Shown: piece after piece, positions 1 to 64,000 of the stretch
Position numbering within the stretch: the stretch's first letter is position 1
How the letters are laid out: each line of letters opens with the position of its first letter
Source: Escherichia phage phita32
Strand: one strand, 5' to 3'
Sequence record: PQ758395
Length of the DNA: 64,000 nt
Position numbers and translations under genes: made by a program
The notes under the pieces: model-generated
What the model was told of the DNA's origin: nothing
Seen by the model: the letters and a program-made list of their open reading frames with translations, nothing else
Database searches by the model: none

Positions 1-2528
1 GTCCTTATCAAGCTCAGCGTGTTTCTGCAATCTTCCTAAGACGTGCCAGAGCTGGCAGGATTATTGAAGTCACCTGCAATATGCGAGGTTTCAAATTTAA
101 ACCTGGTCGTTACGTTACAATGGACCTCCCAAGTATTGGTATAGTGGGCCAAGAAATGAGGGTTCTTGAATGGGAGTTCACCAAAAATGGCGGTGTCAAG
201 GTAAAACTTCGTCAAGATGCTAAAGAGTGGAATGATGCCACAGGGCAACTTCCGGATTCCGGCGATGTAGATATTCCGATATCCCCGTCCGGTGTAGCTC
301 AGCCGCAAAACTTCAGATACTCCGTTCTCCAAGCTGGGGAAGTAACTCACGGTGTTTTGGCTTGGGACAACGTTGGAACTTACGCTCAAAATATTGTGCA
401 GGTAAGAAAGAACGGAGAGATTGTTTGGACAGCACAGACAGTTGAGCAGTTTGTCAAAGTAGAAGGCTTGACCAAAGGGTCATACACAGCAACCGTGGTT
501 GCAACATCTTATAAAGGTGGTGTATCTCCGGAAGCATATTGTGAGTTCAACATTCAGGCACCTGAAGCTCCTGTTTCTGTGGAGGTTAAACAGGGATACT
601 TTGCTATTACCCTGATCCCGCACAGCAGAGACTTGGCTAGTGTAAGCACCCAGTACGACTTTTGGACATCTGGGATGACAAGATTGCCAGATACCAGTGA
701 TGCAACCGTTACTTCAAAAGCCACTCGTATGGGTGTTGGTTCAACTTGGACATCTGAAGGTCTGCAGAACGATAAGATTTATTACTGGTATATCAGGACA
801 ACAAATGCTTTTGGTTCATCTGCTTTTGTGGAGTGTGCAGCCCACTGTTACACATCCATAGAAGATCTTATGCCACAGATTGATGCTGAGTTCAAAAAGA
901 CAGAGACTTATAAAGAGCTTACCGCCAATCTTGATAATGCAGTCAAGGAAATGGATAAAAATGTTGGTGCAGTCAATGACCGTGTTACTAGCATTTTTGA
1001 AGAGCTTGGGGATACAATAGAGGGTGTTGTCAGAGAGACGACAGAAAAATTTACAGGGGTTAATGGAGAAATTTCTACCCTTAACAGTAAGCTGGTAGCA
1101 GCTCAGCAATCATTTGACGATAAACTTGCAGCAGAGTCTGGTAGGCTTGGGTCACTAATCGAGACAACAAATAGATCAACCGTTGATCTTGTTAATCGTA
1201 AAACTCAAGCATTGAGTGAGCAAATAACTGCAACTCAAGGTACTCTGCGGGAAGAGTTGAAGAACACTGAGAGCAAACTTAACTCCTCTATTCAAGAAAC
1301 CAACAAGGCAACAACAGATCTGCTAAATAAGACAACGGAAGCTATTAAGCAGGATCTGGTGGCAGCTACAGGGAAGATCACCAAGCTGGAAGATGATGTG
1401 CAGAAAGAGGTTGCCAATCTGCAAGCATCTATTCAAGAAACTAATAGTACAACAGTTGATCTTGTTAATAATACAGCCACAGCGATCCGTCAAGAACTTA
1501 CCTCTGCAAAACAAGAAATTGTTGACGAAATGGGTAATATTGATGAGCTCAGGGCTACAGTATCTAATACCTCTAAAGCTGTAACAACACTTGAGGGTAA
1601 AATAAATGCTCAGTGGGGAGCTAAGATTCAGGTAGACTCTGCAGGGAATAAGTATGTTGCAGGTATCCAGCTAGGCATGGAGGGGTCTGGAGGACAAGTT
1701 CAATCCTACTTCATGGTTAGTGCAAACAATTTTGCGGTATACAACCCTGGAAATGGAACAGCAACCCTTGCTTTCGCAATCAAGAACAACCAAGCGTTCT
1801 TGAAAGACGCTTTTATAGAGAATGGCACGATCTCCTCTGCCAAGATCGCACAAGAAATTTCGTCAAACAACTACGATGGCAACGGGTACCATAAATACGG
1901 TTGGTACATTAACAAGAACGGGCGCGCCCAATTTATGGATGTGTGGGTGAAAGGCAACATCAACGCCAGTTCTGGTAACTTCACAGGGGCAGTTAACGCC
2001 ACCAGTGGTACCTTCCGTGGAGATGTTTATGCCAATAATGGTAACTTTAGGGGTACCATAGATGCAACTGGAGGTACCTTCCGTGGGCGTGTAGAAGCTT
2101 CTGTTATCCGTGCTAACCAGTTCGAAGGTGCAATAGTTGCACACAGAACCTACGGTGACTGTCCTCCAGTATACAACTCGCAGCAGAGGGTTTGCCGTTG
2201 GAGGTGGAGATATGTGGACAACGTTTCAGGACAAGGTAAGAACGTAACATTCTTCTTTAAACTAAACGGAACATTGTCTGGCTCCCAGCTTAACGTTTGG
2301 ATAGCCGGACATCAAATCCTTGCAGGTAAGAAGTACGGAAACGACAACAACGGCATGTGTGCGGTAGGGATAACTGGTCTAGGTGAACAAACTATAGACA
2401 TTATTGTCGAGATTTACACACCGTGGTCAACGTCTAGCGTGACAGGTGTCACAATCTCCTGTCCCACTGTGATCGTTAGTCGTTCTAACTCAAGCTTCCA
2501 GGGACCTTGGAACGAGTCTCACGACTAA
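1..2528 (+). CDS. Tail central fibre / host-specificity protein, J-like (5'-partial; frame open to window start)
   Basis: Frame is open from nt 3 with no stop before the ATG at 81, so the N-terminus lies upstream of the window. Long coiled-coil heptad region, a segment KINAQWGAKIQVDSAGNKYVAGIQLGMEG..SYFMVSANNFAVYNP resembling the conserved domain of lambda-J-type tip proteins, and Gly-rich GNFTG/GTFRG repeats. Terminator follows. Confidence 0.55.
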   Translation, partial: PYQAQRVSAIFLRRARAGRIIEVTCNMRGFKFKPGRYVTMDLPSIGIVGQEMRVLEWEFTKNGGVKVKLRQDAKEWNDATGQLPDSGDVDIPISPSGVAQPQNFRYSVLQAGEVTHGVLAWDNVGTYAQNIVQVRKNGEIVWTAQTVEQFVKVEGLTKGSYTATVVATSYKGGVSPEAYCEFNIQAPEAPVSVEVKQGYFAITLIPHSRDLASVSTQYDFWTSGMTRLPDTSDATVTSKATRMGVGSTWTSEGLQNDKIYYWYIRTTNAFGSSAFVECAAHCYTSIEDLMPQIDAEFKKTETYKELTANLDNAVKEMDKNVGAVNDRVTSIFEELGDTIEGVVRETTEKFTGVNGEISTLNSKLVAAQQSFDDKLAAESGRLGSLIETTNRSTVDLVNRKTQALSEQITATQGTLREELKNTESKLNSSIQETNKATTDLLNKTTEAIKQDLVAATGKITKLEDDVQKEVANLQASIQETNSTTVDLVNNTATAIRQELTSAKQEIVDEMGNIDELRATVSNTSKAVTTLEGKINAQWGAKIQVDSAGNKYVAGIQLGMEGSGGQVQSYFMVSANNFAVYNPGNGTATLAFAIKNNQAFLKDAFIENGTISSAKIAQEISSNNYDGNGYHKYGWYINKNGRAQFMDVWVKGNINASSGNFTGAVNATSGTFRGDVYANNGNFRGTIDATGGTFRGRVEASVIRANQFEGAIVAHRTYGDCPPVYNSQQRVCRWRWRYVDNVSGQGKNVTFFFKLNGTLSGSQLNVWIAGHQILAGKKYGNDNNGMCAVGITGLGEQTIDIIVEIYTPWSTSSVTGVTISCPTVIVSRSNSSFQGPWNESHD

Positions 2529-2536
2529 CCTTTAAA

Positions 2537-2563
2537 GCCCCGCTTCGGCGGGGTTTATTTTTA
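2537..2563 (+). terminator. Intrinsic terminator (GCCCCGC-TTCG-GCGGGG + T-run)
   Basis: GC stem with TTCG tetraloop followed by TTTATTTTT immediately after the stop at 2528. Confidence 0.6.
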
Positions 2564-2633
2564 TGCTCAGATTGACTATTGTTACAAAATTTGGTAAAAT
2601 ACCTTGTAGAGATTTTCATACCGGAGGAGTGAC

Positions 2634-4124
2634 GTGGCTAAGTATGGATTGACAGAGGCTGGTTTCGTTATACCAACCCTAAATGACCTAATCGTTGAAA
2701 CTAAGCAAAGCCTGATCCGTGCTTTTGGCGAAAACTTCAACGTACAGAGTAACTCCGTTGCAGATAAGCTGACCACTATCTTCAACGAGCGAGAGTATCA
2801 ACTTATTCTTATGGCAGCATCTGTATACGCATCACAGACGCTGTATGGGGCAGAAGGTATCTACCTAGATGAGCTTCTTGGAAGACAGGGTATTTACCGA
2901 AGAGGCCGTTCTAAATCATCAGGTACCTGCCAGTTGACAATCAACACAACTGTGCCGTACAATATGATTTATGATTCCAAAACTTATACGCTGGACAGTG
3001 GCAACTTTGTTCTTAGCAACGATGTGCAAGTAGCAGGGAATCTTATTGCTCACAGAATAAATGCTCCAGACCTAAGGATTGGGAAATACAACTTCCAAAT
3101 TACCAACCAGACAGATGGAAGTATCAAAACAAAAAGCCTGGTTTTAACAGATAAATCTCTGGACTCTTCTGATTTGCCAAGCTTTTACGGAGAGATTAAG
3201 CAATTCATTGTCGATAATACAACCCTGTTGAACGACGATTTGATTCAGATCGATATGTTGACAGGAACGTTGTGGATAGGGTACAATTCGAATCTTGATC
3301 AAGTTGGACTTAACAGTAGGGTAGATTTCAGAGTATCCCCGATTGTAGGGGAAAGAACTATCACACTGGATGTTATCGCTAACGAGGCTGGTGAGCTGTC
3401 AAGAGAAGCAGAAACCGTGACAACAATGTCACCTACTCCTAGTGGATTTATCAAGCTTACCAACCGAGAAAGATTCAATGAGGGCAGGGATGTTGAGAAA
3501 GACTCAGAGTATCGCTTAAGAGCTTCCAGCACAAAACAGTTAACATCTAAGGCTACCCGTCCTGCAATCCTTAGCGCTGTAAGCGAGGTGAAAGGTGTTG
3601 AGAAAGTGAGAGTGTTCTCCAACAACACCGATAAAACTGATGCTAAAGGTATACCTCCTTACAAGTTCCAAGTGGTTGTGTTTGGTGGTGCAACGGAGGA
3701 CATTTGCCAAGCACTTTACCAAACTATAGCCTGTACGAACAGGACTTATGGTAATATTTTCTACGATGTCACTACATCTGACGGTCAAACTGAAAGAATT
3801 TATTACTCCAAGGCAAACACCTACCGCCTAGATGTAAGAATTACCTACTCCGGTGCTGCGCTTTCTACAACCGAAAAAGATGCCATTATAGAGGCTCTTT
3901 TGCAGGTTGTTAACGGACTGGATGTTGCAGATACGTTGTATAATATCCAATTGGTAGGTGCTGCATCTGCTGCTGTGTCAATAGGCAGATTTAATAGACT
4001 GGTAATTCAAGTTAAATCCGTAGGAGCTTCTGATGAAGCTTACACTACAAACGATATTGTTGCGAACATGACCGAGGTGTTTGACCTCGACGAAAGTAAT
4101 ATAACTTTCCAACAAACTATTTAA
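2634..4124 (+). CDS. Tail/baseplate structural protein (496 aa)
   Basis: GTG start with GGAGG RBS; position directly after the J-like gene; N-terminal region loosely reminiscent of baseplate-J-type proteins (not verified). Confidence 0.4.
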   Translation: MAKYGLTEAGFVIPTLNDLIVETKQSLIRAFGENFNVQSNSVADKLTTIFNEREYQLILMAASVYASQTLYGAEGIYLDELLGRQGIYRRGRSKSSGTCQLTINTTVPYNMIYDSKTYTLDSGNFVLSNDVQVAGNLIAHRINAPDLRIGKYNFQITNQTDGSIKTKSLVLTDKSLDSSDLPSFYGEIKQFIVDNTTLLNDDLIQIDMLTGTLWIGYNSNLDQVGLNSRVDFRVSPIVGERTITLDVIANEAGELSREAETVTTMSPTPSGFIKLTNRERFNEGRDVEKDSEYRLRASSTKQLTSKATRPAILSAVSEVKGVEKVRVFSNNTDKTDAKGIPPYKFQVVVFGGATEDICQALYQTIACTNRTYGNIFYDVTTSDGQTERIYYSKANTYRLDVRITYSGAALSTTEKDAIIEALLQVVNGLDVADTLYNIQLVGAASAAVSIGRFNRLVIQVKSVGASDEAYTTNDIVANMTEVFDLDESNITFQQTI

Positions 4125-4135
4125 GGCGGCGAGAT

Positions 4136-4822
4136 ATGGCAGAGATTAAGTCGGATGTTAACCACATCCACACTCTGCCAGATTTTGTTCAGGGAGGTCT
4201 TGACTACCTACCTGGAGATTTTCTGGCTGAGAAGGTTAATTTAGTCACATTCTTAACCGTATACCTTAAAAGGTTGGAGGATGTTGATAAGATGCTGGTA
4301 GGTTTGGCTGAAGGAAGATTGCTTAACAATGCCAGCGGAAGATACCTTGACGAAGTTGGTAATCAACTTGGTATTCTTAGGAATGGACTTTCAGATGCTG
4401 ATTTTCGTGCCACACTAATTATTCAGCAGGCCGCAGCATCAAGGGGCGGGACTCGCGAAGATGTCATCTCCACCTTGCGACAATTGTTCGGAAGAGACAA
4501 TTTCGATACGTGGAAAGGAGACAACTTCAGGTTTGACATAAATATTAGAAAAACTTGCTTTGACATATTGCAGTCTATCGATCAGATCTTAGATATGCTA
4601 CCATTACCTTGTCATTTGCGTCTTACAGAATCGCAAGGGCAAGCTTTTGGTTTTGAAGGGGACTCTACAGCTCTTGGCTTCGGATCAGTGTGGGAAGAAA
4701 ACCAATTCGGAGTTGGTGGGCTGGCTACTTTGCTATATGTTCCTGACGTAAGACCTGATTGGGACACCACAACCATTTATTGTGAAAGTATTACAGTAAA
4801 CGCAACTAGACAGGAGGGTTAA
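4136..4822 (+). CDS. Tail/baseplate structural protein (228 aa)
   Basis: ATG with GGCGG/GAG RBS-like upstream; co-oriented in the tail operon. Confidence 0.35.
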   Translation: MAEIKSDVNHIHTLPDFVQGGLDYLPGDFLAEKVNLVTFLTVYLKRLEDVDKMLVGLAEGRLLNNASGRYLDEVGNQLGILRNGLSDADFRATLIIQQAAASRGGTREDVISTLRQLFGRDNFDTWKGDNFRFDINIRKTCFDILQSIDQILDMLPLPCHLRLTESQGQAFGFEGDSTALGFGSVWEENQFGVGGLATLLYVPDVRPDWDTTTIYCESITVNATRQEG

Positions 4823-6894
4823 TGGCAACAGCTGTTTTTAAACCTTACCGTGATTACTCTACAATGGCTGCACAGTTTCATTACCGAACAGTTCAGGATA
4901 CTGCCGTTCCTGGTAGGGATTATAATCATGTTGAGGGCGATGTAACTATCCCAATTGGGGCAACCAGTATTGAGATCCCAGTGGAAATTGTTGACAAATT
5001 ACCCAACAGGTTGCCAAGAAGCTTCTTTATGGAGTTTTCATCAAAATCCCAAGGGGTAATGATTGGAACACAAAGGGCGAAATGTACAATAGTTTCAGAT
5101 GAGAATCTCGACAGGATATCTTGGGATACTGTTGAGGAGAGAATGTTCCACCCAAGATATTGGGTTACAACTACTCAGCAGACTGAAAGTACCTGTATTG
5201 TTGCAGATAACAACTGTTGTATTAACCGTTTAGTGTCAAGAACATATGGGGGTATGGCTGGGTGCATTTGGGAAACAGTTGACAAGTATGACCATTTCGG
5301 CATTGGGTTTGATGATCACTATGAGATGAGAAACACCAAGCTTTGGTTCAGAATGTCAATAACCAACGCCAGCAACTTCTCCACTCCTGAAAAGATGATT
5401 ATGACTGTAGACCTTGTTGATGGCACAATCATCTATGTTCCTTTAGCTCAATATGCTGTCAGCATCTCAGAGGATAAGAATGTTGCAGAAATTCATATTG
5501 ATTTCGAGGACTGCGTCGGGATGGACCAGAACAACAACATGATGGGCGTTGATCCCCGACAGGTGAGAAGGATTCTAATACCCCTTATGCCTAAAGATTG
5601 GGTAAGTAATAGCACAGACCCAAGAACGGAAAATGTAGAGTGCGAGTTGCGTCTAGATCTGCTTCAGCCAGACACAGGTTGGAAAATGATGCAACTTAAC
5701 AATATCCAGGTGAAAGAGCACGACGTTGGGATCTGCACAGCATATGACGATATGTGGAACGTATCTCCTTTAAGGGTGTTGAGCAATATCAAGCGTCTGG
5801 GATATACCGGAACCATAAACCATTATGTGGGTATGAGTCATTATTATGACTACACATGGTCAGGAACTCAATGGTCTATAAACAGAACAGGGGCGCTAAA
5901 CGCTGCAGCTTATAAATGGCATGATGATTTTATGTACAATGCCAAACGACATAACTTCGACGTTATGCAGTCTGTAAGTTTTGAGCTTTACAGCGATGCC
6001 TGCCCGTTGGAATGGACCCAAAGAGACTGGAACGATAACTATGCTAAAACAGGGTATACACCTTGTAGCTACCTCCTGTCTCCAACCATTGAAGAGGGTA
6101 TGAATTTCCTTACTGCAGTATTTAAGAATTTTGCATCATCTGCTATGAGAAACAACCTGCCAGTGATTATGCAGATTGGTGAACCGTGGTGGTGGTTCAA
6201 TACCGATACTCGTAAGCCTTGTATTTATGACTACCCTACAAAACAAGCGTTTTATGATGAGACTGGTGAATATGCACTAGACATTGGGACTATTGACGAT
6301 CCTAAAACTGGCGGTGTTTATGACAAGTATGTAGCATTTTGTCGTGGTAAGCTTGGCGCTCGTATTGCGGCTATTTCAAAGGCAATAAAGGCACACGCTG
6401 CATCAGCTCAGATGACAGCTTTGCTGTTTTTCCCAACCATTATGGAAACCGAGCTTACGCAAAAGCTGAACCTTGCTGACCAATACAAAAAGGAAGCAGG
6501 AGCTCTTGATTTCTTCTGCACTGAGTGCTACGATTGGGTGATGCAGGGAGGTATTGAAAAGGCAAAAGAGTCTGTAAACATACCTATCGTTAAGTTAGGT
6601 TGGCAACCGTCTGAAATACAATACCTTGCAGGGTTCGTTCCTAGTAAAGAGCTTGCTCCGGTATATGGCTACGACCCAACTAGGAATTACCAAGAATTTT
6701 TATGGAGATGTATTTGCGGAAACATGGCAACTATAGAGTATAGATACCCTGAGGTAAAACAGTATGTGTGGGCATATCCGCAAGTAATGTCTGACAGCAT
6801 CACTGTTACCGCCAGAGATTCTACCGTGCTTCATATGGGGCAGGTTGCTCTGAAAGGGTATGTAGAAGATGTTGTCCCGCCAGACTTCTCATAA
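4822..6894 (+). CDS. Tail fibre-associated protein (690 aa) with N-terminal Ig/Calx-beta-like segment
   Basis: TAATG stop-start overlap with the upstream gene; N-terminal VEGDVTIPIGATSIEIPVEIVDK beta-sandwich-like motif; large Trp/Tyr-rich C-terminal domain. Confidence 0.4.
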   Translation: MATAVFKPYRDYSTMAAQFHYRTVQDTAVPGRDYNHVEGDVTIPIGATSIEIPVEIVDKLPNRLPRSFFMEFSSKSQGVMIGTQRAKCTIVSDENLDRISWDTVEERMFHPRYWVTTTQQTESTCIVADNNCCINRLVSRTYGGMAGCIWETVDKYDHFGIGFDDHYEMRNTKLWFRMSITNASNFSTPEKMIMTVDLVDGTIIYVPLAQYAVSISEDKNVAEIHIDFEDCVGMDQNNNMMGVDPRQVRRILIPLMPKDWVSNSTDPRTENVECELRLDLLQPDTGWKMMQLNNIQVKEHDVGICTAYDDMWNVSPLRVLSNIKRLGYTGTINHYVGMSHYYDYTWSGTQWSINRTGALNAAAYKWHDDFMYNAKRHNFDVMQSVSFELYSDACPLEWTQRDWNDNYAKTGYTPCSYLLSPTIEEGMNFLTAVFKNFASSAMRNNLPVIMQIGEPWWWFNTDTRKPCIYDYPTKQAFYDETGEYALDIGTIDDPKTGGVYDKYVAFCRGKLGARIAAISKAIKAHAASAQMTALLFFPTIMETELTQKLNLADQYKKEAGALDFFCTECYDWVMQGGIEKAKESVNIPIVKLGWQPSEIQYLAGFVPSKELAPVYGYDPTRNYQEFLWRCICGNMATIEYRYPEVKQYVWAYPQVMSDSITVTARDSTVLHMGQVALKGYVEDVVPPDFS

Positions 6895-6906
6895 TCAGGA
6901 GATAAA

Positions 6907-7947
6907 ATGTCAAAACCTAGTTTTCCATTAGAGATTTGGGCAGAGGAGGATCAGGTTCTGCCTAACACCCACAGACAGAACAGGCTACGCCCGATTGATG
7001 ATTTGTGGAGAAAAGGTTGGGATCTCGGTCAAAAGCCCTCATGTGAAGAACTTAACTATATTTTCAATATGCTCGGAACTTGGGCAAAATACATTGCTGA
7101 CGAGCAGATCCCAGCTCAAGAAGGCCGTTATCTGGTACGTGATAATAACTTGAGTGATCTTTTGAACATCCCTGTTGCCCGTAGAAACCTTGGGATTATT
7201 ACTAAGGAAGAGGCAGACGCCAGGTATGTAAAAGTTACAGGTGATACAATGACAGGCCCATTGGGTTTGCAACGTATCAACTTTAAAGCTGCCGAGACAG
7301 ATAAGGCTTGGATAGAGACAACTATTGGCCCAGATAAGACAACTCTCGACTTTGGGTTAAGTGATAATACCGGGTCGTTTGATGATGGTGGTACATCTAC
7401 AGTGGATGCGTTCCGTTGGAGATTCCAGCCAACTCAGCCGGATATTAATCCAGAGTTCACTTTGATGTACCTTAACGCGATCACGGCTAACCGTGCGCTG
7501 TTGAAAGTGGTAGGCAATGTTGAAGTTGTCGATAACATGAGGTGCAATAACCTTACTATCAGCAATACAGCGACATTCACCAACTGTAATGTGGCTAGTC
7601 AGTTGACGGCTGGGTCAGTGTATGTTAATGGTGGTGCAAGTTGTGACAGTATGGTTGTAAGAAGCCAGCACTGTGTTGTCGGTAACAGAAATGTGGTTCG
7701 CTCTGTGAACGGAGTGACGGCTAACGGTAACGGTGATGTAACGATCACTATCCCGCAGACAGGTGTGCAAGACATCAGAATCGGTGCAAGACTTGTGGAC
7801 GGAGTTTCTGAATCTCCAATCCGCAACGGCTACGTTGTCACAGGCTGGCATTTCGGTGACAAAAAAGAGATGCGTGGTTCAACCTACTGGGCAGGACCTT
7901 TACAAAAACTTGTAAATGGTCAATGGATCACTGTTAATTATGCATAG
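6907..7947 (+). CDS. Tail fibre protein, paralog A (346 aa)
   Basis: Shares N-terminus (PLxIWAxxDxVL..GW..) and C-terminal 14 aa (LQKLVNGQWIT-V/I-xYA) with the ORF at 8959..10005; central region differs. Confidence 0.5.
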   Translation: MSKPSFPLEIWAEEDQVLPNTHRQNRLRPIDDLWRKGWDLGQKPSCEELNYIFNMLGTWAKYIADEQIPAQEGRYLVRDNNLSDLLNIPVARRNLGIITKEEADARYVKVTGDTMTGPLGLQRINFKAAETDKAWIETTIGPDKTTLDFGLSDNTGSFDDGGTSTVDAFRWRFQPTQPDINPEFTLMYLNAITANRALLKVVGNVEVVDNMRCNNLTISNTATFTNCNVASQLTAGSVYVNGGASCDSMVVRSQHCVVGNRNVVRSVNGVTANGNGDVTITIPQTGVQDIRIGARLVDGVSESPIRNGYVVTGWHFGDKKEMRGSTYWAGPLQKLVNGQWITVNYA

Positions 7948-7961
7948 ATCGGAGGACTAGC

Positions 7962-8546
7962 ATGAAAATACTTCAAGAGTTTAAACTTTACCAACCGGGA
8001 TCTGGCGAATACCGCACCAACAAGGAAACCAAGGAGCTGACCCCTCAAGAGGTTGAGGATTACACAGCATACACTGGGTATTTTTTACGTAATGATGATG
8101 GCGATTGGTATGTGCAGTCACGAACATTGCGACAAGAAAATCCGGGTTGTATCTTCCTACTTGTTGACGAGAAGGGAATTCTTAAGACATCTACAGAAGA
8201 ACCTGATGCCTTATGGCCTGCTCCAGGTCTTCGTGTGGTTATCGCCAAAAAAGAAGAGGTACCAGAAAACATTATGCTTCACCACGACGCTTTGCGTTTA
8301 GTTGGTGATGAATTTGTCACAGACAATGAATTCTTTGTTCAACAGGCAGAGGGTGTCATAGAGACAGAACTTGCTTGGGCTACTGCTAGAATTGGTGCCT
8401 ATCAAGACATGATTGACCTTGAATATGATCTTACTGATGACCAGAAACGTAACATCAGAGATTTGAAAATGTACAGGGTAAAACTTCTTGAAATAGATAC
8501 ATCTAAAGCCCCTGACATTTTCTTCCCGGAGCGACCTACCCTCTAA
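7962..8546 (+). CDS. Putative tail fibre assembly/chaperone protein (194 aa)
   Basis: Small gene immediately downstream of a tail fibre gene, as is typical for Tfa-type chaperones; GGAGG RBS. Confidence 0.3.
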   Translation: MKILQEFKLYQPGSGEYRTNKETKELTPQEVEDYTAYTGYFLRNDDGDWYVQSRTLRQENPGCIFLLVDEKGILKTSTEEPDALWPAPGLRVVIAKKEEVPENIMLHHDALRLVGDEFVTDNEFFVQQAEGVIETELAWATARIGAYQDMIDLEYDLTDDQKRNIRDLKMYRVKLLEIDTSKAPDIFFPERPTL

Positions 8547-8557
8547 GAGGAGGTGTT

Positions 8558-8872
8558 GTGGAGTTGGATTTGGCGGCATTGTACGGTATCTGCATGGGTA
8601 CCGTTGTCCCGATCTGTGTATGGGCTTTCAACCAGTGGCACACCAAATGGAAAGGCATTTCCAAGAGGTTGGATGAACTGGAGAAAGACCTCATCTTAGT
8701 GAAAAACAGTATGGTTACAAAAGATAAACTTGATTCCGTTATCGAGACCCGGTTAAGCAAGCTAGAGGCCGATATTAACGACCTTAAGCAGGATGTCAGG
8801 ACAGATGTTTCCGGTATCCGAGCTGATGTACAAAAGATTTTGCACATGCTCGTAGAGCATAGTAAAAGGTAA
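8558..8872 (+). CDS. Membrane-anchored coiled-coil protein (104 aa)
   Basis: GTG start after AAGAGGAGG RBS; N-terminal hydrophobic helix then heptad coiled coil; topology resembles i-spanin-like or fibre-associated proteins. Confidence 0.3.
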   Translation: MELDLAALYGICMGTVVPICVWAFNQWHTKWKGISKRLDELEKDLILVKNSMVTKDKLDSVIETRLSKLEADINDLKQDVRTDVSGIRADVQKILHMLVEHSKR

Positions 8873-8958
8873 ACAAAGGTCAGAACGGAAAGGACTCCGT
8901 TCTTGCATTTTGTTCTCTAAAGTGTTAAAATATTCCTAAGGAATTTTCTCAGGAGAAC

Positions 8959-10005
8959 GTGATGACTAAACCAGTTATCCCTCTTGATATTTGGGCCAAT
9001 CAGGATGTTGTGCTTGAAAATACGGGAGAATTGAATAAGTCTCAACCGAAAAAAGAAGATAGATTGAGAGGTTGGGATATGACACAAAGAGTGGCATGTG
9101 AAGTTGTTAACTTTGAACTTCACATGCTTTCTGCGTGGTTAAAGCATTTAACAGAAGATGTTGTCCCAGGATGGGATAATAGATTCTTAAGGGTCACTAA
9201 TAATCTAGCAGACGTTCCAGACAAAGCTGCTGCACGTCAAGTTCTCAATGTATACTCGCCTGAAGAAATGGACGATCTATATATTGACAAGTCCGGAGAC
9301 ATAATGACTCAGACTCAAACTTTAGGTCTTCAAAGAATCGAGTTTGCATCTGCGTCAACAGACAATGCGGCAATATATACCACCATAACTCCAGACAAGA
9401 CGACGATGGATTTCTGGATTATGGACAACATCGGTGGTGCTGACGGCACAGACCTTGATGATCCTTCTCACCAAATAGACGGGTTCCGTTGGAGATTTCA
9501 ACCTTCGGGTGGGCAGCCTGTGTTTTCGGCTATGAAGCTCAATGCTATAACTGCCAACCGTGCAAGACTGGCTATCCAAGGAAATCTTGAATGCAACGAT
9601 GCAAAAAGTTCCTCTGCAAATGCCAATGCAGTCACGATACCAAGAGCCACTGTTAATGGACAACAATCCTGCGGAAGCGCTCAAATAGGTGGAAGAGTTG
9701 ATTGTAACGATGAAACCGTCAGGGGCCAATATGCAACAGTTGGTGGAAGAAACGTGGTCCGCAGGGTAAATGGTAACGGCGCAGACAGTAGTGGTAACCT
9801 TACTATTCCTATGCCTAGCAGAGGGGTTGATGATGTAAGGATAGCAAACCGTTTCAAAACCACCTACAGAGAGTCAAGAGTCTACCCTGGACATGTGATG
9901 TGCTCTGGTAACTACGCTTATAAACACCCTTATCAAGGTGACTACTGGACAGGTGCTATCCAAAAACTTGTAAATGGTCAATGGATCACTATATCTTATG
10001 CTTAA
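8959..10005 (+). CDS. Tail fibre protein, paralog B (348 aa)
   Basis: Paralog of 6907..7947 (shared termini); AGGAGAA RBS. Confidence 0.5.
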   Translation: MMTKPVIPLDIWANQDVVLENTGELNKSQPKKEDRLRGWDMTQRVACEVVNFELHMLSAWLKHLTEDVVPGWDNRFLRVTNNLADVPDKAAARQVLNVYSPEEMDDLYIDKSGDIMTQTQTLGLQRIEFASASTDNAAIYTTITPDKTTMDFWIMDNIGGADGTDLDDPSHQIDGFRWRFQPSGGQPVFSAMKLNAITANRARLAIQGNLECNDAKSSSANANAVTIPRATVNGQQSCGSAQIGGRVDCNDETVRGQYATVGGRNVVRRVNGNGADSSGNLTIPMPSRGVDDVRIANRFKTTYRESRVYPGHVMCSGNYAYKHPYQGDYWTGAIQKLVNGQWITISYA

Positions 10006-10016
10006 AAAGAGGGTAA

Positions 10017-10283
10017 ATGAAACTAACTCAGTTTTTATGGGGACTGGTTGCGGCATCTGATGACCCTACGAAAGTGTCCCAATCTAAGCTATGGTCGAAC
10101 ATAGGCATGGCGGTGATGACTGGGGTGTTTATTCATATGGGGTATAATGATACGCTTCCTGAATGGTATGCGTGGATATACGCGCCTTCAGTAGCTTGCC
10201 CCCAGCTTATTAGCAAATTCATCTCGCTCCGGTGGGGTTGCCAGCACCCTGACCACGTTAAAAACGAAGAGCAAAAAGCTTAA
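10017..10283 (+). CDS. Hypothetical small protein (88 aa), one hydrophobic segment
   Basis: ORF with GAGGG RBS directly after the fibre gene. Confidence 0.3.
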   Translation: MKLTQFLWGLVAASDDPTKVSQSKLWSNIGMAVMTGVFIHMGYNDTLPEWYAWIYAPSVACPQLISKFISLRWGCQHPDHVKNEEQKA

Positions 10284-10292
10284 GGAGAAATC

Positions 10293-12038
10293 ATGGCGCA
10301 AGACATGACAAGCTTTGAGCAGGCGGTAGATCAAGTAATTGTTGATTCTGAACGTTTGCACCTGATTGTCAACGGTAACGCTGTGGATGAAGTTGTCGTA
10401 GAGGATGGGACCACCATCCCTACGGTACGAAAAGCCATGCTTGACACCCTTTATTTTAAAACGCCGCCGATCCCTTGGGCGTATGGTGCATCCACAACAG
10501 TTTTTAACCAGCTATATGAGTTTAAAGGGGACACAGGCCCTCAGTGGTGGTACGCTCCCGCAGCATCAAAATCTAACCCGGTTAGAATGCCAGCAGATCC
10601 TTCACAATCTCCAAACTGGAGATTATATACCGACTCTGCAGTAATGGCAAAATACTACGCAAAACTTAACAGCCCAAGGTTCGAAGGTGACCCGCGAGTA
10701 CCTACACCTCCAATGGACGATAAGTCAGAGTCCATAGCAAACACAGAGTTTGTTGTTGACTATGTTGATAGCATATTTAAAGCCATGGAGGGGATGAAAG
10801 TTACTGTAGGGTCTTTGGTGGTAAAAGGTCTTACAGAACTCGCTAACACCATAGTTGGAGGCACCCTTACCTTACATGGGCCTGTTAATGGAGCAGATTC
10901 TACTGCACGCTTCAGGAACCTAATCCTCACGGCAAATACTTCTACACTTACTTTTGCGTGGAGCGATCCTAAGCATGCAGACTGGAGAAGCACAGAGCTG
11001 CAACCTCATGAAGTGTCCACCCACAGGATTATAGCTGACACTATAACTTCTGGGAAACCAGTGGCTAATAATAACGATGTACATTTTGATGGTCTGGGTA
11101 ATAACTTTTTTGACTACGTGTACATTCGTGGTAATGCCATGAAGGCAGCAACCGAACCGACATTGCAGGTCGATGGGACCACCAGGGTTAAGAACCTAGA
11201 GGTGACAGGTACCGTTACAGGGATAACCTACTCTGTAGATGGCACCATGATCTACCCTAGCTATATTGAAAGCACTGGTGACGCATTGATAAATGGCGAT
11301 TTGGAGGTTGGCGGATCTGTAGTTATTCGAGGTACAGCCTCTATCCAAAACATAGCTCTGAATACCCTAAGAGTCAATGAGCGTGCAACTTTTGAAGGGG
11401 AAGGGCTTACAGCTAATAAAGGTACAATTACCGAGCTGACAACCACCACTTTAACTGCAACAACTGCAAACTCTGAAAACTGCAACGTTACCCGCAACTT
11501 GCGGGTAAATGGGGATGTTAGTTTAAACGCAGCAGGTACGGGTACCACCTCTGTTCACAACCTTGAAATATCTGGCACGGTGACTGGGTGGCTGCCAGAC
11601 TTCTCTAATGTCAACTTTGTCTGCAACGGCATTAACTCTAGTGGTAAGATAACCACCTCTCAAGAAATTGAGGCTGGTAAAACTATTACTGCCCCTACTT
11701 TCCACGCAGGGAAGGTAGATTTTGATCTAGAGGAGGTTGACGCGTCCAGTGGGACATGGACACCTAACGGGCAGGCCAGCATGTATGTTGTCCACGCGAA
11801 AGGGGATTTTACAATAGGACAGTGGCCTGGGACATCAGCGGAAGATAAACCTTATCCATTCACTGCAGTTATCTATGTCATTCAGGATGCTATAGGTCAC
11901 AACGTGACTTTGCACGATAAGTATGCTATCCTGTCGGCAACACCTGTTATTAACAACAAGGCTAACAGTGTTACCTTGCTGCAATTAACATATTGTGGTG
12001 TTGGTGATATCGTAGACGTAGTAATCGCACAACGTTAA
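10293..12038 (+). CDS. Tail fibre / structural protein (581 aa)
   Basis: AAGGAGA RBS; Thr/Gly/Asn-rich repetitive beta-type sequence typical of fibres; terminator follows. Confidence 0.4.
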   Translation: MAQDMTSFEQAVDQVIVDSERLHLIVNGNAVDEVVVEDGTTIPTVRKAMLDTLYFKTPPIPWAYGASTTVFNQLYEFKGDTGPQWWYAPAASKSNPVRMPADPSQSPNWRLYTDSAVMAKYYAKLNSPRFEGDPRVPTPPMDDKSESIANTEFVVDYVDSIFKAMEGMKVTVGSLVVKGLTELANTIVGGTLTLHGPVNGADSTARFRNLILTANTSTLTFAWSDPKHADWRSTELQPHEVSTHRIIADTITSGKPVANNNDVHFDGLGNNFFDYVYIRGNAMKAATEPTLQVDGTTRVKNLEVTGTVTGITYSVDGTMIYPSYIESTGDALINGDLEVGGSVVIRGTASIQNIALNTLRVNERATFEGEGLTANKGTITELTTTTLTATTANSENCNVTRNLRVNGDVSLNAAGTGTTSVHNLEISGTVTGWLPDFSNVNFVCNGINSSGKITTSQEIEAGKTITAPTFHAGKVDFDLEEVDASSGTWTPNGQASMYVVHAKGDFTIGQWPGTSAEDKPYPFTAVIYVIQDAIGHNVTLHDKYAILSATPVINNKANSVTLLQLTYCGVGDIVDVVIAQR

Positions 12039-12047
12039 TATATCTAA

Positions 12048-12073
12048 CCGCTCCTGACGGGGCGGTTTTCTTA
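12048..12073 (+). terminator. Intrinsic terminator
   Basis: CCGCTCC-TGAC-GGGGCGG hairpin followed by TTTTCTT. Confidence 0.5.
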
Positions 12074-12086
12074 TCTGGAGAACACA

Positions 12087-15000
12087 ATGCTTCCAATCCC
12101 TTTGCTAAAACTTGGTCGTCATTTCCTCGATAAGAGGGGTGGAATTAAGGAACTTGCTGTTCTGTCATACCCAATAGACAACAGTGATGGTACAAGCAAC
12201 ACAGTATCCTATGTAAATAGCTTAGCTATACTTTTTGATGATGGTCAGCTTAATATTACTGGCTATAATAAGTTCGGAGAGTGCCGCACCGGGGATCGTA
12301 GCCCTATAAACTACCCGAGCGAAACAGCCTGGAATGTTGATCATGTGTGGAGAGCAGACCGTGCGTTTGTGATCCGGACTTTTGATAATCAGTTTTTCTA
12401 CATCGGTTGCACTGCAGGTCTTATCGGATCCACTGCGGCAGGCGGTAATGATGTTTGCGTAAACGAGTGGACACCTCTTCCAGAACAGATTGTTAAAGGA
12501 TTGCACCTTGACACTCATCCAGAGCGCCTTATTGAGGTGATGGGCGGTATTAACAACACTATCTGGGTTATTGCAGAGGCAGAAGGCACTGGCATACTTA
12601 ACCTATATGGATCTGGTAACAACACCTACGGATCTTTGCATGTAGATAAAAATCAGCATGCAACCCCTGTAAAGATTGGTGAGACATCGGAAAATCCTGA
12701 AACAGGACCTTGGAAAAACCCAAGCATCAACTGCGAGGTGCATGACAACTCTGTTATTTTCGGTGGTCCTAGAGGTTTCTGGATTGCTGGATACGACTTT
12801 CTGAGAAATAACAGTAGAAACGACCTTGTTTGGCCTCCTGTGCAGATTACTCGTAACGATTTGAGGGGAATTCCTGCAGATGAGGAGTGGAAAGGGTTTA
12901 TGTGTGGTCCTAACGGGGCAATAATTGCCACACAGAGGATGCATAGACCCGATGACCAGCAGCTTGTTAACGTATTCTACGGGCAAGACGTCTGGGGAGA
13001 TGACACATGGCGTTCCTTAAATATCACCTACACCCATGAGGTGATAATGGCTCGTGGATACGGCACAAGTGGCATTTTCTTCAATAATGGCACTAAACAG
13101 TATCGTGGATTCTCTCGCAACTTGTGTAATGATATTGGTGCACAATCTGCAAACAATAACCCTAGGGCTAATTTTATCCACTATCAGGCTCTTGCTACAG
13201 CTAAATATGTTGAGCAACGCCTGCCAGTTAGCTGGACAGAGAGTGTTTATTTCCAAGGCATCCACAGGGAAGGTTTCTTAGGAACCTTTACTGTTGTTAA
13301 TGGCAAACTTTGGTGGTCAGGCATCCCAAGGGGAAGTTTTGCAGGCTCTAACAACCTGTTTGGCGGCAGACTTAATAGTCAGGGGTTCACAGAGGTTCCT
13401 GAGAATTGGTATAAAAATGTCCCGGTAGACAGTTGGGGTGTTGATGATATTTTCGACGTTAACGGTGTTAGCAGCGTTAGCAATATTTACATTGGTGACA
13501 CGGTCAAGATGAAATTGAAGCCTCAGCCAGAGGGGGCTACGTTCATTATTGACAAGATTGAACTGGTAAATGCTGCAGGCACGGTTGTTACAGATGCAAA
13601 TTACCAATTCTCCACCAACTGGAACCACGGTGGGGCCAACGAAGTTGTTGTTACTCAGTATAACAGGAATGTTAACAGACGTGGCCTGTACTCTGTAAAA
13701 ATAACCTATCATGACAAGCATGGCACAGGAAGAACTCACACGACAAGGACTTTGAACTGGAACACCATAGTTCCTGCGTATCCTTCTGACGGTAAGTGGC
13801 ATACCGTTGGTAGAAACAAGCAGTTCCATGTTAACGATACTGTGTACTTCGGGCTGAATGGGACTCAGCCTGCGGTAGAAGGGGATACATCGTATATGGT
13901 CCGACTCCACAGAATGGATGCTGGATCAGTCACCTATGATGTTACCCAAGAGATTTATGATCAGAGACGAAATACCTACAACAACTTGGTGCAGACACAG
14001 GCCGTATGGGAGTTCAACCCTAACGGCAGAGGTGGTAAAATGTTGCAGGTTAACGAGCAAAACGGAACGTCGTTGACTGTCCACGAACACCCAGACCCTT
14101 GGCCTGATCCTGGAAAACCTCACCCTGGTGCTCGTACACTGAAAATTGTCAGCCATGATGTAGGATATTTCGGAATACGCTGGGAAGCTACAGTAAGATA
14201 TGCCGACGGGACAACAAACAACATAGGGATTACTCTTGGTGGCACTAGTGAGGATAACTCACTGAAAATTGCCTGCACTCCTAGAGGCATCTCTATTGAC
14301 AATATGGATGTTGTTCGCAACGGTTACGGCGATGTGAATGTCAAAGTTACTCTTGGCGAACATCTTGGTGGGGAAAGGATAATCATGTATGCCTTTGATC
14401 ATGATCCACGCACCAATGGAACTTATGCAAATCAGGCATGGAGTTACCTGATAAATGCACCTGAGCAGAATACTAAAGAGTTCTACTATGGTATGAAGCG
14501 GGATGTGTGCAAGAAAACAGGAACACATGACCGGATTGCTATCTGCGTTAAAGATGAGCGCACAGCTTGGGATGAACCTGTTAACAGATGGTTCATAGGT
14601 ATTCCTACCAGAAGTGATAAGTATGTCGCAGAATATATTGTATGCATGGGCGGTACCAACCTGAACATGTGTTGGAACGAGGATGCAAACAAATACTCTG
14701 ATTATGACTATATGAGGGATTACTCTTGTAATCAGTGGTTTAACCAATCAACAGGATACCCTCCACGTCAGGCGAGAGTAAACCCTGCAATCTTCACAGA
14801 TACGCAGGTTTTCTTGACAAAACAGGCCAACGAGGTTCAGACCTTCAAGAATAAATACGATCCTAACAAGTGGTTCTACAACTGTTACGGCGCATTTTTC
14901 TGGGGACCTGGTGAGTTACCTGGTGGAGGATCTTGCTTGAATGAGGCAACTTACGCCAGTGACTACATCATGGGGCAGGTCAAGAAGTATAAGATAATCC

Positions 15001-16403
15001 CAGGTCCTGAGACTCTGGGCAATGCCGTTGACCCTTATATCATCATGACTGCACTGAGATCAAACATGGACGGGACATCCATGTCTATGCAAATTCCGGT
15101 AACAAACGGGTACAAACGTGTTGTGATGATCATTAAGTGCGACTTAATAGGTAAACAAGTTCTTGCAGAAAACGGGACATCCACGCATCCTTTTGAGATT
15201 GCTCTGCACTATCAGTTTGCTGACTCGCCTTTTGCAGGTGATAAGAGAATATCTGATACAGATGCACAGCGTTGTAAGAAAGTATTGTTGGGTGCAGGTT
15301 GGTGGTGGTATGAGTTTGATTTAACAGACAAATTCACCGACACATCTAAAGTTATAACAGGACTTCGTCTAGACCTTGGCGAGAACATGCACAAAGCTGT
15401 TTGTGATGGCACCTATGGTGACCCTACAATATACCTAAAATATATTTCTTTTGAGCATCCGGAAGATGTTGTCTACGGTCCAAAACTGAGATTGTTTGGC
15501 AGTTGGATTGCAAAAGATAGGGTAGGCATGGGTAAGAAGGTGAGAGGGTTCTTGGTTGATGCAGGAACAGAAGACATGCTGGTTAATGCAGTATGGCCTG
15601 AATTACCTGGGACTCAGTGGAACAACTCAGCCAAATCTATAAACTGGTTTAACATTCATAGGGCCATGTGGACCACTAACTGCTACTTGTGGAGAGAGCT
15701 TAACGATCAGGCCTTTGGCTTCAGTGATGGCAGGAGGATGGCGATCATTTGCTGGACAACGCTGCAAAGATGCTATGACCATGACTACGAGATTGGTGGT
15801 AGGGCATGGAAAAATATCAGGGACAGAATCATAACCAATTTTGCAGACGATAACGGTGGTGGAGCACATAACTTTGGCACAAGCCGACTTATCCATTTGA
15901 ATGGATCCTCAGCCTACAAGAAAGAAGGTTACTCCGGGTCCATGATCGAGTGGGGTCTGGTGAAAGATGCTCGCGTATTGATGGGCCAGCAACTTGCTGC
16001 CGCAATAGGCCCCAGCGCAGTGCAGTCGGTTAAACCAGCGTGGTTCGATATTCCATTGTGGTCACCCGGAACACCGGGAACTGCTGCAATCAACCCCACC
16101 ACTGGGGATCTAGAAATCTCCTGGGAGGACTTGAAGCAGGTCGGTGGTTGGGACAAAACAGGGTATCAGGTTCAGTGGTGGAGGGCTGATGGATCTTTAG
16201 CCGCTGATGAGTTTGTTAAGGACAATTTCTACACTATGTCCTCTGCAAAAGCACAGCAATTATTTGGTCAGGCCACTCCGTCAACGATCACCATGTCTAT
16301 GTGCTGTAAAGACAACAGGACTGGAGCTTTGGGGCCAAGGGTTGCTAAGGTTTTCTCAGGTATTAAATGGAATCTCCCTGTCCAAAGTATTTCATGGAAG
16401 TAA
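12087..16403 (+). CDS. Large tail fibre / host-interaction protein (1438 aa)
   Basis: Long ORF with GGAG RBS in the fibre cluster; ends with a single TAA that is in frame with the downstream ORF. Confidence 0.45.
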   Translation: MLPIPLLKLGRHFLDKRGGIKELAVLSYPIDNSDGTSNTVSYVNSLAILFDDGQLNITGYNKFGECRTGDRSPINYPSETAWNVDHVWRADRAFVIRTFDNQFFYIGCTAGLIGSTAAGGNDVCVNEWTPLPEQIVKGLHLDTHPERLIEVMGGINNTIWVIAEAEGTGILNLYGSGNNTYGSLHVDKNQHATPVKIGETSENPETGPWKNPSINCEVHDNSVIFGGPRGFWIAGYDFLRNNSRNDLVWPPVQITRNDLRGIPADEEWKGFMCGPNGAIIATQRMHRPDDQQLVNVFYGQDVWGDDTWRSLNITYTHEVIMARGYGTSGIFFNNGTKQYRGFSRNLCNDIGAQSANNNPRANFIHYQALATAKYVEQRLPVSWTESVYFQGIHREGFLGTFTVVNGKLWWSGIPRGSFAGSNNLFGGRLNSQGFTEVPENWYKNVPVDSWGVDDIFDVNGVSSVSNIYIGDTVKMKLKPQPEGATFIIDKIELVNAAGTVVTDANYQFSTNWNHGGANEVVVTQYNRNVNRRGLYSVKITYHDKHGTGRTHTTRTLNWNTIVPAYPSDGKWHTVGRNKQFHVNDTVYFGLNGTQPAVEGDTSYMVRLHRMDAGSVTYDVTQEIYDQRRNTYNNLVQTQAVWEFNPNGRGGKMLQVNEQNGTSLTVHEHPDPWPDPGKPHPGARTLKIVSHDVGYFGIRWEATVRYADGTTNNIGITLGGTSEDNSLKIACTPRGISIDNMDVVRNGYGDVNVKVTLGEHLGGERIIMYAFDHDPRTNGTYANQAWSYLINAPEQNTKEFYYGMKRDVCKKTGTHDRIAICVKDERTAWDEPVNRWFIGIPTRSDKYVAEYIVCMGGTNLNMCWNEDANKYSDYDYMRDYSCNQWFNQSTGYPPRQARVNPAIFTDTQVFLTKQANEVQTFKNKYDPNKWFYNCYGAFFWGPGELPGGGSCLNEATYASDYIMGQVKKYKIIPGPETLGNAVDPYIIMTALRSNMDGTSMSMQIPVTNGYKRVVMIIKCDLIGKQVLAENGTSTHPFEIALHYQFADSPFAGDKRISDTDAQRCKKVLLGAGWWWYEFDLTDKFTDTSKVITGLRLDLGENMHKAVCDGTYGDPTIYLKYISFEHPEDVVYGPKLRLFGSWIAKDRVGMGKKVRGFLVDAGTEDMLVNAVWPELPGTQWNNSAKSINWFNIHRAMWTTNCYLWRELNDQAFGFSDGRRMAIICWTTLQRCYDHDYEIGGRAWKNIRDRIITNFADDNGGGAHNFGTSRLIHLNGSSAYKKEGYSGSMIEWGLVKDARVLMGQQLAAAIGPSAVQSVKPAWFDIPLWSPGTPGTAAINPTTGDLEISWEDLKQVGGWDKTGYQVQWWRADGSLAADEFVKDNFYTMSSAKAQQLFGQATPSTITMSMCCKDNRTGALGPRVAKVFSGIKWNLPVQSISWK

Positions 16404-16508
16404 ATAGGTGATAACAAGCTGCTGGTTACCCCTGCCTGTCAGTTCAACGCAACTCTTAACGTTGATCCTGCTGTTGCGGCAAACTCAGCTAAAGCTTCTG
16501 ACTTCTCT

Positions 16509-17723
16509 GTGTCTAACACTGCTATGGCAGATGTGAGGAAGATTGACACACTGAACGCCAGAATTACCTGTAAAAACACTTATGGCACATTCCAGATCAT
16601 CAACAACTTCACAGATGCTGATTCTAAGGTAGTGAGGACAGCAAGCCAGACTCTAAGTTTAGGAACTCTGGCCTATGCGGCTCTGATCACTGAACAGTCG
16701 GCAACACTCCAAGGAGGCGGTGTAGGCAAGTCCATTACAACACCTGTGTGGAAGCCAAATGAGTGGGTTGTGTTTGATTTGACTGTGGACTTCTCCAGCG
16801 ATAATAACTGGACATGGGTAAGGAATTGCTTGTCACAACTGATGGGTGGTCCAAGCTCCGTTAGTGATAGCCACGACTCCACTGACCCGAGTGTGTTCCA
16901 GGTAGGTAAAACTCACCCAGAGACTGGAGAAACGTTGCCTGACAGGAAGTATGCTTTGGTTTGCATCTCTTACGGGAAGGCAGATGTCACCTTCTCAGGG
17001 ACACACACTTATAACGGAACCTACGACTTCTCAAGGAAGTATAGTCTCAAAGCAGGGAACATTATAGACGAGGTTGGTGTGTTGTATAATCCAGGTAACG
17101 GCATAGGGATTGTGGGTGGTAAACTGCAGATGCAGGAACCTTCTATTACCCCTTCCAATGTATCCGGGATTAGAAAGACTTGGGAAAGTAGTAATACCAA
17201 CATTGCAACAGTGGATGCTACCACAGGGCTGGTAACATTTAAAGCTACTGGGAATGTCACCATAAAGTTTGTAGTTACGGATGATGCAGGCCGCAAAACG
17301 TCTTCAACATCTTTCACTGTCAAACAGATGGCACCTCAGTGGAGAATGTGGGTAGGCAGGGCAACAGACGGGGCATATCCAAACCCGGCAGGGACTTCAG
17401 GTATGAAGACTTTCTCTGCAAGCAGACCAATGGAGTATGGCAGCGGTCCTAAAGTTGGGCAGATGGTATACTTTGGTGCGTATATCCCTGAAATTATAGG
17501 GCTTCCTAGAAATCAGATTCAATTACTGTTTGGATCTGGCGTTGACGAGCTTGCTACTTTCGGGTATAGCGACAACATAGATGCTGCAAGAAGTTCCGGA
17601 TGGGTGGGGTTCAGACTACAGCTGGCGGTAGAAGGTAGGGTCATGGGGTTCGGATCCATAGGTGCCATGCTTCCTGGTGATCAGCAGTATGATCTTGAAG
17701 CCTACGCAACTTTCTCTCGTTAA
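16509..17723 (+). CDS. Ig-like (Big_2-type) domain protein (404 aa); possibly a C-terminal extension of the upstream gene
   Basis: Segment IRKTWESSNTNIATVDATTGLVTFKATGNVTIKFVVTDDAGRKTSSTSFTV resembles bacterial Ig-like domains. Same frame as 12087..16403, with an open frame from 16404; no convincing RBS before the GTG at 16509 or the ATG at 16524. Confidence 0.4.
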   Translation: MSNTAMADVRKIDTLNARITCKNTYGTFQIINNFTDADSKVVRTASQTLSLGTLAYAALITEQSATLQGGGVGKSITTPVWKPNEWVVFDLTVDFSSDNNWTWVRNCLSQLMGGPSSVSDSHDSTDPSVFQVGKTHPETGETLPDRKYALVCISYGKADVTFSGTHTYNGTYDFSRKYSLKAGNIIDEVGVLYNPGNGIGIVGGKLQMQEPSITPSNVSGIRKTWESSNTNIATVDATTGLVTFKATGNVTIKFVVTDDAGRKTSSTSFTVKQMAPQWRMWVGRATDGAYPNPAGTSGMKTFSASRPMEYGSGPKVGQMVYFGAYIPEIIGLPRNQIQLLFGSGVDELATFGYSDNIDAARSSGWVGFRLQLAVEGRVMGFGSIGAMLPGDQQYDLEAYATFSR

Positions 17724-17737
17724 CGGAGGGGGTAAAT

Positions 17738-17768
17738 AAAAAAGGGGGCCAAATGGCCCCTTTTTATA
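17738..17768. terminator. Bidirectional intrinsic terminator between convergent operons
   Basis: AAAAAGGGGGCC-AAAT-GGCCCCTTTTT: GC hairpin flanked by A-run and T-run, between the + gene ending 17723 and the - gene ending 17770. Confidence 0.65.
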
Positions 17769-17769
17769 A

Positions 17770-17970
17770 TCAGTAATATTCCCAACACGACCCGTCTTCA
17801 GACGGCTGGACACGCTTACCTTTGTGGTCAACGTAGATATAACCGCAACCTTCGCAGATAACAGGTGCCGCGTAACCTTCCTTCCACTGTTTCTCCGTGA
17901 TCAGTCCTTTCAAATCTCCGCAGTCACGACCAAACAACTCTTCAGAACAGTCTTTACAAAAATCAGCCAT
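17770..17970 (-). CDS. Small zinc-ribbon-like protein (66 aa)
   Basis: Four CxxC-type Cys pairs (CKDC..C..C..CEGC..C). Confidence 0.35.
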   Translation of the reverse strand: MADFCKDCSEELFGRDCGDLKGLITEKQWKEGYAAPVICEGCGYIYVDHKGKRVQPSEDGSCWEYY

Positions 17971-17973
17971 TTC

Positions 17974-18381
17974 TCAGTTCTCGCATTTAACAAATTTCTC
18001 TACAGATCCGCCAAGCACAGCTTGTTGCTTGATGGCACTTTCTTCATCATAGTGGATAGATTTATGTTCCGTACCTCCAAACTTGCCTGTGTGGAAGGTG
18101 TGCACCCAAATCTCTTTAGGAAGGGATTTATTCTCTTCTTCCACCAATTCCCACATGCCCCACAAGTGATCTGTGATATCTCTGATGAAATATCCCTCAC
18201 CGAGGTTTGTATTAACACTATAAGCTGATTCGTGATTTCCGCAAATATAACGGAAGGCAGTGTACTCTTTCCCCGGTGTGAAGTGAGTGTCCATTAGTAT
18301 AGCTGTTAAAGAATAAGGGTCTCGAAAGCCTAAGAACTTTAGTTTAACAATTTCGACATTTACATCTGCAAGATTGTCCAT
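17974..18381 (-). CDS. Hypothetical protein (135 aa) with GNHE motif
   Basis: ORF with GGAG RBS; the ICGNHE motif hints at a metallophosphatase remnant, but the N-terminal motifs are absent. Confidence 0.3.
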   Translation of the reverse strand: MDNLADVNVEIVKLKFLGFRDPYSLTAILMDTHFTPGKEYTAFRYICGNHESAYSVNTNLGEGYFIRDITDHLWGMWELVEEENKSLPKEIWVHTFHTGKFGGTEHKSIHYDEESAIKQQAVLGGSVEKFVKCEN

Positions 18382-18544
18382 GACGATCTCCTCTGTTTGG
18401 TTGGTGAGATAATCCTATACAAATCTGTTGTTGGTGTCAAGCTTAATTTTAAGAGATCTGAGAGGGTATTTTATTCAGGAAGTCAATCGCACAGGGTGGG
18501 GCAATTTATGAAGGCACAGGCCTCGTTTGAGGCCTTAAATTCTA

Positions 18545-18925
18545 TTATGGCACTTTGACATAGCGCTCTGACAAAGCTGGGAAGCCAAAAGTAGTGCCTA
18601 TACTACCATAGGCTATCCACCATTGAAGTTCATCGTGACACCATTTTCCGATCAGGAAGGTGCTGGGATAGCGGGTCAGTATTTTGGCATAAGCTTTAGG
18701 ATCTGCATCTTCTGGGATAATGATGCTTGGAACATCTTTGTTATGACCACAGCAGCAGTTTAGAGTTTTCAATCCTGCTGCCCACAAACTCATGATAGGC
18801 TTAGCCATGCACTTATCAAGGCACACACGTTTTTTGCCGTCACGAAGATTTTTAGGCACATCAACGACAACATTTGGGCGCTTGGCACCTTTAACTTTCC
18901 AATTATAAGATTTACACTTGCACAT
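18545..18925 (-). CDS. Hypothetical Cys-rich protein (126 aa)
   Basis: ORF, co-oriented; CCCGH and CxxxC clusters. Confidence 0.3.
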   Translation of the reverse strand: MCKCKSYNWKVKGAKRPNVVVDVPKNLRDGKKRVCLDKCMAKPIMSLWAAGLKTLNCCCGHNKDVPSIIIPEDADPKAYAKILTRYPSTFLIGKWCHDELQWWIAYGSIGTTFGFPALSERYVKVP

Positions 18926-18975
18926 TTAATCAGTCTCCGTCTAGAAAGCCGCACTATACGTTTTTGAGGTATATT

Positions 18976-19146
18976 TTACTTAAAGTCTTTATCACCTGCC
19001 ACGATTGCATGAATCCACTCATTGTGATGCTCAATAGCGGTGAGATGTAACATGATGTAGTGATCGTCATTGCCAAACATGATATGATAGGCTTTGGCAG
19101 CATTTTGATATAACTTCCACATCAGGTAATGATATCTTCGCCTCAT
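18976..19146 (-). CDS. Hypothetical small protein (56 aa)
   Basis: ORF below the track cut-off, with GGAG RBS, immediately downstream of the HAD gene. Confidence 0.2.
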   Translation of the reverse strand: MRRRYHYLMWKLYQNAAKAYHIMFGNDDHYIMLHLTAIEHHNEWIHAIVAGDKDFK

Positions 19147-19151
19147 GGCTC

Positions 19152-19622
19152 TTACTCCGGTTCAGGATCTGGGTAATCTTCAATAATAAAGGGCCATCCG
19201 TTCCGCTTAGCCGCAGACTTATACTCGATCTCCTTCATTGCAAACTCTAACTGGTTCTTAGCCGGAATACATGCCGGAGAATCATCAATCCAGATATCTG
19301 GGTAGATATCAAACTGCGCCAAGTAGGCTGCCTTCTGCACACCGCCTGTGTAGAACACACCAACATCGAGCTCCTTGCGCCAATACTCAATGTCTACATT
19401 GTCTTGAGTAATGAATCTGAAAGTCACAAGGTAGACTGTCCACCCCTCCTTCTTCAGATCCCTGATCAGGCGGGAGAAGATGAAAGGGCTCGCATTAAAC
19501 GTTCCATCAAAGTCGATGGCAATGATGTGCGTGCCGTGGCGAGTCTCATATGGATTGCTAGTGGTAAGATTGCTGTAATTAAAAGGGACTTCTTCCCCGC
19601 AGTAGCTGTAGTCCATATTCAC
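19152..19622 (-). CDS. HAD-superfamily phosphatase (putative 5'-nucleotidase-like)
   Basis: IIAIDFDGT (HAD motif I, DxDGT) and a distal WIDD acidic motif. Confidence 0.5.
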   Translation of the reverse strand: MNMDYSYCGEEVPFNYSNLTTSNPYETRHGTHIIAIDFDGTFNASPFIFSRLIRDLKKEGWTVYLVTFRFITQDNVDIEYWRKELDVGVFYTGGVQKAAYLAQFDIYPDIWIDDSPACIPAKNQLEFAMKEIEYKSAAKRNGWPFIIEDYPDPEPE

Positions 19623-19894
19623 ACCTTCTCGTTGATAAATTTACGGGCGGTTTGGTGAGTTGTTTCTGCTGTCTTCAGAATGATATTAATTTTATCGTCA
19701 AGATCATTCATCTCGGCAGTTAATTCAGGAATCTCTCCGGCATGCATGGTGAAATCATACATAGACATGCCCAGGATCTCATTGATTCGGTGGTTGCATT
19801 CTGCAGCACGCTGGTTCATTTTCCAAGCTAACACCAGAGCCTCTTGCGTAGCCTCCAGTGCAAAATCTAATACGTCAGCTTCTTCTTTCGTCAT
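19619..19894 (-). CDS. Hypothetical protein (91 aa)
   Basis: ORF, co-oriented, 4-nt overlap with the neighbour. Confidence 0.35.
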   Translation of the reverse strand: MTKEEADVLDFALEATQEALVLAWKMNQRAAECNHRINEILGMSMYDFTMHAGEIPELTAEMNDLDDKINIILKTAETTHQTARKFINEKV

Positions 19895-19949
19895 CTCAGT
19901 CTCTCTTGTTGTATTGTTGGTAGGTGCATGAACACCTTATATCTCACTT

Positions 19950-20516
19950 TTATTCAAACTGCAATAGCAAGTCCACCACCGCACTAGGCCTGTCAACAAA
20001 TTCCCCAGGCCCACATGCCCATAGAGGGTATCCATCAACATACCGCCATATCCAACCTGCAGTGTGAAGCTCAAGCAGGGCAGTGCCGTCCTTACTGTCA
20101 ACCACCCTTTCCCACAGTGTTGGGCAGCGAAGCTTGAGAATCGGGTCCCCGCCCTTATACCCGTCCATGTAGATACCCATTGCAAAGTTCAGCATCATCT
20201 TTTTGTGCACTGATCTCTTACTGAGAGTGCTCATCACTTCCTCTTTGTGAATGTTTGTAAGCTTCTCTTTGGCTACCCGCAGATCGTTGCAACCATTGTT
20301 CAGCAGATCTTCCAGGCACTTGATCCGAAGGTCGTGAATGTCTTTGTCGTGTACCGTTGGCACAGGGTCGTAGCGGTATAGCACTGTTGATACAAGGTTG
20401 CTCGGGTGTGGGTCTGACAGCAACCCATAACCCCAATACTCTTCTGTATCTGAAAGGACAAGGCACCCAATGTCTCTGTCAAGCTTTCCTGTGTTGTAAG
20501 CCACATTGACCGCCAT
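19950..20516 (-). CDS. Hypothetical protein (188 aa)
   Basis: ORF in the minus-strand operon. Confidence 0.35.
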   Translation of the reverse strand: MAVNVAYNTGKLDRDIGCLVLSDTEEYWGYGLLSDPHPSNLVSTVLYRYDPVPTVHDKDIHDLRIKCLEDLLNNGCNDLRVAKEKLTNIHKEEVMSTLSKRSVHKKMMLNFAMGIYMDGYKGGDPILKLRCPTLWERVVDSKDGTALLELHTAGWIWRYVDGYPLWACGPGEFVDRPSAVVDLLLQFE

Positions 20517-20518
20517 GA

Positions 20519-20764
20519 CTATAGCTCCACTAGTAAAGTGCTTTCAAAGTGCCGTTCATGCAGACCATTGTAAGGGACAACTTCCACAACGCCATCACGG
20601 ACATATGGAGCCATCATAGTGGTATAATCTCCAAACGGGTTGGTATTGTCACTAACCACAACCACCTTCTGCCCTTCCTTGGCAGAGTGCCAAATAGATC
20701 TGCACTTCATCAGGTGTTCGAGAGCTCCAGGTAAAATTTTGTTACGTTCTTTACGGGTCTTCAT
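20519..20764 (-). CDS. Hypothetical protein (81 aa)
   Basis: ORF, co-oriented. Confidence 0.3.
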   Translation of the reverse strand: MKTRKERNKILPGALEHLMKCRSIWHSAKEGQKVVVVSDNTNPFGDYTTMMAPYVRDGVVEVVPYNGLHERHFESTLLVEL

Positions 20765-21210
20765 AACAGGTATAGCTCCTTATGAAAGTGGTCTTTTAAT
20801 TTCTCACTGAGGAACCTCTTGATACTTTCCTCTAAAGTGTTTTCGATGTAGTCCAGCTTAACTGCTTCGATGGACATATCATAGATCGCCAGCTCTAAGC
20901 TGTCAAGTCCCATCATAGCATGAACCATAAGATTTTCATCTTCAGATACATTCAGGGGACTTCCTATAACATCTGGAGGCAGAATAGTTTCCCAATTATT
21001 CTGGGTGGTAGTTCTCCCGCCATCCACTTTACGGCGCAGTTCGAATGTGTTCTTAGTGTAGAACACTTCATAAGAAACGATACGACTGTCGCTCTCGTAA
21101 TAAACGAAGTTCAGGTAGGAGCCTAGCCGCAGTCGGCAAACTTCTACCCCAAACCATTGTTTCTTATAAGAATTCAGGCTAATGCTGTCGCATTCACGTT
21201 TGCTCAACAC
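20761..21210 (-). CDS. Hypothetical protein (149 aa)
   Basis: ORF, 4-nt overlap with the neighbour. Confidence 0.35.
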   Translation of the reverse strand: MLSKRECDSISLNSYKKQWFGVEVCRLRLGSYLNFVYYESDSRIVSYEVFYTKNTFELRRKVDGGRTTTQNNWETILPPDVIGSPLNVSEDENLMVHAMMGLDSLELAIYDMSIEAVKLDYIENTLEESIKRFLSEKLKDHFHKELYLL

Positions 21211-21226
21211 GGCTCTCTCCTTTTTG

Positions 21227-21460
21227 TTAATCTTCGTAGATCAGGATCTCTGATCTTGGTTTACGCGCTTTCAGGTCTAATTCTATCCAATGCACCATCG
21301 CAGTCTCAAGAAAAACAGCCTGAATGCACCCGTCTTCAACATGTCCCACCAGCATAACAAGATCTTCACCTTCATCATCTGCATCACGAACATACAGAAT
21401 CTCTCCAGCCTCAAAATCTTTCACAACCTGTTTGTTGGATACTTTCCGAATCTTTGTCAT
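21227..21460 (-). CDS. Small paralog family member 1 (77 aa)
   Basis: Shares M-T..(K)..G.VV...D....V.IV..........FDL pattern with the next three ORFs. Confidence 0.4.
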   Translation of the reverse strand: MTKIRKVSNKQVVKDFEAGEILYVRDADDEGEDLVMLVGHVEDGCIQAVFLETAMVHWIELDLKARKPRSEILIYED

Positions 21461-21461
21461 G

Positions 21462-21728
21462 TTAGAATCCTTCCAGGAAGCTCTTGTAGAAAATAATTTC
21501 AGTGTCTACACCTGTCACGATTTTATCGTTTCGGATCTCATCTGTGAGATAGGTGTCGAAACGTAGCACCTGTGTAGTATTGTCACACATCCACTCAGCT
21601 GTGACAATGGCGAAGATTTTCTCATCTTCATTATCTGGTGTAAATGTTACTACTTCACCACATTTAAATTTTTCAATAGTCTGAGTGTTAGCTTTTGGTT
21701 CTGCGATGGTGATTTTTGTGGTCATCAC
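21462..21728 (-). CDS. Small paralog family member 2 (88 aa)
   Basis: Tandem paralog (see 21227..21460). Confidence 0.4.
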   Translation of the reverse strand: MMTTKITIAEPKANTQTIEKFKCGEVVTFTPDNEDEKIFAIVTAEWMCDNTTQVLRFDTYLTDEIRNDKIVTGVDTEIIFYKSFLEGF

Positions 21729-21985
21729 TCTCCTCCTTCTTTCGAATAAGTCTCTCCAAGGATAGTAATTTTGGTGTCAAGCTCTGTAACTTTCATGTTT
21801 GGTGTCAGGTCGTACAATTCATTATTTTCTAAATCAAATCCCCACACACAATGTTCTCCTGTTTTGACAATCATAACTATGTTTTGAATGCCGTCTCCGT
21901 CGCAACTTACCACGGTCCCACACGGAAAACTATCTGCACGCTTTTTGTTCTTAACCTTAGAATTGAATACAATGCTAGTAGCCAT
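21725..21985 (-). CDS. Small paralog family member 3 (86 aa)
   Basis: Tandem paralog; overlapping stop/start. Confidence 0.4.
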   Translation of the reverse strand: MATSIVFNSKVKNKKRADSFPCGTVVSCDGDGIQNIVMIVKTGEHCVWGFDLENNELYDLTPNMKVTELDTKITILGETYSKEGGE

Positions 21986-22248
21986 TATTGTTCCTCCACC
22001 ATAACTTCGCCAAGAATTTCTATGCAGGCATCCATTTCTGTAACAACCAAACTGTGAGGTAGTTCTACAAACACCTTTCTGAACAGGTCAAATGCCCCAA
22101 CATATATGTTTGCAGGATGTGATTTTACAACAAGTGCTGTATTCACATCCCCAAGCTCATCAACAAACATCACCACAGTGCCTGGGGCTACTGAAGACAG
22201 GTACTTCTTAGTTTTACGGTTTGATGCAAATTTTAACTCTGTTGCCAT
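21985..22248 (-). CDS. Small paralog family member 4 (87 aa)
   Basis: Tandem paralog; ends ILGEV like member 3 (ILGET). Confidence 0.4.
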   Translation of the reverse strand: MATELKFASNRKTKKYLSSVAPGTVVMFVDELGDVNTALVVKSHPANIYVGAFDLFRKVFVELPHSLVVTEMDACIEILGEVMVEEQ

Positions 22249-22263
22249 AAATAATCTCCTCCT

Positions 22264-23724
22264 TTATTTAGCGTACTCGATTAATTCCACAGTTTTCCCA
22301 AAGCTAGGGATATAATTTTTATTATACCCTTCGGTGAGAACCCATAGAGTATCGTACTTTTTCCACTTGTTGTCAACAGCCTTTTGTTCAAAGTTATGCT
22401 CAAAGTATAGATCGGTCAGGACGATGACATCTTTTGCATTTGGTATGTTGGCATCCAGATACTCGAACACGCAAGCAGCTGTTGTGCCCCATGTTGAGTG
22501 GACCTCGTAGTTGATCATCTCATCTATGTTGCCGCGAGTGTATACTTTAACCTCTCCAACCTCAGTTGACCAACAGAACATTGTAACCTTAAACTCTTTA
22601 TACAGATTGCACAATCCGGTGATTTCATTGAACATTTTCTTTAAAGTTCTTTGAGAGATCGAGCCAGAAACGTCTAAAGCTACCACAATATCTATGGTGT
22701 TTTCCGGATTACGACCAGGAACAATAACGTGCTGGTTCTTGTTTATAGCCCCAACTTTTCGCATTGTGCTGGTCAAAGACCCAGATCGGCGACCAGGTTT
22801 TCTGTAGGTCAGTTCAGCCTTTCGTTTAGACAACATGCGTTGCTTAATGATGTCTATATAGTTGATTACAGGCTTACCCCTGTTCTTGACAAACTCACGC
22901 ACCGCCTCAGGGCAACGACCTCCGGAAGCTTGCATTGCTGCCTCCAGCATGTCGCCAGAGTCTTGCATGGCCTGATCTTTATCAGATTGGCTGATTACAG
23001 GTTGTGGCTGATCATACCCCATAGCCTTTCCAAGATCATCACTGGTGCCACCGTTCCCACTCATGTGATCATCTGTTTGTCGCTTATCCCCTTGAGAGTT
23101 CTCACCTTTACCGCTCTTACTTTTACCGTTATTCTGATCTCTTTGCTTATCAAGAACTGCATAGACGTTCTCAGCAATCCATCCATGAAACTTCATGTCG
23201 CAGTAGCAGCTGGCTAAGAAGCCAAAAGGCTTACCTTTTACGAACGTAGTGCTTTTCCCCTTCGGGAAGAAAACACAAGGAGGCTTGCTAAAGTCAACCA
23301 CAAGACCTGTGTTGATAACGTGATCACAAGCAATGTTGAACAGTTCCGGCTCAAAGCTTTTACCACGGACCAGGTGATCACAGATAATATGCCCCACCTC
23401 ATGTGACAGAAGAAAGGCCACCTCTTTCACAGATTTTGGGGAATAGAAAACCTCAGCCATCTCAAACTGCTTGTCAGTCAGAGATGCTTTAAGAATGGTT
23501 TTACGCTCATCTGCCAACCCCATAATGAACTCAGGGCTGTAGTAGATGCGTTTATGGTCTGTTGCCATAGTGGAGCACCATGTGTGGTTTTCTACGAACT
23601 GCAACCCTGACAACAGTGTGCCATAAAACGGCAGCTTTTCAAGAAGATACATGCGTGCTGCCTGCAGCATTCGCAAGGCGTCATCTTTTTGTGCGGCAAT
23701 GATTTCTGAACTTCTGCTATCCAT
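22264..23724 (-). CDS. VWA-domain protein with N-terminal HExxH metallopeptidase-like domain
   Basis: HEVGHIICDH zinc motif; VALDVSGSIS (VWA MIDAS-type DxSGS). Probable start is the ATG at 23724 (GGAG RBS) rather than the TTG at 23745, which lies inside a hairpin. Confidence 0.55.
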   Translation of the reverse strand: MDSRSSEIIAAQKDDALRMLQAARMYLLEKLPFYGTLLSGLQFVENHTWCSTMATDHKRIYYSPEFIMGLADERKTILKASLTDKQFEMAEVFYSPKSVKEVAFLLSHEVGHIICDHLVRGKSFEPELFNIACDHVINTGLVVDFSKPPCVFFPKGKSTTFVKGKPFGFLASCYCDMKFHGWIAENVYAVLDKQRDQNNGKSKSGKGENSQGDKRQTDDHMSGNGGTSDDLGKAMGYDQPQPVISQSDKDQAMQDSGDMLEAAMQASGGRCPEAVREFVKNRGKPVINYIDIIKQRMLSKRKAELTYRKPGRRSGSLTSTMRKVGAINKNQHVIVPGRNPENTIDIVVALDVSGSISQRTLKKMFNEITGLCNLYKEFKVTMFCWSTEVGEVKVYTRGNIDEMINYEVHSTWGTTAACVFEYLDANIPNAKDVIVLTDLYFEHNFEQKAVDNKWKKYDTLWVLTEGYNKNYIPSFGKTVELIEYAK

Positions 23725-23735
23725 TAAAACTCCAG

Positions 23736-23752
23736 AAGGGGCCAATGGCCCC
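23736..23752 (-). terminator. Intergenic hairpin (AGGGGCCAATGGCCCCT), partial terminator
   Basis: Perfect GC stem between two co-oriented minus-strand genes, followed on the minus strand by a T-containing tract. Confidence 0.35.
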
Positions 23753-23757
23753 TGTCA

Positions 23758-24747
23758 TTATTTAACGTGCTTGAAAATACCAGCCAACTCGGTCATTGTC
23801 ATGCGAGTGGTCTTCATAAGGTCTGTCATAGCCTTCTCCATAATTGGAGATACTACCATAAAGTTACCCTTGGTGAAACCTTTATTCCAGTCGGTCACTA
23901 ATAGTGGTTTAAGTCCGGCCCCGAGACGCTCACCAGTCAAAGCACAACATTTTCGGATGTATGTGCTCTTAAACTGGCTGAATGACAAGTCAACTTTCAT
24001 ACCTGCATCGTAGAACGTCTGGCAATAGAAAGTGTAAGCTTTGGCAATCTCAACATCGTCAGGCAGTGCAGGAACCTCTTCTGTGAGCTCTTCTTCGCCC
24101 CCTTGAGGCTCTTTTTCCTCTTCGTGATCCTGTTGCATCATTTCTTCAATCTCTTCTGTTACAGGCTCATTTACGATGTCAGAAATGTGCTTGTTGGCTC
24201 CACGATTAGCCATGAAGTTTTTAAAATCCCGCATTGGTGACATATCTTCCTCCCATTCTTCGTCAAAGAGTGCTAGTTTATCCTCTTCCGTTCCATATTG
24301 CAAGATGAAATCTTCAAAAGTGTAATCACCTTTCAATTTCTCCATACGCTCTTCGCTCAGGTGGAGCATCATCTGCTGGACAATTTTTCGATCAGTTTTG
24401 TCTTTAATCAAGACTGCGGTCTTTTTATCTACCAGACAGTCCTTTAGAGAGTTGCATCTCAATCCTACCACACAACAGTTATCAACCGCGTAAGGACCTT
24501 CATCATCTATCCGCTCTAGAGATGGGTAGAAAGGATTTCCCAGTCCGTTTTCATCTGTGTGCATGTCGAAAGGTATAAGGGTATAGTCGCATACCCCTTC
24601 TCCTAAAAGTTTTTTACCAAATAGGAGGTATTCTTCCCACGACAGGTTGAACTCTATATCTCGTTTCCGTGCATTATTCTGTTTGCGTCTATATTTTTTG
24701 AGCAGGCGCTCTAACTCTTCTGGTGTATAATATTTTTCAAGATTCAT
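23758..24747 (-). CDS. HNH-motif protein
   Basis: SLERIDDEGPYAVDNCCVVGLRCNSLK fits the HNH signature (..RID..xxY..DN....C..CN..K). The track start (TTG at 24813) overlaps a promoter, so the ATG at 24747 is preferred. Confidence 0.4.
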   Translation of the reverse strand: MNLEKYYTPEELERLLKKYRRKQNNARKRDIEFNLSWEEYLLFGKKLLGEGVCDYTLIPFDMHTDENGLGNPFYPSLERIDDEGPYAVDNCCVVGLRCNSLKDCLVDKKTAVLIKDKTDRKIVQQMMLHLSEERMEKLKGDYTFEDFILQYGTEEDKLALFDEEWEEDMSPMRDFKNFMANRGANKHISDIVNEPVTEEIEEMMQQDHEEEKEPQGGEEELTEEVPALPDDVEIAKAYTFYCQTFYDAGMKVDLSFSQFKSTYIRKCCALTGERLGAGLKPLLVTDWNKGFTKGNFMVVSPIMEKAMTDLMKTTRMTMTELAGIFKHVK

Positions 24748-24778
24748 GAGTTGTCTCTCGTGCTCTGTAAGTGAAGAA

Positions 24779-24807
24779 ATCGTATCAATTGTCTCAACAG
24801 ATGTCAA
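24779..24807 (-). promoter_or_regulatory. Sigma70-like promoter for the minus-strand operon
   Basis: TTGACA (minus strand) with about 17-nt spacer and TACGAT -10; back-to-back with the + strand promoter. Confidence 0.35.
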
Positions 24808-24820
24808 TATCAAAAACGTG

Positions 24821-24849
24821 TTGACTTTACTCTAAATATCCGATATAGT
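24821..24849 (+). promoter_or_regulatory. Sigma70-like promoter (TTGACT-N17-TATAGT)
   Basis: Near-consensus -35/-10 with 17-nt spacer, about 40 nt upstream of the ATG at 24890. Confidence 0.6.
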
Positions 24850-24889
24850 GCACCCATTCGAAAGAAAACTAACATAGGAGCACTCACTC

Positions 24890-25789
24890 ATGGCAAATCT
24901 TAACAGTTTTAGTACTCGGTGGCAACAGGATATAACAACCAATCTCTCAGCTGGAGATATTCTTTCTGCAATTTACGAGGCTTTGGATGCTAAAGCTACT
25001 TCAAAAGCGGTTTGTACCAACCCGCTAATCCCTATAGTGATGAAGGTGATTGAGCGTAGATTGGTATCTGGGTCTGATAAGTGGACATATTTAGATAATG
25101 AAGGACACACCTATTCCAATGGGTATGTCGATATAAAAGTAGAATACGCGGTATCATACCGCCGGAGCGGTTCTGTGACTTTCAACTTTTCTGGAGGTTT
25201 CCGATCTCTGGCAACTTCACCTTTTGTTTCCTCAGAAGAGAAGTTTGAACTTCCGTTCCTTTGGATGATGGCTAACGCGACAGGAAAAACCCCCGTGAGC
25301 ATTCGCGTAAAATACAACTACAACGGATCTAGTAAGATCTATGCCGAGAGTATCTCAGCAAGTTTTTATTTTGTGATGGGGGATGGAATCCTCAAACATA
25401 TAAAGATGTGCGATATGCATGATGTTATAAATGAAGTGACTGATAAGAATGTTCTGGTGAAGGACCTAAACAATTTCTATACACCTGGGGACTATTACGT
25501 CAACCGCCCACTGTGCATCTTTAATGCTGCACATCCTTTGGGTGAATACCTGATCGTTAATAGTGACATTGCTAACAACATTTTTGAACTGGCAAGAGTA
25601 CAAAATGAGGTATTGACATCCTGCAAGAGTGGTGATAAATTCACTGATGAAGAGATGGGTGTTTTAGAAATGATGGGGTATAAATGCAGTCTTTGGGTAG
25701 ATGAGGTGTTTAATGACTACATCTACGGACAGGATATTTACCCGTTAAAGAAGTATACTGATACAAGTTTAATTTATGCGGGGATTTGA
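24890..25789 (+). CDS. Hypothetical protein (299 aa)
   Basis: First gene of the + strand operon; GGAG RBS. Confidence 0.4.
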   Translation: MANLNSFSTRWQQDITTNLSAGDILSAIYEALDAKATSKAVCTNPLIPIVMKVIERRLVSGSDKWTYLDNEGHTYSNGYVDIKVEYAVSYRRSGSVTFNFSGGFRSLATSPFVSSEEKFELPFLWMMANATGKTPVSIRVKYNYNGSSKIYAESISASFYFVMGDGILKHIKMCDMHDVINEVTDKNVLVKDLNNFYTPGDYYVNRPLCIFNAAHPLGEYLIVNSDIANNIFELARVQNEVLTSCKSGDKFTDEEMGVLEMMGYKCSLWVDEVFNDYIYGQDIYPLKKYTDTSLIYAGI

Positions 25790-26064
25790 CTATGATGAAG
25801 GCATGTGGTAATGTATATTACGTCGGTGAGCATGTTCAGGCAGACAGTGTGTGGAAATCTATTAAGTCCACCACTGACGATGCCTTTCTGAGTGGACTAT
25901 GTTTCCCCAATCCGGGAGACATCCTCCCTCACCCTGGGGATTTTGTTGTCAACAAGATGGACGGTTATACCGTGTGCCTGATGGTTGAAAAAATCTTTTT
26001 AGACACTAGGCACAATCACCGTCTTGTGTTAAAATTTCAAGAATGTAAAATGACAATTGCCTAA
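25786..26064 (+). CDS. Hypothetical protein (92 aa)
   Basis: ORF, 4-nt overlap with the upstream gene. Confidence 0.35.
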   Translation: MTMMKACGNVYYVGEHVQADSVWKSIKSTTDDAFLSGLCFPNPGDILPHPGDFVVNKMDGYTVCLMVEKIFLDTRHNHRLVLKFQECKMTIA

Positions 26065-26077
26065 GGAGGCCTTACCT

Positions 26078-26434
26078 ATGTCTAAAGTTACTTATCGTGC
26101 AGCTATTTACTGCAATGAACACCCAATCAATAATGATGGTCACTGCCTTTTTAAAGAAAATCAGTTGGGCTGTATTGTCCTACCTGATGAAGGGGAAGGT
26201 TATCTGATTGCATTGACAGGGTTTGAGCCTGAAGCTCTGGAAGCCAATCTGGACTACCTGGTAGAAGAGGGTGCTGCAGACCTGGTTGCCAATGGCCTCT
26301 CCGTAAGCCTTGACGAAGTGGAGCGCTTCATGGGTAATTACCGTGTAGTGCGTGAGTTTACTATCGAGGTTGAAACTCCAGAGTGGGGCAGTCCTGAAAC
26401 TGATATCGAAGAAAAAGAAGAGGGGGTAGAATAA
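26078..26434 (+). CDS. Hypothetical acidic protein (about 118 aa)
   Basis: ATG at 26078 with AAGGAGG RBS at 8-nt spacing, preferred over the TTG at 26057. Confidence 0.4.
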   Translation: MSKVTYRAAIYCNEHPINNDGHCLFKENQLGCIVLPDEGEGYLIALTGFEPEALEANLDYLVEEGAADLVANGLSVSLDEVERFMGNYRVVREFTIEVETPEWGSPETDIEEKEEGVE

Positions 26435-26691
26435 TGAAAGTGCAGATCTTGACTAATGCCGAGAAGATGTTTATTGAAGATACACCTTTTGAAGCTGGTG
26501 AGCTACAGTTTGTTTATTTTGTTGACTTAGATAAGGTGTTTCCTGCACTGAATCTGGGTCTGGATGAAGTTCCTCATAAGGTTTTGTGCCAGGTTGTTCG
26601 TGCCTTAGCGGCAGATGGGGAGTTCCACACCCTTCAAGATATCCAGACCTACGGGTATCTTGAACTACAACGAGAAGAAGAGGTGGACTAA
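26434..26691 (+). CDS. Hypothetical protein (85 aa)
   Basis: ORF with overlapping stop/start. Confidence 0.35.
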   Translation: MKVQILTNAEKMFIEDTPFEAGELQFVYFVDLDKVFPALNLGLDEVPHKVLCQVVRALAADGEFHTLQDIQTYGYLELQREEEVD

Positions 26692-26693
26692 TA

Positions 26694-27074
26694 ATGGCCC
26701 GGTGGAAGACAACAGTTGACCTTCATGATCAGTGGTTAGGACGCATCACTGAAGACGGGAAACTAGTGGAGTGGGACAATAAGCATGTTAGCGAGTTGGC
26801 AAGTATTGTGGCTGGCAAGTTACGCTCCAAGTTCCCTGAACAACTGGATCCTGATAATCCAAAGTTCGATCCTGAGTTGGAGGATGTTGTATACTACTTC
26901 GATACTGTGGATGACTACGATGCGTGGTTTGCAGCACGGGAGCTTTACCCACAAGGATCTGCTATGCGCCAGATGGAAGAAGATTATCCTCCGTGCGAGC
27001 AATTCAATAGCGCAATGACTTGCCTCTACGATTGGGCAGATAAGAACCTTGTCTGGATTCGGACCGTATTCTAG
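26694..27074 (+). CDS. Hypothetical protein (126 aa)
   Basis: ORF, co-oriented. Confidence 0.35.
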   Translation: MARWKTTVDLHDQWLGRITEDGKLVEWDNKHVSELASIVAGKLRSKFPEQLDPDNPKFDPELEDVVYYFDTVDDYDAWFAARELYPQGSAMRQMEEDYPPCEQFNSAMTCLYDWADKNLVWIRTVF

Positions 27075-27080
27075 CAGGCG

Positions 27081-27383
27081 GTGGCAAGGATGCCACTTAA
27101 AAGAGTAATAAACATGTTATACCAGAAACACGAACTTTGTGTAGAAAAAGAGTTAAATTTTGACAAAGTTATCCACCGATATTGTTATGGGAAAACCAGA
27201 AGACAACTAAGAAGGTGTGCTCCAACATTCTTTCACCCCAGTAGACGGCTAAGTCCTGAAGAGGCGACAGCAGAAAGGGTTGCATACAACTGGGAAGTTG
27301 TGTACGATATTGACAGATCCGATGTGACATCTGTTTTGGAAAACTTTGAAAACACTTACACACAAGTAGAGGACTTTTACTAA
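27081..27383 (+). CDS. Hypothetical protein (100 aa)
   Basis: ORF (GTG start in track). Confidence 0.3.
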   Translation: MARMPLKRVINMLYQKHELCVEKELNFDKVIHRYCYGKTRRQLRRCAPTFFHPSRRLSPEEATAERVAYNWEVVYDIDRSDVTSVLENFENTYTQVEDFY

Positions 27384-28567
27384 TGTCAAGAAACGTATTT
27401 GAAAGTGGTCAAATCACTGTCCGTGAGTTGCCAGCTATCATTCAGTTTGCCCAGCGTCATAACCGATCTGTCCTGATTTTAGGACCAATGGGTGTGGGAA
27501 AGAGTCAGGTGATGAAGCAGATCGCTGATAATATGTTCGGTGAGCGAGATGACAACCTGGTTGACGTGCGGCTGTCAGATAAAGATCCTGCCGACTTATC
27601 TGGGCTACCTATCCCTGTAGAAGCGGATGGAACTACACGTACAGTGTTTGCAATTCCAGAATTTTGGCCTGCAGATCCGGACTGGAGCGGAATTATCTTT
27701 CTGGATGAGCTTACTCATGCAGATAACTACCTGCAAAAGGTTGCAATGCAAATTATGCTCGACCATAAGTGCGGCACCTATGCATTCCCTAAAGGCTCTG
27801 TTTTTGTGGCTGCGGGTAACCGTTCTACAGATGGTGCGGTTCTTTCGGCGCTCGAAGCTCCTCTGGCTAACCGCTTTATCATTGTAGAAGTTACAAGCAA
27901 TGCAGAGGTGTTTATTGAGGACTACGCATTCCTTAATGGGGTTCACTCCTCTGTAATTGGGTATCTGAAAAGAGTTCCATCAGCTATTGATAATTATGAG
28001 GCTATGGCTGAGATTAATTGTCCATCTTTTGCCACACCACGATCTTGGGTTGCTGCATCTGACATCTTGCACGATTTTGACAGCGGTATTATTTCTGACG
28101 CTATGGCCCGTGTTCTTCTGCAAGGTGCTATTGGTCACACTGCAGCGGTAGAGATCTGGACATACCACACCAAGAAACGCAATTTACCGGAAATCGGTCG
28201 GATTATGGCAGGTGGTTGCAAAGAATACGTAGGTCCTAAGCAGCCAGACATCTTGTGGATTCTTGGATCTGAAGGTTGTATCGCTATTCGCAATATGATG
28301 GAAAATGCAAGTATCTCCGACGAAGATCTTGTTAGCTGTGTGGCAAACTTCCTCGATTTCCTTTGGGAAAATTTCAAGGACGAGAACCGAGATTTTGTAT
28401 TCTCAGTCTTTATGGCGATGATGAAACCTAACGCCTTAGGAAATGCCTTGCTTATCGGTAAAGGGCGTGACAAGATCGTTGCTCAACTGATCAAAGCATA
28501 CCCAAACCTGATGAAGATTGTAAAAGAGTTTGGTGAAGAGTTTAGCGCCATTTTAGCTAAAGCTTGA
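27383..28567 (+). CDS. AAA+ ATPase (MoxR/AAA_5-like)
   Basis: Walker A LILGPMGVGKSQV; Walker B IIFLDELTHA; sensor/arginine region VAAGNRS. Confidence 0.6.
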   Translation: MSRNVFESGQITVRELPAIIQFAQRHNRSVLILGPMGVGKSQVMKQIADNMFGERDDNLVDVRLSDKDPADLSGLPIPVEADGTTRTVFAIPEFWPADPDWSGIIFLDELTHADNYLQKVAMQIMLDHKCGTYAFPKGSVFVAAGNRSTDGAVLSALEAPLANRFIIVEVTSNAEVFIEDYAFLNGVHSSVIGYLKRVPSAIDNYEAMAEINCPSFATPRSWVAASDILHDFDSGIISDAMARVLLQGAIGHTAAVEIWTYHTKKRNLPEIGRIMAGGCKEYVGPKQPDILWILGSEGCIAIRNMMENASISDEDLVSCVANFLDFLWENFKDENRDFVFSVFMAMMKPNALGNALLIGKGRDKIVAQLIKAYPNLMKIVKEFGEEFSAILAKA

Positions 28568-28576
28568 GGAGGTTGT

Positions 28577-28957
28577 ATGGCTAAAGTAGGTAAGCGGGGA
28601 AACTACCTGGTGGTATTGACCGAGGAGCCGGAGAAGGAGTACGAATGCAGCTCCACTTGCGTGATCGATATCCGAGAAAAGGATGTGGATGAAATCTGGT
28701 TTGAAATATTAGACGCTTGCGACAGCAGTGATTATTTCTTCATCTATGTCAACGATAAGGCTGGATTCTTCCATGACGACGGAGAGTTGCCATATGAAAT
28801 CTATGAACTTGTAGAGGCTTGCCATCGTGGAGATGCGGAGTTGTTTGGCCTACGGCTGAAAAGCGGTAAATTCTTCTATCAAGATGAGTGCATGAATCTT
28901 CATAACTTTGTAGAAGGAACTTGCAACGATGGAGAGATTTTGGCACACTACGATTAA
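28577..28957 (+). CDS. Hypothetical protein (126 aa)
   Basis: GGAGG RBS; terminator follows. Confidence 0.35.
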   Translation: MAKVGKRGNYLVVLTEEPEKEYECSSTCVIDIREKDVDEIWFEILDACDSSDYFFIYVNDKAGFFHDDGELPYEIYELVEACHRGDAELFGLRLKSGKFFYQDECMNLHNFVEGTCNDGEILAHYD

Positions 28958-28968
28958 TTTCTAAGACA

Positions 28969-28995
28969 CCCCCGCTTCGGCGGGGATTTTCTATT
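28969..28995 (+). terminator. Intrinsic terminator (CCCCGC-TTCG-GCGGGG + T-run)
   Basis: Same stem-loop type as at 2537; followed by ATTTTCTATTT. Confidence 0.6.
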
Positions 28996-29005
28996 TGGAG
29001 TTATT

Positions 29006-29506
29006 GTGAAAATTAAGATCTTTGCTATTATTTTGAGCGCATTTTTATCGCTGCCTGTTGTTGCAGCACCAAAGCAAAAAGTATATCATACTTGCAAGCC
29101 ATCGGATACTAAGGAAAACATTCTGGCATGCAATATCTACAGAGAAGCTAGAGGTGATGGCACGATGAGTATGCTGGCATCTGGGTTTGCCACACTGAAC
29201 AGGAAATCCCACCCTAAATACCCAGACACTATAAGAAAGATTGTCTACCAACCTAACCAGTTTTCGTGGACAAACCACGGCAAAACTTTTAAGGTGACAG
29301 AAAAAGATTCATGGGATCACGCTAAAAGTCTTGCAAAGATGCTTCTAAAGGTCTATAATAACAACCATGTTGCATACATGGCTATGGACATAACAGGTGG
29401 AGCAACACACTACCATACAACCAAAGTACGACCGAAATGGGCAAAAAAGATGCAGAGGACAGCTCAATTCGGGAGTCATATCTACTACAAGGAGCGCAAT
29501 AAATGA
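29006..29506 (+). CDS. Secreted cell-wall hydrolase, SleB/CwlJ-like (signal peptide)
   Basis: GTG start with GGAG RBS; N-terminal signal peptide (KIFAIILSAFLSLPVVAAP); motifs NIYREARGD..VYQPNQFSW..ATHYH characteristic of the SleB/Hydrolase_2 family. Confidence 0.55.
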   Translation: MKIKIFAIILSAFLSLPVVAAPKQKVYHTCKPSDTKENILACNIYREARGDGTMSMLASGFATLNRKSHPKYPDTIRKIVYQPNQFSWTNHGKTFKVTEKDSWDHAKSLAKMLLKVYNNNHVAYMAMDITGGATHYHTTKVRPKWAKKMQRTAQFGSHIYYKERNK

Positions 29507-31485
29507 TTGTAAACAGTAATGAAACTAAAGCAGTACTAACCGGAAATATGGAGGTCACCAGGGGCTCAATTTCTCTGAACAAGGAGACTTTTGGGCTAAT
29601 CATTAAAGGGATTTACGAAGATAAGGTGCTGGCAAGCTGCCGTGAACCAATCTTCAATGCTGTGGACTCCCATGTTGAGTCTGGACGGGGTGATGTACCG
29701 ATCATCATTCACTCTCCTACAGACCTTGAACCATACTTCTTTGTGCAGGACGTTGGATTAGGTATGTCAGAAGAGATGGTCCGCAACACTTTCATGAACC
29801 TCGGGGAGTCAACCAAGCGCAACAGCAACGCTCTGGTAGGTAATAAAGGTGTTGGTTCGAAGGCTCCGTTCAGCATGGTGGACACTTTCGATGTGATCAG
29901 TGTGCACAATGGTGTTGAAAGCACATATCTATTGTTCTTGGATCAGGGTATCCCAAACGTTACCAAGATCCGCGAGCGGAAGACTGAAGAGCACAATGGG
30001 GTAAAAGTTCAGTTCCATGTTAAGAAAGAGCATGTTCTGAAATATCGCACTGCTATTGCATCATGCCTACGCTATGCAAAGTTTCCGTTTACCGTTACCG
30101 ATCCTATGACCAATAAGATGCTGGAAGGTGACAAGGTTGAGGCGCAGTATCGCTACGAGAAAGATGGTTGGAAAATGACCATCCTAAAGGGTTATACCAG
30201 CTCTGACGAGAGTCGCGTGGTAATGGGACACCAACCTTACCGCTCTAAGTTTCTGGAAACATTGACAGACTACCCTGCAATCTGTGTAGAGATCCCTATC
30301 GGGGATTGCAATATTAACCCTGGGCGCGAATGGACCATAGAGGGTCACGACGATGGTGGATTCCAAGAGCGTCTGGAGGCTTTTGTCAAAGAGGGTATCC
30401 GTCTTCGTGGGGCAGAAGTTGTTGCGGAATTGGAAACAGCAAAAACATCCTCAGAAGCACGCGAGATGATGAAGAACAGTGGAGTGTTCGGGCACATCTT
30501 CGGCAAAAACTTTATGTGGAACCGTTGGGAAGAAACAGGACTTGGCGACTTAGGCGATTGTGAAATTTTCGCTGGCGGCTTAAATAAAGGCCGCATAGGC
30601 TATGCTCGTTACGGAAAGTCGGAGTTCTTACGAGGTGTATACCTTGTATTTAACGACGGGGACGGCAAATATAACCGAAATAAGTGTAACTACCTAAGTG
30701 AGATCACCGGACGCAACGTTTTCTATTGCCGGAACACGGATCTGGTGAAAGAGTTTAAAGAGGCGGCACACCATCCGTTCTTTGCAGATACGGTCAAATT
30801 GTTATCAGAGCTCCCTCGCCGACCTGTGAAGAAAGGTGAAACAAAAACTCATTATGAGCCAGGGTATTGGGTTAAAAAACTTGAGAAGGATGGTTACTTC
30901 CGTCGTGAACGTATTACTAAGGCAGAGTTCAAAAAGATTAAGCACTGCATTCCTTATGAGGGTGATATCCAACGTGGAAGTTGTTGGCTGGGACAGCTGA
31001 GTAACATCTACCAGCAAAATTATGACCGTGTGCGTGCGGCACTCCAGATTCCTGAAGGGGAAGACCTGTACCTGGTATCAGAATCCCGTCTGCTTTGGAC
31101 TGATCCTGATTGCCAGTATGTTACAGAGAAGAGTGTGGAACATTTGTTGAAAGAGGATGCTTGGAAATTCTTACTAACTCGCGCAGCAAATGAAACTTCA
31201 TATGACAGCCTGTATAGACAATTAGGGAAAATTATCCCCATGCAAGATTTTGGAAATTATCGACCACATTTCCACAAGTGGGAAGGTAACACCGCGTGGA
31301 AGCATAGTGAGCTAAATCATCGTGCCAAAATCTTAATCGCCAACCGAGTCAAGTGCGGGAAGGCCTATATTGCAAGATTGGAAAAGAAATATCCGCTTTT
31401 GAAGCATGTAGGCTTGAAATATTGGGACACTCCTGCTATGATTGAATACCGTGAACTGATTGACACAAAGAATAACACCAACTAA
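29503..31485 (+). CDS. GHKL-family ATPase (660 aa)
   Basis: N-box EPIFNAVDS, G1 box VQDVGLGMS, G2 box GNKGVGSKAPF in the order of Bergerat-fold ATPases (Hsp90/MutL/MORC-like). Confidence 0.5.
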   Translation: MIVNSNETKAVLTGNMEVTRGSISLNKETFGLIIKGIYEDKVLASCREPIFNAVDSHVESGRGDVPIIIHSPTDLEPYFFVQDVGLGMSEEMVRNTFMNLGESTKRNSNALVGNKGVGSKAPFSMVDTFDVISVHNGVESTYLLFLDQGIPNVTKIRERKTEEHNGVKVQFHVKKEHVLKYRTAIASCLRYAKFPFTVTDPMTNKMLEGDKVEAQYRYEKDGWKMTILKGYTSSDESRVVMGHQPYRSKFLETLTDYPAICVEIPIGDCNINPGREWTIEGHDDGGFQERLEAFVKEGIRLRGAEVVAELETAKTSSEAREMMKNSGVFGHIFGKNFMWNRWEETGLGDLGDCEIFAGGLNKGRIGYARYGKSEFLRGVYLVFNDGDGKYNRNKCNYLSEITGRNVFYCRNTDLVKEFKEAAHHPFFADTVKLLSELPRRPVKKGETKTHYEPGYWVKKLEKDGYFRRERITKAEFKKIKHCIPYEGDIQRGSCWLGQLSNIYQQNYDRVRAALQIPEGEDLYLVSESRLLWTDPDCQYVTEKSVEHLLKEDAWKFLLTRAANETSYDSLYRQLGKIIPMQDFGNYRPHFHKWEGNTAWKHSELNHRAKILIANRVKCGKAYIARLEKKYPLLKHVGLKYWDTPAMIEYRELIDTKNNTN

Positions 31486-31495
31486 GGAGACCAAG

Positions 31496-32701
31496 ATGAT
31501 TTTCATCTACGAACATTTCAAAACTCGTAAAGAAGCACGTGACCGCCGTGCAGAACTTGAGAAGAAGGGTTTCACATGTGCCATTGAGAAAGGTGATACA
31601 ACCTGGACACTGGCAGTTGGTGCCCCAGAGTTGTTCGATCCTGACCGTGACAGCGTCTGCTACACCCGTGAGGATTTTGAAACCCGCGAAGAGGCCCGTT
31701 TATTTCGATATGGGCTGGAAGATAACGGTAAGTACGCCATGATCTTAGACTTAGGCGAAGGTTCCGTTAAACGTTGGGGTGTGGTATACCCACTGTGCGT
31801 TGTTCACGGTGTGGGGTTCACTGGGGTAGCAATCAAGTCAGAAGAACCTTCAGTAGAAGTCAAAGATCCGGTGCTGCAGGTAGTAAGCAGTGTGTCTCAA
31901 CAACAGACTCGAAGCATAGAGCCTTTAGTAGTTATTTGTGGAGAACTTCTCCAGATCACCTGCAACGAAGGCATTTTTGAAATTCGCCGCAGCGAAAGTG
32001 AGGAAGTTTACCAGAAAGTCTTCGACCATATCTCTGTTCAGGAATATGACGAGGCAATTGGTGAAATCCTTGTCTGGTTGGAACGCAAGAATGAGTTCAC
32101 TACACTTGCAGACAACCTGATTATGAAAGATGGTAAGCTCTATTACTACGGTGTAGAGATGCAATCTACCATTGCAAAGAAAATTGAGGAAGATTATGTA
32201 GATGGAACACTGGACGACCGATATGTTAAATTCCTTGTCCGTCTGCTACGCAACCCGTCTGCAAAATCTGTGAACATGCTCTACGATTTCATGCAGGCTA
32301 ATGACATCCAGGTTGCAGAAGATGGTCGAATCATTTGCTATAAGGGGGTTCAGTTTAACGGAAGCAAGTGGGTGGATTGGCACAGCGGTAAAGTTCCACA
32401 ATACCAGGGTGCTTTTGTATCCATGCCTCGTAACTTTGTAGAAGATGATCCGGAAGCTGCGTGTTCTTATGGCCTGCACTGCGCCAGCAAAGAGTATGCA
32501 GCGGGCTATGGCACCGTAATGATGGTTATGGTTGACCCTGCGGATGTGGTTAGTGTGCCATACCAACACAACAGTGCTAAGTGCCGTGCATGCCGCTACG
32601 AAATCGTAGCAGCACCGGAATCACGCAAAGATGGCGATCCGATTGAATACGTAGTTGATCGTGACGGTAACACTATCGACATTCTTTACGAGGAGGCGTA
32701 A
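31496..32701 (+). CDS. Hypothetical protein (about 401 aa)
   Basis: ATG at 31496 with AAGGAGA RBS right after the upstream stop; the track start at 31460 overlaps the upstream gene. Confidence 0.4.
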   Translation: MIFIYEHFKTRKEARDRRAELEKKGFTCAIEKGDTTWTLAVGAPELFDPDRDSVCYTREDFETREEARLFRYGLEDNGKYAMILDLGEGSVKRWGVVYPLCVVHGVGFTGVAIKSEEPSVEVKDPVLQVVSSVSQQQTRSIEPLVVICGELLQITCNEGIFEIRRSESEEVYQKVFDHISVQEYDEAIGEILVWLERKNEFTTLADNLIMKDGKLYYYGVEMQSTIAKKIEEDYVDGTLDDRYVKFLVRLLRNPSAKSVNMLYDFMQANDIQVAEDGRIICYKGVQFNGSKWVDWHSGKVPQYQGAFVSMPRNFVEDDPEAACSYGLHCASKEYAAGYGTVMMVMVDPADVVSVPYQHNSAKCRACRYEIVAAPESRKDGDPIEYVVDRDGNTIDILYEEA

Positions 32702-34071
32702 TGGAAAAGGGGCAGTATGATGTAGGCACAGATGCTGCCCTCGTTGCAATCATGAGCGGTGAGAATGTCTTCGTTTCAGGACCCGCAGGTTGTGGGAAGA
32801 CGTACCTCATCAACATGATCCAGTCAATGTATGGAGACTCTTGCATAACGGTTGCCCCGACAGGGGTAGCCGCTTTAAACGTTAATGGAGCAACAGCACA
32901 CCGAACCTTCGATCTTGCAGCAGGTGTGAGCATGGAGTCAGACTGGACCGCAATAAGGGCAAAAACAGCAAAGCCTTTGAAGAGCAAGGCATTTACCATC
33001 TTAATTATCGATGAAATCTCTATGATCCGTGCTGATAAGTTTATAGAGATGGATAGGAAACTCCGCTTCCTTCGAAAAAATGACAAACCTTTCGGAGGCA
33101 TACAGGTCATATTGTTTGGCGATTTTTACCAGGCACCTCCTGTTGTCTCTTCTATGGAGAAGGAAGCCTACTTCAACTTCTACCATACGGACTTGTGTTG
33201 CTATACCGAATCTTGGAAAGAGCTTGACCTCCACAACATAGCCCTAATAGATCAGTTCCGACAGGAGTCTATTCGATTTGCCACAATGCTTAACTGTGTT
33301 CGTGAGGGTCGTCGCATAAAAGAGGTTGTAGCAGAGCTTAATGCTCACTGTTACAAAGGTGGTGTACCAACAGACGCTCTCACAATTTGCGCCACCAACA
33401 AACAAGCAGAGGAAGTGAACAGAAGGTTCTATGATGCCATCAACGCCCCAGAGAAGGTATACACTGGTGAAATGAAGGGTAAGTTTCCCTCCACCCTGCC
33501 AGTTGAGCAGGAGATGAAGTTGAAAATTGGCATGAAAGTTATGATAACCGCCAATGATGTTGACCCGACGCACAAAGTACCTTATTATGTTAACGGAACA
33601 CGTGCCACAATTGTTAAATTTAAGAACAAGGCAGTGGTGGTAGAGCTTGAAGATGGAACACAGGTTGACATAGAGCAGAGGTTGTGGGAGAATAACGAGT
33701 ATAAGCCCTCTCAGAGATACAACATTGCAGAAAGGAAGATGGAGAAGTTTATAGAGAGGGTAGTGATTGGGTCATACAAGCAACTTCCTCTGAAATCTGG
33801 GTATGCCGTAACATCTCATAAAAGTCAAGGACTTACGCTAGATTGTTACAACCTAGACCTTGGAAAGAACGGAGCTTTCTCTCCTGGGATGACGTATGTT
33901 GCTTTGAGTCGAGTTAAGACAATACAAGGAATAAACTTGTTGCGTCCACTAAGAGAAGTTGACATTATTGTTGACCCGCGAGTCGTAGAGTTTTACAATA
34001 CAACATTCCCTGACTTAGACAAAATTGTCAGGAAAGATTTTGAAACCAGAGCAGAAGAGGGGGACGTATGA
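32701..34071 (+). CDS. Superfamily-1 DNA helicase (Pif1/RecD/Dda-like)
   Basis: Walker A SGPAGCGKT; Walker B ILIIDEISM; C-terminal YAVTSHKSQGLTLD (SF1 motif VI). Confidence 0.6.
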   Translation: MEKGQYDVGTDAALVAIMSGENVFVSGPAGCGKTYLINMIQSMYGDSCITVAPTGVAALNVNGATAHRTFDLAAGVSMESDWTAIRAKTAKPLKSKAFTILIIDEISMIRADKFIEMDRKLRFLRKNDKPFGGIQVILFGDFYQAPPVVSSMEKEAYFNFYHTDLCCYTESWKELDLHNIALIDQFRQESIRFATMLNCVREGRRIKEVVAELNAHCYKGGVPTDALTICATNKQAEEVNRRFYDAINAPEKVYTGEMKGKFPSTLPVEQEMKLKIGMKVMITANDVDPTHKVPYYVNGTRATIVKFKNKAVVVELEDGTQVDIEQRLWENNEYKPSQRYNIAERKMEKFIERVVIGSYKQLPLKSGYAVTSHKSQGLTLDCYNLDLGKNGAFSPGMTYVALSRVKTIQGINLLRPLREVDIIVDPRVVEFYNTTFPDLDKIVRKDFETRAEEGDV

Positions 34072-34409
34072 GTTTGTGGAGAAATATAGTTAACTACGTG
34101 TGCGGCAATCCAACTCCTGAAGAGAAGGATGTTGTGATTCACGATTTTACTAAAAGATCTCGTGAAAAAGATCTACTGCTAACAAAGGTGACTGATAAAG
34201 ATCCTGCAGTAGGGGACTGGGCAGGTTTTGCGTTCACATCGGACAAATACACCTTTAACAAAGGTGACTATCTTGTTGTGGATTTTAACGAAGACATCGA
34301 GGGTGCTGAACCTTACTATCAGACCCTTATCGTTGCAGGGTGTGTTAATCTCTCCGCAGGTATGCACAGTTTGATTCTTTTTGAGCTTGACTCTGAAGAC
34401 CTCCAGTAG
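34068..34409 (+). CDS. Hypothetical protein (113 aa)
   Basis: ORF, 4-nt overlap. Confidence 0.35.
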   Translation: MSLWRNIVNYVCGNPTPEEKDVVIHDFTKRSREKDLLLTKVTDKDPAVGDWAGFAFTSDKYTFNKGDYLVVDFNEDIEGAEPYYQTLIVAGCVNLSAGMHSLILFELDSEDLQ

Positions 34410-34466
34410 TAAGATGTGAGTCTAAAGGGGAGGCACCCTCCCCAAAAACTAAGGAAGCACTAAACG

Positions 34467-34769
34467 ATGAAACGTTATAAACCATACACTTTTGAAATCG
34501 ATTTCGAACTTGACGATATGTTTACTGTGGAAGCTCAGGCAGTTGTCCAGTTGCCAGACCCGGAGTGCCGTGATTCTGATGTTGACTATTATGGATTTAG
34601 GCAGATCACTGATGTGCATGTTTACCACAACGGCGAAGAGATTGACTTCCACCAACTGCCAAACGCTGTGCGCCACTCAATTTACAAACGTGCAGCCCGT
34701 GAACTAGAGTCCTATCTGGATGCAGCGACGACAGCAGCTGCATTTGCTGAAGAAGTGGGAGGTTTCTGA
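34467..34769 (+). CDS. Hypothetical protein (100 aa)
   Basis: ORF with RBS-like AGGAAG. Confidence 0.35.
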   Translation: MKRYKPYTFEIDFELDDMFTVEAQAVVQLPDPECRDSDVDYYGFRQITDVHVYHNGEEIDFHQLPNAVRHSIYKRAARELESYLDAATTAAAFAEEVGGF

Positions 34770-35164
34770 TGATTACAGGTGTGAAGATTATCCAATACCA
34801 CCTAACCAAATTGGAAGATGCTGAAAAAGAGCTTGCAGAAGTTCTGAATAGTGGATATACTTTGTTATCATGCGCCTGCTCAGACACCTACGTTGTGTGG
34901 ACACTTACTAAGAAGGAAGAGCCAGCATGGATCTTAGTGCCAAACCCTAAGATTATTAATGAGGTGGATGACTACTCTCATGACGGCCTGTCGGAAGACT
35001 GGGAAGTATGGGAAGGTGGTGAAAACCCTGCACCAGGTAAGTGGGTAAAATACAAACTACGTAGCGGTGCACAGCACGCTGGATACTCTGATAACATGGA
35101 CTGGAGTCATTCTTCACCGGAATCATTGGTAAGTGCATATGATATCATAGCTTTTAAGGAATAA
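34769..35164 (+). CDS. Hypothetical protein (131 aa)
   Basis: ORF with overlapping stop/start. Confidence 0.35.
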   Translation: MITGVKIIQYHLTKLEDAEKELAEVLNSGYTLLSCACSDTYVVWTLTKKEEPAWILVPNPKIINEVDDYSHDGLSEDWEVWEGGENPAPGKWVKYKLRSGAQHAGYSDNMDWSHSSPESLVSAYDIIAFKE

Positions 35165-35176
35165 GGAGAAGGCGGT

Positions 35177-35659
35177 ATGTCAGATTTTATGTGGAAAGTA
35201 GGTTATGCCTCTCCTGAAATGTGCGAGGCTTGCTTTGTAAAAATAGGCCGCGAGGATATTGACAAAGTAATCTTTAAGTTTCGTGATGTATCTGTGATCG
35301 GCAACCGAGTGCTTAAGCACTTAAAGAATCTGAAGCTCACCAAAAAGAAGTTCTTCGGACTTTTCGAAGAGAAAGTTGATGCTTGGACCCATTGCATTCA
35401 GGAAGCTAAATCTCACTACAGTGCTATCGTTACCCCAGAACGGGTAGCCAAGATGGAAGGATTAATCAACAGTACAGAGTTTGAGTGCCTAAAGGCTGCT
35501 CTTAATAGTTATCCAAAGTGCCTCAAACACCTTGACAAGTATGTAGAAAAGGATGGGGAAATGTATCTCACCCTGGACGCATATTATGAGATGCAAGAAA
35601 TTTTAAATTTAGATTTGACATTGGTATCCACCGAGTATACAATAGGTATCCGGGTTTAA
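35177..35659 (+). CDS. Hypothetical protein (160 aa)
   Basis: AAGGAGAAGG RBS; terminator follows. Confidence 0.4.
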   Translation: MSDFMWKVGYASPEMCEACFVKIGREDIDKVIFKFRDVSVIGNRVLKHLKNLKLTKKKFFGLFEEKVDAWTHCIQEAKSHYSAIVTPERVAKMEGLINSTEFECLKAALNSYPKCLKHLDKYVEKDGEMYLTLDAYYEMQEILNLDLTLVSTEYTIGIRV

Positions 35660-35665
35660 CACTAG

Positions 35666-35693
35666 GCCCTGCCCGAAAGGGTGGGGCTTTTTG
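35666..35693 (+). terminator. Intrinsic terminator with GNRA loop (GCCCTGCCC-GAAA-GGGTGGGGC + T5)
   Basis: 9-bp stem (2 G-U pairs), GAAA loop, TTTTT; identical hairpin recurs at 47391. Confidence 0.6.
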
Positions 35694-35710
35694 CATTAGG
35701 AGACAGCAAA

Positions 35711-36475
35711 TTGAAATTTATCTACAAAGAACACTACCACAAAGGTGTTGTGTGGAGCCTATTTGACGGGTCTGGTGGTGCAGTCATTGACTGGGCAAAA
35801 GCTGGGTACCTGTGCCTGTGCTTTAATGCAGAAGGTGCTGATCACGGCAGTTATGCAGAGGTGATAACCGATCATCACAACATTCACTATGTGGATTATT
35901 GGATTGATCCATGGTTCCCTCAGGAAACTTTTTGCATGTATCCAGCTCCAGACTTTATTCTTGCATTTCCTCCGTGCACGCATTTAGCGGTATCAGGTGC
36001 TGCACATTTTAAGAAAAAACTGGCTAAGGACCCCATGATCCAAATTAATGCTGTAAAGGATGCTCGGGTTGCGGAAGAGCTGGGAGAGATTTACGATTGC
36101 CCGTGGCATGTAGAGAATCCTGTGGGTGTTATGTCCACACTGTGGCGTAAACCTGATTACCGTTTTCATCCTTCTGACTATGGTGGGTATTTACCGGAGG
36201 ATGATGTAAACCCTTGGTTTCCTGAATTTATAGCTCCACGTGATGCCTATCCAAAAATAACTTGCGGCTGGATAGGTAATGGATTTATAATCCCGCCCAC
36301 AAAACCTGTCCCGCAAATAGTTGACGCGGTTAGCGGGTATTCCATGCAACACGCCAAGCTGGGTGGAAAGAGTGCAAGAACGAAGATGATTCGAAGTCTC
36401 ACACCACGTGGCTGGGCAAAAGCCGTATTCTTAGCAAACGAGCCTGTAGTAAGGAGCAGAATTAATGGGAAGTAA
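35711..36475 (+). CDS. DNA (cytosine-5)-methyltransferase-like protein (about 254 aa)
   Basis: TTG start after AGGAGA RBS (the track GTG at 35681 lies inside the terminator hairpin). Motif I VWSLFDGSGG, motif IV AFPPCTHLAVSG (Pro-Cys), motif VI HVENPVG (ENV). Confidence 0.45.
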   Translation: MKFIYKEHYHKGVVWSLFDGSGGAVIDWAKAGYLCLCFNAEGADHGSYAEVITDHHNIHYVDYWIDPWFPQETFCMYPAPDFILAFPPCTHLAVSGAAHFKKKLAKDPMIQINAVKDARVAEELGEIYDCPWHVENPVGVMSTLWRKPDYRFHPSDYGGYLPEDDVNPWFPEFIAPRDAYPKITCGWIGNGFIIPPTKPVPQIVDAVSGYSMQHAKLGGKSARTKMIRSLTPRGWAKAVFLANEPVVRSRINGK

Positions 36476-38543
36476 ATTTATGGCATCTGCATACAACCGT
36501 TTCGGTGAGCCAAACCCGAAAGCAACTAAGTATAAAAGTGGGGGAAGTGTGAAACGAGACTATCGTGATGAAAAAGAAGTTGAAACTGTAGAGACTGTTT
36601 TAGAAAATACTAAAATTGTCCCTGTCCCACAACAAAATATCGGTCTGATGGCTGCACAATATTTTGGTGTGCGATCAGCATTGTCCCAAGAAGACGGTGT
36701 GACAGTCACTGCAACATATTTCCCATATTACGACCGCTACGGAAATCTGTCTGGTTTCAAAAAGCGTGACTGGACTATTCCTAAAGAGCAAAGGGGCCAT
36801 TTCTCCGTTGTTGGCATCGTAAAGGCCAACTCCCAGATGTTTGGTCAAAAGCTGTGTGCATCTTCCAACAACCGTAAGCAGATTAACGTTTGTGAGGGAG
36901 AAGGTGATGTTATTGCAGCATGGCAGGCTGCATATCAGATACAAGTAAAAGGGATTCTCACCAACGCTAAAGCCCCGGCAAAGGTGAAGCAGTGGGCTAA
37001 AGAGGTCCAGGACGGGATCGACGCAGTTATCAACGGTGGTGATCTGGCAGGAAAACCATGCCTACCTTTTGTTGGAATTAACTGTGGATGTGCAAACGCA
37101 GTAGATACTTTTGCAAACAATGAGAAGTTTATCCGTAGCTATGGAACAGTTGTGCTGGCAATGGATAATGATGCAGCTAACGAGGTAGAGAAGCAAAAAC
37201 ACGTCATTAAAGGTGTTGAGGCCACGCATAATATCGCAGCATTTTTGATGGCTGATAACGTTTACCACGTAGAATACCCTGGTGAAGTAAATGACCCTGA
37301 CGGTGTAAAAGATATCCGAGACATGCTGAAGGCTAAAAAGCTGGAAGATATTGTCAACATGTTCCGGCACCCTGTTAAATATGTGCCTGATGCTGTGTCG
37401 GATTTAGAAGACTTCTCTATCGAGTCTTTGCGGAAAAAGACTTCCAACGGGGTAGATATCAGCGCAGAGTTCCCAAAACTGCAAAAAATGCTAAAAGGCT
37501 TGCACAAAGGGACACTCGTAATGCTTACAGGCCCGTCAGGTGGCGGTAAAACAACTGTAGCTAAAAAACTGGAACACTGTATTGCAAGATACCTAATGGA
37601 CCCGACATGTCCGAAGGCCGATGACTACGAAGAGGATGATCGTCTATGCATGATCCATCTTGAGGAGGACCCAGAGGAAGCAATTAACTCCTTGTATGCA
37701 AACCAGTTAGGGTTTGATGTTAAAGAGTTTGTTGAAGATCCTAGCCAGTTTTTAACTGATCAAGAACACGCAGAGATTCACCAATCATGGGCAAAAGCTG
37801 GAAAAATCAAAGTGTTCAAACATTTCGGATCTATTCCGGTGGACGAGTTGATTACTAAGCTTAAGCAAATGGTTTGCCTGTACCATTGTCGTTATATTGT
37901 ACTGGATCACCTGTCCATGGTAATTTCAGGGCTTAATGTTAAGGATGAGCGAAAAGAACTGGACATGGCTATGACCCAACTGGCTGCGTTTTGTAAGCAG
38001 TTTAACGTGTTTATCTTGGTGATCGCTCACCTCAAGCGTATAGAGATTGTGCCTCCTAAGGACAAGGATGGTAACCCGTTACCTTTCTGGTATCCTGTGC
38101 GAAAAGAGAATTTGCGAGGATCGGCTGGGCTTGAACAGTTGAGTTGGGTAGTCATAGGTGTCGAGGCCGAAGAAATGGTGGATCGTTCTCGTGGACGTGT
38201 CCGTCTGGTAGGTCTTAAAAACCGTCCAGCAAAAACTTTAGGTATTGCTGACACTTTAGTTATGGACCCTCACACAGGCAAGTTCCATGATGCCAGCAAT
38301 TGGTACTGGGACAAAGAAATGCAGATGTTTACAGACGGAGAAGGTGGGGAGGTTGTTTGGAGACCTCAGGCTATGTTTGAGGATCAGGAGCATACAGTTG
38401 TAGAAACACCTATGGGTAAGGTTGTGGCTGATAAGGTTGTAACTCCTACTGTTAAGCCTGTTGACACGCAGGAAGACCTCCAGTACGATGATCCATCCTC
38501 TGACCCTGTCCCTGGTTTTGAGGACGATGAAACGCCTTTTTAA
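36465..38543 (+). CDS. Primase-helicase (T7 gp4-like)
   Basis: TOPRIM-like acidic cluster (VCEGEGDV, MDNDAAN) in the N-terminal half; Walker A LTGPSGGGKTT and helicase motifs in the C-terminal half; AAGGAG RBS. Confidence 0.6.
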   Translation: MGSKFMASAYNRFGEPNPKATKYKSGGSVKRDYRDEKEVETVETVLENTKIVPVPQQNIGLMAAQYFGVRSALSQEDGVTVTATYFPYYDRYGNLSGFKKRDWTIPKEQRGHFSVVGIVKANSQMFGQKLCASSNNRKQINVCEGEGDVIAAWQAAYQIQVKGILTNAKAPAKVKQWAKEVQDGIDAVINGGDLAGKPCLPFVGINCGCANAVDTFANNEKFIRSYGTVVLAMDNDAANEVEKQKHVIKGVEATHNIAAFLMADNVYHVEYPGEVNDPDGVKDIRDMLKAKKLEDIVNMFRHPVKYVPDAVSDLEDFSIESLRKKTSNGVDISAEFPKLQKMLKGLHKGTLVMLTGPSGGGKTTVAKKLEHCIARYLMDPTCPKADDYEEDDRLCMIHLEEDPEEAINSLYANQLGFDVKEFVEDPSQFLTDQEHAEIHQSWAKAGKIKVFKHFGSIPVDELITKLKQMVCLYHCRYIVLDHLSMVISGLNVKDERKELDMAMTQLAAFCKQFNVFILVIAHLKRIEIVPPKDKDGNPLPFWYPVRKENLRGSAGLEQLSWVVIGVEAEEMVDRSRGRVRLVGLKNRPAKTLGIADTLVMDPHTGKFHDASNWYWDKEMQMFTDGEGGEVVWRPQAMFEDQEHTVVETPMGKVVADKVVTPTVKPVDTQEDLQYDDPSSDPVPGFEDDETPF

Positions 38544-38557
38544 TGTTTAACAAAGAG

Positions 38558-38590
38558 CGGGAGGGGTAGTACAACCGCCTCCCCTTTAAG
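38558..38590 (+). terminator. Hairpin/terminator-like element between primase-helicase and DNA polymerase
   Basis: GGGAGG..13 nt..CCTCCC stem followed by CTTT; weak T-run, may be an attenuator. Confidence 0.3.
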
Positions 38591-38601
38591 GAGAACTGTA
38601 T

Positions 38602-41031
38602 ATGAGTATGTGGTCTTTCGATCTGGAGGCCTCCGGGCTTTTGGAAGATCTAGATCTTTATTATCACTGCGGTCTGTTTAAAGAGCTGAATAAGAACCGT
38701 TTTATGCTGTTCCTTCCTCTAAATGACCGCACACACTACTCCAAGGAGGATATAGAGAAGGCCAAGAACTTTATTCTGGCAAAGAAAACTCTTTATAAAG
38801 ATTTTGAAGTCCGCATAGCAGATTTTTCGGAGTTGGAAGGTTGGCTTACAGGCAATTCCGACTGGTCACCAACAGCTTTGAACTGCCATAACTGCTACAG
38901 TTATGACTTTATGCTGATGGAGAGATTATCCGGTATTCATTTTGATATGTTCCGTGATCCTAAATGCATGGGGACTATCAACGACCACCAGGTTAATCTG
39001 TTTGATACGTTGGCGATGAGCCGAATCTTGTGGCCTGATCGCCCTTTACCAAAAGGTTGTCCGGACTCTGTATTCAACCCGGTTACTAAGAAAATGCAGC
39101 CTGTTGGTCCTCACGGCCTTATGGCATGGGGCTACGCCCTTGGTAACCAGAAAGTTCAAATTGATGACTGGCGCGATCTTCCGTTGTGGAAGTATGTGGA
39201 TCGTGTATTCGAGGACGTTATCATCCAGGAGCTGCTCTGGAAAGAGCTGGTAGCGGAATCAAAAGGTGTATTCTACGGCAAATCTGACATGCAGAACTTT
39301 ATGTATGATCCTGCCAAAGAGAAGCCGAAAGGGTTCAAGAAGATCACCTGGAAGAACGCATTACGTCGAGGCATGCTGCAGCACTTCCTGATGGAGCTGC
39401 AGGCCCGTCAGGGTGTATACTTCGACATAGATGGAGCTATTGCTTTACGTGACCGTTGCGATGCGTGGATGAAAGAAATCGCTGATCGTGTTGAACCACA
39501 ACTACCTTTAAAAGAGCTGTCAATGTCTCAGCGGCCCAAGTTCCCTGAAAAGCCGTTTAACCAAGACGGGACAATCTCTAATAATGGTTGGAAATGGTTA
39601 AAAGATAAGCTTGGCTATCCTGTAGACATGAGCGCTTTAGAGTTCAAAGCCCCGCCTAAGCGAGCATTTACCTCTACAGGGGATGTCAGCAAGATGGGGA
39701 TAAAATGGTGTGAAGAGATGGGCTGCAAAGACCCCGATAAGATGGCTGATTTCTTGAGAGGCTATATTAAGGGTACCTCCACACCACAACCTTTACCTAA
39801 AGAGCTAATGGATCAGGCAATAAGTGATCTGCAGCAGAAGCGAATGCCTGACTGCAAGATACCTATGAAAATCGGCAATCAGGACGACATCAAGCGATAC
39901 CTAATCAGTGCTGGTTGGCTCCCAACAATGTGGAGAACTAAAGATGTAACTAAAGACAGCAAGAAGAAAGCTTTACCTGATGCAGATGTTGATGCACGAG
40001 TATATGCATACATGGACGAGCTTTTAGAGTCAGAGTATTGTGACCTGATTATCAACTTCTGGAACAAAACTGATGCTAAGTTTCAGACAACCGTGCACAA
40101 GTTCCGAAGCTTTCCTAACTCCGAAAGGATTAAAAAGGAAGTGTTCGGGAAAATACGTAGAAAAGCCAGGGCACTTATTACTTCTCCGCAACTGAAAGAT
40201 ACGTTTGGACACCTATGCCCAAATCTTGAAAAATTGAACGGAGAGATGGCTAAAGATATCGTCTTGTGGTTATCATTGCGAAACCGCAGATCGGTCCTTG
40301 ATCCAATCAAGGAGGATAAGGTTGATACTGGTCTTCTTAATCACCCACGTTTGAAGATTGACCATAAGCTTCCTGCTAAAAGCTCTGGATTAACAAACAC
40401 TTCCAGACAGAAACACAGTATTTGTGCAAACATGCCTAAACCATCTCCTAAAGTGGTTATGGGTAAAGAGATGCGTAGTCTGTGGGGTGTTCCTCCAGGA
40501 TACTTTGAGATCGGTATTGACGGGTCCAACTTAGAGCAGCTTATCGGGGCTTGGGGTGCCTTTGAGTTCGACAACGGCTTGTATTATGATGTTGTAAGTA
40601 ACGGAGACGCACACCAAAACAATGCTGAGGCATATACAAAAGTAGCAGGCAGAGAGGTGTCCCGTAACGACGGTAAACCTATCACGTATGGGGTTATGTA
40701 CGGGGCACAAAAAGATAAAGTTGCAGATATGCTGGACATCTCTCCAGAGTTGGGACAAAGGGTAATCGATGCACTCTGGGATGCCAACCCAGGTCTTAAG
40801 GGGCGCAAAGAGGATCTGGAGAAATTCTGGGAAGCAACAGGTAAGAAGTTTATCTACTCTTTTGATGGTCATGCTATCTGGACCAGATCTAAACACTCTT
40901 TACTTAATGCATACCAACAAAATGGCGGTGCATCGTTGTGTGACTTAGTTGGAATACTCATGCACCACCAGATGGTGAAGCGTGGGTGGTACGATGAAGG
41001 TGTTCGTCGTATTATTTATTACCATAAATAA
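38602..41031 (+). CDS. DNA polymerase, family A (with 3'-5' exonuclease domain)
   Basis: N-terminal FDLEASGL (exo motif I); polymerase motif A region IGIDGSNLEQL; motif B region KPITYGVMYGAQ; AAGGAGA RBS. Confidence 0.65.
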   Translation: MSMWSFDLEASGLLEDLDLYYHCGLFKELNKNRFMLFLPLNDRTHYSKEDIEKAKNFILAKKTLYKDFEVRIADFSELEGWLTGNSDWSPTALNCHNCYSYDFMLMERLSGIHFDMFRDPKCMGTINDHQVNLFDTLAMSRILWPDRPLPKGCPDSVFNPVTKKMQPVGPHGLMAWGYALGNQKVQIDDWRDLPLWKYVDRVFEDVIIQELLWKELVAESKGVFYGKSDMQNFMYDPAKEKPKGFKKITWKNALRRGMLQHFLMELQARQGVYFDIDGAIALRDRCDAWMKEIADRVEPQLPLKELSMSQRPKFPEKPFNQDGTISNNGWKWLKDKLGYPVDMSALEFKAPPKRAFTSTGDVSKMGIKWCEEMGCKDPDKMADFLRGYIKGTSTPQPLPKELMDQAISDLQQKRMPDCKIPMKIGNQDDIKRYLISAGWLPTMWRTKDVTKDSKKKALPDADVDARVYAYMDELLESEYCDLIINFWNKTDAKFQTTVHKFRSFPNSERIKKEVFGKIRRKARALITSPQLKDTFGHLCPNLEKLNGEMAKDIVLWLSLRNRRSVLDPIKEDKVDTGLLNHPRLKIDHKLPAKSSGLTNTSRQKHSICANMPKPSPKVVMGKEMRSLWGVPPGYFEIGIDGSNLEQLIGAWGAFEFDNGLYYDVVSNGDAHQNNAEAYTKVAGREVSRNDGKPITYGVMYGAQKDKVADMLDISPELGQRVIDALWDANPGLKGRKEDLEKFWEATGKKFIYSFDGHAIWTRSKHSLLNAYQQNGGASLCDLVGILMHHQMVKRGWYDEGVRRIIYYHK

Positions 41032-41298
41032 CATTGTGGCTTCATAGAGTAATCTATGTCGAATAACCTCTTTAACTGCGGGAAGCCTAAACCTTATGGC
41101 AAGGTAATCCGCAACGAAGCGCTCAAAAGAGCGAACGCTCAGAGGCCATTCCGAAAGGAAGTAGACCAGCAAGTGCGGTCGAAATGGGAGGATTCCTGTG
41201 GTTGCTTATTATAGGAATATGAGATGGTCCGATCCTACGTGAAAACGTATGGCTATGCACGTAATGGTGCGGGGTAGCTTAACGACCTACCTGAACTA

Positions 41299-41655
41299 TT
41301 GGATGAGTACCAACTTCAAGTGCCTGACACACCGAAGTATAAGACTGTGTACACCTTCGACACAATTGAAGAACTGGAAGCATTTAAGGCAGAGCAGGAA
41401 GCCAAACTTCATGTGTTCGACGGTCATAAGTACAAAAAGGCACGCAAGGATGAGGACGGAAACGAAGTGGTTGACAGAGACGGAAACACGGTGTACGATC
41501 CTATCCTGAACGATGACGGAAAGCTTGAACTTATCTGGAGCCCTGTGGGTGAAATGGTGGTGCATTGCTTCTGGCAAGCTTCTAAAATGATGGGAGTCCC
41601 GTTCCAGATCACAGGTGAATACTTGTGTGGGGCTAATTGGGGTAGTTGCCATTGA
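41299..41655 (+). CDS. Hypothetical protein (118 aa)
   Basis: ORF (TTG start in track, no clear RBS); overlapped by alternative ORFs on both strands. Confidence 0.3.
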   Translation: MDEYQLQVPDTPKYKTVYTFDTIEELEAFKAEQEAKLHVFDGHKYKKARKDEDGNEVVDRDGNTVYDPILNDDGKLELIWSPVGEMVVHCFWQASKMMGVPFQITGEYLCGANWGSCH

Positions 41656-41666
41656 TCTGATAAGAG

Positions 41667-42323
41667 ATGTTTGCTATGGAAGAATGGAGAAAACTGGTTG
41701 GCAAGGAGGCCAACTATGAAGTTAGCAGCAAAGGAAGGATTAAAAGGCTGTCTTACCTGAGGAAGTACAGTAACCAAACAGGTAAAGTTACTTTCAAAGC
41801 TGTCCCTGACAGGATTTTAAAAGGTAGCGTAGACAGTAGCGGTTACATTCAAGTAAATGTGGATGGAAGATCGGAATTGCTTCACAGGTTAATTGCCGAG
41901 ACCTTTCTAGAGCCTCCTTCAAAAGAGCTTGTAGAGGAATGTAAGGCAGCAGGGCTGGACTATGTACCGATTAATCATAAAGACCATAACCGCCTAAACA
42001 ATGCTGCTGACAACCTTGAATGGGCCTCGCCTTCAAAAAATGCACAAGATGTGGACTACGATTACTGTAAAACAAGAGGTGAAAATTCATACTGTGCAAA
42101 ACTTAAAGAGCGAGATGTTGACGAAATATTAAAGCTTTCCAAAACAGGTATGTCGCAGCAAGCTATAGCAGATCTTTTCGGTGTTAATCAGATAACCATT
42201 TCCAATATCTTGACAGGAAGGAGTTGGGCATGGTACACTGGGATACCTAAAACCGCAAGGTGTAAAAACAAAAGGAAGAGATCCCCAAAAAGCATGTCCG
42301 AGCAAAATTTCTCGGTAAGCTGA
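41667..42323 (+). CDS. HNH homing endonuclease (NUMOD4 + HNH_3 + C-terminal HTH)
   Basis: EEWRKLVGKEANYEVSSKGRIKR (NUMOD4-like); INHKDHNRLNNAADNLEWASPSKN (HNH); C-terminal MSQQAIADLFGVNQITISNIL (HTH). Confidence 0.65.
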   Translation: MFAMEEWRKLVGKEANYEVSSKGRIKRLSYLRKYSNQTGKVTFKAVPDRILKGSVDSSGYIQVNVDGRSELLHRLIAETFLEPPSKELVEECKAAGLDYVPINHKDHNRLNNAADNLEWASPSKNAQDVDYDYCKTRGENSYCAKLKERDVDEILKLSKTGMSQQAIADLFGVNQITISNILTGRSWAWYTGIPKTARCKNKRKRSPKSMSEQNFSVS

Positions 42324-42349
42324 TTGTCACTAATGTAAACTATCAACAC

Positions 42350-42667
42350 ATGGAAGTGTTGTTGAGCAAAGAGGAGACTTTTATGGTAGTAGAACCAACA
42401 AAAACATTTACATCTATGACTATCCCTGTTATTATGCAGGTGGAGTGTGTTCAGGTATCTCAAGTGTGGCCTGGCACCAAAATCCCAACAGGGCCTGATT
42501 TCTTTCAGGTTGGGAAAGTGTACAATGTCTGGAAGGCACCAGATTGTTACCCTTTCATTAAAGATGACCGTGGAATGTTGTGGTATCTTGGAAATGATTT
42601 GACACTGCACCTTGGGAATGCTATTATTGCAGTATTCAGACTTAACAAGAAGGAGACCGATCAATGA
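42350..42667 (+). CDS. Hypothetical protein (105 aa), small paralog family B
   Basis: Shares G(K)xY.V.....IKDDxGxxWYL-type segment with the next two ORFs. Confidence 0.35.
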   Translation: MEVLLSKEETFMVVEPTKTFTSMTIPVIMQVECVQVSQVWPGTKIPTGPDFFQVGKVYNVWKAPDCYPFIKDDRGMLWYLGNDLTLHLGNAIIAVFRLNKKETDQ

Positions 42668-42891
42668 CAACTTTGGTTAAAGCTACTTTTGTAGAAGAAA
42701 AGATGACAGACCTGTCCTTCTTTAAAGAAGGAAAGACCTACGAGGTTTATTACGATAAAAATCGTGCAAACAAGATGATTAAAGACGAGGAAGGGATTGC
42801 CTGGTTTATCTCCCATCTGGCAAACGGTGAGTATCATATCTACGGAACCACCCTGCTTGCCAAGTTCGTAGCTGTTGAAGAGGACCTATGA
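42664..42891 (+). CDS. Hypothetical protein (75 aa), paralog family B
   Basis: KEGKTYEVYYDKNRANKMIKDEEGIAWFISHLANGEYHIYG; 4-nt overlaps with neighbours. Confidence 0.35.
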   Translation: MTTLVKATFVEEKMTDLSFFKEGKTYEVYYDKNRANKMIKDEEGIAWFISHLANGEYHIYGTTLLAKFVAVEEDL

Positions 42892-43082
42892 AAGTAAAGT
42901 ATCTGGCTGAGGGTATGAGTAGGTATTTCACCCTTGGTGAAGAATATTGGCCCTTTACAAGCAACGGCGATGTATACGTGAAAGATAATTTCGGCACGCC
43001 GTGGTTTCTGCACTCTAATGGGCTGGGATACTCCATTTACTGTGGTGCAGTGAACAACACAACCCTTGCAGAGTTCGTTTAA
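42888..43082 (+). CDS. Hypothetical protein (64 aa), paralog family B
   Basis: LGEEYWPFTSNGDVYVKDNFGTPWFLHSNGLGYSIY. Confidence 0.35.
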   Translation: MKVKYLAEGMSRYFTLGEEYWPFTSNGDVYVKDNFGTPWFLHSNGLGYSIYCGAVNNTTLAEFV

Positions 43083-43092
43083 AGGAGGTAGG

Positions 43093-43464
43093 ATGTTAGT
43101 AAAAGGTACCCACACAGTCAAACAACGTATTGAAGTTGAGATTGATGATTGTGAGCTGAAGCATATTTTACGGTCATGCTCCAACGTTTTGCTCCTTAGC
43201 ATTCTTCAGGAGCGGGCAGAGAACGAGTTCTTAAATGCACTGGCAGGCCGTCCTGGTGACTTCTGTGTGCGTAAGCGTGGTGACAACAAGTCATGGTTGT
43301 GGGAAATCGATGCCGACTGGGATTACCACAAAAATGAGGGTATAGATGAGCCTATTCGTGAATTGACAGACAAAGAGATTCAGATGTACAATGAAGTTTG
43401 TCATTGGGCAACACGCCAACAAATTTACCTCGACCCTGTGTGGCTGATTGAAAATAGCCATTGA
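43093..43464 (+). CDS. Hypothetical protein (about 123 aa)
   Basis: ATG after AAAGGAGG RBS (the track TTG at 43066 overlaps the upstream gene). Confidence 0.35.
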   Translation: MLVKGTHTVKQRIEVEIDDCELKHILRSCSNVLLLSILQERAENEFLNALAGRPGDFCVRKRGDNKSWLWEIDADWDYHKNEGIDEPIRELTDKEIQMYNEVCHWATRQQIYLDPVWLIENSH

Positions 43465-43540
43465 CAAGAAGTAAGATTAGATATAAGATGCTTCACACAA
43501 ACAGAGCGTTGATTTTTAAATAACTAAGGAGACTGCCAAG

Positions 43541-43792
43541 ATGAAAATTACTTTGAAGCCAGAATGCGTTGCAAATGACCGAGCTTTTAAAGATTGCACA
43601 GTCGGTGCAATTTATGAAGCAGAGTTTTGTGAGAGCCCTCTGGTAAAAGCCCTTCTGGAAGAAGGCTCTTTATCACAAGAAGAGATCGATGAGCTGGAAA
43701 ACTCAGCACAGTGCCTTACCTTTAAAGATGATGAAGGAGACTCTGTCTGGTGCACTGTTAACGAAGTCGTTTTTGTAAAACCTGAACATTAA
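43541..43792 (+). CDS. Hypothetical protein (83 aa), paralog family C
   Basis: KPExxANDRAFKDCTVG...GDSVWCTVNEV; paralogous to 43796..44116. Confidence 0.4.
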   Translation: MKITLKPECVANDRAFKDCTVGAIYEAEFCESPLVKALLEEGSLSQEEIDELENSAQCLTFKDDEGDSVWCTVNEVVFVKPEH

Positions 43793-43795
43793 TAC

Positions 43796-44116
43796 TTGAC
43801 AACAGTGATGGGGCCTAATATAATGGCCCTATCAAAACGAAAGGGGACCACAGCAATGACCAAACAATATCAACGAATTAAAGCCAAGGTTAAGCCAGAC
43901 TATCTGGAGAAAGACTCTGCTTTTCGGGACTGCACAGCCGACAAAGTTTACACAGGGGCTGTCCTATTGAACGATAAACTTGAAGTAGATGTGCTGGGTA
44001 AAGAGGCCGTTATCGAGGATGACAACGGTGACTGTGTTTTCTGCACCACACGGGAGCTAGAAGTCTTAGAATACTTCGGTGAAATCTTCAACTCCTTAGA
44101 CGACGAGGAAGCGTGA
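43796..44116 (+). CDS. Hypothetical protein (106 aa), paralog family C
   Basis: KPDYLEKDSAFRDCTADK...GDCVFCTTREL. Confidence 0.4.
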   Translation: MTTVMGPNIMALSKRKGTTAMTKQYQRIKAKVKPDYLEKDSAFRDCTADKVYTGAVLLNDKLEVDVLGKEAVIEDDNGDCVFCTTRELEVLEYFGEIFNSLDDEEA

Positions 44117-44505
44117 TGAAAAATATTTGGGATATTGATATCTTTGAAGCCTCTAAGCTTGACGGTGCTGATGGAGTGATTATGGTGTCTGATGGCAAGG
44201 CAACACTAACTTCCGGAGATATCATCTATGCCTTGGACGAGCTGGCGCTTCTGAAATCTATCGGTAACACTTTGGAGGAGCGTCTTCAAGGCTTCGCTTT
44301 CAAAGAAGGTACAAATACCGCCATGATGTGCACCACACGGACAGTCCAGGTAGGTAACGGTGTCTATATGATCATTGCTGTGTGTCCTAAATTCAGCAAC
44401 GTCAACAAAGATGATACTGACGCTGTCAACGATGTGGTTGTTCTCTTCGTGGGTGACGCTATGGCAGATCTGATGAATGCAGGAGAAGCAGCAAATGAAG
44501 ACTGA
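44113..44505 (+). CDS. Hypothetical protein (130 aa)
   Basis: ORF, 4-nt overlap with the upstream gene. Confidence 0.35.
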   Translation: MMKNIWDIDIFEASKLDGADGVIMVSDGKATLTSGDIIYALDELALLKSIGNTLEERLQGFAFKEGTNTAMMCTTRTVQVGNGVYMIIAVCPKFSNVNKDDTDAVNDVVVLFVGDAMADLMNAGEAANED

Positions 44506-44797
44506 AAACATCACCCCCGCAAGGTTCTTAAAAGTATACCGTGAACTGCTATATACTACAGAGGACAGTGTTCTAGAGTATCCAGAATATCTTTTGCTGT
44601 ATAAGTATCTGCAGGAGGCTGGTGAAAATCTGCCAGTTAGTGCAGAAGGTGGTCCGAACTGGATATACAGCGCATGGAGAAAGGTTGACATTCTCCCCGA
44701 CCCAGGTAAAGATATGGTAGTTTGGCAGCTTATCAACAACATCGGGATTCCAATCTTTGATGAAGCTGTTAAAATCTATTTTGAACTTGACGATTAA
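44495..44797 (+). CDS. Hypothetical protein (about 100 aa)
   Basis: ATG at 44495 preceded by AGGAGAAG RBS. Confidence 0.35.
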   Translation: MKTENITPARFLKVYRELLYTTEDSVLEYPEYLLLYKYLQEAGENLPVSAEGGPNWIYSAWRKVDILPDPGKDMVVWQLINNIGIPIFDEAVKIYFELDD

Positions 44798-44814
44798 TAT
44801 CAGGAGACCTTAAG

Positions 44815-45060
44815 ATGACTGAAGTAGTTGCTCGCGCAGGACAGAAAGTACGTTGTGTTGAAGTAGGTTTTGGTGGCAAAGGGTGTCAAAACTTGACTCA
44901 AGGTAAGGAATACGCTGTTATTTCTGGTGGTGGCGACGAAAGTATTGTGTTCGAGGGCCACATCCTGGATGCTGAAAACTTTGAAATCTTTGACGACGAT
45001 GGGGATCCGATCACCTGCCTGCTGGACGGGAATTGGGGAACTTTTGAAGTGATTGGCTAA
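44815..45060 (+). CDS. Hypothetical protein (81 aa)
   Basis: AGGAGA RBS. Confidence 0.4.
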   Translation: MTEVVARAGQKVRCVEVGFGGKGCQNLTQGKEYAVISGGGDESIVFEGHILDAENFEIFDDDGDPITCLLDGNWGTFEVIG

Positions 45061-45143
45061 CAAATATCTATTGTAATTTGCAGAAGGGGATGCTAAAATA
45101 GTGTCTCCTTCTATGTTGTTCAAATAAAATCGGAGATTCCATA

Positions 45144-45509
45144 ATGGAACAAATGAACGATCAAGCGTCGGTTGCGATGAACGAGCAAGAACAACCTCAA
45201 GAATTTTTCTTAGGGTTAAGTAAAGATCAAGTGTCTCTTTTGCTAGTGCTTTCTTCTTTCATGGGAAGACTTCAAGAGCTCACACAACAACCGGAGGCTG
45301 AACAATTATTTCAGGCTCTGCGTGAAGAAGAAAAATATCGTCGTTTGGACTATGCCTTAGGTTGGGTAGCTCAACAACGGGATATGCTGATGGCCCTCTC
45401 TGGGACCACAAGTTTTGCAATGGGCCTGTTGGCTCAAGTTCAGGACAAATTAATTCAAGCAGGGTTCGCACACACGGCAAGCACTAACGAAGAACAAGGA
45501 GACAAATAA
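45144..45509 (+). CDS. Hypothetical protein (121 aa)
   Basis: GGAG RBS; ATAATG stop-start overlap with the next gene. Confidence 0.4.
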   Translation: MEQMNDQASVAMNEQEQPQEFFLGLSKDQVSLLLVLSSFMGRLQELTQQPEAEQLFQALREEEKYRRLDYALGWVAQQRDMLMALSGTTSFAMGLLAQVQDKLIQAGFAHTASTNEEQGDK

Positions 45510-46780
45510 TGAGCGTTATTCAACAATTCGCTAACCCAATGAATCCGCGTGAAACTGTTTTACTGGCTCACGGCATGATTAAACGTGTTAGCATCAAGCC
45601 TATCAAAGGTGCTGATCCTACAACAGGTATTAAAACCACTGTGTGGCAAGGTAAGAAAATTGAATCCAGCCACACCATCTCTTTACTGATTTCTGAACTG
45701 GATTCCTCTGATAACCTGCTTCAAGGTGGTGAAGAAGTCTGGATCAGCATGGGTGATAAGCTGCTTAAACCAGGTCATCAAGACTCTGTCTCTGTTAAGA
45801 TTGATGACAAGTGGGAAACCGTAACGCCAGGATGGATCGTAAATATCCCTTTGAAGGCAAACGAGCATAACGGTAAGACCTATTACAAGGGCTCACTGGC
45901 TAAGATGGTTAAGCTGGGTGCAGGAGAGGCTCCAGCAGCGACTCAGCAGCAAAAACAGCAACAAGGTGCACAATCACAAGGCCAGAAGCAGAAACCTCAG
46001 CAGAATGCCAATCAGGACGTTTTACGCATCTATGGTGATGTGACTCAGATTGTTGGCAACGTGGTTACTGTTAATGACCACAAGATTGGCGAAGGTGCTA
46101 TGGTTGTCACTGATGAGCAGCTTAAAGATCTGGTGGTAGGTGGTCGTGTTGCAGCCATTGTTGACAAAGACACCGGAAACATTATCAGTGGTTTCAAAGC
46201 CTATCCTCCTAAGGCAGAGAACGGCACTCAAGGCTCCGGTGGCAAGCGTAAATCCTCTTACGACCCTATCGGTGTGGAAACGGGGCATAGCATCAATGCG
46301 TTGCAGATCATCCTGGATCGCGGGTTTAAGGTAGACGACCCACTGGGCGTGGCTAAAACACTGCACGTAGTCACCATTGAGCTTAAGAAAGAGTATGCTC
46401 AAGCCACCAACCGAACTGAAGATGAAGTAGGTGCCAGTGTCGGTAATGCGGTGTTGAACGCTTGTCGCCGTATTGACAAGAAAACGAAAGTTGATGATTT
46501 TGCAGCGGCAATTACTGCAGAAGCAAAAGATGTCTTGACTAATCTGGCTGAGCCGTTGTACGATTGGATCAAGAACGGTGCTGGGTCAACTGACCATCAA
46601 GAACCTCAGGCTGCCAAACAGGAAGCAGCTCCACAGCAAAACACTGTAGACGCTCCTCCTGTAAATGATGAGGAAGATGACCCAATGGATCAGAATCCGG
46701 CGCAGTATGACTTCTGTGATGACATACCTTTCGCTCCGGTAGGTTTGCAATATGGCAAAAGTAGAATCCACGCATTGTAA
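45509..46780 (+). CDS. Putative single-stranded DNA-binding protein (423 aa)
   Basis: AAGGAGA RBS; Gln-rich low-complexity linker ([20 protein letters not shown]); acidic C-terminal region ending ...YDFCDDIPF followed by a further 15 aa. Inference, not verified. Confidence 0.35.
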
Positions 46781-47375
46781 GAGGTGCATCAAGTGCGGGG
46801 AGGTGAAAGACCTCTCCGAGTTCTACAAACACCAAAAGATGTCTGACGGTCATCTTAATAAGTGCAAAGAGTGTTGCAAGAAGGCCAGTAGGGAGGCTGA
46901 CCAATTTTCCTACGACTCTTCAGAAAAAGGTGTAATACGCGTGCTGTACAAGGCTCAAAAGTGCAACAGCAAGCAAAGAGGTCACCCGCCTCCGACTTAC
47001 ACCAAAAAAGAGTTTAAGGAGTGGCTATACCTAAACGGTTACAAAGAGTTGTATGATCAATGGGTAGCCAGCGGATACGACAAAAGGAAAAAGCCTTCTT
47101 GTGACAGGATAGATGATTTCAAAGGGTACTCTTTTGATAATATCCGTTTAACGACTTGGGGAGAAAATAAAGACAAGCAGACAGAGGATATTCTGTTGCA
47201 TAGAAGCACCAGCGGTAGACGGTGTAAAAATGTAAGGAGGCTGGACATGAATGGCAACGTTCTTAAAGAATGGGTATCCCACAATTCTTGTAGAAGAGAA
47301 ACCGGAATATGTGTTGATTACTACATTCATGAAAAAATTCCAGCCCCGGATGGATACCTCTATGAATACTTTTAG
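46752..47375 (+). CDS. Zinc-finger His-Me/HNH-type endonuclease-like protein
   Basis: N-terminal C-x2-C...C-x2-CC cluster ([17 protein letters not shown]); overlaps the 3' end of the upstream gene by 29 nt. Confidence 0.4.
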
Positions 47376-47390
47376 CACCTAACTAACATA

Positions 47391-47420
47391 GCCCTGCCCG
47401 AAAGGGTGGGGCATTTTTGT
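47391..47420 (+). terminator. Intrinsic terminator, identical hairpin to 35666
   Basis: GCCCTGCCC-GAAA-GGGTGGGGC followed by ATTTTTGT. Confidence 0.6.
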
Positions 47421-47437
47421 ATAAGGAGATCTGAAAA

Positions 47438-47653
47438 ATGACATTAGAAGATATCATTGTTAAACCTGAGAACTATGACCAATACAACCTGTCAACTCAA
47501 TCTGTAGGCCTCGGATGCGCCACAGTCAGTGCATGGCTGGTTAACGGAAAAGAGCTTGACGAGTGCCTGGAAGCACACATGTCGGTGAATAAATTTCTTG
47601 ATGAAAATACCCACTGGCTGGAGGGTGCAGGAGTATATGCTTCATGGTTGTAG
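47438..47653 (+). CDS. Hypothetical protein (71 aa)
   Basis: AAGGAGA RBS. Confidence 0.4.
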   Translation: MTLEDIIVKPENYDQYNLSTQSVGLGCATVSAWLVNGKELDECLEAHMSVNKFLDENTHWLEGAGVYASWL

Positions 47654-47656
47654 AGT

Positions 47657-47854
47657 ATGGGATTCGACTACCAATCTGAAGAGGGGTGGTGGAGCTATTT
47701 AGCTATCTGCCCAGAGACGCTGCAATGCTTCATGAAATATTCTGAAGATTTGGAGTACCGGGCGGTGGTTGATAGTGCTATTGCCCGTTATAGCCGTAAA
47801 CCTTTTTCCCACGACATTAAAACTGTGGAAGAGTTTGTTGAAGTTTTCTGTTGA
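47657..47854 (+). CDS. Hypothetical protein (65 aa)
   Basis: ORF, co-oriented. Confidence 0.3.
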   Translation: MGFDYQSEEGWWSYLAICPETLQCFMKYSEDLEYRAVVDSAIARYSRKPFSHDIKTVEEFVEVFC

Positions 47855-47950
47855 CACAGGTTGAAAGGTGTGCAATTATAACTTCATAGAACGGGAGGAC
47901 GTGATGAACGAAGAAAACTGGGATGTATAACTAACAGGAGGCCACTGCCC

Positions 47951-48148
47951 ATGATTTATCGAATCCGTGTAAGAGAAGATGTACCAGGCTGTTACTTTGA
48001 CTGGCGTGGGTGGTGGTTTCTCCACCCGATGGATGGACTCACAGATAGAATGCTGGATGCTGCCCTTTATACAGATACCGACATAGAATATAATCTCTAC
48101 CTGAAGGACGGTATAGATAACGGTCTATTTGAAGCAATTCCTGTGTAA
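47951..48148 (+). CDS. Hypothetical protein (65 aa)
   Basis: AGGAGG RBS. Confidence 0.4.
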   Translation: MIYRIRVREDVPGCYFDWRGWWFLHPMDGLTDRMLDAALYTDTDIEYNLYLKDGIDNGLFEAIPV

Positions 48149-48216
48149 GAGACTGTGATAGCCATGTTTTATGATCTTCCTGTAGCACCACCACCTGTTG
48201 AACCCGGAGAACTAAG

Positions 48217-48642
48217 ATGATCTATGAAATGCCAAAACTGATTCGTGACGATGCCCAAAACGCTCACACCATTATTATGGGCAAACGCATGGATATTATT
48301 TGTCATAAAGATTTCTGGGAAGGAAGTTACTTCACAGAGTATTTTGGTAAACTGGACAATGGTCTGCTGATCCAGTTCTACACCGATGCGGAAAACAATA
48401 TCTGCTGGGAGTTCGAAACTGAAGATATCCATAAACTTTTCACCTTCCTCGGTATTAAGGTTGAGGCCAAGTTTGAAGAAGGTGAGTGCGACGATTGTGG
48501 ATTCTACGAGGTAACAGATTTCTACCTCCCGAGCGGTGAGAACCTTTACTATGAAAGCCACTTCGGTAACTCCAATATGCCACAGTGCTGGACTGAGTTT
48601 TTTGAAATTGCGGAAGAGGAGCTGGCATACCGTGATTATTGA
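48217..48642 (+). CDS. Hypothetical acidic protein (141 aa)
   Basis: ORF with GGAG RBS. Confidence 0.35.
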   Translation: MIYEMPKLIRDDAQNAHTIIMGKRMDIICHKDFWEGSYFTEYFGKLDNGLLIQFYTDAENNICWEFETEDIHKLFTFLGIKVEAKFEEGECDDCGFYEVTDFYLPSGENLYYESHFGNSNMPQCWTEFFEIAEEELAYRDY

Positions 48643-49090
48643 TACTGTAGGGGGAGATCTAATCTCTCTTTTCAAGAAAGGGTCGGGCCACATGATCCAC
48701 GGTTGTAACTGCTTTCACACAATGGGTGCAGGCATAGCGAAAGACATTGCCCGTGAGTTCCCTCAAGCACTGGCAGCCGACAAAGAGACTGCTTATGGTA
48801 ATCTAGACAAGCTGGGTATGTTTTCTTGTTGGGAGCATTTTGCCAAGAACAGGGTCGTATATGGAATCAACCTGTATACCCAGTTCTACCCAGGGCCCAA
48901 TGCTGAATACTTCTCAATCATGAAAGGTTTTGAGCGAGTCAACGAGGTATTCAAAGGTGTGTCATTGCCGTTCTACATTCCTAAAATCGGATGCGGTATT
49001 GGCGGTCTAAAGTGGGAACATGTAGAAGATGTAATTAATCTTGCAACCACAGATATTGATGTGGTTGTAGTAGAGTACAAAAAGTGTTGA
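48632..49090 (+). CDS. Macro-domain-like protein (about 152 aa)
   Basis: GTG at 48632 after GAGGAG RBS (the track ATG at 48536 overlaps the upstream gene); motifs MIHGCNCFHTMGAGIAKDIA and IGCGIGGLKW resemble ADP-ribose-binding macro domains. Confidence 0.45.
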   Translation: MIIDTVGGDLISLFKKGSGHMIHGCNCFHTMGAGIAKDIAREFPQALAADKETAYGNLDKLGMFSCWEHFAKNRVVYGINLYTQFYPGPNAEYFSIMKGFERVNEVFKGVSLPFYIPKIGCGIGGLKWEHVEDVINLATTDIDVVVVEYKKC

Positions 49091-49115
49091 CGACCATCTT
49101 CTGAGGTGATATAGT
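49087..49115 (+). promoter_or_regulatory. Sigma70-like promoter (TTGACG-N17-TATAGT)
   Basis: Near-consensus boxes at the end of the macro gene. Confidence 0.45.
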
Positions 49116-49144
49116 CTCCACAACAACTAAGAGAGGAGAGCACT

Positions 49145-49315
49145 GTGGAGACTAAAATCTTAATTCTTGCTGTGGTAGATACAACCGAAGGAGCTATATT
49201 CGAATCTGCAGGAGGGTATTTCTACCTACCATACGGAAAAAGAACTTCCGAGCCAAGTAAAGATTCAATCCTCAAAGTGTTCCCGTGTGCTTTCTGGCTG
49301 GAGATTTTGGTATAA
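49145..49315 (+). CDS. Hypothetical small protein (56 aa)
   Basis: GTG start after GAGGAG RBS downstream of the promoter; not in the ORF track (below cut-off). Confidence 0.25.
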   Translation: METKILILAVVDTTEGAIFESAGGYFYLPYGKRTSEPSKDSILKVFPCAFWLEILV

Positions 49316-49341
49316 GATTGCAGAGGATTTGGGAGAGAATT

Positions 49342-49536
49342 ATGAGAAACAAGAAAGAGCTTTACTCTGGTGAGTGGATCAACGATCAACAGGTGGGAGA
49401 GGTAACCTGCTTCCGATGTTTTACCAGGTACAATCTTAAAACTGCACCAAAAAGTGTTCCAAAGACTGATGGTTATTACATAAAAGAACCTCATTGCCCA
49501 AAATGTAAATGCCGATTATACTGGAGTAACCTGTAA
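49342..49536 (+). CDS. Small zinc-ribbon protein (about 64 aa)
   Basis: ATG at 49342 after GGGAGA RBS; CFRC...CPKCKC pairs. Confidence 0.4.
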   Translation: MRNKKELYSGEWINDQQVGEVTCFRCFTRYNLKTAPKSVPKTDGYYIKEPHCPKCKCRLYWSNL

Positions 49537-49540
49537 AAGA

Positions 49541-49568
49541 TTGACATCTGAAAACTGCAGTGTATAAT
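49541..49568 (+). promoter_or_regulatory. Consensus sigma70 promoter (TTGACA-N16-TATAAT)
   Basis: Perfect -35 and -10 hexamers. Confidence 0.6.
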
Positions 49569-49599
49569 ATATGCATAAACTAACAGAGAGTGATGTATT

Positions 49600-49791
49600 A
49601 TGGTAATTTTTAACCGGGATGGTATCATAGTTAGACAGCACCCGTTCCTTGAATACTATCAAATTGAGCAATGGTGCTACGGGGATTGCAGTCACTCCTA
49701 TGGGCAAAGTTGGGGATATCGTACAGTTTTTGAATCAACAGACCTTGACAAAGTAAGACAGAAAGTTTTAGAACTTATTAACAACAAGTGA
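49600..49791 (+). CDS. Hypothetical protein (63 aa)
   Basis: ORF downstream of the consensus promoter; GAGAG RBS. Confidence 0.4.
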   Translation: MVIFNRDGIIVRQHPFLEYYQIEQWCYGDCSHSYGQSWGYRTVFESTDLDKVRQKVLELINNK

Positions 49792-49798
49792 GTATGAT

Positions 49799-50131
49799 AT
49801 GGTAACATTAGAAAGACGTAAAGCTATCGCCGCCACACTGGCAGACATCTTTTGGGATTGTAATTTAAAATCTACCCGAAATTGTGGTGCATCTGTAGAT
49901 GTATTATTCCCACGGCCTACTATTGTTGCAATGGGCAACCTGCTCGATGTGGTATACGGAGCATGGGACAAGGAAGGTGGATTCTATATCTGGCAACCTG
50001 ACTACGGGACTTGGAAAGAGGTTAGTGGTTCTACGGACTTCACTCCTGCAGTGGCTAAAATGGATGGCTGGAAAATCTATGTCGGTAACGACATGGAACT
50101 GAAAGGCGAAATTGTTTACTGGTTACCTTAA
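49799..50131 (+). CDS. Hypothetical protein (110 aa)
   Basis: ORF, co-oriented. Confidence 0.35.
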   Translation: MVTLERRKAIAATLADIFWDCNLKSTRNCGASVDVLFPRPTIVAMGNLLDVVYGAWDKEGGFYIWQPDYGTWKEVSGSTDFTPAVAKMDGWKIYVGNDMELKGEIVYWLP

Positions 50132-50152
50132 AAAAGTCCAGGAGATAAAGTT

Positions 50153-50398
50153 ATGAACAAAGGGTGGACATTTGTAGACGGCGTTAAAAACATGCCTCTA
50201 GGAAAGTATATTGTAGCCATGGCAGATGAGAATGGCAAGGTGGATTTCGGAGTTTGCGAGGTTGTTCTTGCAGGATCTGGTGACTATGCTCACAAAACTG
50301 GGATAATTAACGATCATTTCTACTTTGATTACAACCCTGTTGTGGCGTATATGGCTATGCCAGAGTTAGAGCTCCCAAAGGAGGGTGCAGATGTTTAA
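50153..50398 (+). CDS. Hypothetical protein (81 aa)
   Basis: AGGAGA RBS. Confidence 0.4.
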   Translation: MNKGWTFVDGVKNMPLGKYIVAMADENGKVDFGVCEVVLAGSGDYAHKTGIINDHFYFDYNPVVAYMAMPELELPKEGADV

Positions 50399-50588
50399 GC
50401 TTAAATCTGCATGGAACATCGCTGTGGGGGACGAGATCCGCATCCCAGGTGGAAAGACCATTATGAAGATATCACGTATCGAGTATGAAGGTGATCGTGT
50501 ATTTCATATCTTTGCAGAAGATGGCCGAGAAATTTATATACAGGCAGGCTCTCACATCTATATCCGTAAGAAAGGGGACGACAAATGA
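50385..50588 (+). CDS. Hypothetical protein (67 aa)
   Basis: AGGAGGG RBS; overlaps the neighbour. Confidence 0.35.
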   Translation: MQMFKLKSAWNIAVGDEIRIPGGKTIMKISRIEYEGDRVFHIFAEDGREIYIQAGSHIYIRKKGDDK

Positions 50589-50917
50589 CAGAGATCATCG
50601 TTTCAACTGCAGGGTATGTATTCCTGACAATCATTGCGCTGGCTATTCTGGTGGCGGTGTATGGATTTGTTATCCTGCCTATTCTTGAGACATTTAGTTT
50701 GTGTCGGTGCTGGAGAAAAGCTTACGGACCACAACCGTGGAAAGACTGGTTCCATTTGGTGCGTATAGCGTTCTCTTATGCCTATGACCACTCTAGCAGT
50801 GCATGCGTAACCGGGTACCATGCCTACAACTGGAACTGGGAAGGGCTGGGGAGATGGACTGTTACAAAAACTATACCCTTACGGTTGTATAAAGGAAAGA
50901 ACACACTGGGAGCCTGA
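50585..50917 (+). CDS. Hypothetical membrane protein (110 aa)
   Basis: Two hydrophobic helices at the N-terminus; Cys/Trp-rich tail. Confidence 0.35.
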   Translation: MTEIIVSTAGYVFLTIIALAILVAVYGFVILPILETFSLCRCWRKAYGPQPWKDWFHLVRIAFSYAYDHSSSACVTGYHAYNWNWEGLGRWTVTKTIPLRLYKGKNTLGA

Positions 50918-50939
50918 TATTTTAAGTTATCAGGTTGCC

Positions 50940-51450
50940 AGAGATCAGGAGGATTTCTAAAATGGATTTCCTCCTTTTGATATTTTACCTACCAGGATAT
51001 TTTAAAATCCTTAGAAAATCAGAAAATGGATCGAAAACTAAAATGGATTTTTCAGAGCAGGCACGACGAGATGAACCACTCATCCTATCGTTTGCACCAT
51101 ATTCCAGACCACCATTACAGATTTCCCGCACATGCTCACATCCTTCTCCTAGAACTTCCCCCACTTACCCTTGACCTTTTATGGTAATGATATAACCACT
51201 ATCTTGAAGTTGCGGTGCAGCTTTCCAAGTACTCGATCTGTTTTTCGTTTCAAAGATTGAATTTTCTGAAAATTTTTCTCGATAAATTTCTCAGTACTCG
51301 ATCTGTTTTTCGTTTTCTGAATCGGATTTTCTGGAAATCGTTCCGGCTCTCGACCTGAAATTTTTGGGGACGAAATCGATTTTTCGTTTTCAGAAATGGA
51401 TTTTTAAAATTTCTATATGGGAATATTTTAGTGGATACTATTTTATAGGA
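50940..51450. repeat. Non-coding repeat region: AAATGGATTT motifs and about 3 degenerate ~60-bp direct repeats (AGTACTCGATCTGTTTTTCGTTT...)
   Basis: AGTACTCGATCTGTTTTTCGTTT occurs at about 51229 and 51292 with a degenerate third copy near 51350; (A)AAATGGATT(T) recurs at least four times between 50955 and 51400; no credible ORF. Confidence 0.6.
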
Positions 51451-51553
51451 AATTGTTACGGAGGGTAATTAGCGTGCTAATTAAATTTATTAAATGCGAG
51501 GAGTTCTAATTTAGAATTTTGAATGATAATCATTCTCGTTTGCAGAATAACGG

Positions 51554-51575
51554 GCAGGCCCGGTGATTGTCTCCC
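51554..51575 (+). repeat. Conserved element copy 1 (GCAGGCCCGGTGATTGTCTCCC)
   Basis: 22-nt core also present inverted at 61118..61139; 13-mer GTGATTGTCTCCC also at 51697. Confidence 0.6.
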
Positions 51576-51696
51576 GGCCCCTGTTGCCCCGGCTTGTTAT
51601 TATAGTATCACGCAGGACAAAGAAAGCAAGGATTTTTTGCATAAATTTTTAGACGATAATGATAACCGTTCTCATTCTATCTAGCGCCCATCCCCA

Positions 51697-51709
51697 GTGA
51701 TTGTCTCCC
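51697..51709 (+). repeat. Conserved element copy 2 (GTGATTGTCTCCC core in a paralogous ~100-nt unit)
   Basis: Units at about 51519-51620 and 51650-51760 share GATAAT(C/G)AT..GTTCTC..GTGATTGTCTCCC..TAT..CAC.AGG. Confidence 0.5.
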
Positions 51710-52058
51710 CCGTCACCAGGGCCTGCCGTCCTTTCGATAGGTATATTGTGCCACCTGGCGGGGCCGCTGTCAACACCTTTCAAAAAAAAAAAATTATAAC
51801 CAGGTGCGCCCACTGCCAGGACCTGGCGGGGCCAACCTGGCAGGTCCGCGCTATAAAGTGAACAGCTACAGAAGAGGTACAAAAATGAAAGGTAATGCTA
51901 CTCACCTGGAAAATAGTAATTGATGATACGGAAGCTATCGCCCTGGTCGAGAAGGCTAAAACTGAAGCACCGGAACATAAAGAAGAGTACGAAAAACGGT
52001 GGTGATCTGGCAGGGCGGCGGCAGGTGGATTCTATCATAAAAATAATTTAAAATAATT

Positions 52059-52087
52059 GTTGACAACCGGGGGAGTCCTGCTATTCT
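52059..52087 (+). promoter_or_regulatory. Sigma70-like promoter (TTGACA-N16/17-TATTCT)
   Basis: AT-rich upstream region, consensus -35; precedes the gene at 52139. Confidence 0.5.
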
Positions 52088-52138
52088 TATCCTACAAGGT
52101 GAACAACACCGCACTAACTAGTAAAGAGGATAAAAATC

Positions 52139-52351
52139 ATGAACGCATACGGAATCAAAGTACGTCGCAACACTCGCCAGGTGGTAACCGATCAAGTGGT
52201 TTGCCTGGTGGATGTAACCATCAACAACGGGCAAGGCCTTTATAAATTTCGTCGCGGTCATAGTTATACCCTGCAACAGCTTAACCGTTGCGCCCTGACA
52301 AAAGGTCAGATCAACCACTGGTTTAATAAAAAAATAAATATTGACATGTAG
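52139..52351 (+). CDS. Early small protein (70 aa)
   Basis: AAAGAGGA RBS plus own promoter. Confidence 0.45.
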   Translation: MNAYGIKVRRNTRQVVTDQVVCLVDVTINNGQGLYKFRRGHSYTLQQLNRCALTKGQINHWFNKKINIDM

Positions 52352-52369
52352 TCTGAAACAAAATATACT
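52341..52369 (+). promoter_or_regulatory. Sigma70 promoter (TTGACA-N17-TATACT)
   Basis: Near-consensus; overlaps the end of the upstream ORF. Confidence 0.6.
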
Positions 52370-52401
52370 AAAAGCACAAAAGACACTAAGAGGATAAAAT
52401 C

Positions 52402-52800
52402 ATGAAAACCACAACCTTTAATTTTGATAATGCTAACTTCTCTTTTTCTGATGTTAAGAACTGCCGCCGTGATCGCGGATTCTACAAGGCCTATAATCTG
52501 GTTGGCCTTGACGATGATAATAATTTGCACGAAGTGGCGGAGATCCGGTACTATGCCGCCGCCAGTGGTAACACTAACTACTGCGTTTTTTGGATACACG
52601 ACAACAAGAACAATAAGTACGGTTATACTGGCGGCAAGGCGAGCGGTCACGGTTATGATAAAGCCAACGCTGCACTTGAAAGCGCATTAAATGCCATGGG
52701 AATCACTGCTAACGGCTGGATCTATGAAGAAGAATTTTTGGCGGCACTTGCTGCCCACCTGGGCTATAAAAAGCACATTGTAACATGCGCCCACGAATAA
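52402..52800 (+). CDS. Early protein (132 aa)
   Basis: AAGAGGA RBS plus own promoter. Confidence 0.45.
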   Translation: MKTTTFNFDNANFSFSDVKNCRRDRGFYKAYNLVGLDDDNNLHEVAEIRYYAAASGNTNYCVFWIHDNKNNKYGYTGGKASGHGYDKANAALESALNAMGITANGWIYEEEFLAALAAHLGYKKHIVTCAHE

Positions 52801-52811
52801 AAAAAAAATAT

Positions 52812-52839
52812 TTGACACGCCACAAAATTTAAGTAGACT
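52812..52839 (+). promoter_or_regulatory. Sigma70-like promoter (TTGACA-N16-TAGACT) with downstream 5' hairpin GGCGGGAAACATCCCGCC
   Basis: A-rich UP region, consensus -35, then conserved leader hairpin and GAGGAAAA RBS. Confidence 0.5.
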
Positions 52840-52883
52840 ATATACAAAGGCGGGAAACATCCCGCCAACACAGAGGAAAAGCT

Positions 52884-53279
52884 ATGAATAAGAACGTACG
52901 CCGCATCATGAACGAACTGGCAAACGATGAAAAAATTATTGACATGCATTTGGTCAACATTTGCCGCCGTTGTGTAACATACAACAACCGCGCCGCAAAA
53001 GCGCGTGAGATGAACGCAAAAGGCACCTTAAAGCCCTTTCAGGTGGTTGTAAAATCTATAACTAATGCAGCAGGCCAGGCGCATGATCACAACAACGAGA
53101 GCACTAATATTGATCCGTCTTACGTAATGAAACGGATCCGGACTTGCAAGAATAAAGAGCAGGTGTATAACGTCATAGATTGGCTTGATTCCATGGGCGA
53201 CGTGGTTTACAATAGATTTTCTGCAGCTATTGAAATTCAGTTAGACAGGTTGGACGGGAAAGTACTAAAAACTTACTGA
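52884..53279 (+). CDS. Early protein (131 aa)
   Basis: Promoter, leader hairpin and RBS all present. Confidence 0.45.
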   Translation: MNKNVRRIMNELANDEKIIDMHLVNICRRCVTYNNRAAKAREMNAKGTLKPFQVVVKSITNAAGQAHDHNNESTNIDPSYVMKRIRTCKNKEQVYNVIDWLDSMGDVVYNRFSAAIEIQLDRLDGKVLKTY

Positions 53280-53280
53280 G

Positions 53281-53326
53281 TTTATTTTTAGATGGCCTTG
53301 ACTCCAGGGCCATCAATAAAGTAAAC
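53281..53326 (+). repeat. 46-nt intergenic palindromic element, copy 1 (TTTATTTTTAGATGGCCTTGACTCCAGGGCCATCAATAAAGTAAAC)
   Basis: 7-bp stem GATGGCC/GGCCATC with TTGACT in the loop; near-identical copies at 53902 and 57619, variant at 54247. Confidence 0.65.
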
Positions 53327-53359
53327 TAATCCCAGTTAAGCGAAAAAGGAGGCTTGAAG

Positions 53360-53479
53360 ATGAGCACTACACGCCAGCACACAAAGGTAACTATTATCGT
53401 TTGCATCATTGGTTATATCCTGGCGCAAATGTTGATGGGTAGCGCCAACGGTGTCGCAAAATTTTTCTTAAACTTTTAA
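53360..53479 (+). CDS. Small hydrophobic peptide (39 aa)
   Basis: AAGGAGG RBS at 7-nt spacing; predicted single transmembrane helix; below the track cut-off. Confidence 0.3.
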   Translation: MSTTRQHTKVTIIVCIIGYILAQMLMGSANGVAKFFLNF

Positions 53480-53506
53480 TTGACAAGCTAACTTAGATCA
53501 GTATAC
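53479..53506 (+). promoter_or_regulatory. Sigma70 promoter (TTGACA-N16-TATACT) with leader hairpin
   Basis: Followed by CGGGAAAACTTCCC hairpin and AAGGAGA RBS. Confidence 0.55.
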
Positions 53507-53558
53507 TAAACACATAAACGGGAAAACTTCCCAGAACACACAAAAGGAGAAAAACACC

Positions 53559-53900
53559 ATGACTACTATGACCGCCGCAGAAAAAGCTATTCAGGTTGCA
53601 GCACTGAAAAAACAGATCGCAGACCTTGAGAACAAGATCGATAACTTTGAAATCGACGAGGACAAGTACGACGAAAACTATGATGAATGGTTAGACGAGA
53701 TCTACGGCGAAATTATGATCGGAAACATTTCTTTTCTTCCGTCGCGTATCCTCAAGGAGCTAGATCCTATCGCTTACCGCTGCGGATTTAGCGACTACAT
53801 CGACAGCCTGGATATTGAGGACGATGAAGAATACCAGGAATTACAGACAGAGTTGGAAGAAGCAAAAGAAGAGCTTGCAGAACTGGAAGAAAACGAGTAA
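53559..53900 (+). CDS. Early acidic coiled-coil protein (113 aa)
   Basis: Own promoter and RBS; strongly acidic (DE-rich) C-terminal half. Confidence 0.45.
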   Translation: MTTMTAAEKAIQVAALKKQIADLENKIDNFEIDEDKYDENYDEWLDEIYGEIMIGNISFLPSRILKELDPIAYRCGFSDYIDSLDIEDDEEYQELQTELEEAKEELAELEENE

Positions 53901-53901
53901 A

Positions 53902-53947
53902 TTTATTTTTAGATGGCCTTGACGCCAGGGCCATCGATAAAGTAAAC
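53902..53947 (+). repeat. 46-nt intergenic palindromic element, copy 2
   Basis: Two substitutions relative to copy 1 (TTGACG loop; CGATAAAG). Confidence 0.65.
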
Positions 53948-53989
53948 TTTATACTGTTAACACTGAACTAATACAGAGGAGTTAAAACC

Positions 53990-54235
53990 ATGGCAGCACT
54001 AATCACCAAATACTATGCACCGACCAACACCAAAAGCGCACGCATCTTGGTAAAAGGATTCGGACGTAAAAAGGTTTACACCTGGGATTATGCCTTAGAC
54101 ATGGAAGACAACTACACCAACGCGATGACAGATTTTATTAATGAACTAAATAAACAGATCTTAACCAATTATAAGGTGACCGACATCGCCTATGTTGGGG
54201 AAGGTGGGATCTGTTTTGTCGGTATTGTCAAATAA
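53990..54235 (+). CDS. Early small protein (81 aa)
   Basis: GAGGAG RBS. Confidence 0.45.
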   Translation: MAALITKYYAPTNTKSARILVKGFGRKKVYTWDYALDMEDNYTNAMTDFINELNKQILTNYKVTDIAYVGEGGICFVGIVK

Positions 54236-54246
54236 GCTGTTTTTCG

Positions 54247-54278
54247 GTGGCCCTGGTGGCAGGGCCATCTATAAAGAT
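54247..54278 (+). repeat. Variant of the palindromic intergenic element (TGGCCCTGGTGGCAGGGCCA + TATAAAG)
   Basis: Same GGCC..GGCC stem type and downstream ATAAAG, but no TTGAC in the loop. Confidence 0.45.
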
Positions 54279-54309
54279 AGTTTATTAACACCATGAAAGG
54301 AGAAAGTAC

Positions 54310-54663
54310 ATGATCAGTGGGGCTAGTTTTATTATTGGCGCTATTGCTACGGCTTTAATTGTAAACAAGATCCAGGATAAAAAGGAAAGAGGAAGTACCG
54401 ACCTTGCAGAATATCCATTTTGGACATTCAATGATAACGAAGATTATATTGTAAAGTATAAAAATAAAGAAGGTGACCAAGTAACACCGCGACCGATCCC
54501 GGCTTACAAGATGCAGGAAACACTATACCGCTTGGAGGCGGGAGGCGCAAAAATTGTGGACTTTTGGGGATACGATCACACAGATCAGGAAGTTATAAAG
54601 CGCCGTATCCGGGCTATTCAGGCCAATATTGAAGTTAGCAAGGGGGGAATATATGAAGATTAA
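54310..54663 (+). CDS. Early membrane-anchored protein (117 aa)
   Basis: AAGGAGA RBS; N-terminal hydrophobic helix. Confidence 0.45.
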   Translation: MISGASFIIGAIATALIVNKIQDKKERGSTDLAEYPFWTFNDNEDYIVKYKNKEGDQVTPRPIPAYKMQETLYRLEAGGAKIVDFWGYDHTDQEVIKRRIRAIQANIEVSKGGIYED

Positions 54664-54850
54664 TTTTGAGAAGATTGTAAAGCGATCTCATGATTCCGAA
54701 GAGCTGCCGGAACGCCGCCAGCGTAACAATAAACTGAATAAGCCAAAAAGATTTGGGAAGATCTGGCGGAATCATTATGATCGTAAATTGCCGGGCCTCC
54801 TTTTGGAACGTGAACGACAGGCGGAACGATACCGCCACAAAGGCAAATAA
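54653..54850 (+). CDS. Early small basic protein (about 65 aa)
   Basis: ATG at 54653 after GGGGGGA RBS; highly basic (R/K-rich); terminator follows. Confidence 0.35.
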   Translation: MKINFEKIVKRSHDSEELPERRQRNNKLNKPKRFGKIWRNHYDRKLPGLLLERERQAERYRHKGK

Positions 54851-54858
54851 CAACCAAC

Positions 54859-54884
54859 GCCCCGCTATTGTGCGGGGCTTTTTA
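54859..54884 (+). terminator. Intrinsic terminator (GCCCCGC-TATTGT-GCGGGGC + T-run)
   Basis: Perfect 7-bp GC stem then TTTTTATTT. Confidence 0.65.
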
Positions 54885-55009
54885 TTTCTATCCCGCCGAT
54901 AGCGCCCCTGGTTGGCCCCACAACGCCCTAAAGGCCCCCTACCTATGCAATCTCCTTTCTTAACCTGAAAACATCGTCAAAGGCCGTTTTAAAGCGTTAA
55001 AAATATTGT

Positions 55010-55037
55010 TGACATCTAAAATATTCTAGATATACTA
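55010..55037 (+). promoter_or_regulatory. Sigma70 promoter (TTGACA-N16-TATACT)
   Basis: Near-consensus boxes. Confidence 0.55.
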
Positions 55038-55071
55038 ATCACATCAAAGCGAGAAGTAAGGAGTAAACGCC

Positions 55072-55341
55072 ATGCGTAAATTGAAAAATTTTGATAAAGT
55101 CGATGTTGTCCTAAATAATTTTTACTACTGCAATAATAAAGCCGTTTGGTGGCGCGATAATTCCACCGATAAGGTTAAGGCGCGCTTTCTCCAAGGGTAC
55201 TGGCAAGGCCGTCCAGTGATTAAAATCCTGGGGCAATTGGTAGCGTTTAAAAATTGCCGCCGTGTTGACGACGTTGAAGAGATTTTAAACATTTTGCGCC
55301 ACAATAATTTAAAAATAGTGTTGACAAGTAAATATCGATAA
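55072..55341 (+). CDS. Early small protein (89 aa)
   Basis: AAGGAG RBS plus own promoter. Confidence 0.45.
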   Translation: MRKLKNFDKVDVVLNNFYYCNNKAVWWRDNSTDKVKARFLQGYWQGRPVIKILGQLVAFKNCRRVDDVEEILNILRHNNLKIVLTSKYR

Positions 55342-55348
55342 GTATACT
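55321..55348 (+). promoter_or_regulatory. Sigma70 promoter (TTGACA-N16-TATACT) with leader hairpin GGCGGGAAAACTTCCCGCC
   Basis: Promoter overlaps the end of the upstream ORF; conserved leader hairpin at about 55359-55377. Confidence 0.6.
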
Positions 55349-55405
55349 TAAACACACAGGCGGGAAAACTTCCCGCCACTAACAAAGAAAATAGGAGAAA
55401 ATATC

Positions 55406-56029
55406 ATGACCACCGTTAACATTACTACAGGTTACAATTTATCTTTCGACGTGCTGACCGACGAACAAAAAGAAAAAGCCGTTGAAATGGTCCGCGAAAG
55501 AGAAGAACACAGCGGGGATAACTTTTTTGCAGAAAGTGTAATTGAATACTATAAAGAGTATGTTTTTCCAGAGTACGGGCTTGAAGATACAGAGGTACAT
55601 TGGTCCGGCTTTTGGTGCCAGGGTGACGGCGCGTCAATCAGTGCTGAAAACGTGGACTTAGAAAAATTCTTGCGTAAAGTCAAGTCTCTGACTAAATTCC
55701 GCTCAATTCGCCACTTGTTCGGCACAATGCATGACGGGGAATTATCAGCCAGTGTTGAACGTGACACATACAGCCGCTATAGTCACGAAAACACTGTAAA
55801 CGGATACATCGATACTACTTGGCTAGACCTAACCGCCAAACAAGAAAACAAAGTGGAAGATTTGGAAGAGCTGATCACCGAGACGGTACGGGAGTTATCC
55901 CGCAAGGTTTACGTAGACTTGGAAGCGGCCTATTTGGAGCAATTCACATCTGAAAACTTGATCGGCCTTATCGAGGCCAATGATTGGCGGTTTGATGTCG
56001 ATGAATATGGTGAGATGACTTTTTCATAA
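55406..56029 (+). CDS. Early protein (207 aa)
   Basis: AGGAGAAAA RBS; acidic protein. Confidence 0.45.
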   Translation: MTTVNITTGYNLSFDVLTDEQKEKAVEMVREREEHSGDNFFAESVIEYYKEYVFPEYGLEDTEVHWSGFWCQGDGASISAENVDLEKFLRKVKSLTKFRSIRHLFGTMHDGELSASVERDTYSRYSHENTVNGYIDTTWLDLTAKQENKVEDLEELITETVRELSRKVYVDLEAAYLEQFTSENLIGLIEANDWRFDVDEYGEMTFS

Positions 56030-56037
56030 ATAAAGTG

Positions 56038-56065
56038 TTGCAATAACCTAAAAACCTGTTATATT
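56038..56065 (+). promoter_or_regulatory. Sigma70-like promoter (TTGCAA-N16-TATATT) with leader hairpin GGGGCAAGACGTTTGCCCC
   Basis: Promoter, leader hairpin and AAGAGGAAAA RBS. Confidence 0.5.
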
Positions 56066-56118
56066 AAAACTCAAGGGGGCAAGACGTTTGCCCCACACAA
56101 AACAAAGAGGAAAACATC

Positions 56119-56499
56119 ATGAAAAACACTACTAAAGCTATTGACACCGTTATGTTTAACCTGGTTACCTTTCGCGAGGATATGAAAGATCTTCCACGTG
56201 AAACAGTGTGCGACCATATCGAAAACTATCGCAAACTAATCAAAGAGTTGCCTTTAAAACGTGACCAGTATGCGGCTAACGCTATGCTTAACGCTATGAT
56301 CAAAAAGATGATCCAGTGTGATTTAACTCTGGCCTATGATTATGCAGGTGGTCGTTTTGCAGTATACAATCGGCCCGTGCCTGGTATGAGCACCACCGAA
56401 GAATTGCACGCGCTCAATCTAAAACAAGACGTGTGGGATAGTATGCCCCGCGTGGTGGTGTGGGCAGAAAGCGGAAAGATTTACGGCGATAATTTTTAA
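56119..56499 (+). CDS. Early protein (126 aa)
   Basis: Own promoter and RBS; terminator follows. Confidence 0.45.
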   Translation: MKNTTKAIDTVMFNLVTFREDMKDLPRETVCDHIENYRKLIKELPLKRDQYAANAMLNAMIKKMIQCDLTLAYDYAGGRFAVYNRPVPGMSTTEELHALNLKQDVWDSMPRVVVWAESGKIYGDNF

Positions 56500-56508
56500 T
56501 CAGGTAAC

Positions 56509-56536
56509 AGGCGGCGGCATATTTGCCGCCTTATTG
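56509..56536 (+). terminator. Intrinsic terminator (GGCGGC-ATATTT-GCCGCC + T-rich)
   Basis: GC stem followed by TTATTGTT. Confidence 0.5.
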
Positions 56537-56566
56537 TTAAACAGAACTGTAAAAGAGGTACATAGA

Positions 56567-56926
56567 ATGGAATTTATTATTCTGACTGTATTAGTTGCCT
56601 TGTTCAACGCCTGGATCGCTGGCAAGGTAGGCAGATCCGCTTTCTTATGGTTTATTATATCTATTTTCCTGGGAGTGGTTGCAACTATCATATTGGTTAT
56701 CCTTGCAATTGTTGACAAAGGTAATAATAGAAAGGGTAAAGTATTTTCCGACCTGTATGACGCACAAACGTTCGTCAACGCCTATTATGGTGATCTCCCG
56801 GTATCCCTACGCTGCAGCCTGGCACAACAGGTTTTTGATGAAGCTAAAACCAGAGATCAAGCCCATGAGATATGTTTAACTGAGGCGGATCGCCTATTTG
56901 AGAGGAATAGAAAATATGTGGGCTAA
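56567..56926 (+). CDS. Early membrane protein (about 119 aa)
   Basis: ATG after AAAGAGG RBS; two predicted transmembrane helices. Confidence 0.4.
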   Translation: MEFIILTVLVALFNAWIAGKVGRSAFLWFIISIFLGVVATIILVILAIVDKGNNRKGKVFSDLYDAQTFVNAYYGDLPVSLRCSLAQQVFDEAKTRDQAHEICLTEADRLFERNRKYVG

Positions 56927-57161
56927 CCGTTTAAATAACTCCGCGCTAATTAATCCCTTTAGTGAAGATTTGAAGCCAGCCGCCTGGCGTGATGGATTCA
57001 ATACCGAAGGATTTATTTTCAGGCCTGATCTTGAGGAATTTTATAACAATGGATCGAACAACGACAGAGATAATTTTTCTTGTGATGTGCGTAGCGATGG
57101 TACTCCTGGGGGCCATTGCAAACCACATCACTACTACCAGGGGGAAAGGGGGAGACGATGA
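56916..57161 (+). CDS. Early small protein (about 81 aa)
   Basis: ATG at 56916 after GAGAGGAA RBS; 11-nt overlap with the upstream gene. Confidence 0.35.
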   Translation: MWANRLNNSALINPFSEDLKPAAWRDGFNTEGFIFRPDLEEFYNNGSNNDRDNFSCDVRSDGTPGGHCKPHHYYQGERGRR

Positions 57162-57277
57162 CAACCAAGGATAAGCCCCGCACCGATAAGGCGCGCCGGG
57201 TTATGGTATGGCTTGAGATCATCGCCCTTGAAATATTGCTAGGCGTAGGGATGTACTTTATCGCTGTAAGTAACTAA
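57158..57277 (+). CDS. Small membrane peptide (39 aa)
   Basis: ATGA start/stop overlap with the upstream gene; GGGGGAGA RBS; hydrophobic C-terminal half; terminator follows. Confidence 0.3.
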   Translation: MTTKDKPRTDKARRVMVWLEIIALEILLGVGMYFIAVSN

Positions 57278-57282
57278 GAACG

Positions 57283-57310
57283 GCCCCCGATCATGGGGGC
57301 TTATCTTTTT
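57283..57310 (+). terminator. Intrinsic terminator (GCCCCCGATCATGGGGGC + T-run)
   Basis: Stem-loop followed by TTATCTTTTT. Confidence 0.6.
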
Positions 57311-57332
57311 AAAAAATTTCCCTTCCAGGGTG

Positions 57333-57360
57333 TTGCAATCCGGTCCGCAATATGGATAAT
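57333..57360 (+). promoter_or_regulatory. Sigma70-like promoter (TTGCAA-N16-GATAAT) with leader hairpin GGGGAGCTAATCCCC
   Basis: Shares CAATATGGATAATA with the promoter at 58149. Confidence 0.5.
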
Positions 57361-57416
57361 AACAATCAACGGGGAGCTAATCCCCACCAACACAAAAACC
57401 AGAAAGGAGAAACAAA

Positions 57417-57617
57417 ATGAGCAACAATATCCGCGTTATTAACTTCAAAAAAGAAGAAAAAATTGCCGTGCTGATTGACGGTCAAGAAATCTTCAAGGGC
57501 TATTATGAAGATCATCAAACGGCGATTAGTATCACTCGCGTGATCGGTTACCATAATTTCTACCCCCAAGGCGCTGAGGCAGCGGTTAAACGAATCAAAG
57601 AGATTGTAGGCCTGTAA
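57417..57617 (+). CDS. Early small protein (66 aa)
   Basis: AAAGGAGAAA RBS. Confidence 0.45.
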   Translation: MSNNIRVINFKKEEKIAVLIDGQEIFKGYYEDHQTAISITRVIGYHNFYPQGAEAAVKRIKEIVGL

Positions 57618-57618
57618 A

Positions 57619-57664
57619 TTTATTTTTAGATGGCCTTGACTCCAGGGCCATCAATAAAGTAAAT
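57619..57664 (+). repeat. 46-nt intergenic palindromic element, copy 3
   Basis: Hairpin and TTGACT loop identical to copy 1. Confidence 0.65.
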
Positions 57665-57707
57665 TTTAATCGTGATAAAATAATCAGTGCAAAAAGGAGT
57701 AATGATC

Positions 57708-58007
57708 ATGTTCATACCCGCCAATAATCTTTATTTCTTTGATGGTCAAATCGTAGACGGTGTGGAGGTGGAGATCACCGGGTGCCCTGGTGGTCAGGTT
57801 ATGACTTTCCGGAATAATGCCTTTGATGATTCTCATATCGTTATGAGAATGGAAGTTAGTAAGCTAGATGATAAGAAAACATTGATTGACTATTCCGTCA
57901 AAGATCATCCAGACTACCACATGATCTATGGTGATTTGTGCATTGTTGACCGTGACAAGGTGGGCGGCATTGTGATCGCTATTGTGAACGATGTTTTCTC
58001 TGTATAG
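57708..58007 (+). CDS. Early protein (about 99 aa)
   Basis: ATG at 57708 after AAGGAG RBS (the track GTG at 57687 contains the RBS). Confidence 0.4.
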   Translation: MFIPANNLYFFDGQIVDGVEVEITGCPGGQVMTFRNNAFDDSHIVMRMEVSKLDDKKTLIDYSVKDHPDYHMIYGDLCIVDRDKVGGIVIAIVNDVFSV

Positions 58008-58065
58008 TTCCGGTAAATGATGCAAAATAAGGCCCCTAGCAGGGCCTGCAGCGATATAATCACAT

Positions 58066-58099
58066 AAAGGCCATGCAACCGCATGGCCTTTATTATTTT
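58066..58099 (+). terminator. Intrinsic terminator (AAAGGCCATGC-AACC-GCATGGCCTTT + T-run)
   Basis: 11-bp stem followed by ATTATTTT; preceded by a second hairpin AGGCCCCTAGCAGGGCCT at about 58030. Confidence 0.6.
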
Positions 58100-58148
58100 G
58101 GCGTTACAGCGGCCCCCAAGGTGCTTAAAAAATTTTTTAAAGAAGTAC

Positions 58149-58176
58149 TTGCATCAAGCCCTACAATATGGATAAT
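58149..58176 (+). promoter_or_regulatory. Sigma70-like promoter (TTGCAT-N16-GATAAT) with leader hairpin GGGGG-GCGG-CCCCC
   Basis: Paralogous to the promoter at 57333. Confidence 0.5.
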
Positions 58177-58232
58177 AGGACGTGTCGGGGGGCGGCCCCC
58201 AATCATTAACCGGATAGATAGGAGTTAAAATC

Positions 58233-58517
58233 ATGGCTATTGTTACCGTTGGCGATGTAGTAGAAATGGAAGCAAAATACTTAAAAGCGGGTATGCATAT
58301 CCTACGGAATGATCAAGAGTTACTATTAACGATGGTCGACTATAATCCCGGCCAGGATTATCCAAGCATCGACTACTTTTTTGAGTATGTTGATGAAGAG
58401 TTGAAAGAGGATGAGGCCTATTGCGGTGAGTTCTGCAACTTCTTTTGTCCTGATGAGGTTGTAAAGGTTATTTATCAACCTGGCGTAGCTTTCCCGCTGC
58501 ACGCTATCAATAAATAA
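58233..58517 (+). CDS. Early protein (94 aa)
   Basis: AGGAG RBS; followed by a GGGGCC-GAAAA-GGCCCC hairpin. Confidence 0.45.
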   Translation: MAIVTVGDVVEMEAKYLKAGMHILRNDQELLLTMVDYNPGQDYPSIDYFFEYVDEELKEDEAYCGEFCNFFCPDEVVKVIYQPGVAFPLHAINK

Positions 58518-58582
58518 ACCTGGCGGGGCCGAAAAGGCCCCTACAGCATAAAATCATAAAAAATAAAGAGAGGCAAATCATC

Positions 58583-58816
58583 ATGATGGAACAAATTAAA
58601 CGCGCCGAGGCTATTAATGGCAATGTGATCTATTTTGTTAGCAATAACGAAAAAGGCGTACCATATGCAGCGGTAATAGTGCAGCCTGACGGCGATTATT
58701 GGTTTACTGTATACGGATCTTATTCTTTCGGGCGTCCGGTGCATGATAGAATTTTAAAAGTAGCTAATCCAACCGGGAAGAATATCACAGCAGAAAAATT
58801 TTTTGAAAATAGTTGA
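58583..58816 (+). CDS. Early small protein (77 aa)
   Basis: AAAGAGAGG RBS. Confidence 0.45.
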   Translation: MMEQIKRAEAINGNVIYFVSNNEKGVPYAAVIVQPDGDYWFTVYGSYSFGRPVHDRILKVANPTGKNITAEKFFENS

Positions 58817-58843
58817 CATGACCGTATAAGACTGTAGTATATA
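58813..58843 (+). promoter_or_regulatory. Sigma70-like promoter (TTGACA ... TATATA) with leader hairpin GGGGGCAAGCCCC
   Basis: -35 overlaps the upstream stop codon; followed by leader hairpin and AAAGAGGA RBS. Confidence 0.5.
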
Positions 58844-58889
58844 AATCAAAGGGGGCAAGCCCCACCAACCACAAAGAGGATAAAAAATC

Positions 58890-59069
58890 ATGGCTATTAT
58901 TGCAAAGACCGAGATTTTAGGTTTAGATTCTATTCTCCTGGCATACGAGGAAGCTATAGAAATGTATGTGGTTTCCTATGGTGAGTATATCCGTGAATAT
59001 GAATCTATTGATCTAGCTTTTGAATGTTATATTCACCAGGTAAATAAGGCATATGATGATTATCGTTAA
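58890..59069 (+). CDS. Early small protein (59 aa)
   Basis: Just below the track cut-off; has promoter, leader hairpin and RBS. Confidence 0.4.
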   Translation: MAIIAKTEILGLDSILLAYEEAIEMYVVSYGEYIREYESIDLAFECYIHQVNKAYDDYR

Positions 59070-59075
59070 AATAGT

Positions 59076-59103
59076 TTGACAACAGTCAACAATCTGGTAA
59101 AGT
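59076..59103 (+). promoter_or_regulatory. Sigma70-like promoter (TTGACA-N16-TAAAGT) with leader hairpin GCGGGAATACTTCCCGC
   Basis: Promoter followed by leader hairpin. Confidence 0.45.
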
Positions 59104-59151
59104 GTACTACATAGCGCGGGAATACTTCCCGCCATTAATGAGGGTAATTTA

Positions 59152-59298
59152 ATGAAAACTTTCAACGCAACGGCCTCGACAATTGGTTATATTATTACAG
59201 TACAAGCCGTGGATCTGGTAGCAGCAGCAAACAAGATTAAAAAGATGATTCCGCCAGGCAGTGAATTTTCCGTTTGGGAAGTAAAAAATAAATCTTGA
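59152..59298 (+). CDS. Early small protein (48 aa)
   Basis: GAGGG RBS; below the track cut-off. Confidence 0.35.
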   Translation: MKTFNATASTIGYIITVQAVDLVAAANKIKKMIPPGSEFSVWEVKNKS

Positions 59299-59322
59299 CG
59301 ATAATTTGTTATCTGATAGAAT
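59295..59322 (+). promoter_or_regulatory. Sigma70-like promoter (TTGACG-N16-TAGAAT)
   Basis: Overlaps the upstream stop; followed by a GC-rich leader hairpin and GAGGAAAA RBS. Confidence 0.5.
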
Positions 59323-59382
59323 GTATTTCGTAGGGCGGGGAAATAAGGCAACGCCCCACATCAACCGGAAGAGGAAAACAAG

Positions 59383-59619
59383 ATGAGTATTGCGACAATA
59401 TTAACCGCTGTTAAAACCGCTGAACGTTCCGGCCTGCAAGTTGAGATTATAGATCAACCAGGTGGCGATCTCCTTGTCCAAGTTTACCCGCCGAAAGTAG
59501 GGGATGATTATTATTGGTGTTATTCTGATACGTTCGAACAAGTAGACACGAAAGCAATAACCGCCTTTATTTTAAAAGCCGTTGAAGAAAATAACTTGCA
59601 CAATAACGTCAATCAATAA
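59383..59619 (+). CDS. Early small protein (78 aa)
   Basis: GAGGAAAA RBS. Confidence 0.45.
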   Translation: MSIATILTAVKTAERSGLQVEIIDQPGGDLLVQVYPPKVGDDYYWCYSDTFEQVDTKAITAFILKAVEENNLHNNVNQ

Positions 59620-59673
59620 ACCATAAGCGAAGTGGTAACGCCCCATTAAACGCAATAGAAAGAGGATAACTAC

Positions 59674-59778
59674 ATGAAACAGAAATTAATTGATGCGGTG
59701 ATCCTGGTTATTGCCCTAGGTATTGGCCTGATTGCAACCATGGCTAATATGATCTTGTCTTCCAACGGTATCGGATAA
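59674..59778 (+). CDS. Small hydrophobic peptide (34 aa)
   Basis: AAAGAGGATAA RBS; predicted single transmembrane helix; leader paralogous to that of the gene at 60095. Confidence 0.35.
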   Translation: MKQKLIDAVILVIALGIGLIATMANMILSSNGIG

Positions 59779-59787
59779 GGTGGGCAA

Positions 59788-60003
59788 ATGATCACCAACA
59801 AAACAGGCAAAACAGAATTTTTACGCAACTTGCAGATCGGCAAGCCTGAGATCTGGTATTGCACTAAAACACCACGTGACGAAATGAAAGACTTCACCGC
59901 CACGCTGCAACGGGTGAAGATATCTATCACACAGAAAAAGGCCTTACTAGTGGTGGAAGGTGAGATCCCCCAAACCGTTGTTATAGTTGAGCGTACAGCA
60001 TAG
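59788..60003 (+). CDS. Early small protein (71 aa)
   Basis: AAGGTGGG RBS. Confidence 0.4.
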   Translation: MITNKTGKTEFLRNLQIGKPEIWYCTKTPRDEMKDFTATLQRVKISITQKKALLVVEGEIPQTVVIVERTA

Positions 60004-60094
60004 TTTAATTTATACAGATACCTGAAAATTAACCAACAAAGCATAAACAGGCGGTTACCGCCGCCTTAAACGTAGCAGAAAGAGGATAGACACA

Positions 60095-60379
60095 ATGAAA
60101 AAGATGATCGCAGTGGTTTCCCTGGTTGTTGGACTTAATGCGCCTGTAATGGCTAAAGAGCTGGCAAAAGAGGTTGATCTAACGGATATCCATGCCGTCA
60201 ATCAAATCGGGGTTACTTATCGCTTATGCCTTGCCGCTAAAACTTTTAATGACGGCACAACAGAGTACTACGGATTCGAGGGTATCCGGTGCGGTGAGCT
60301 TGCTCGCGACCTTAAGGAAGATCCAGACCTGGAAGATCTGCCCATCACCGTAAACGGTAAAGCTTACGTAGACCGTTAA
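60095..60379 (+). CDS. Small secreted/periplasmic protein (94 aa, signal peptide)
   Basis: N-terminal MKKMIAVVSLVVGLNAPVMA signal-peptide-like sequence; AAAGAGGATAG RBS. Confidence 0.45.
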   Translation: MKKMIAVVSLVVGLNAPVMAKELAKEVDLTDIHAVNQIGVTYRLCLAAKTFNDGTTEYYGFEGIRCGELARDLKEDPDLEDLPITVNGKAYVDR

Positions 60380-60381
60380 CC

Positions 60382-60522
60382 ATGAGAAAGATAATCATCA
60401 CCTTGGGGATTGTGGTAGCAATATTGGCGCTCTTTCCCCTTATGGTTAGATATGTGCTGATACGTGCTGTTCTAGTGGTCAGCGATCTGGTGTTATATAT
60501 ATATATTAACTTACTGTTTTAG
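60382..60522 (+). CDS. Small hydrophobic peptide (46 aa)
   Basis: ATG 2 nt after the upstream stop; very hydrophobic; no clear RBS. Confidence 0.2.
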   Translation: MRKIIITLGIVVAILALFPLMVRYVLIRAVLVVSDLVLYIYINLLF

Positions 60523-60718
60523 GTGCGATAATGACCACTGATGAAGCTGTAAAAGTGTTGGCGGTATTGAGATAACATAATCAGACAAAAGTTATAAACG
60601 ATCCTGATTATGTTGACTCAAAGCGTGAAGATGAGACATTGACCGCAATAGGGATTATTCAAGAATTGCTAAAGCGCATGACAGAGAAAAACCGACCTGA
60701 CTACATAGGGGGTAAAAT

Positions 60719-61030
60719 ATGATCGCTATTACGCCAACCGTTTTAGATTGGTATCGGCAACGCATAGCGCTTCCGCTGGCTATCTTCAAAGATGCGGAAG
60801 CAAAACAACGCCGGATCTCAATACATGAGATCATCAACCTTAACGCTGGAGGCACACCATACCGTCCAGGACCTGGCCGTGAGATGGACAATACGTTAGC
60901 GATCCTGAAGATACGCCGTAAACGGTCCTCCCTTACGCTGGACTCATTACACACAATGCAGTCTCCGTTCCAGGTGACCGGGAAACGGATCGCCAGGTCC
61001 TGGACAAAGGCCAATGATCGGACCGTATAA
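60719..61030 (+). CDS. Hypothetical basic protein (103 aa)
   Basis: GGGGG RBS; preferred over the overlapping antisense 179-aa ORF because it is co-oriented with the array. Confidence 0.3.
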   Translation: MIAITPTVLDWYRQRIALPLAIFKDAEAKQRRISIHEIINLNAGGTPYRPGPGREMDNTLAILKIRRKRSSLTLDSLHTMQSPFQVTGKRIARSWTKANDRTV

Positions 61031-61060
61031 ATAAAAAGTGTTTTGGTACTGATTTTGGGG

Positions 61061-61089
61061 TTGACTTGTTCGGCCCCTTTTGCTATTCT
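61061..61089 (+). promoter_or_regulatory. Sigma70-like promoter (TTGACT-N17-TATTCT), -35 within a GGGG...CCCC hairpin
   Basis: Reads through the inverted copy of the 22-nt element. Confidence 0.4.
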
Positions 61090-61117
61090 TATTAAACGGG
61101 CGGCACTTGGGAACAGG

Positions 61118-61139
61118 GGGAGACAATCACCGGGCCTGC
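61118..61139 (-). repeat. Conserved element copy 3, inverted (GGGAGACAATCACCGGGCCTGC on the + strand)
   Basis: Exact reverse complement of 51554..51575. Confidence 0.6.
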
Positions 61140-61165
61140 CTGTCATATAAGAACTATAAAAACCT

Positions 61166-61194
61166 TTGACATCTGCCATGGGGTGAGGTAACAT
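61166..61194 (+). promoter_or_regulatory. Sigma70 promoter (TTGACA-N17-TAACAT)
   Basis: Followed by a leader hairpin and GGAGAGAGGAAAA RBS. Confidence 0.5.
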
Positions 61195-61249
61195 TTATCT
61201 TGAAGGGGGCAAAAGTGCCCACACAACAACCAGGAGAGAGGAAAACACT

Positions 61250-61522
61250 ATGTCAAGCTGGATTAATCAAGAAGTCGAATCACGTTTTAATGCTATTTGG
61301 GATCTCATCGAAAAAGAGGACGGAACATCAAGCCCCTACCTCAACAATTTGGAATTCCATTTTGTGGAAGCGATGAACGCAGAACATGATCACGAAGGTG
61401 GCGCGGATGAGTTCGCTAAAGGTTATGGCTTTAACAATGCCAACGAAATGATCGAGGCGGTAGTACTCCAGGCTGAGGAAGATTATCAATTAAAAACTCT
61501 TGAATTCTGCCGCCGCAAGTAA
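61250..61522 (+). CDS. Early acidic protein (90 aa)
   Basis: Promoter and RBS present. Confidence 0.45.
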   Translation: MSSWINQEVESRFNAIWDLIEKEDGTSSPYLNNLEFHFVEAMNAEHDHEGGADEFAKGYGFNNANEMIEAVVLQAEEDYQLKTLEFCRRK

Positions 61523-61582
61523 TAAGATAATGACACGGGCCGAAAGGCCCACTAATCAAGATCACATAGAGAGGAAAACATC

Positions 61583-61846
61583 ATGAAACGCATCGATCAG
61601 CTTAAAGTAGTTCAACATATGGCTTACCGTATCCTTGAAGTTCAAAAAGGCAGCAAAAAAGAAGTTTGTGAAAAAGCCTATAAAATTTTCACCCGCAAAA
61701 AGGACGACTGGATGTTACGCCAGACTAAAAAGGACGATATCTTGGGATACTTGGAAGAAGAGATCCGCCTTGCCGAGCAAGAAGAGATCCGCCGTGATGA
61801 AGCAGAATATCAGGCAAGTTGGGAATACTGGATGAATAACAAGTAA
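61583..61846 (+). CDS. Early protein (87 aa)
   Basis: GAGAGGAAAA RBS; followed by a GGGC-GAAA-GCCC hairpin. Confidence 0.45.
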   Translation: MKRIDQLKVVQHMAYRILEVQKGSKKEVCEKAYKIFTRKKDDWMLRQTKKDDILGYLEEEIRLAEQEEIRRDEAEYQASWEYWMNNK

Positions 61847-61907
61847 TACAGCAAGCCATGCAACCAGGGCGAAAGCCCCTTGATTCTGAAAAATAATGCT
61901 ATCCTTA

Positions 61908-61936
61908 TTGACAAGGATCGGCAGTTTTGCTATATT
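61908..61936 (+). promoter_or_regulatory. Sigma70 promoter (TTGACA-N17-TATATT)
   Basis: Consensus -35, good -10. Confidence 0.55.
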
Positions 61937-61983
61937 CTTTTTCAGAAGGAAGTTGTAAGAAAATTATCTAAGAGGTAAACACC

Positions 61984-62403
61984 ATGAATATTAAATCTAA
62001 CAATCCCGCATACAGCTTTGATAACGCTTTTTGTCACGGCCCAGCCGCAAAAGGTTTTGAAATTGATGGTAAACTGGTTATTGTGAATGTTGACGGGGAA
62101 GAGGTTGCAGTATATCCGGTGGCAGACGTTAAAAGCCGTTTACAATGCCGCATTGATGTTACCGCATATCAGCTTGATCCGGTCCGCGTAGTTGCCCTGG
62201 TCCTGGAGGAAGAAATCAAAGCGATGCACCATAGTAACAGGTTTATTGGTGACGCGCAGGATAATATGAAGGTGTGCCGTTATAAAGTTAATGAAGTGCT
62301 TAAAGAATATGGATTTAAGGATCTGATGATCAAACGTGATGAAAAATTTCGTTATCGTAACGACCTGGCAAATCGAATCTATGAAATATACGAATCATTA
62401 TAA
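61984..62403 (+). CDS. Early protein (139 aa)
   Basis: AAGAGG RBS; terminator follows. Confidence 0.45.
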   Translation: MNIKSNNPAYSFDNAFCHGPAAKGFEIDGKLVIVNVDGEEVAVYPVADVKSRLQCRIDVTAYQLDPVRVVALVLEEEIKAMHHSNRFIGDAQDNMKVCRYKVNEVLKEYGFKDLMIKRDEKFRYRNDLANRIYEIYESL

Positions 62404-62421
62404 TTTTTTAACTGAATTATC

Positions 62422-62448
62422 AAGGGGCTTAAAGCCCCTTTCTTTTTG
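62422..62448 (+). terminator. Intrinsic terminator (AAGGGGCTT-AAA-GCCCCTT + T-run)
   Basis: Ends the + strand early-gene array. Confidence 0.65.
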
Positions 62449-62449
62449 T

Positions 62450-64000
62450 CTCCTCTTTTCCTACCACAAACGGCCAAGCCTGGCAAGTGGAATAATTGAC
62501 TAGCCAGCAATTACCAACACTGTACAAACATACATGTAAAATAGCTATTGCATAATATTTCATTGTGTGGTAGCAGGGCCATTTTTACCCGCTTTTCCTT
62601 CCAAAACTGCATGTAATTCCACTATTGCACAAAATTTAACCTGATGCACAATATCTCTTTCTTGTCAACAACTAAAAATCTTTATAAGTCATACACTTAC
62701 ATAACCACAAAAGCGTGTTCTACGTGAAAAATCGGGTATAACTATAGCCACTAAATTCCAGAATTCACGTAGCGTCACCATTCTATAGCCCGCTAAGTAT
62801 TTATTCCGACCATAGAATAACGGAATAGTCAATACCTGCATAAAATAATTATTCGTGTAAACTGCATAACATAAATCAGCTAGGGTGTCAACATTTTTCG
62901 TAAACAGCTTGAAATTATCACGGTGAGTTATCATAAGCAGATAAATCTTTAGTCGTCTAATGTTTACTGTACGTTACTATACTAACTGAAATCATTAGAT
63001 GACTAAGAGAAAGATAAGAAATCATTAACAATGCAATTGTTTTATTCGTAACAATAAGGCAACTATGCAAACGAATGGCATGGCGCGACGGAGTCGCGAC
63101 ATAATATAAAAGCAGTAACCATCACCCCCGTGATAGTTTGTCTGCAAACTATTAATCAGATCATAGTTGCCTTGTATTTAGTTAATCATGACATAAACTC
63201 AGGCATAGCCTTCGTCTCGAGGATGTTAACAAGCAAGGCAACTATAGATCTGCTAATAGTTGCCCTGCTTTTATATTATGTCATAGAAACACCCGAAGGG
63301 GTGACCAAAGGTCACCTGGCATAGCCAGTGAAAGATTATTAACTTGCTAATTGTCAACTTGTTGGCTGTTAGCTTGTCAATTGTAAACTAGTTAATTGTT
63401 ATCATGCAAACGAATGGCATGGCTTATCATCTATGCGTGAACTATCCAGGCGTAAACAGTCTATGTGGGAACAATCTATACGTGAACAGTGAAACATGAA
63501 ATAATAACAGTCGTTATTGTGGCGTATTGTGCTGCAGTATGTCATATTGTGTCAGACAAGTTTTTCTCCTCTTTGTCAAGTGCTGCATGAAAAATTTACA
63601 ATCTTGTATGGTAGCATTTTGCGGCCCTGTTTACATTCAGGAATGTATGTATAATCCTTGTTGTGTGGGCGTTTAGACGTCTGGACGGTCAGAAGTCTGC
63701 AGGTTAATATCTAATCTATTGGCTGCTAACTATATCCCCCACAAATAATAAGAAATATAATTGTTATATGTGTAAACCGTAACTCATGTTATCAATCCCT
63801 GTATGTATCGCCAGTGGTGCGCATAATGGGTATTATGTTAAATTGCCCGTAATGATAACTATTCTCACAATGATAGGTATTCTCATTCACCCCACAAGAT
63901 AGGTTGCAAATGTTGTGCCACTGTGTGAACGGCCTCACCTATTAATTTGCCTCACTGCCTCGATATTTGAGAATTATTATAAGAATGAAAAGTATTCCCA
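62450..64000. repeat. AT-rich non-coding region with dispersed repeats and palindromes
   Basis: GCAAACGAATGGCATGGC twice (about 63066 and 63407); GGCAACTAT / ATAGTTGCC inverted pairs (63058-63270); TTGTCAA-containing direct repeats (63351-63400); palindromes CGCGAC-GGA-GTCGCG (about 63085) and GGTGACC-AAA-GGTCACC (about 63300); no convincing ORF with an RBS. Confidence 0.5.

Follow-up and report, generated by a model that had tools for sequence, protein, structure and literature searches.

What does a phage gain from a GHKL (Bergerat-fold) ATPase encoded immediately ahead of a second gene, within its replication region? The question is raised by positions 29503-32701 of the window, as we call the whole 64,000-nucleotide stretch of Escherichia phage phita32 DNA that was analysed (record PQ758395). 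The initial annotation had described there the ATPase and a partner of unknown function, a pair that could have a novel DNA-manipulating or anti-defence activity. Judged from profile and sequence comparisons, the pair is rIIA and rIIB, the orthologues of the T4 genes. Its novelty is lost: the names rIIA and rIIB already stand at this position in most of the listed GenBank rV5-like records, and proteins about 99% identical to these two are in GenBank and have been tested.

Organisation of the rIIA-rIIB locus

The window belongs to a Vequintavirus, an rV5-like E. coli myophage; megablast matched 120 phage records, with vB_Eco_Alma at the top (98.4% DNA identity). Both ORFs are present as originally delimited, on the plus strand and with ATG starts. 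The rIIA gene (29503..31485) encodes a protein of 660 aa (75.8 kDa, pI 8.4) and the rIIB gene (31496..32701) a protein of 401 aa (45.7 kDa, pI 4.8). Chance does not account for two ORFs of such length that are kept in over 100 phage genomes. Each is preceded on the same strand by a ribosome-binding site, AAGGAG, read from the sequence at 29489..29494 for rIIA and at 31484..31489 for rIIB. The latter overlaps the TAA stop codon of rIIA (31483-31485) and lies 6 nt 5' of the ATG at 31496, the spacer between the two genes being 10 nt. Translational coupling from rIIA to rIIB fits this geometry and is plausible.

Upstream, the rIIA start codon (29503) shares an ATGA with the TGA stop codon of a gene for a SleB-like hydrolase. 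Downstream, the SF1 helicase gene that had been noticed after the second ORF is found at 32701..34071 on the plus strand, its start overlapping the rIIB stop by 1 nt; the product is Dda/Pif1-like (Pfam PIF1, E 1.1e-32; phrog_325 'Dda-like helicase', E 7.4e-112). The order rIIA-rIIB-PIF1 helicase is kept even where the phage RIIB is only 35-48% identical, and the succession of rIIA and rIIB is also seen in related phages. The helicase is a conserved downstream neighbour, and any part of it in rII function would be hypothetical. The surroundings are those of an early/replication region, with a MoxR-like ATPase, methyltransferases, a primase-helicase and a DNA polymerase. A consensus scan pointed to a terminator-like site (a GC-rich hairpin and a T-run) at 28970..28985 on the plus strand, upstream of the hydrolase-rIIA-rIIB-helicase string, and the record of phage EdH4 annotates the equivalent site as a putative terminator. 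The gene neighbourhood, including this hairpin, is identical in EdH4 and other Vequintavirus genomes. For promoters, the consensus scan gave 24 sites where 22.1 +/- 4.1 are expected by chance, and none is claimed. In T4 the two genes come in the same order, rIIA then rIIB, on one strand and close together as here; the neighbours differ, being rIIA.1/gene 60 and denB.1 in T4, and the SleB-like hydrolase and Dda-like helicase genes in the window.

Family membership and architecture of RIIA and RIIB

Profile and structure-prediction searches had been proposed for the C-terminal part of the ATPase and for its partner. These searches identified the partner as RIIB and placed full-length RIIA in phrog_612 'RIIA' (E 7.6e-125), residues 1-657 of 660 aligning with profile positions 1-723 of 725, while the C-terminal half of RIIA matched no Pfam family. 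The same phrog_612 is the top PHROG of T4 RIIA (E 9e-250). In BLASTP, the likeness to T4 RIIA is limited to the N-terminal 198 aa (28% identity, E 3e-21), and the C-terminal halves of the two proteins, which are 660 aa long here and 725 aa in T4, are related at the profile level only.

The GHKL ATP-binding domain, which is already in the literature for RIIA (PMC7824862), extends over about aa 26-190 (29578..30072). As had been noticed from the sequence, it contains an intact N-box (E48-x3-N52-x2-D55, 29644-29667), G1 motif (D83-x-G-x-G87, 29749-29763) and G2 motif (G113-x2-G-x-G118, 29839-29856), each occurring once. Their residues are invariant across 25 homologues, the motifs of the N-terminal GHKL domain of T4 RIIA are identical, and the protein scores 34.9 bits against Pfam HATPase_c_3 (cut-off 25). 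A probable second, 'transducer-like' domain follows at about aa 191-330 (30073..30489), with an approximate boundary. The C-terminal half (about aa 330-660, 30490..31482) varies between lineages and has no BLASTP similarity to T4 RIIA; its predicted structure is confident, with pLDDT values mostly of 83-95.

Over its first 250-330 aa, RIIA is closest in fold to TRAP1, ParE, the T6 topoisomerase II ATPase, MORC and MutL-N, yet the identity with such GHL/MORC-type ATPases (GyrB/ParE, T6 topoisomerase II ATPase, MutL, Hsp90/TRAP1, MORC2/3) is only 9-15%. Unlike them, RIIA is devoid of Toprim, MutL C-terminal, Hsp90 C-terminal dimerisation, CW and coiled-coil domains. The absence of topoisomerase or MutL partner domains had already been noticed from the sequence, and neither Toprim, MutL_C nor the Hsp90 middle and C-terminal domains are among the Pfam and NCBIfam matches of RIIA. 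The NCBIfam HSP90 model gives 18.1 bits against a cut-off of 455, and no MutL or MORC family is matched in Pfam or NCBIfam. We rejected a type IIA topoisomerase subunit (GyrB/ParE/T4 gp39): the fold fits, but Toprim is absent, and RIIB stands where a GyrA-like partner would be expected. Homology to a phage topoisomerase II subunit or to a structural protein, which the initial annotation had named as the result that would overturn it, was not found; its novelty gave way to a different known family. Sequence searches of the PDB returned nothing significant for either protein, the best E for RIIA being 0.097.

RIIB was identified through PHROGs, BLASTP with T4 RIIB and precomputed Pfam labels. 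It matches phrog_609 'RIIB' (E 1.8e-60), which is also the top PHROG of T4 RIIB; this profile, of 1055 positions, matches both proteins of the window, RIIA and RIIB. A conserved core domain of ~230 aa (about aa 142-375, 31919..32620) aligns with T4 RIIB at 36% identity over 204 aa (E 1e-37). PF26926 (Phage_T4_rIIB) is precomputed on all listed RIIB homologues, including the 97%-identical cluster, and the assignment of the window protein to this family is read from these labels of its homologues. All 31 significant matches of the RIIB model in a BFVD fold search are RIIB-type or unnamed phage proteins, one of them labelled 'Transposase', and no other protein family is found among them. Direct searches of RIIB gave sub-threshold SPOR and CM1 matches in Pfam and none in NCBIfam. 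With PADLOC both proteins returned noise only, so neither resembles a known defence-system component.

Outside the core, the two RIIB proteins are built differently. T4 RIIB (312 aa) has an HTH-like N-terminus, with weak Pfam matches to HTH_7, HTH_28 and Sigma70_r4, whereas the window protein (401 aa) has two repeats followed by a disordered linker and no HTH family match in Pfam. The repeats are tandem beta-alpha-beta-beta modules of ~45 aa (aa 3-42 and 56-99, 31496..31795) that share an invariant signature, F-x-[ST]-R-x-E-A-R ... R-W. The linker (aa 101-141, 31796..31918) is poorly conserved, varies in length and sequence in the alignment and has a pLDDT below 50. The rIIB family comprises 8015 clusters at 50% identity, and the flanks of the core vary widely across it. 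The T4-type HTH-like N-terminus is probably not family-defining, and a DNA-binding step derived from T4 may not carry over to a RIIB that does without it. The SPOR (PF05036) signal in the repeats lies below the Pfam gathering threshold, and the periplasmic location that would go with it was not indicated either. A candidate membrane segment at aa 95-113 (Kyte-Doolittle 1.69) was rejected, being not conserved and situated in the low-confidence linker; neither a signal peptide nor a conserved membrane segment was found in RIIB.

Probable counter-defence role and competing readings

Functional information comes from phage EdH4, whose RIIA is identical to that of the window at 650 of 658 positions (99%, 8 substitutions) and whose RIIB is identical at 397 of 401 (99%, 4 substitutions). 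When either EdH4 gene was knocked down by CRISPRi-ART, the phage plated less well on E. coli that expressed RexAB and as before on hosts without Rex, as stated in a text summary that covers five phages together rather than in plating values for EdH4 itself (PMC11879866). The Rex-dependent phenotype of the EdH4 pair is the same as that of T4 rII, and T4 transposon data agree with such a role for rII (bioRxiv 10.1101/2025.11.20.689424). Taken together with the orthology to T4, the intact GHKL motifs, the RIIB core and the linkage of the two genes, the Rex phenotype of this 99%-identical pair leads us to propose that rIIA-rIIB is very probably a conditionally required counter-defence module, dispensable on ordinary hosts and needed on cells that carry RexAB, the abortive infection system of lambda-type prophages. 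Of the two activities first envisaged, anti-defence was therefore right in kind, on the strength of that summary of EdH4 against RexAB.

The other, a DNA-manipulating activity, would make RIIA a new topoisomerase-, MutL- or MORC-like GHKL enzyme that works on DNA, its partner being an uncharacterised component of the replication machinery. One could invoke here the GHKL-plus-transducer-like fold, nearest to TRAP1, ParE, the T6 topoisomerase II ATPase, MORC and MutL-N, the location of the genes in a replication region just upstream of a Dda/Pif1 helicase, in an order kept in distant relatives, and the HTH-like N-terminus of T4 RIIB. However, the membership of both proteins in named, long-known families largely refutes this reading, Toprim, GyrA-like and MutL_C domains are absent in Pfam and NCBIfam, and the reported lack of any EdH4 knockdown effect on Rex-free hosts argues that rII is not a core replication function (PMC11879866, text summary). 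We consider such an enzyme extremely improbable.

The pair could also consist of lysis-timing proteins that mainly set the time of lysis, perhaps with the SleB-like cell-wall hydrolase, as the label 'RIIA/RIIB lysis inhibitor' implies. The PHROG category is indeed 'lysis', and the r (rapid lysis) plaque phenotype of classical T4 genetics speaks in favour of it. So do the ATGA overlap of the hydrolase and rIIA genes, the presence of the hydrolase upstream of rIIA in Klebsiella-phage relatives too, and the sub-threshold signal for SPOR, a peptidoglycan-binding fold, at the RIIB N-terminus. On the other hand, a further related lineage does not have the hydrolase at the equivalent place, so we keep the link with it as a weak rival only; with neither a signal peptide nor a conserved membrane segment, RIIB is unlikely to have a periplasmic peptidoglycan target; and knockdown is summarised as giving no defect on Rex-free hosts (PMC11879866). 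Lysis timing as the main role is very unlikely. A last possibility would add to the RexAB role rather than exclude it: besides RexAB, further systems could be targets of Vequintavirus rII, or could sense it. RIIB was recently found to trigger bacterial CARD/gasdermin immunity, the RIIB of T6 alone activating the Lysobacter system and escape mutants mapping to rIIB (PMC10312443). Orthologues of RIIA/RIIB in Bas63 have been implicated against QatABCD (PMC11482910), in Bas37 the orthologues had an effect on fitness when clinical isolates were the hosts (bioRxiv 10.1101/2025.11.20.689424), and a family of 8015 clusters would be spread much more widely than lambda Rex is known to be. All these data come from phages outside Vequintavirus, and the window itself is silent on the matter; we regard this broader role as possible, though doubtful for now.

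Proposed mechanism and significance

How the counter-defence module would work is described as 'poorly understood', T4 included (PMC8594841; PMC11879866). We propose that RIIA could be an ATP-driven dimerising clamp or switch, as in gyrase/Hsp90/MutL/MORC-type GHKL proteins, and that it would act in complex with RIIB. Physical coupling of the two is suggested by a natural fusion: the RB43 'RIIA-RIIB membrane-associated' protein (1049 aa) joins a RIIA-type N-terminal region to a RIIB-type C-terminal core and matches the RIIB model of the window with an E of 1e-16 (BFVD). What is one polypeptide in RB43 is split in the window into two separate, closely spaced genes. The match of phrog_609 to both window proteins likewise speaks for coupling. 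The complex would either prevent RexA from activating RexB, the membrane channel, or neutralise the depolarisation that results, and infection would thereby escape abortion. We favour an action upstream of RexB, at the trigger or at RexA activation, which may be right about as readily as wrong, over direct membrane protection, which is possible but would be our second choice; the evidence gathered is neutral between them.

A more speculative thought concerns the N-terminus of the Vequintavirus-type RIIB, in which SPOR/RNP-like modules would have replaced the T4 HTH-like region. These modules could form an alternative 'head' giving a different target or sensor specificity, such as an envelope or nucleic-acid ligand, or directed at defence systems other than RexAB. 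We think this improbable; if it were true, the N-terminus of RIIB would be an exchangeable domain that sets specificity.

The rII genes are Benzer's classic T4 locus, to which we owe fine-structure genetics and the working out of the triplet code. Almost 70 years later, the way in which RIIA and RIIB defeat RexAB is still a live problem. The window adds neither a new member nor a new variant to the rII family. Its only use is as a further case of the rV5-type architecture, in which RIIA is of the GHKL-plus-transducer-like kind and RIIB has repeat modules in place of the HTH; the comparison of this architecture with that of T4 could guide domain-swap or structural work on the mechanism.

Identity of the gene pair

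We analyzed the two adjacent genes located at 29503-32701, whose second product had been described in the initial annotation as an uncharacterised partner of a GHKL ATPase. This partner is RIIB. The 401-aa protein matches the RIIB profile PHROG 609 (E 1.8e-60), and the 660-aa protein matches PHROG 612 (RIIA) along its entire length (E 7.6e-125), the same two profiles being the top hits of T4 RIIB and RIIA. Direct BLASTP comparison gave 28% identity between T4 RIIA (from GenBank AF158101) and the N-terminal 198 residues of the 660-aa protein (E 3e-21), and 36% identity between T4 RIIB and 204 residues of the C-terminal core of the 401-aa protein (E 1e-37). In addition, PF26926, named Phage_T4_rIIB by a second tool, is precomputed on all homologues of the 401-aa protein in a collection of 5.8 billion proteins. 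The direct Pfam scan returned only sub-threshold noise for RIIB because this family is absent from the Pfam copy that was scanned.

The region 29503-32701 was also compared by megablast with GenBank phages. It matched 120 records, 85 of them with at least 80% query coverage, all rV5-like and belonging to the genus Vequintavirus, the closest being Escherichia phage vB_Eco_Alma (98.4% identity); most of the listed GenBank records already name the two genes rIIA and rIIB, and a few label them hypothetical. The pair had been thought to be possibly novel, a proposal that does not hold: it is already known through its family, its annotation in Vequintavirus and the function tested experimentally in a 99%-identical orthologue. 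We also observed that 16 unannotated records named 'Campylobacter phage', with Campylobacter jejuni as host, are about 97-98% identical to the window (for example MG065635 (C12), MG065654 (C15) and MG065666 (A12a), compared with 29503-32701 and 16000-17000). They are probably mislabelled, or derive from contaminating coliphages.

Compared by Foldseek with predicted viral structures, the RIIB model gave 31 significant matches from myoviruses, N4-like podoviruses and others, all of them to RIIB-type proteins or to phage proteins without a name (one carries the label 'Transposase'), and no protein family besides RIIB was found among them. Among 1.84 billion cluster representatives, searching with a profile recovered 8015 members at E <= 0.001. 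The rIIA/rIIB pair thus ranks with the most frequent accessory gene pairs found in large virulent phages. One metagenomic protein, P0005 (498 aa, ENA), joins TPR repeats to a C-terminal segment 95% identical to the window RIIB; the protein lies on a contig of 3.3 kb and most likely reflects chimeric assembly, not a real fusion.

Genomic context

Both genes lie on the plus strand and are uninterrupted on translation. The rIIA ORF (29503-31485, 660 aa) starts with an ATG overlapping the TGA of the upstream gene (ATGA), and the rIIB ORF (31496-32701, 401 aa) starts 10 nt after it, with an AAGGAG at 31484-31489 that overlaps the rIIA TAA stop (31483-31485). The next gene, a Dda-like helicase of the PIF1/Dda-type SF1 group (32701-34071, plus strand), begins on the final base of the rIIB stop. 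The anatomy previously reported, namely the ORFs, the ribosome-binding site geometry, the GHKL motifs and the adjacent SF1 helicase, was recovered in every particular save translational coupling, which the gene spacing suggests.

A terminator-like hairpin (28970-28985), also annotated in the record of the Vequintavirus phage EdH4, precedes the plus-strand string, which runs in the order SleB-like cell-wall hydrolase, rIIA, rIIB and helicase. Farther downstream are found small ORFs, DNA methyltransferases (so labelled after the annotation of the related phage nimi), a primase-helicase and a DNA polymerase. The order rIIA-rIIB-PIF1 helicase is kept at loci where RIIB identity is only 35-48% (L006, L007 and L008), the helicase of the L006 contig having 760 aa versus about 435-460 aa. 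We know of no functional connection of the helicase with rII. The SleB/CwlJ-type hydrolase (29006-29506; Pfam Hydrolase_2, E 1.5e-18) lies in the early/replication region, where a peptidoglycan hydrolase is unusual; Klebsiella-phage relatives also carry it ahead of rIIA, and it is absent from the other lineage compared.

Elsewhere in the window, the lateral tail-fibre gene 'with intimin/Ig-like domain' (12087-17723) is interrupted, giving ORFs of 1438 aa and, in the same frame, 404 aa, because an ochre TAA at 16401-16403 replaces the CAA (Gln) of phage EduardKellenberger through a single C-to-T change. The latter phage has one 1875-aa CDS, and PHROG 15684 is one profile of 1878 positions. This TAA could be a genuine truncating mutation, acquired for instance through host-range adaptation or during passage in the laboratory, or it could reflect an error in sequencing. 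Two adjacent minus-strand genes (22264-24813; 493 and 351 aa) coincide with the only negative GC skew of the window (18-24 kb). They are called 'anti-sigma factor' in related GenBank records, their best PHROG label is 'HNH endonuclease' (E 8e-123 and 8e-112) and a weaker PHROG match is 'decoy of host sigma70'; these labels disagree. ARAGORN detected no tRNA genes over 1-64000.

Anatomy of RIIA and RIIB

RIIA contains one copy of each GHKL motif (E48xxxN52xxD55, D83xGxG87 and G113xxGxG118) and scores 34.9 bits with Pfam HATPase_c_3 (gathering score 25). The motif residues are unchanged in 25 of 25 homologues, down to 20% identity, which points to a functional ATP site. AlphaFold2 modelled RIIA with confidence (mean pLDDT 83.9), and since the fold alignments of this model to GHKL ATPases span 250-330 residues, the module probably combines a Bergerat ATP-binding domain with another one of transducer-like type, a layout shared with the gyrase/Hsp90/MutL/MORC branch. 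The features that define topoisomerase II ATPase subunits, MutL, Hsp90 or MORC beyond the shared ATPase fold are absent from the two proteins, and the lack of topoisomerase or MutL partner domains, noticed at the outset, stands; all testable defining features of the RIIA and RIIB families are present. Residues ~330-660 of RIIA are modelled with good quality, and this half gave no family in the Pfam scan and no similarity to T4 RIIA by BLASTP. Neither RIIA nor RIIB displays a convincing transmembrane segment.

The RIIB model is of moderate quality (mean pLDDT 71.6) and comprises three parts: two tandem beta-alpha-beta-beta modules of ~45 residues (aa 3-42 and 56-99), a disordered, non-conserved linker (aa 101-141) and the conserved core (about aa 142-375), to which T4 RIIB and the majority of family members align. 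Both modules share the invariant signature F-x-[ST]-R-x-E-A-R ... R-W, and the internal repeat alignment scores 45 versus 20.4 +/- 4.4 in shuffles. A SPOR domain was considered for these repeats and rejected, being below threshold in both sequence and fold. Only at its N-terminus is Vequintavirus RIIB of a different kind than the T4 model protein: T4 RIIB has weak helix-turn-helix matches there, whereas the Pfam scan found none in the window RIIB. That this repeat-type N-terminus is a swappable specificity head seems very improbable.

Probable role against RexAB

Lambda RexAB excludes T4 rII mutants; RexB sits in the inner membrane with four helices and is contacted by RexA, which is cytoplasmic and binds DNA, and the two proteins jointly abort infection via membrane depolarisation (PMC11077077; bioRxiv 10.1101/2025.11.20.689424). 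According to Adler et al. (Nat Microbiol 2025, PMC11879866), knockdown of RIIA or RIIB in T4, MM02, EdH4, SUSP1 and N4 lowered plating on RexAB-expressing cells and left plating on Rex-free E. coli unaffected. EdH4 RIIA and RIIB are identical to the window proteins at 650 of 658 and 397 of 401 positions, and owing to this near-identity the Rex-dependent function can be transferred to the pair with high confidence. The anti-defence role guessed initially was thus right.

We propose that RIIA would act as an ATP-dependent dimerising clamp or switch in complex with RIIB, and that this complex would block the RexA-dependent opening of RexB. Escherichia phage RB43 encodes a natural RIIA-RIIB fusion of 1049 aa (BFVD entry Q56C47), which explains why the PHROG 609 profile (1055 positions) aligns with the RIIB core of the window and also with the N-terminus of its RIIA (aa 26-183), a Rosetta-stone argument for RIIA and RIIB as one unit. 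The chances are about even that rII acts upstream of RexB; protection at the membrane appears less likely.

The role of rII may be broader, as orthologues have been implicated against QatABCD (PMC11482910) and in fitness on clinical isolates (bioRxiv 10.1101/2025.11.20.689424). RIIB may, in addition, put the phage at a disadvantage: T6 RIIB alone activates a CARD/gasdermin system of bacteria (PMC10312443).

Follow-up and report, generated by a model that had tools for sequence, protein, structure and literature searches.

Several phage endolysins are secreted or of the SAR type, among them Lys44 of Oenococcus phage fOg44, Lyz of phage P1, and R21 of phage 21. These enzymes cross the inner membrane by the Sec route without a large-hole holin, and each is the sole endolysin of its phage, shares a lysis cassette with the gene of a holin or pinholin, and belongs to the late genes. 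The SleB-like hydrolase described here, from Escherichia phage phita32, is predicted to share the Sec passage with them but has none of the latter three properties. In Bacillus, SleB acts as a germination-specific lytic transglycosylase, and true SleB requires the muramic-δ-lactam of the spore cortex, which is absent in E. coli. A glutamate of SleB is essential for this lytic transglycosylase activity (PMC12331253). The phage gene itself is already known: it corresponds to rV5 gene 2, which adjoins rIIA (rV5 Table S3), it has been annotated since the rV5 genome, and its conservation in all Vequintavirinae genera was published in 2020 together with a signal peptide in the Certrevirus homolog CB7_83 (Buttimer et al., PMC7344957). 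CB7_83, which is 45% identical to the hydrolase, was also toxic on expression in E. coli, given as data not shown (PMC7344957). We propose, with moderate confidence, that the hydrolase acts on peptidoglycan in the periplasm as an accessory enzyme of infection and is not the main endolysin.

The window, by which we mean the whole stretch of 64,000 nucleotides that was analyzed (sequence record PQ758395), matches more than 80 full-length genomes of Vequintavirus (rV5-like) phages of E. coli at 96–98.6% identity, with vB_Eco_Alma as the nearest relative. The hydrolase gene lies exactly where the earlier note had placed it and is preceded by a plausible ribosome binding site:

29006..29506, + strand: coding sequence of the 166-aa Hydrolase_2 protein, counterpart of rV5 gene 2, with a GTG start
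28997..29000, + strand: Shine-Dalgarno-like GGAG, 5 nt 5' of the GTG, read directly in the sequence

Across 115 phage records the protein is 95–99% identical, the figure for phage V5/rV5 and for more than 100 Vequintavirus records being 98.8% at the amino-acid level. The copies in rV5 (gp2) and other Vequintavirus phages are the same gene in the same position with no substantive difference. In GenBank, these orthologs are labeled "cell wall hydrolase," "SleB," or "endolysin." The other Vequintavirinae genera encode versions with 39–53% identity to the hydrolase (e.g. CB7_83 of Pectobacterium phage CB7 and CR3_087). Compared with the gene of the relative CarlMeissner, the 12 nucleotide differences fall mostly at third codon positions (10 of 12) and alter just two amino acids. 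Judged by this comparison and by the conservation in the 115 records, the reading frame is real and not a chance one, and it is under purifying selection. The GTG is a sensible choice of start, since the next in-frame Met is residue 54 and a start there would lose the conserved catalytic motif; the N-terminus is also common to the homologs. Non-ATG starts were found in four of the nine homologs examined, namely GTG here and, by translation, TTG in Iguana, NINP13076, and PaulScherrer.

Some database entries begin the SleB-like gene at an internal ATG and thereby drop the signal peptide and the catalytic Glu, apparently as a result of its non-ATG true start. An example is the entry at locus L004, where the coding sequence is annotated at 4148-4531 and the full gene spans 4001-4531; the short-form protein P0003 has 111 aa.

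Profile searches matched the protein to Pfam PF07486 Hydrolase_2 (E = 1.5e-18; 67.7 bits, gathering cut-off 27) over profile positions 5-100 of 100, and to PHROG 938 (7.5e-27). An exhaustive representative search returned 10,259 homologs at E <= 0.001, and a word-indexed protein search returned 10. In a phmmer comparison with the SleB catalytic-domain structures 4f55 and 4fet (E = 1.9e-5), YREARGD of the hydrolase aligned to YGESRGE of SleB. The AlphaFold2 model, computed from an alignment of 55 homologs, reached a mean pLDDT of 95.9, and a Foldseek search with it revealed the same two structures as the only significant PDB fold matches (E of about 1e-5; TM of 0.75–0.79, normalized to the target). 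Tyr45, Glu47, and Arg66 were invariant in alignments of 46 and 55 homologs, and Glu47 coincides with the catalytic glutamate of SleB:

29144..29146, + strand: GAA codon of Glu47, aligned with the SleB catalytic glutamate in YGESRGE
29066..29503, + strand: predicted mature catalytic domain, residues 21-166, about 16.9 kDa, pI about 9.95

By sequence, modeled fold, and catalytic residue, the protein is a member of Hydrolase_2, and it is predicted to cleave peptidoglycan. The resemblance to Bacillus SleB covers the catalytic fold and the glutamate of the Y-x-E-[AS]-R-G motif at an identity of about 23%; unlike Bacillus SleB, the phage enzyme serves a phage of a non-sporulating, Gram-negative host. 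Against the SleB equivalog profile (NCBIfam TIGR02869), the hydrolase scored 44.7 bits, below the cut-off of 236.5, with a match confined to the C-terminal catalytic part (profile positions 83-201). A second Pfam domain was not found in the protein, and the N-terminal peptidoglycan-binding domain of SleB is absent: ahead of the catalytic domain stand just the signal peptide (20 residues) and about 15 more residues. By these profile and domain comparisons, the phage hydrolase falls outside the SleB equivalog group. That it acts on ordinary peptidoglycan is an assumption on our part, since the SleB substrate is absent in the E. coli wall.

The N-terminus of the hydrolase reads MKIK-IFAIILSAFLSL-PVVA|APKQK and has the layout of an export signal, in which a basic n-region precedes a hydrophobic core of 12 residues and the core leads into a helix-breaking Pro17 and a V-x-A site:

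29006..29065, + strand: predicted Sec signal peptide, residues 1-20 (MKIKIFAIILSAFLSLPVVA), from hydrophobicity and motif inspection

The predicted signal peptidase I cut falls after Ala20 (VVA|AP), and motif inspection of the N-terminus revealed no lipobox Cys. Our call was made by eye and by hydrophobicity, and by these heuristics the segment has what is expected of a Sec type I signal: a basic n-region, a core within 7–15 residues, small residues at -3 and -1, and no Pro at +1. Among the nearest family representatives, 137 of 160 carry an N-terminal hydrophobic segment, as do all nine homologs read from other phage groups. Together with the PF07486 match and the fold, these features bear out the SleB/CwlJ-type (Hydrolase_2) protein with an export signal that had been read from the sequence at the outset.

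An N-terminal hydrophobic segment that runs straight into a catalytic domain could instead belong to a SAR endolysin, in which an uncleaved anchor tethers the inactive enzyme until the membrane is depolarized, and KPP10 ORF143 (Nankokuvirus) has a longer segment without an obvious A-x-A site. However, the core of the hydrolase comprises only 12–13 residues (IFAIILSAFLSL), is strongly hydrophobic and not Gly/Ala/Ser-rich, and ends in Pro17 followed by V-V-A|A. In the homologs examined from Vequintavirinae, PaulScherrer, and T5-like phages, inspection by eye showed A-x-A-type sites at the corresponding point. No pinholin partner is adjacent, and a homolog of the partner found in sister genera is absent from the window. 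A short, strongly hydrophobic core followed by a cleavage motif makes a SAR anchor very unlikely, and the cleavable signal peptide remains the preferred interpretation of this segment.

In support of export, the family displays two patterns of paired cysteines. In the 55-sequence alignment, C30 and C42 occur together in 20 sequences and C39 and C77 in 25; the two pairs are mutually exclusive, and only three of the 55 sequences lack Cys at all four positions. The first pair is the Vequintavirinae type, while the second is found in T5-like and most other homologs. From the alignment, the two pairs probably represent alternative disulfides, and such almost perfect covariation suggests an exported protein, as it is the pattern expected of disulfides formed outside the cytoplasm.

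The surroundings of the gene were then compared with those of known lysis genes:

27383..28567: MoxR-like AAA ATPase, upstream of the hydrolase
28577..28957, + strand: acidic 126-aa protein of unassigned role, upstream of the hydrolase
28970..28995, + strand: terminator-like GC-rich hairpin CCCCGC-TTCG-GCGGGG, then T-rich ATTTTCTATT
29503..29506, + strand: ATGA overlap of the hydrolase stop TGA with the rIIA ATG, read in the sequence
29503..31485, + strand: rIIA homolog, 660 aa, with a GHKL-type ATPase domain (PHROG 612, E = 7.6e-125; Pfam HATPase_c_3)
31460..32701, + strand: rIIB, longest reading frame, from a TTG at 31460

The claim that the gene has no holin or spanin pair beside it holds, its neighbors being the MoxR-like ATPase, rIIA, and rIIB. 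Its description as lying among replication genes needs qualification: the immediate neighbors are the MoxR-like ATPase, the 126-aa protein, rIIA, and rIIB, and the helicase, primase/helicase, and DNA polymerase follow only further downstream, in the same-strand order rIIB, helicase, methyltransferases, primase/helicase, DNA polymerase after rIIA. With the TTG start, rIIB would share its first 26 nt with the end of rIIA, and the start annotated in relatives is the ATG at 31496, 10 nt past the rIIA stop. The 126-aa protein was found in 115 records only, all from Vequintavirus and at least 95% identical, and had no match in any other genus or T5-like locus; given this Vequintavirus-only distribution, it was rejected as a conserved partner of the hydrolase. 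For the same protein, rV5 Table S3, as parsed, gives a homology to T5.083 that was not reproduced here.

The hairpin lies 20 nt ahead of the hydrolase GTG, and its sequence is identical to terminator t003 of rV5 (ΔG of -16 kcal/mol; rV5 Table S4). Our scan revealed no promoter-like site between the hairpin and the GTG; near the gene, the rV5 late-promoter motif was sought and not found, and a generic promoter scan did not rise above the shuffled expectation. Since no promoter was detected downstream of the t003 hairpin, read-through, probably from a promoter region about 4 kb upstream, would be needed for the hydrolase, rIIA, and rIIB. The GTG start and the hairpin directly upstream make weak expression of the hydrolase probable, and the hairpin could act as an attenuator that holds a toxic exported enzyme low. 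The ATGA overlap with rIIA suggests translational coupling. Since no Vequintavirus transcriptome was found in the literature, we infer the timing, early expression, from gene order and from a Pseudomonas phage homolog of about 32% identity.

Expression from a non-late region and these low-expression signals would also suit a protein that is exported but does not degrade the wall in bulk, either because it binds or edits the wall for superinfection exclusion or for a defense aimed at the wall enzymes of other phages or of the host, or because it has little catalysis at all. The absence of the SleB substrate in E. coli points the same way. Against this reading, the protein retains every family-invariant residue, among them the catalytic Glu, its gene evolves under purifying selection, and the toxicity of CB7_83 fits an active enzyme. 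We consider a non-degrading role improbable and retain an active accessory hydrolase as the better description.

The earlier note had raised the possibility of a signal-peptide-dependent endolysin, had named a separate canonical endolysin as the finding that would speak against it, and had proposed a search for a canonical lysis cassette. That search, run in relatives, located a lambda-R-like endolysin, Rz/Rz1-like spanins, and a holin candidate, all away from the hydrolase. In CarlMeissner, the endolysin has 156 aa (PHROG 90, E = 2.6e-56; lambda R lysozyme PDB 1am7, E = 1.2e-56) and no export signal, and the spanins lie beside the terminase. The lambda-R-like endolysin was present in all checked Vequintavirus genomes, including vB_Eco_Alma (99.4% identity); the gene lies outside the 64-kb window, and its presence in this genome is deduced from the 96–98.6%-identical relatives. 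In rV5, the corresponding gp89 was termed the "obvious lysin" (rV5 paper), and LysECP26, the same lambda-R-like endolysin, lyses outer-membrane-permeabilized Gram-negative cells as a purified protein (PMC9728275). The window holds three small reading frames with two hydrophobic segments each:

50585..50917, + strand: small reading frame with two hydrophobic segments
56534..56926, + strand: small reading frame with two hydrophobic segments, counterpart of the two-TMD "putative holin" bas48_0115 of CarlMeissner (PHROG 13090, function unassigned)
60382..60522, + strand: small reading frame with two hydrophobic segments

For the holin, another protein, the 78-aa gp129, was put forward in the rV5 paper, so that two candidates compete for this role in the rV5-like group.

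An active, separate endolysin with spanins by the terminase thus weighs against the proposal of the earlier note, and the hydrolase was found neither near a holin or spanins nor as the sole muralytic enzyme, the contexts in which a canonical endolysin would be placed. Its non-lytic alternative, such as wall remodeling, fits the sequence evidence better than a signal-peptide endolysin does. The rival nevertheless deserves a full statement. The hydrolase would be a Sec-dependent endolysin held in the periplasm and activated or released on depolarization, serving as a second or even the primary lysis pathway, with its timing set by the rII proteins or, in sister genera, by a two-TMD pinholin-like protein. 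PHROG 938 and many GenBank records do label the protein "endolysin," the gene adjoins rIIA/rIIB or is translationally coupled to them, and the toxicity of CB7_83 (PMC7344957) would be in keeping with such a function. Besides the separate lambda-R-like endolysin and spanins, the placement of the gene in a non-late DNA-metabolism unit, which recurs in lineages with full lysis cassettes elsewhere, stands against it. Taken together, we regard a Sec-dependent endolysin as unlikely, though worth keeping in view, and continue to favor an accessory enzyme.

Tail-borne wall hydrolases are common in phages, and the hydrolase might accordingly be a virion-associated lysin that breaches the wall at DNA injection. 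A protein with a Sec signal peptide would, however, exit the cytoplasm, where virions assemble; its gene is located away from the structural module, the rV5 virion proteins identified by mass spectrometry do not include it by name, and baseplate-associated lysin candidates are annotated elsewhere than at the hydrolase locus. This role appears extremely unlikely.

The sister genera provide the evidence that leaves room for an endolysin-type role. Directly 3' of the hydrolase gene, Seunavirus, the Klebsiella phage Iguana, Certrevirus, W70, and Kashira encode a 51–80-aa protein with two hydrophobic segments, as seen in five loci of Vequintavirinae-type phages:

L004:4536-4691: two-TMD small gene after the SleB-like gene
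L005:4536-4709: two-TMD small gene after the SleB-like gene
L006:4528-4725: two-TMD small gene after the SleB-like gene
L010:4507-4719: two-TMD small gene after the SleB-like gene
L011:4519-4761: two-TMD small gene after the SleB-like gene

These small proteins matched phrog_24442, phrog_10205, or no PHROG, with no function given, and the Certrevirus protein has been put forward as a class II holin candidate (Buttimer et al., PMC7344957). The two-TMD follower and the rII link together resemble a lysis module, since in Seunavirus and Iguana the gene order is hydrolase, small membrane protein, rIIA, rIIB, helicase. In Vequintavirus, by contrast, the two-TMD gene was lost or never present and the hydrolase is joined to rIIA by the ATGA overlap; a partner hidden in the window was sought by tblastn and rejected (best E = 0.04), which counts against the Sec-dependent endolysin in this genus. 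The flanks examined in Certrevirus, W70, and Kashira contained no rII genes near the hydrolase, so the hydrolase–rII linkage is not obligatory, which also counts against the Sec-dependent endolysin.

An exported single-domain Hydrolase_2 gene alongside a separate endolysin was seen or reported in several lineages, including Septuagintavirus and Phapecoctavirus, and the coexistence of the two in Certrevirus and other Vequintavirinae genera has been published (PMC7344957). In T5-like phages, the early region carries the SleB-like gene at a long distance from the holin and endolysin genes, and in Nankokuvirus LSL4 its flanks are the DNA ligase and DprA genes, with the annotated endolysin–spanin cassette after the tail fiber genes. 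The proteins of T5-like phages, Phapecoctavirus/Justusliebigvirus, and Nankokuvirus (e.g. AKFV33 ORF81 and PAK_P3 gp151) resemble the hydrolase in being single-domain Hydrolase_2 members with an N-terminal export segment, and these SleB-like "second endolysin" genes likewise lie in an early or DNA-metabolism part of the genome, apart from the holin, endolysin, and spanin genes. They differ in their identity to the hydrolase (32–40%), in having no rII neighbors, and, for the T5-like copies, in carrying the C39/C77 pair instead. Transcription of PAK_P3 gp151, a distant homolog, was detected at 3.5 min, with no significant difference between 3.5 and 13 min, and this early transcription speaks against a Sec-dependent endolysin; its authors considered that gp151 could explain the accumulation of wall precursors in infection. 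The recurrence of this layout across lineages is the strongest argument for an accessory enzyme that acts before or independently of terminal lysis.

In the proposed mechanism, the gene would be transcribed within the non-late DNA-metabolism unit of the rV5-like phage, and the protein would probably be made at a low level, with its translation coupled to that of rIIA. The product would carry a Sec signal peptide, be exported to the periplasm, and be cut by signal peptidase I after Ala20, and the mature enzyme would probably cleave the glycan strands of peptidoglycan as a lytic transglycosylase by means of Glu47. It would thus serve as an accessory wall-modifying enzyme during infection, and the cell burst would be left to the lambda-R-like endolysin, the holin, and the Rz/Rz1-like spanins. 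We infer the export and cleavage, the bond specificity, the time and level of expression, and the physiological role from the sequence, model, and comparisons given above.

Beyond this, it is conceivable, though unlikely, that the exported SleB-like enzyme is dedicated to conditioning the envelope before lysis and is tied to rIIA/rIIB in rV5-like phages. Were this so, controlled loosening or turnover of the peptidoglycan could set burst size, lysis timing, or precursor supply, and wall conditioning in the latent period or cooperation with rII would extend the textbook lysis pathway by one step. The enzyme is shared by the Vequintavirinae, Stephanstirmvirinae, T5-like phages, and Nankokuvirus, which are mutually unrelated, virulent, and infect Gram-negative hosts; several unrelated groups of large virulent phages thus retain, in early or DNA-metabolism regions, a predicted exported wall hydrolase besides a normal endolysin. 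The residual interest of the locus lies in the possible link between the hydrolase and the rII membrane-integrity proteins and in wall conditioning during the latent period. If true, this would matter for rV5-group phages considered for phage therapy and for enzybiotic screens, which currently list the predicted hydrolase as an "endolysin."

A minor observation concerns host labels. Between 16 and 23 records named "Campylobacter phage" (MG065642-MG065682), with Campylobacter jejuni given as host, contain DNA about 96% identical to rV5-like phages and carry the hydrolase gene at 98.8% identity; the record A148 among the "Campylobacter phage" entries matches T5-like phages. The Campylobacter host labels look doubtful, or the preparations look mixed.

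Follow-up and report, generated by a model that had tools for sequence, protein, structure and literature searches.

One of the described systems closest to the gene examined here is the Dcm protein of phage K42, a phage near-identical to KarlJaspers (Bas06) whose Dcm gene spans 711 bp (bioRxiv 10.1101/2023.08.16.553469, published as Cell Rep 2024;43:114857). In E. coli, expression of K42 Dcm by itself increased the 5-methylcytosine (5mC) content of msDNA, as measured by LC-MS, and triggered retron Ec86, whereas a C82A/E128A/K175A/K176A variant, in which the four mutations were tested only together, produced neither effect, and K175 and K176 were assigned to substrate binding by superposition on DNMT3A (bioRxiv 10.1101/2023.08.16.553469). 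The target CCWGG was assumed in that study from E. coli Dcm, with mutagenesis of sites in msDNA as its sole support, and in MG1655, the host used, msDNA carried little 5mC without the phage enzyme (bioRxiv 10.1101/2023.08.16.553469). The phages listed as sensitive to Ec86 belong to the Drexlerviridae, Siphoviridae, and Demerecviridae. MG1655 is dcm+, and the low msDNA 5mC in this host therefore indicates that the K42 enzyme does something that host Dcm does not.

A second relative is gp74 of phage KP36, which is 48% identical to the protein described below. KP36 DNA, with 155 CCWGG sites, is fully resistant to EcoRII, and the phage was described as having no cytosine methyltransferase (PMC3620542). 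This resistance is confounded by the Dcm of the Klebsiella host. As the case of gp74 illustrates, older phage papers missed the family gene, and cases in which CCWGG methylation was attributed to the host may deserve another look. The 'Dcm' of KP27, a phage with EcoRII-resistant DNA, was considered as evidence on the family and set aside, being a classical 303-aa enzyme.

Here, we describe a member of this family encoded in a 64-kb window (the whole stretch of DNA analyzed) from a Vequintavirus (rV5-like) phage. We propose that this protein is an active, SAM-dependent orphan enzyme, a DNA cytosine-C5 methyltransferase (C5-MTase) belonging to PHROG 757, the compact Dcm-like phage family, a reading to which we assign a probability of roughly 0.8. 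Its gene is a Vequintavirus core gene, already annotated and already known, and ordinary except for its unusually small size; for a genome scan its importance is small, that of a recognizable orphan methyltransferase annotated before.

Gene structure and upstream signals

The gene and its flanking elements, all on the plus strand, are as follows.

35615–35643, plus strand: predicted sigma-70 promoter-like site, TTGACA-17 nt-TACAAT, matching 11 of 12 consensus positions
35664–35692, plus strand: intrinsic-terminator-like hairpin (11-bp stem, GAAA loop) and T-run, annotated as a terminator in phage Murica
35698–35703, plus strand: Shine-Dalgarno sequence AGGAGA, with a 7-nt spacer (CAGCAAA) to the start codon, annotated as the RBS in Murica
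35711–36475, plus strand: CDS of the compact Dcm-like DNA cytosine-C5 methyltransferase, 254 aa, TTG start
36465–38543, plus strand: DNA primase/helicase gene, the ATG of which overlaps the methyltransferase 3' end by 11 nt

The reading frame comprises 254 codons from TTG (35711–35713) to the stop codon TAA (36473–36475). A preliminary description of this DNA had proposed a TTG start 7 nt after AGGAGA and behind a terminator-like hairpin, an arrangement borne out in the sequence; it had also placed the beginning of the gene at 35666, which belongs to the terminator, the CDS beginning at 35711. The earliest in-frame ATG is codon 76 and lies 3' of motif I; a functional enzyme therefore cannot begin at an ATG. 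A GTG within the hairpin at 35681 and another at 35750, preceded only by a weak AAGG (read by eye), are the remaining in-frame options. In phages Murica and DrSchubert, the CDS is called identically, in support of the TTG start. The close relative L007 carries GTG at the exact position of the TTG, as do clade C relatives, and has AGGAGG in place of AGGAGA. Codons 2–13 differ from those of L007 by three synonymous and no non-synonymous changes, showing that they are translated. Within the genus, comparisons over the gene gave synonymous to non-synonymous codon changes of 42:5, 23:5, and 46:6, the former far outnumbering the latter. About 116 Vequintavirus records contain an intact copy, and over 100 GenBank genomes label the same CDS 'DNA methyltransferase' or 'Dcm-like C5 cytosine methyltransferase'.

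The promoter-like site is situated within the 3' end of the upstream open reading frame (35177–35659), approximately 20 nt 5' of the hairpin; clade B relatives (79% amino acid identity) keep both hexamers, with variation at adjacent third-codon positions. The hairpin, AGGCCCTGCCC-GAAA-GGGTGGGGCTT (35664–35689, with the T-run then extending to 35692), contains 11 pairs and has a minimum free energy of -22.8 kcal/mol (z = -2.96 versus shuffled sequences). Clade B keeps the hairpin, with a stem pair changed from G.U to G-C, and an Rfam scan of positions 35000–37000 returned no match for it. The window contains 57 strong promoter-like sites, and a hairpin with T-run follows only the one described here; the idea of a repeated cassette of promoter plus stem-loop was therefore rejected.

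Downstream, the arrangement of methyltransferase and primase/helicase is identical in Murica, DrSchubert, and L004, and the overlap between the two genes points to co-transcription and possibly to translational coupling. The preliminary description took the location of the gene to imply low or regulated expression. This is plausible, but given the promoter-like site with 11 of 12 consensus positions and the overlap with primase/helicase, a position behind a terminator alone does not mean silence. Transcription of the methyltransferase gene, jointly with the replication genes for primase/helicase and DNA polymerase, would probably depend on the sigma-70-like promoter at 35615–35643 and/or on read-through of the hairpin, and translation from the TTG would proceed at a modest rate.

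Catalytic motifs, fold, and family membership

Four conserved elements of the catalytic domain, all on the plus strand, were located.

35759–35779, plus strand: motif I, LFDGSGG (residues 17–23), the SAM-binding loop after strand 1
35966–35977, plus strand: motif IV, FPPC (residues 86–89), with C89 as predicted catalytic nucleophile
36113–36124, plus strand: motif VI, ENPV (residues 135–138), aligning with ENV of M.HhaI
36248–36271, plus strand: YPKITCGW (residues 180–187), the motif VIII-equivalent strand

Motifs I, IV, and VI follow the canonical C5-MTase order, confirming the earlier recognition of a compact C5-MTase homologue. For motif VI, the motif itself stands, although the literal ENV that had been reported is absent and the protein carries the variant ENP. 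LFDGSGG aligns with motif I of M.HaeIII, DNMT3A/3B, and M.HhaI, and C89 aligns with the PC motif of DNMT3A and M.HhaI. The residues mutated in K42 Dcm (C82, E128, K175, and K176) map to C89, E135, K182, and I183, respectively; Ile183 is typical of this clade, in which the sequence reads YPKIT here and YPKLT in relatives. In an alignment of 51 diverse members, C89, E135, P137, Y180, and W187 show no variation, and conservation reaches 90% or more at K182 and T184. By analogy with the family, catalysis would involve flipping out of the target cytosine, attack of Cys89 of FPPC on C6, protonation of N3 by Glu135 of ENP, and retention of the base by Lys182 and neighboring residues, with the methyl group supplied by SAM bound in the LFDGSGG loop.

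Assignment as a C5-MTase rests on PHROG 757, on the matches of relatives to PF00145, and on the AlphaFold fold. The PHROG 757 profile ('DNA methyltransferase') matches residues 2–251 over profile positions 5–226 of 247 (E = 2e-86). Profile searches thus uphold the motif assignment of the preliminary description through PHROG 757 and through the 18 of 30 relatives that match PF00145, but PF00145 misses the protein itself at E <= 1, and NCBIfam likewise returned no methyltransferase match. The PF00145 matches in relatives span only profile positions 4–94 of 324; three of 10 relatives (P0055, P0071, and P0077) exceed the gathering score, with 24.7–28.5 bits versus 22. Sequence and profile searches of the PDB gave sub-significant matches confined to motifs I–IV (E = 0.017–0.3), of which the only near-significant sequence matches were M.HaeIII and DNMT3B. 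When the family profile was compared by hhalign with the verified sequences of DNMT3A and M.HhaI, only motifs I–IV or I–VI aligned; alignment to known C5-MTases, as the preliminary description had envisaged, therefore places these motifs but does not reach the C-terminal block described below.

The AF2 model (pLDDT 89.7, pTM 0.89) displays the C5-MTase fold, with a Rossmann-like catalytic domain and a catalytic loop after strand 4. Among the best 50 of 60 Foldseek matches to the PDB at E <= 1e-3, all are DNMT3A, DNMT3B, or DNMT3C except the prophage methyltransferase 3g7u. These comparisons bear on the idea that the protein is a Dnmt2-type RNA (tRNA) C5-MTase or a catalytically irrelevant DNA-binding protein. 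We regard this as highly improbable: DNA methyltransferases outscore Dnmt2, the K42 homologue acts on msDNA, the catalytic Cys and Glu are invariant, one family member is fused to a D12 N6-adenine (Dam-class) DNA methyltransferase, and the genomic contexts of the family are DNA replication and recombination modules.

Very common among phages and biochemically almost unstudied, this family is the known trigger of retron Ec86. Searches identified 3,556 homologues (2,076 representatives at 50% identity), with lengths mostly of about 210–260 aa among the 150 representatives listed, and found the family in 1,505 phage records. Across 77 IMG/VR loci there were 39 different neighbor pairs, and the commonest neighbor cluster occurred in at most 27 loci; the compact methyltransferase is thus a stand-alone gene without an obligatory partner subunit. 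No CmoA, ligase, ParB-like partner, or other modification-pathway gene recurred next to family members in these 77 loci, and no CmoA or ligase gene was present among the neighbors from 32.7 to 41 kb of the window.

These genomic contexts also bear on the proposal, made in the preliminary description, that the fold had been recruited for a different base modification. Such an enzyme might transfer a group other than methyl, for example carboxymethyl from host Cx-SAM as in CmoX, thereby seeding cytosine hypermodification, and E. coli does make Cx-SAM. The phage protein has no identifiable counterpart of the canonical motif X asparagine, N304 in M.HhaI, the replacement of which by Arg defines CmoX (PMC12783734), and a conserved arginine, Arg233, is the first residue of its C-terminal helix. 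Yet DNMT3A likewise carries an Arg in its C-terminal GRSWSV block (sequence verified), which we take to be equivalent to the motif X Asn of M.HhaI, and DNMT3A uses SAM. Moreover, the CmoX structure 8yf3 gave no sequence-level match at E <= 10, none of the partner genes is recurrent in the family loci, motif IV is FPPC rather than the CmoX-defining SPPC (PMC12783734), and the K42 homologue yields 5mC by LC-MS (bioRxiv 10.1101/2023.08.16.553469). With 5mC as the product of K42 Dcm and no partner gene conserved nearby, recruitment for another modification is unsupported, and we give it very little credence.

Target recognition and proposed role

Two C-terminal elements are relevant to how the enzyme might read DNA.

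36287–36361, plus strand: variable loop IIPPTKPVPQIVDAVSGYSMQHAKL (residues 193–217), a candidate minimal target-recognition element by inference
36362–36430, plus strand: C-terminal block GGKSARTKMIRSLTPRGWAKAVF (residues 218–240), nearly invariant across the family

The loop is the sole hypervariable stretch of the family. It is usually 21 aa long, occurs in recurrent types (GYSxQH, DNPGW, FWGW, and others), and has the lowest pLDDT of the model (79–87). The stretch between K182 and R228 comprises about 45 residues, of which only some 21–25 vary across the family, so that the sizeable variable target-recognition domain (TRD) expected between motifs VIII and IX is absent; the preliminary description had rightly seen little room for one. 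Within the C-terminal block, the conserved segment IRSLTPRGWAKAVF resembles the start of motif IX (RxLTPR) and/or motif X of DNMT3 (GRSWSVPV). No profile or hhalign alignment (PF00145, DNMT3A, M.HhaI) reached this block, and a GN motif X is absent from the protein. In the preferred reading, the loop of about 25 residues (193–217), together with the highly conserved, loop-rich stretch 154–192, would replace the large TRD of classical enzymes.

The one family member for which 5mC formation has been demonstrated is K42 Dcm, and by analogy we infer the same product for the window's enzyme. In the proposed role, likewise drawn from homologues, the substrate would be freshly synthesized phage DNA, and the methyl group would most likely be placed on the inner C of CCWGG, the position assumed for related enzymes. 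This methylation would make the phage independent of host dcm status and resistant to EcoRII-type enzymes, at the cost that retron Ec86-type systems can sense such enzymes. The window contains 134 CCWGG sites in 64 kb, 1.6 times the expectation from base composition and 0.86 times the maximal-order Markov expectation; CCWGG is not avoided, and the site statistics are uninformative about specificity.

The loop is of type GYSMQH here, DNPGW in K42/KarlJaspers, and FFWAW in KP36, so the CCWGG assignment may not transfer. An active DNA C5-MTase with a different target is a possible, though doubtful, alternative: the clade carries a recognition loop type of its own, and the enzyme might read another short motif, be relaxed in specificity, or favor replication forks or single-stranded DNA. 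CCWGG has been mapped directly for no family member, the Dcm of a dcm+ K-12 host did not stand in for the phage enzyme on msDNA, and the gene lies inside, and overlaps, the replisome operon. However, the putatively DNA-facing residues 154–192 and 218–240 are nearly invariant across loop types, which argues for one shared binding mode, and CCWGG-type results are associated with members of two different loop types. In K-12 hosts, a broadly methylated phage would in addition be open to attack by McrBC, which requires R-5mC, a context that C-5mC-WGG does not supply. Furthermore, the Vequintavirinae are reported to be exceptionally susceptible to restriction–modification systems (PMC8594841), a strong sensitivity that broad methylation would be expected to blunt. 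Any protection must therefore be narrow, and the broad-specificity protective methylase suggested by the preliminary description is unsupported.

We consider a further, speculative reading that we judge unlikely: that the family of about 230–254 aa represents the smallest natural sequence-specific DNA C5-MTase architecture, in which some 20 loop residues take over target reading from a TRD. The rV5-like clade, with its own loop type in a replisome operon, might then prefer something other than duplex CCWGG (a shorter motif, or fork or single-stranded DNA), and the weak TTG and leader hairpin might hold the enzyme below the level detected by methylation-sensing defenses such as retron Ec86.

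In the preferred reading of an orphan Dcm-like C5-MTase, with the family as the known trigger of retron Ec86, carriage of an intact copy would predict phage sensitivity to Ec86. An attempt to link the loop type of the window to Ec86-sensitive phages through a supposed T5-like phage failed, the carrier being Av-05, an E. coli phage in which primase/helicase adjoins the methyltransferase as in the window. How a C5-MTase of 226–254 aa without a normal TRD or motif X recognizes DNA is a structural question, and such a compact methyltransferase could serve as an engineering scaffold.

Comparison with known systems

CmoX of Synechococcus phage S-B43 (8yf3), which carboxymethylates DNA cytosine at C5, measures 333 aa in the crystal structure and has SPPC, the Cx-SAM-binding residue R350, and a usual location beside CmoA and ligase genes (PMC12783734); none of these features was found for the Vequintavirus enzyme. 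The classical PF00145 enzymes E. coli Dcm/M.EcoRII (CCWGG), M.HhaI, and M.HaeIII share with the latter the order of motifs I, IV, and VI and the presumed product 5mC, and in the case of Dcm perhaps the same site. Unlike them, the phage enzyme has no large TRD and no recognizable GN motif X, and it is about 70–80 residues shorter than M.HhaI (327 aa) or M.HaeIII (324–331-aa chains).

The catalytic domains of DNMT3A and DNMT3B (e.g., 5yx2 and 6u8p) are similarly small (about 285 aa) with a short TRD, and their motifs I and IV align with those of the phage enzyme at the profile level. Their identity to it is, however, only 12–16%; they carry ENV, their motif VIII is RxR, and both motif IX and motif X are complete. 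On CpG, DNMT3 acts as a DNMT3L-assisted oligomer.

The KarlJaspers (Bas06) Dcm is 54% identical to the phage enzyme over 235 aa (E = 1e-87). K42/KarlJaspers are T1-like siphoviruses of the Drexlerviridae, whereas the phage studied here is an rV5-like myovirus. K42 Dcm has a DNPGW loop and K176 where the present enzyme has GYSMQH and Ile183, and the latter is distinguished by an N-terminal extension of about 10 aa, a TTG start, and a replisome-operon context. Nevertheless, the two proteins fall in the same size class (236 aa there, 254 aa here) and share the FDGSG, FPPC, ENP, and YxKxT...W motifs and the GGKSxRTKMIRSLTPRG block.

Identity and family anatomy of the compact methyltransferase

The best-supported reading of the gene at 35711–36475 (+) is that it encodes an active orphan SAM-dependent DNA C5-methyltransferase, which would mark phage DNA during replication; we place the probability that its product makes 5mC at about 0.9. 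The protein carries three motifs:

Residues 17–23: LFDGSGG (motif I)
Residues 86–89: FPPC
Residues 135–138: ENPV

The preliminary description had listed LFDGSGG, PPC and ENV; the first two are present, whereas the third reads ENPV and the string ENV is absent. Searches of the protein with Pfam PF00145 and NCBIfam gave no match, so that on the surface the motifs lack profile support; PHROG 757 (“DNA methyltransferase”; 2e-86, full-length), the relatives, the fold and profile–profile alignment are nevertheless consistent with a methyltransferase. PF00145 matches occur in 18 of 30 family members (E ≤ 1), three above the gathering score, and cover only the N-terminal third (profile positions 4–94 of 324). 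In a PDB sequence search, M.HaeIII and DNMT3B were the sole near-significant matches, over motifs I–IV. An AlphaFold2 model built from a 30-sequence alignment was confident (pLDDT 89.7, pTM 0.89), and the best 50 of 60 Foldseek matches in the PDB at E ≤ 1e-3 were all to DNMT3A/3B/3C except the prophage CP-933R methyltransferase 3g7u (best E = 2e-6, TM 0.55). Alignment by hhalign of the family profile with DNMT3A and M.HhaI, whose sequences were checked residue for residue against the PDB chains, brought the motif I segments into register and matched FPPC to the catalytic PC and ENP to ENV.

An exhaustive profile search recovered 2,076 family representatives at 50% clustering; among 150 listed, full-length members are mostly ~210–260 aa. 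Invariant across 51 diverse members are C89, E135, P137, P154, Y180, W187 and P195, and residues 154–192, loop-rich in the model (pLDDT 94–98), are highly conserved. The only hypervariable segment, usually 21 residues and 25 in the window protein, follows the strand KxTxxWxGxGF. Its recurrent types include [GYF]SxQ[HY]xKL (found in the window phage, among others), DNPGWxK[LT] (K42, T1-like phages, lambdoid prophages) and FWGW/FFWAW (found in KP36, among others). The segment is followed by a near-invariant block, GGKSxRTKxIRSLTPRGFAxAVF, and a C-terminal helix; no GN-type motif X is recognisable, and the block is a candidate for motif IX, the DNMT3 motif X, or both. Since only ~45 residues separate the motif VIII-equivalent Lys from this block, with a single short hypervariable segment, the earlier remark that little room is left for a target-recognition domain (TRD) was correct. 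Rare fusions join the family to a D12-class N6-adenine methyltransferase (one) or an HNH domain (one). Family members occur in lambdoid nin regions (with NinG, RusA and a second DNA methyltransferase), siphovirus helicase modules and rV5-like replisome operons; no partner gene was common to all 77 IMG/VR loci compared, which showed 39 distinct neighbour pairs.

Gene start and upstream signals

The elements at the 5' end of the gene are as follows:

35615–35643, + strand: near-consensus sigma-70 promoter-like site, TTGACA-17-TACAAT, 11/12 consensus matches
35664–35689, + strand: terminator-like hairpin, AGGCCCTGCCC-GAAA-GGGTGGGGCTT, then a T-run
35698–35703, + strand: AGGAGA, 7 nt before the start codon
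35711–36475, + strand: methyltransferase frame, TTG at 35711 to TAA at 36473–36475, 254 codons

A span of 35666–36475 had been proposed; its stop codon at 36475 holds, but 35664/35666 marks the start of the hairpin, not of the gene. The sequence does bear out the proposed TTG start 7 nt past AGGAGA and behind a terminator-like hairpin, and TTG is well supported as the true start. The earliest in-frame ATG is codon 76, beyond motif I, and the remaining in-frame starts are two GTG codons, one within the hairpin and one at codon 14, the latter preceded (by eye) only by a weak AAGG. The Vequintavirus genomes Murica and DrSchubert were independently annotated with this start, a close relative (L007) has GTG at exactly the TTG position, and a related clade (79% identity) has a GTG start on a homologous N-terminus. 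Compared with L007, all three changes in codons 2–13 are synonymous. Across clades, TTG or GTG is used in the window's own clade, GTG without a hairpin in clade C, and ATG with a shorter N-terminus in clade B.

The hairpin is real: its folding energy is -22.8 kcal/mol (z = -2.96 relative to shuffled sequences), and clade B, at 79% aa identity, keeps it with a G-C in place of a G.U pair. The promoter-like site lies within the end of the preceding ORF, ~20 nt upstream of the hairpin; clade B retains both hexamers (TTGACA, and TATGAT or TACAAT) while nearby third-codon positions vary. Site and hairpin are kept as a pair in relatives with 79% aa identity. In a transcript from this site, predicted to begin near 35650, the hairpin would form part of the leader, where its candidate roles are attenuation, 5'-end stabilisation or mere termination of upstream transcription. 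Of the window's 57 strong promoter-like sites, this is the sole one with a hairpin and T-run behind it. Such sites number 40 on the + strand and far fewer, 17, on the - strand.

Genomic setting

More than 100 rV5-like E. coli myophages of the genus Vequintavirus, naswa, Murica and DrSchubert among them, share 97–98.7% identity with this region of the window. Their records label the CDS “putative site specific DNA methylase”, “DNA methyltransferase” or “Dcm-like C5 cytosine methyltransferase”. It sits in the replication module, in the order Dda/Pif1-like helicase, four small ORFs of unknown function, methyltransferase, primase/helicase and family-A DNA polymerase, with the primase/helicase ATG overlapping its final 11 nt. 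The gene is intact in ~116 records at 95–99% amino-acid identity, and the great majority of codon differences within the genus are synonymous (synonymous:non-synonymous 42:5, 23:5 and 46:6). Sixteen unannotated “Campylobacter phage” records (host C. jejuni, within MG065635–MG065669) are ~98% identical to the same region and are probably mislabelled or contaminant assemblies.

At 34409–34467 the window lacks a 1,326-nt N6-adenine methyltransferase gene present there in most relatives (Murica gp070, DrSchubert bas50_0071). The absence is clean, and the contiguous junction is common to ~28 of 116 Vequintavirus records; this gene is therefore accessory, whereas the compact C5-methyltransferase is genus-wide. 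The 100-aa ORF 34467–34769 (+), of unknown function (phrog_4240), weakly matches the C-terminal part of phrog_1573 “DNA methyltransferase” (6.3e-5); that label may be annotation carry-over, as the ORF directly follows the N6-adenine methyltransferase gene in relatives.

Downstream, a 276-nt insertion that Murica lacks (window 41016–41301) splits the DNA polymerase gene (38602–41655) into ORFs 38602–41031 (809 aa) and 41299–41655 (118 aa); it contains a group I intron at 41016–41251 (+) (Rfam RF00028, E = 3.5e-15; 63.1 bits, gathering score 50). Murica also lacks a second inserted segment, at 41631–42320, just past the gene. ORF 41667–42323 (+; 218 aa), absent from Murica, carries NUMOD4 (1.2e-8) and HNH_3 (1.3e-6) domains and is thus a homing endonuclease, probably linked to the neighbouring intron.

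Candidate target specificity and studied relatives

Extensive 5mC in R-C contexts makes DNA a McrBC substrate in K-12 hosts; C-5mC-WGG does not. Given this exposure, and because Vequintavirinae are described as unusually vulnerable to RM systems (PMC8594841), the broad-specificity protection suggested earlier is unlikely. For the family, CCWGG is a plausible candidate target. For the window enzyme it is somewhat favoured as the target, at a rating below 5mC formation on account of the different loop type in its clade.

The gene and family are already known, since near-identical genomes annotate the gene and one family member has been characterised; the real target sequence, and DNA recognition by a 226–254 aa enzyme without a normal TRD, form a modest specialist question. 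The product of the 711-bp “Dcm-like” gene in BASEL phage KarlJaspers (Bas06) shares 54% identity with the window protein (E = 1e-87). In the near-identical phage K42, all mutations escaping the retron Ec86 fell in the Dcm-like gene or its RBS; the gene by itself was toxic with Ec86 and raised 5mC in the retron msDNA by LC-MS, and a C82A/E128A/K175A/K176A mutant was inactive (bioRxiv 10.1101/2023.08.16.553469; published, per a reference list, as Cell Rep 2024;43:114857). These residues correspond to C89, E135, K182 and I183 here (offset 7). Reduced expression of such an enzyme can thus benefit a phage, and the weak start codon of the window gene may reflect the same trade-off. MG1655 is dcm+. 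Host Dcm in this strain evidently did not bring msDNA methylation to the same level, and CCWGG was assumed from E. coli Dcm, backed by msDNA site mutagenesis (bioRxiv 10.1101/2023.08.16.553469). Such a Dcm was encoded by 34 of 35 Ec86-sensitive phages, which belonged to Drexlerviridae, Siphoviridae and Demerecviridae, with Vequintavirinae unmentioned (bioRxiv 10.1101/2023.08.16.553469).

A second relative, from Klebsiella phage KP36, is a member of the family with 48% identity (E = 8e-66) and FPSC in place of FPPC:

NC_029099 47552–48244, minus strand: KP36 gp74 (locus L096)

The 2013 description of KP36 reported 155 CCWGG sites fully resistant to EcoRII, described the phage as devoid of a cytosine methyltransferase and credited host Dcm (PMC3620542). 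This resistance is consistent with, without proving, CCWGG methylation by the compact C5-methyltransferase family.
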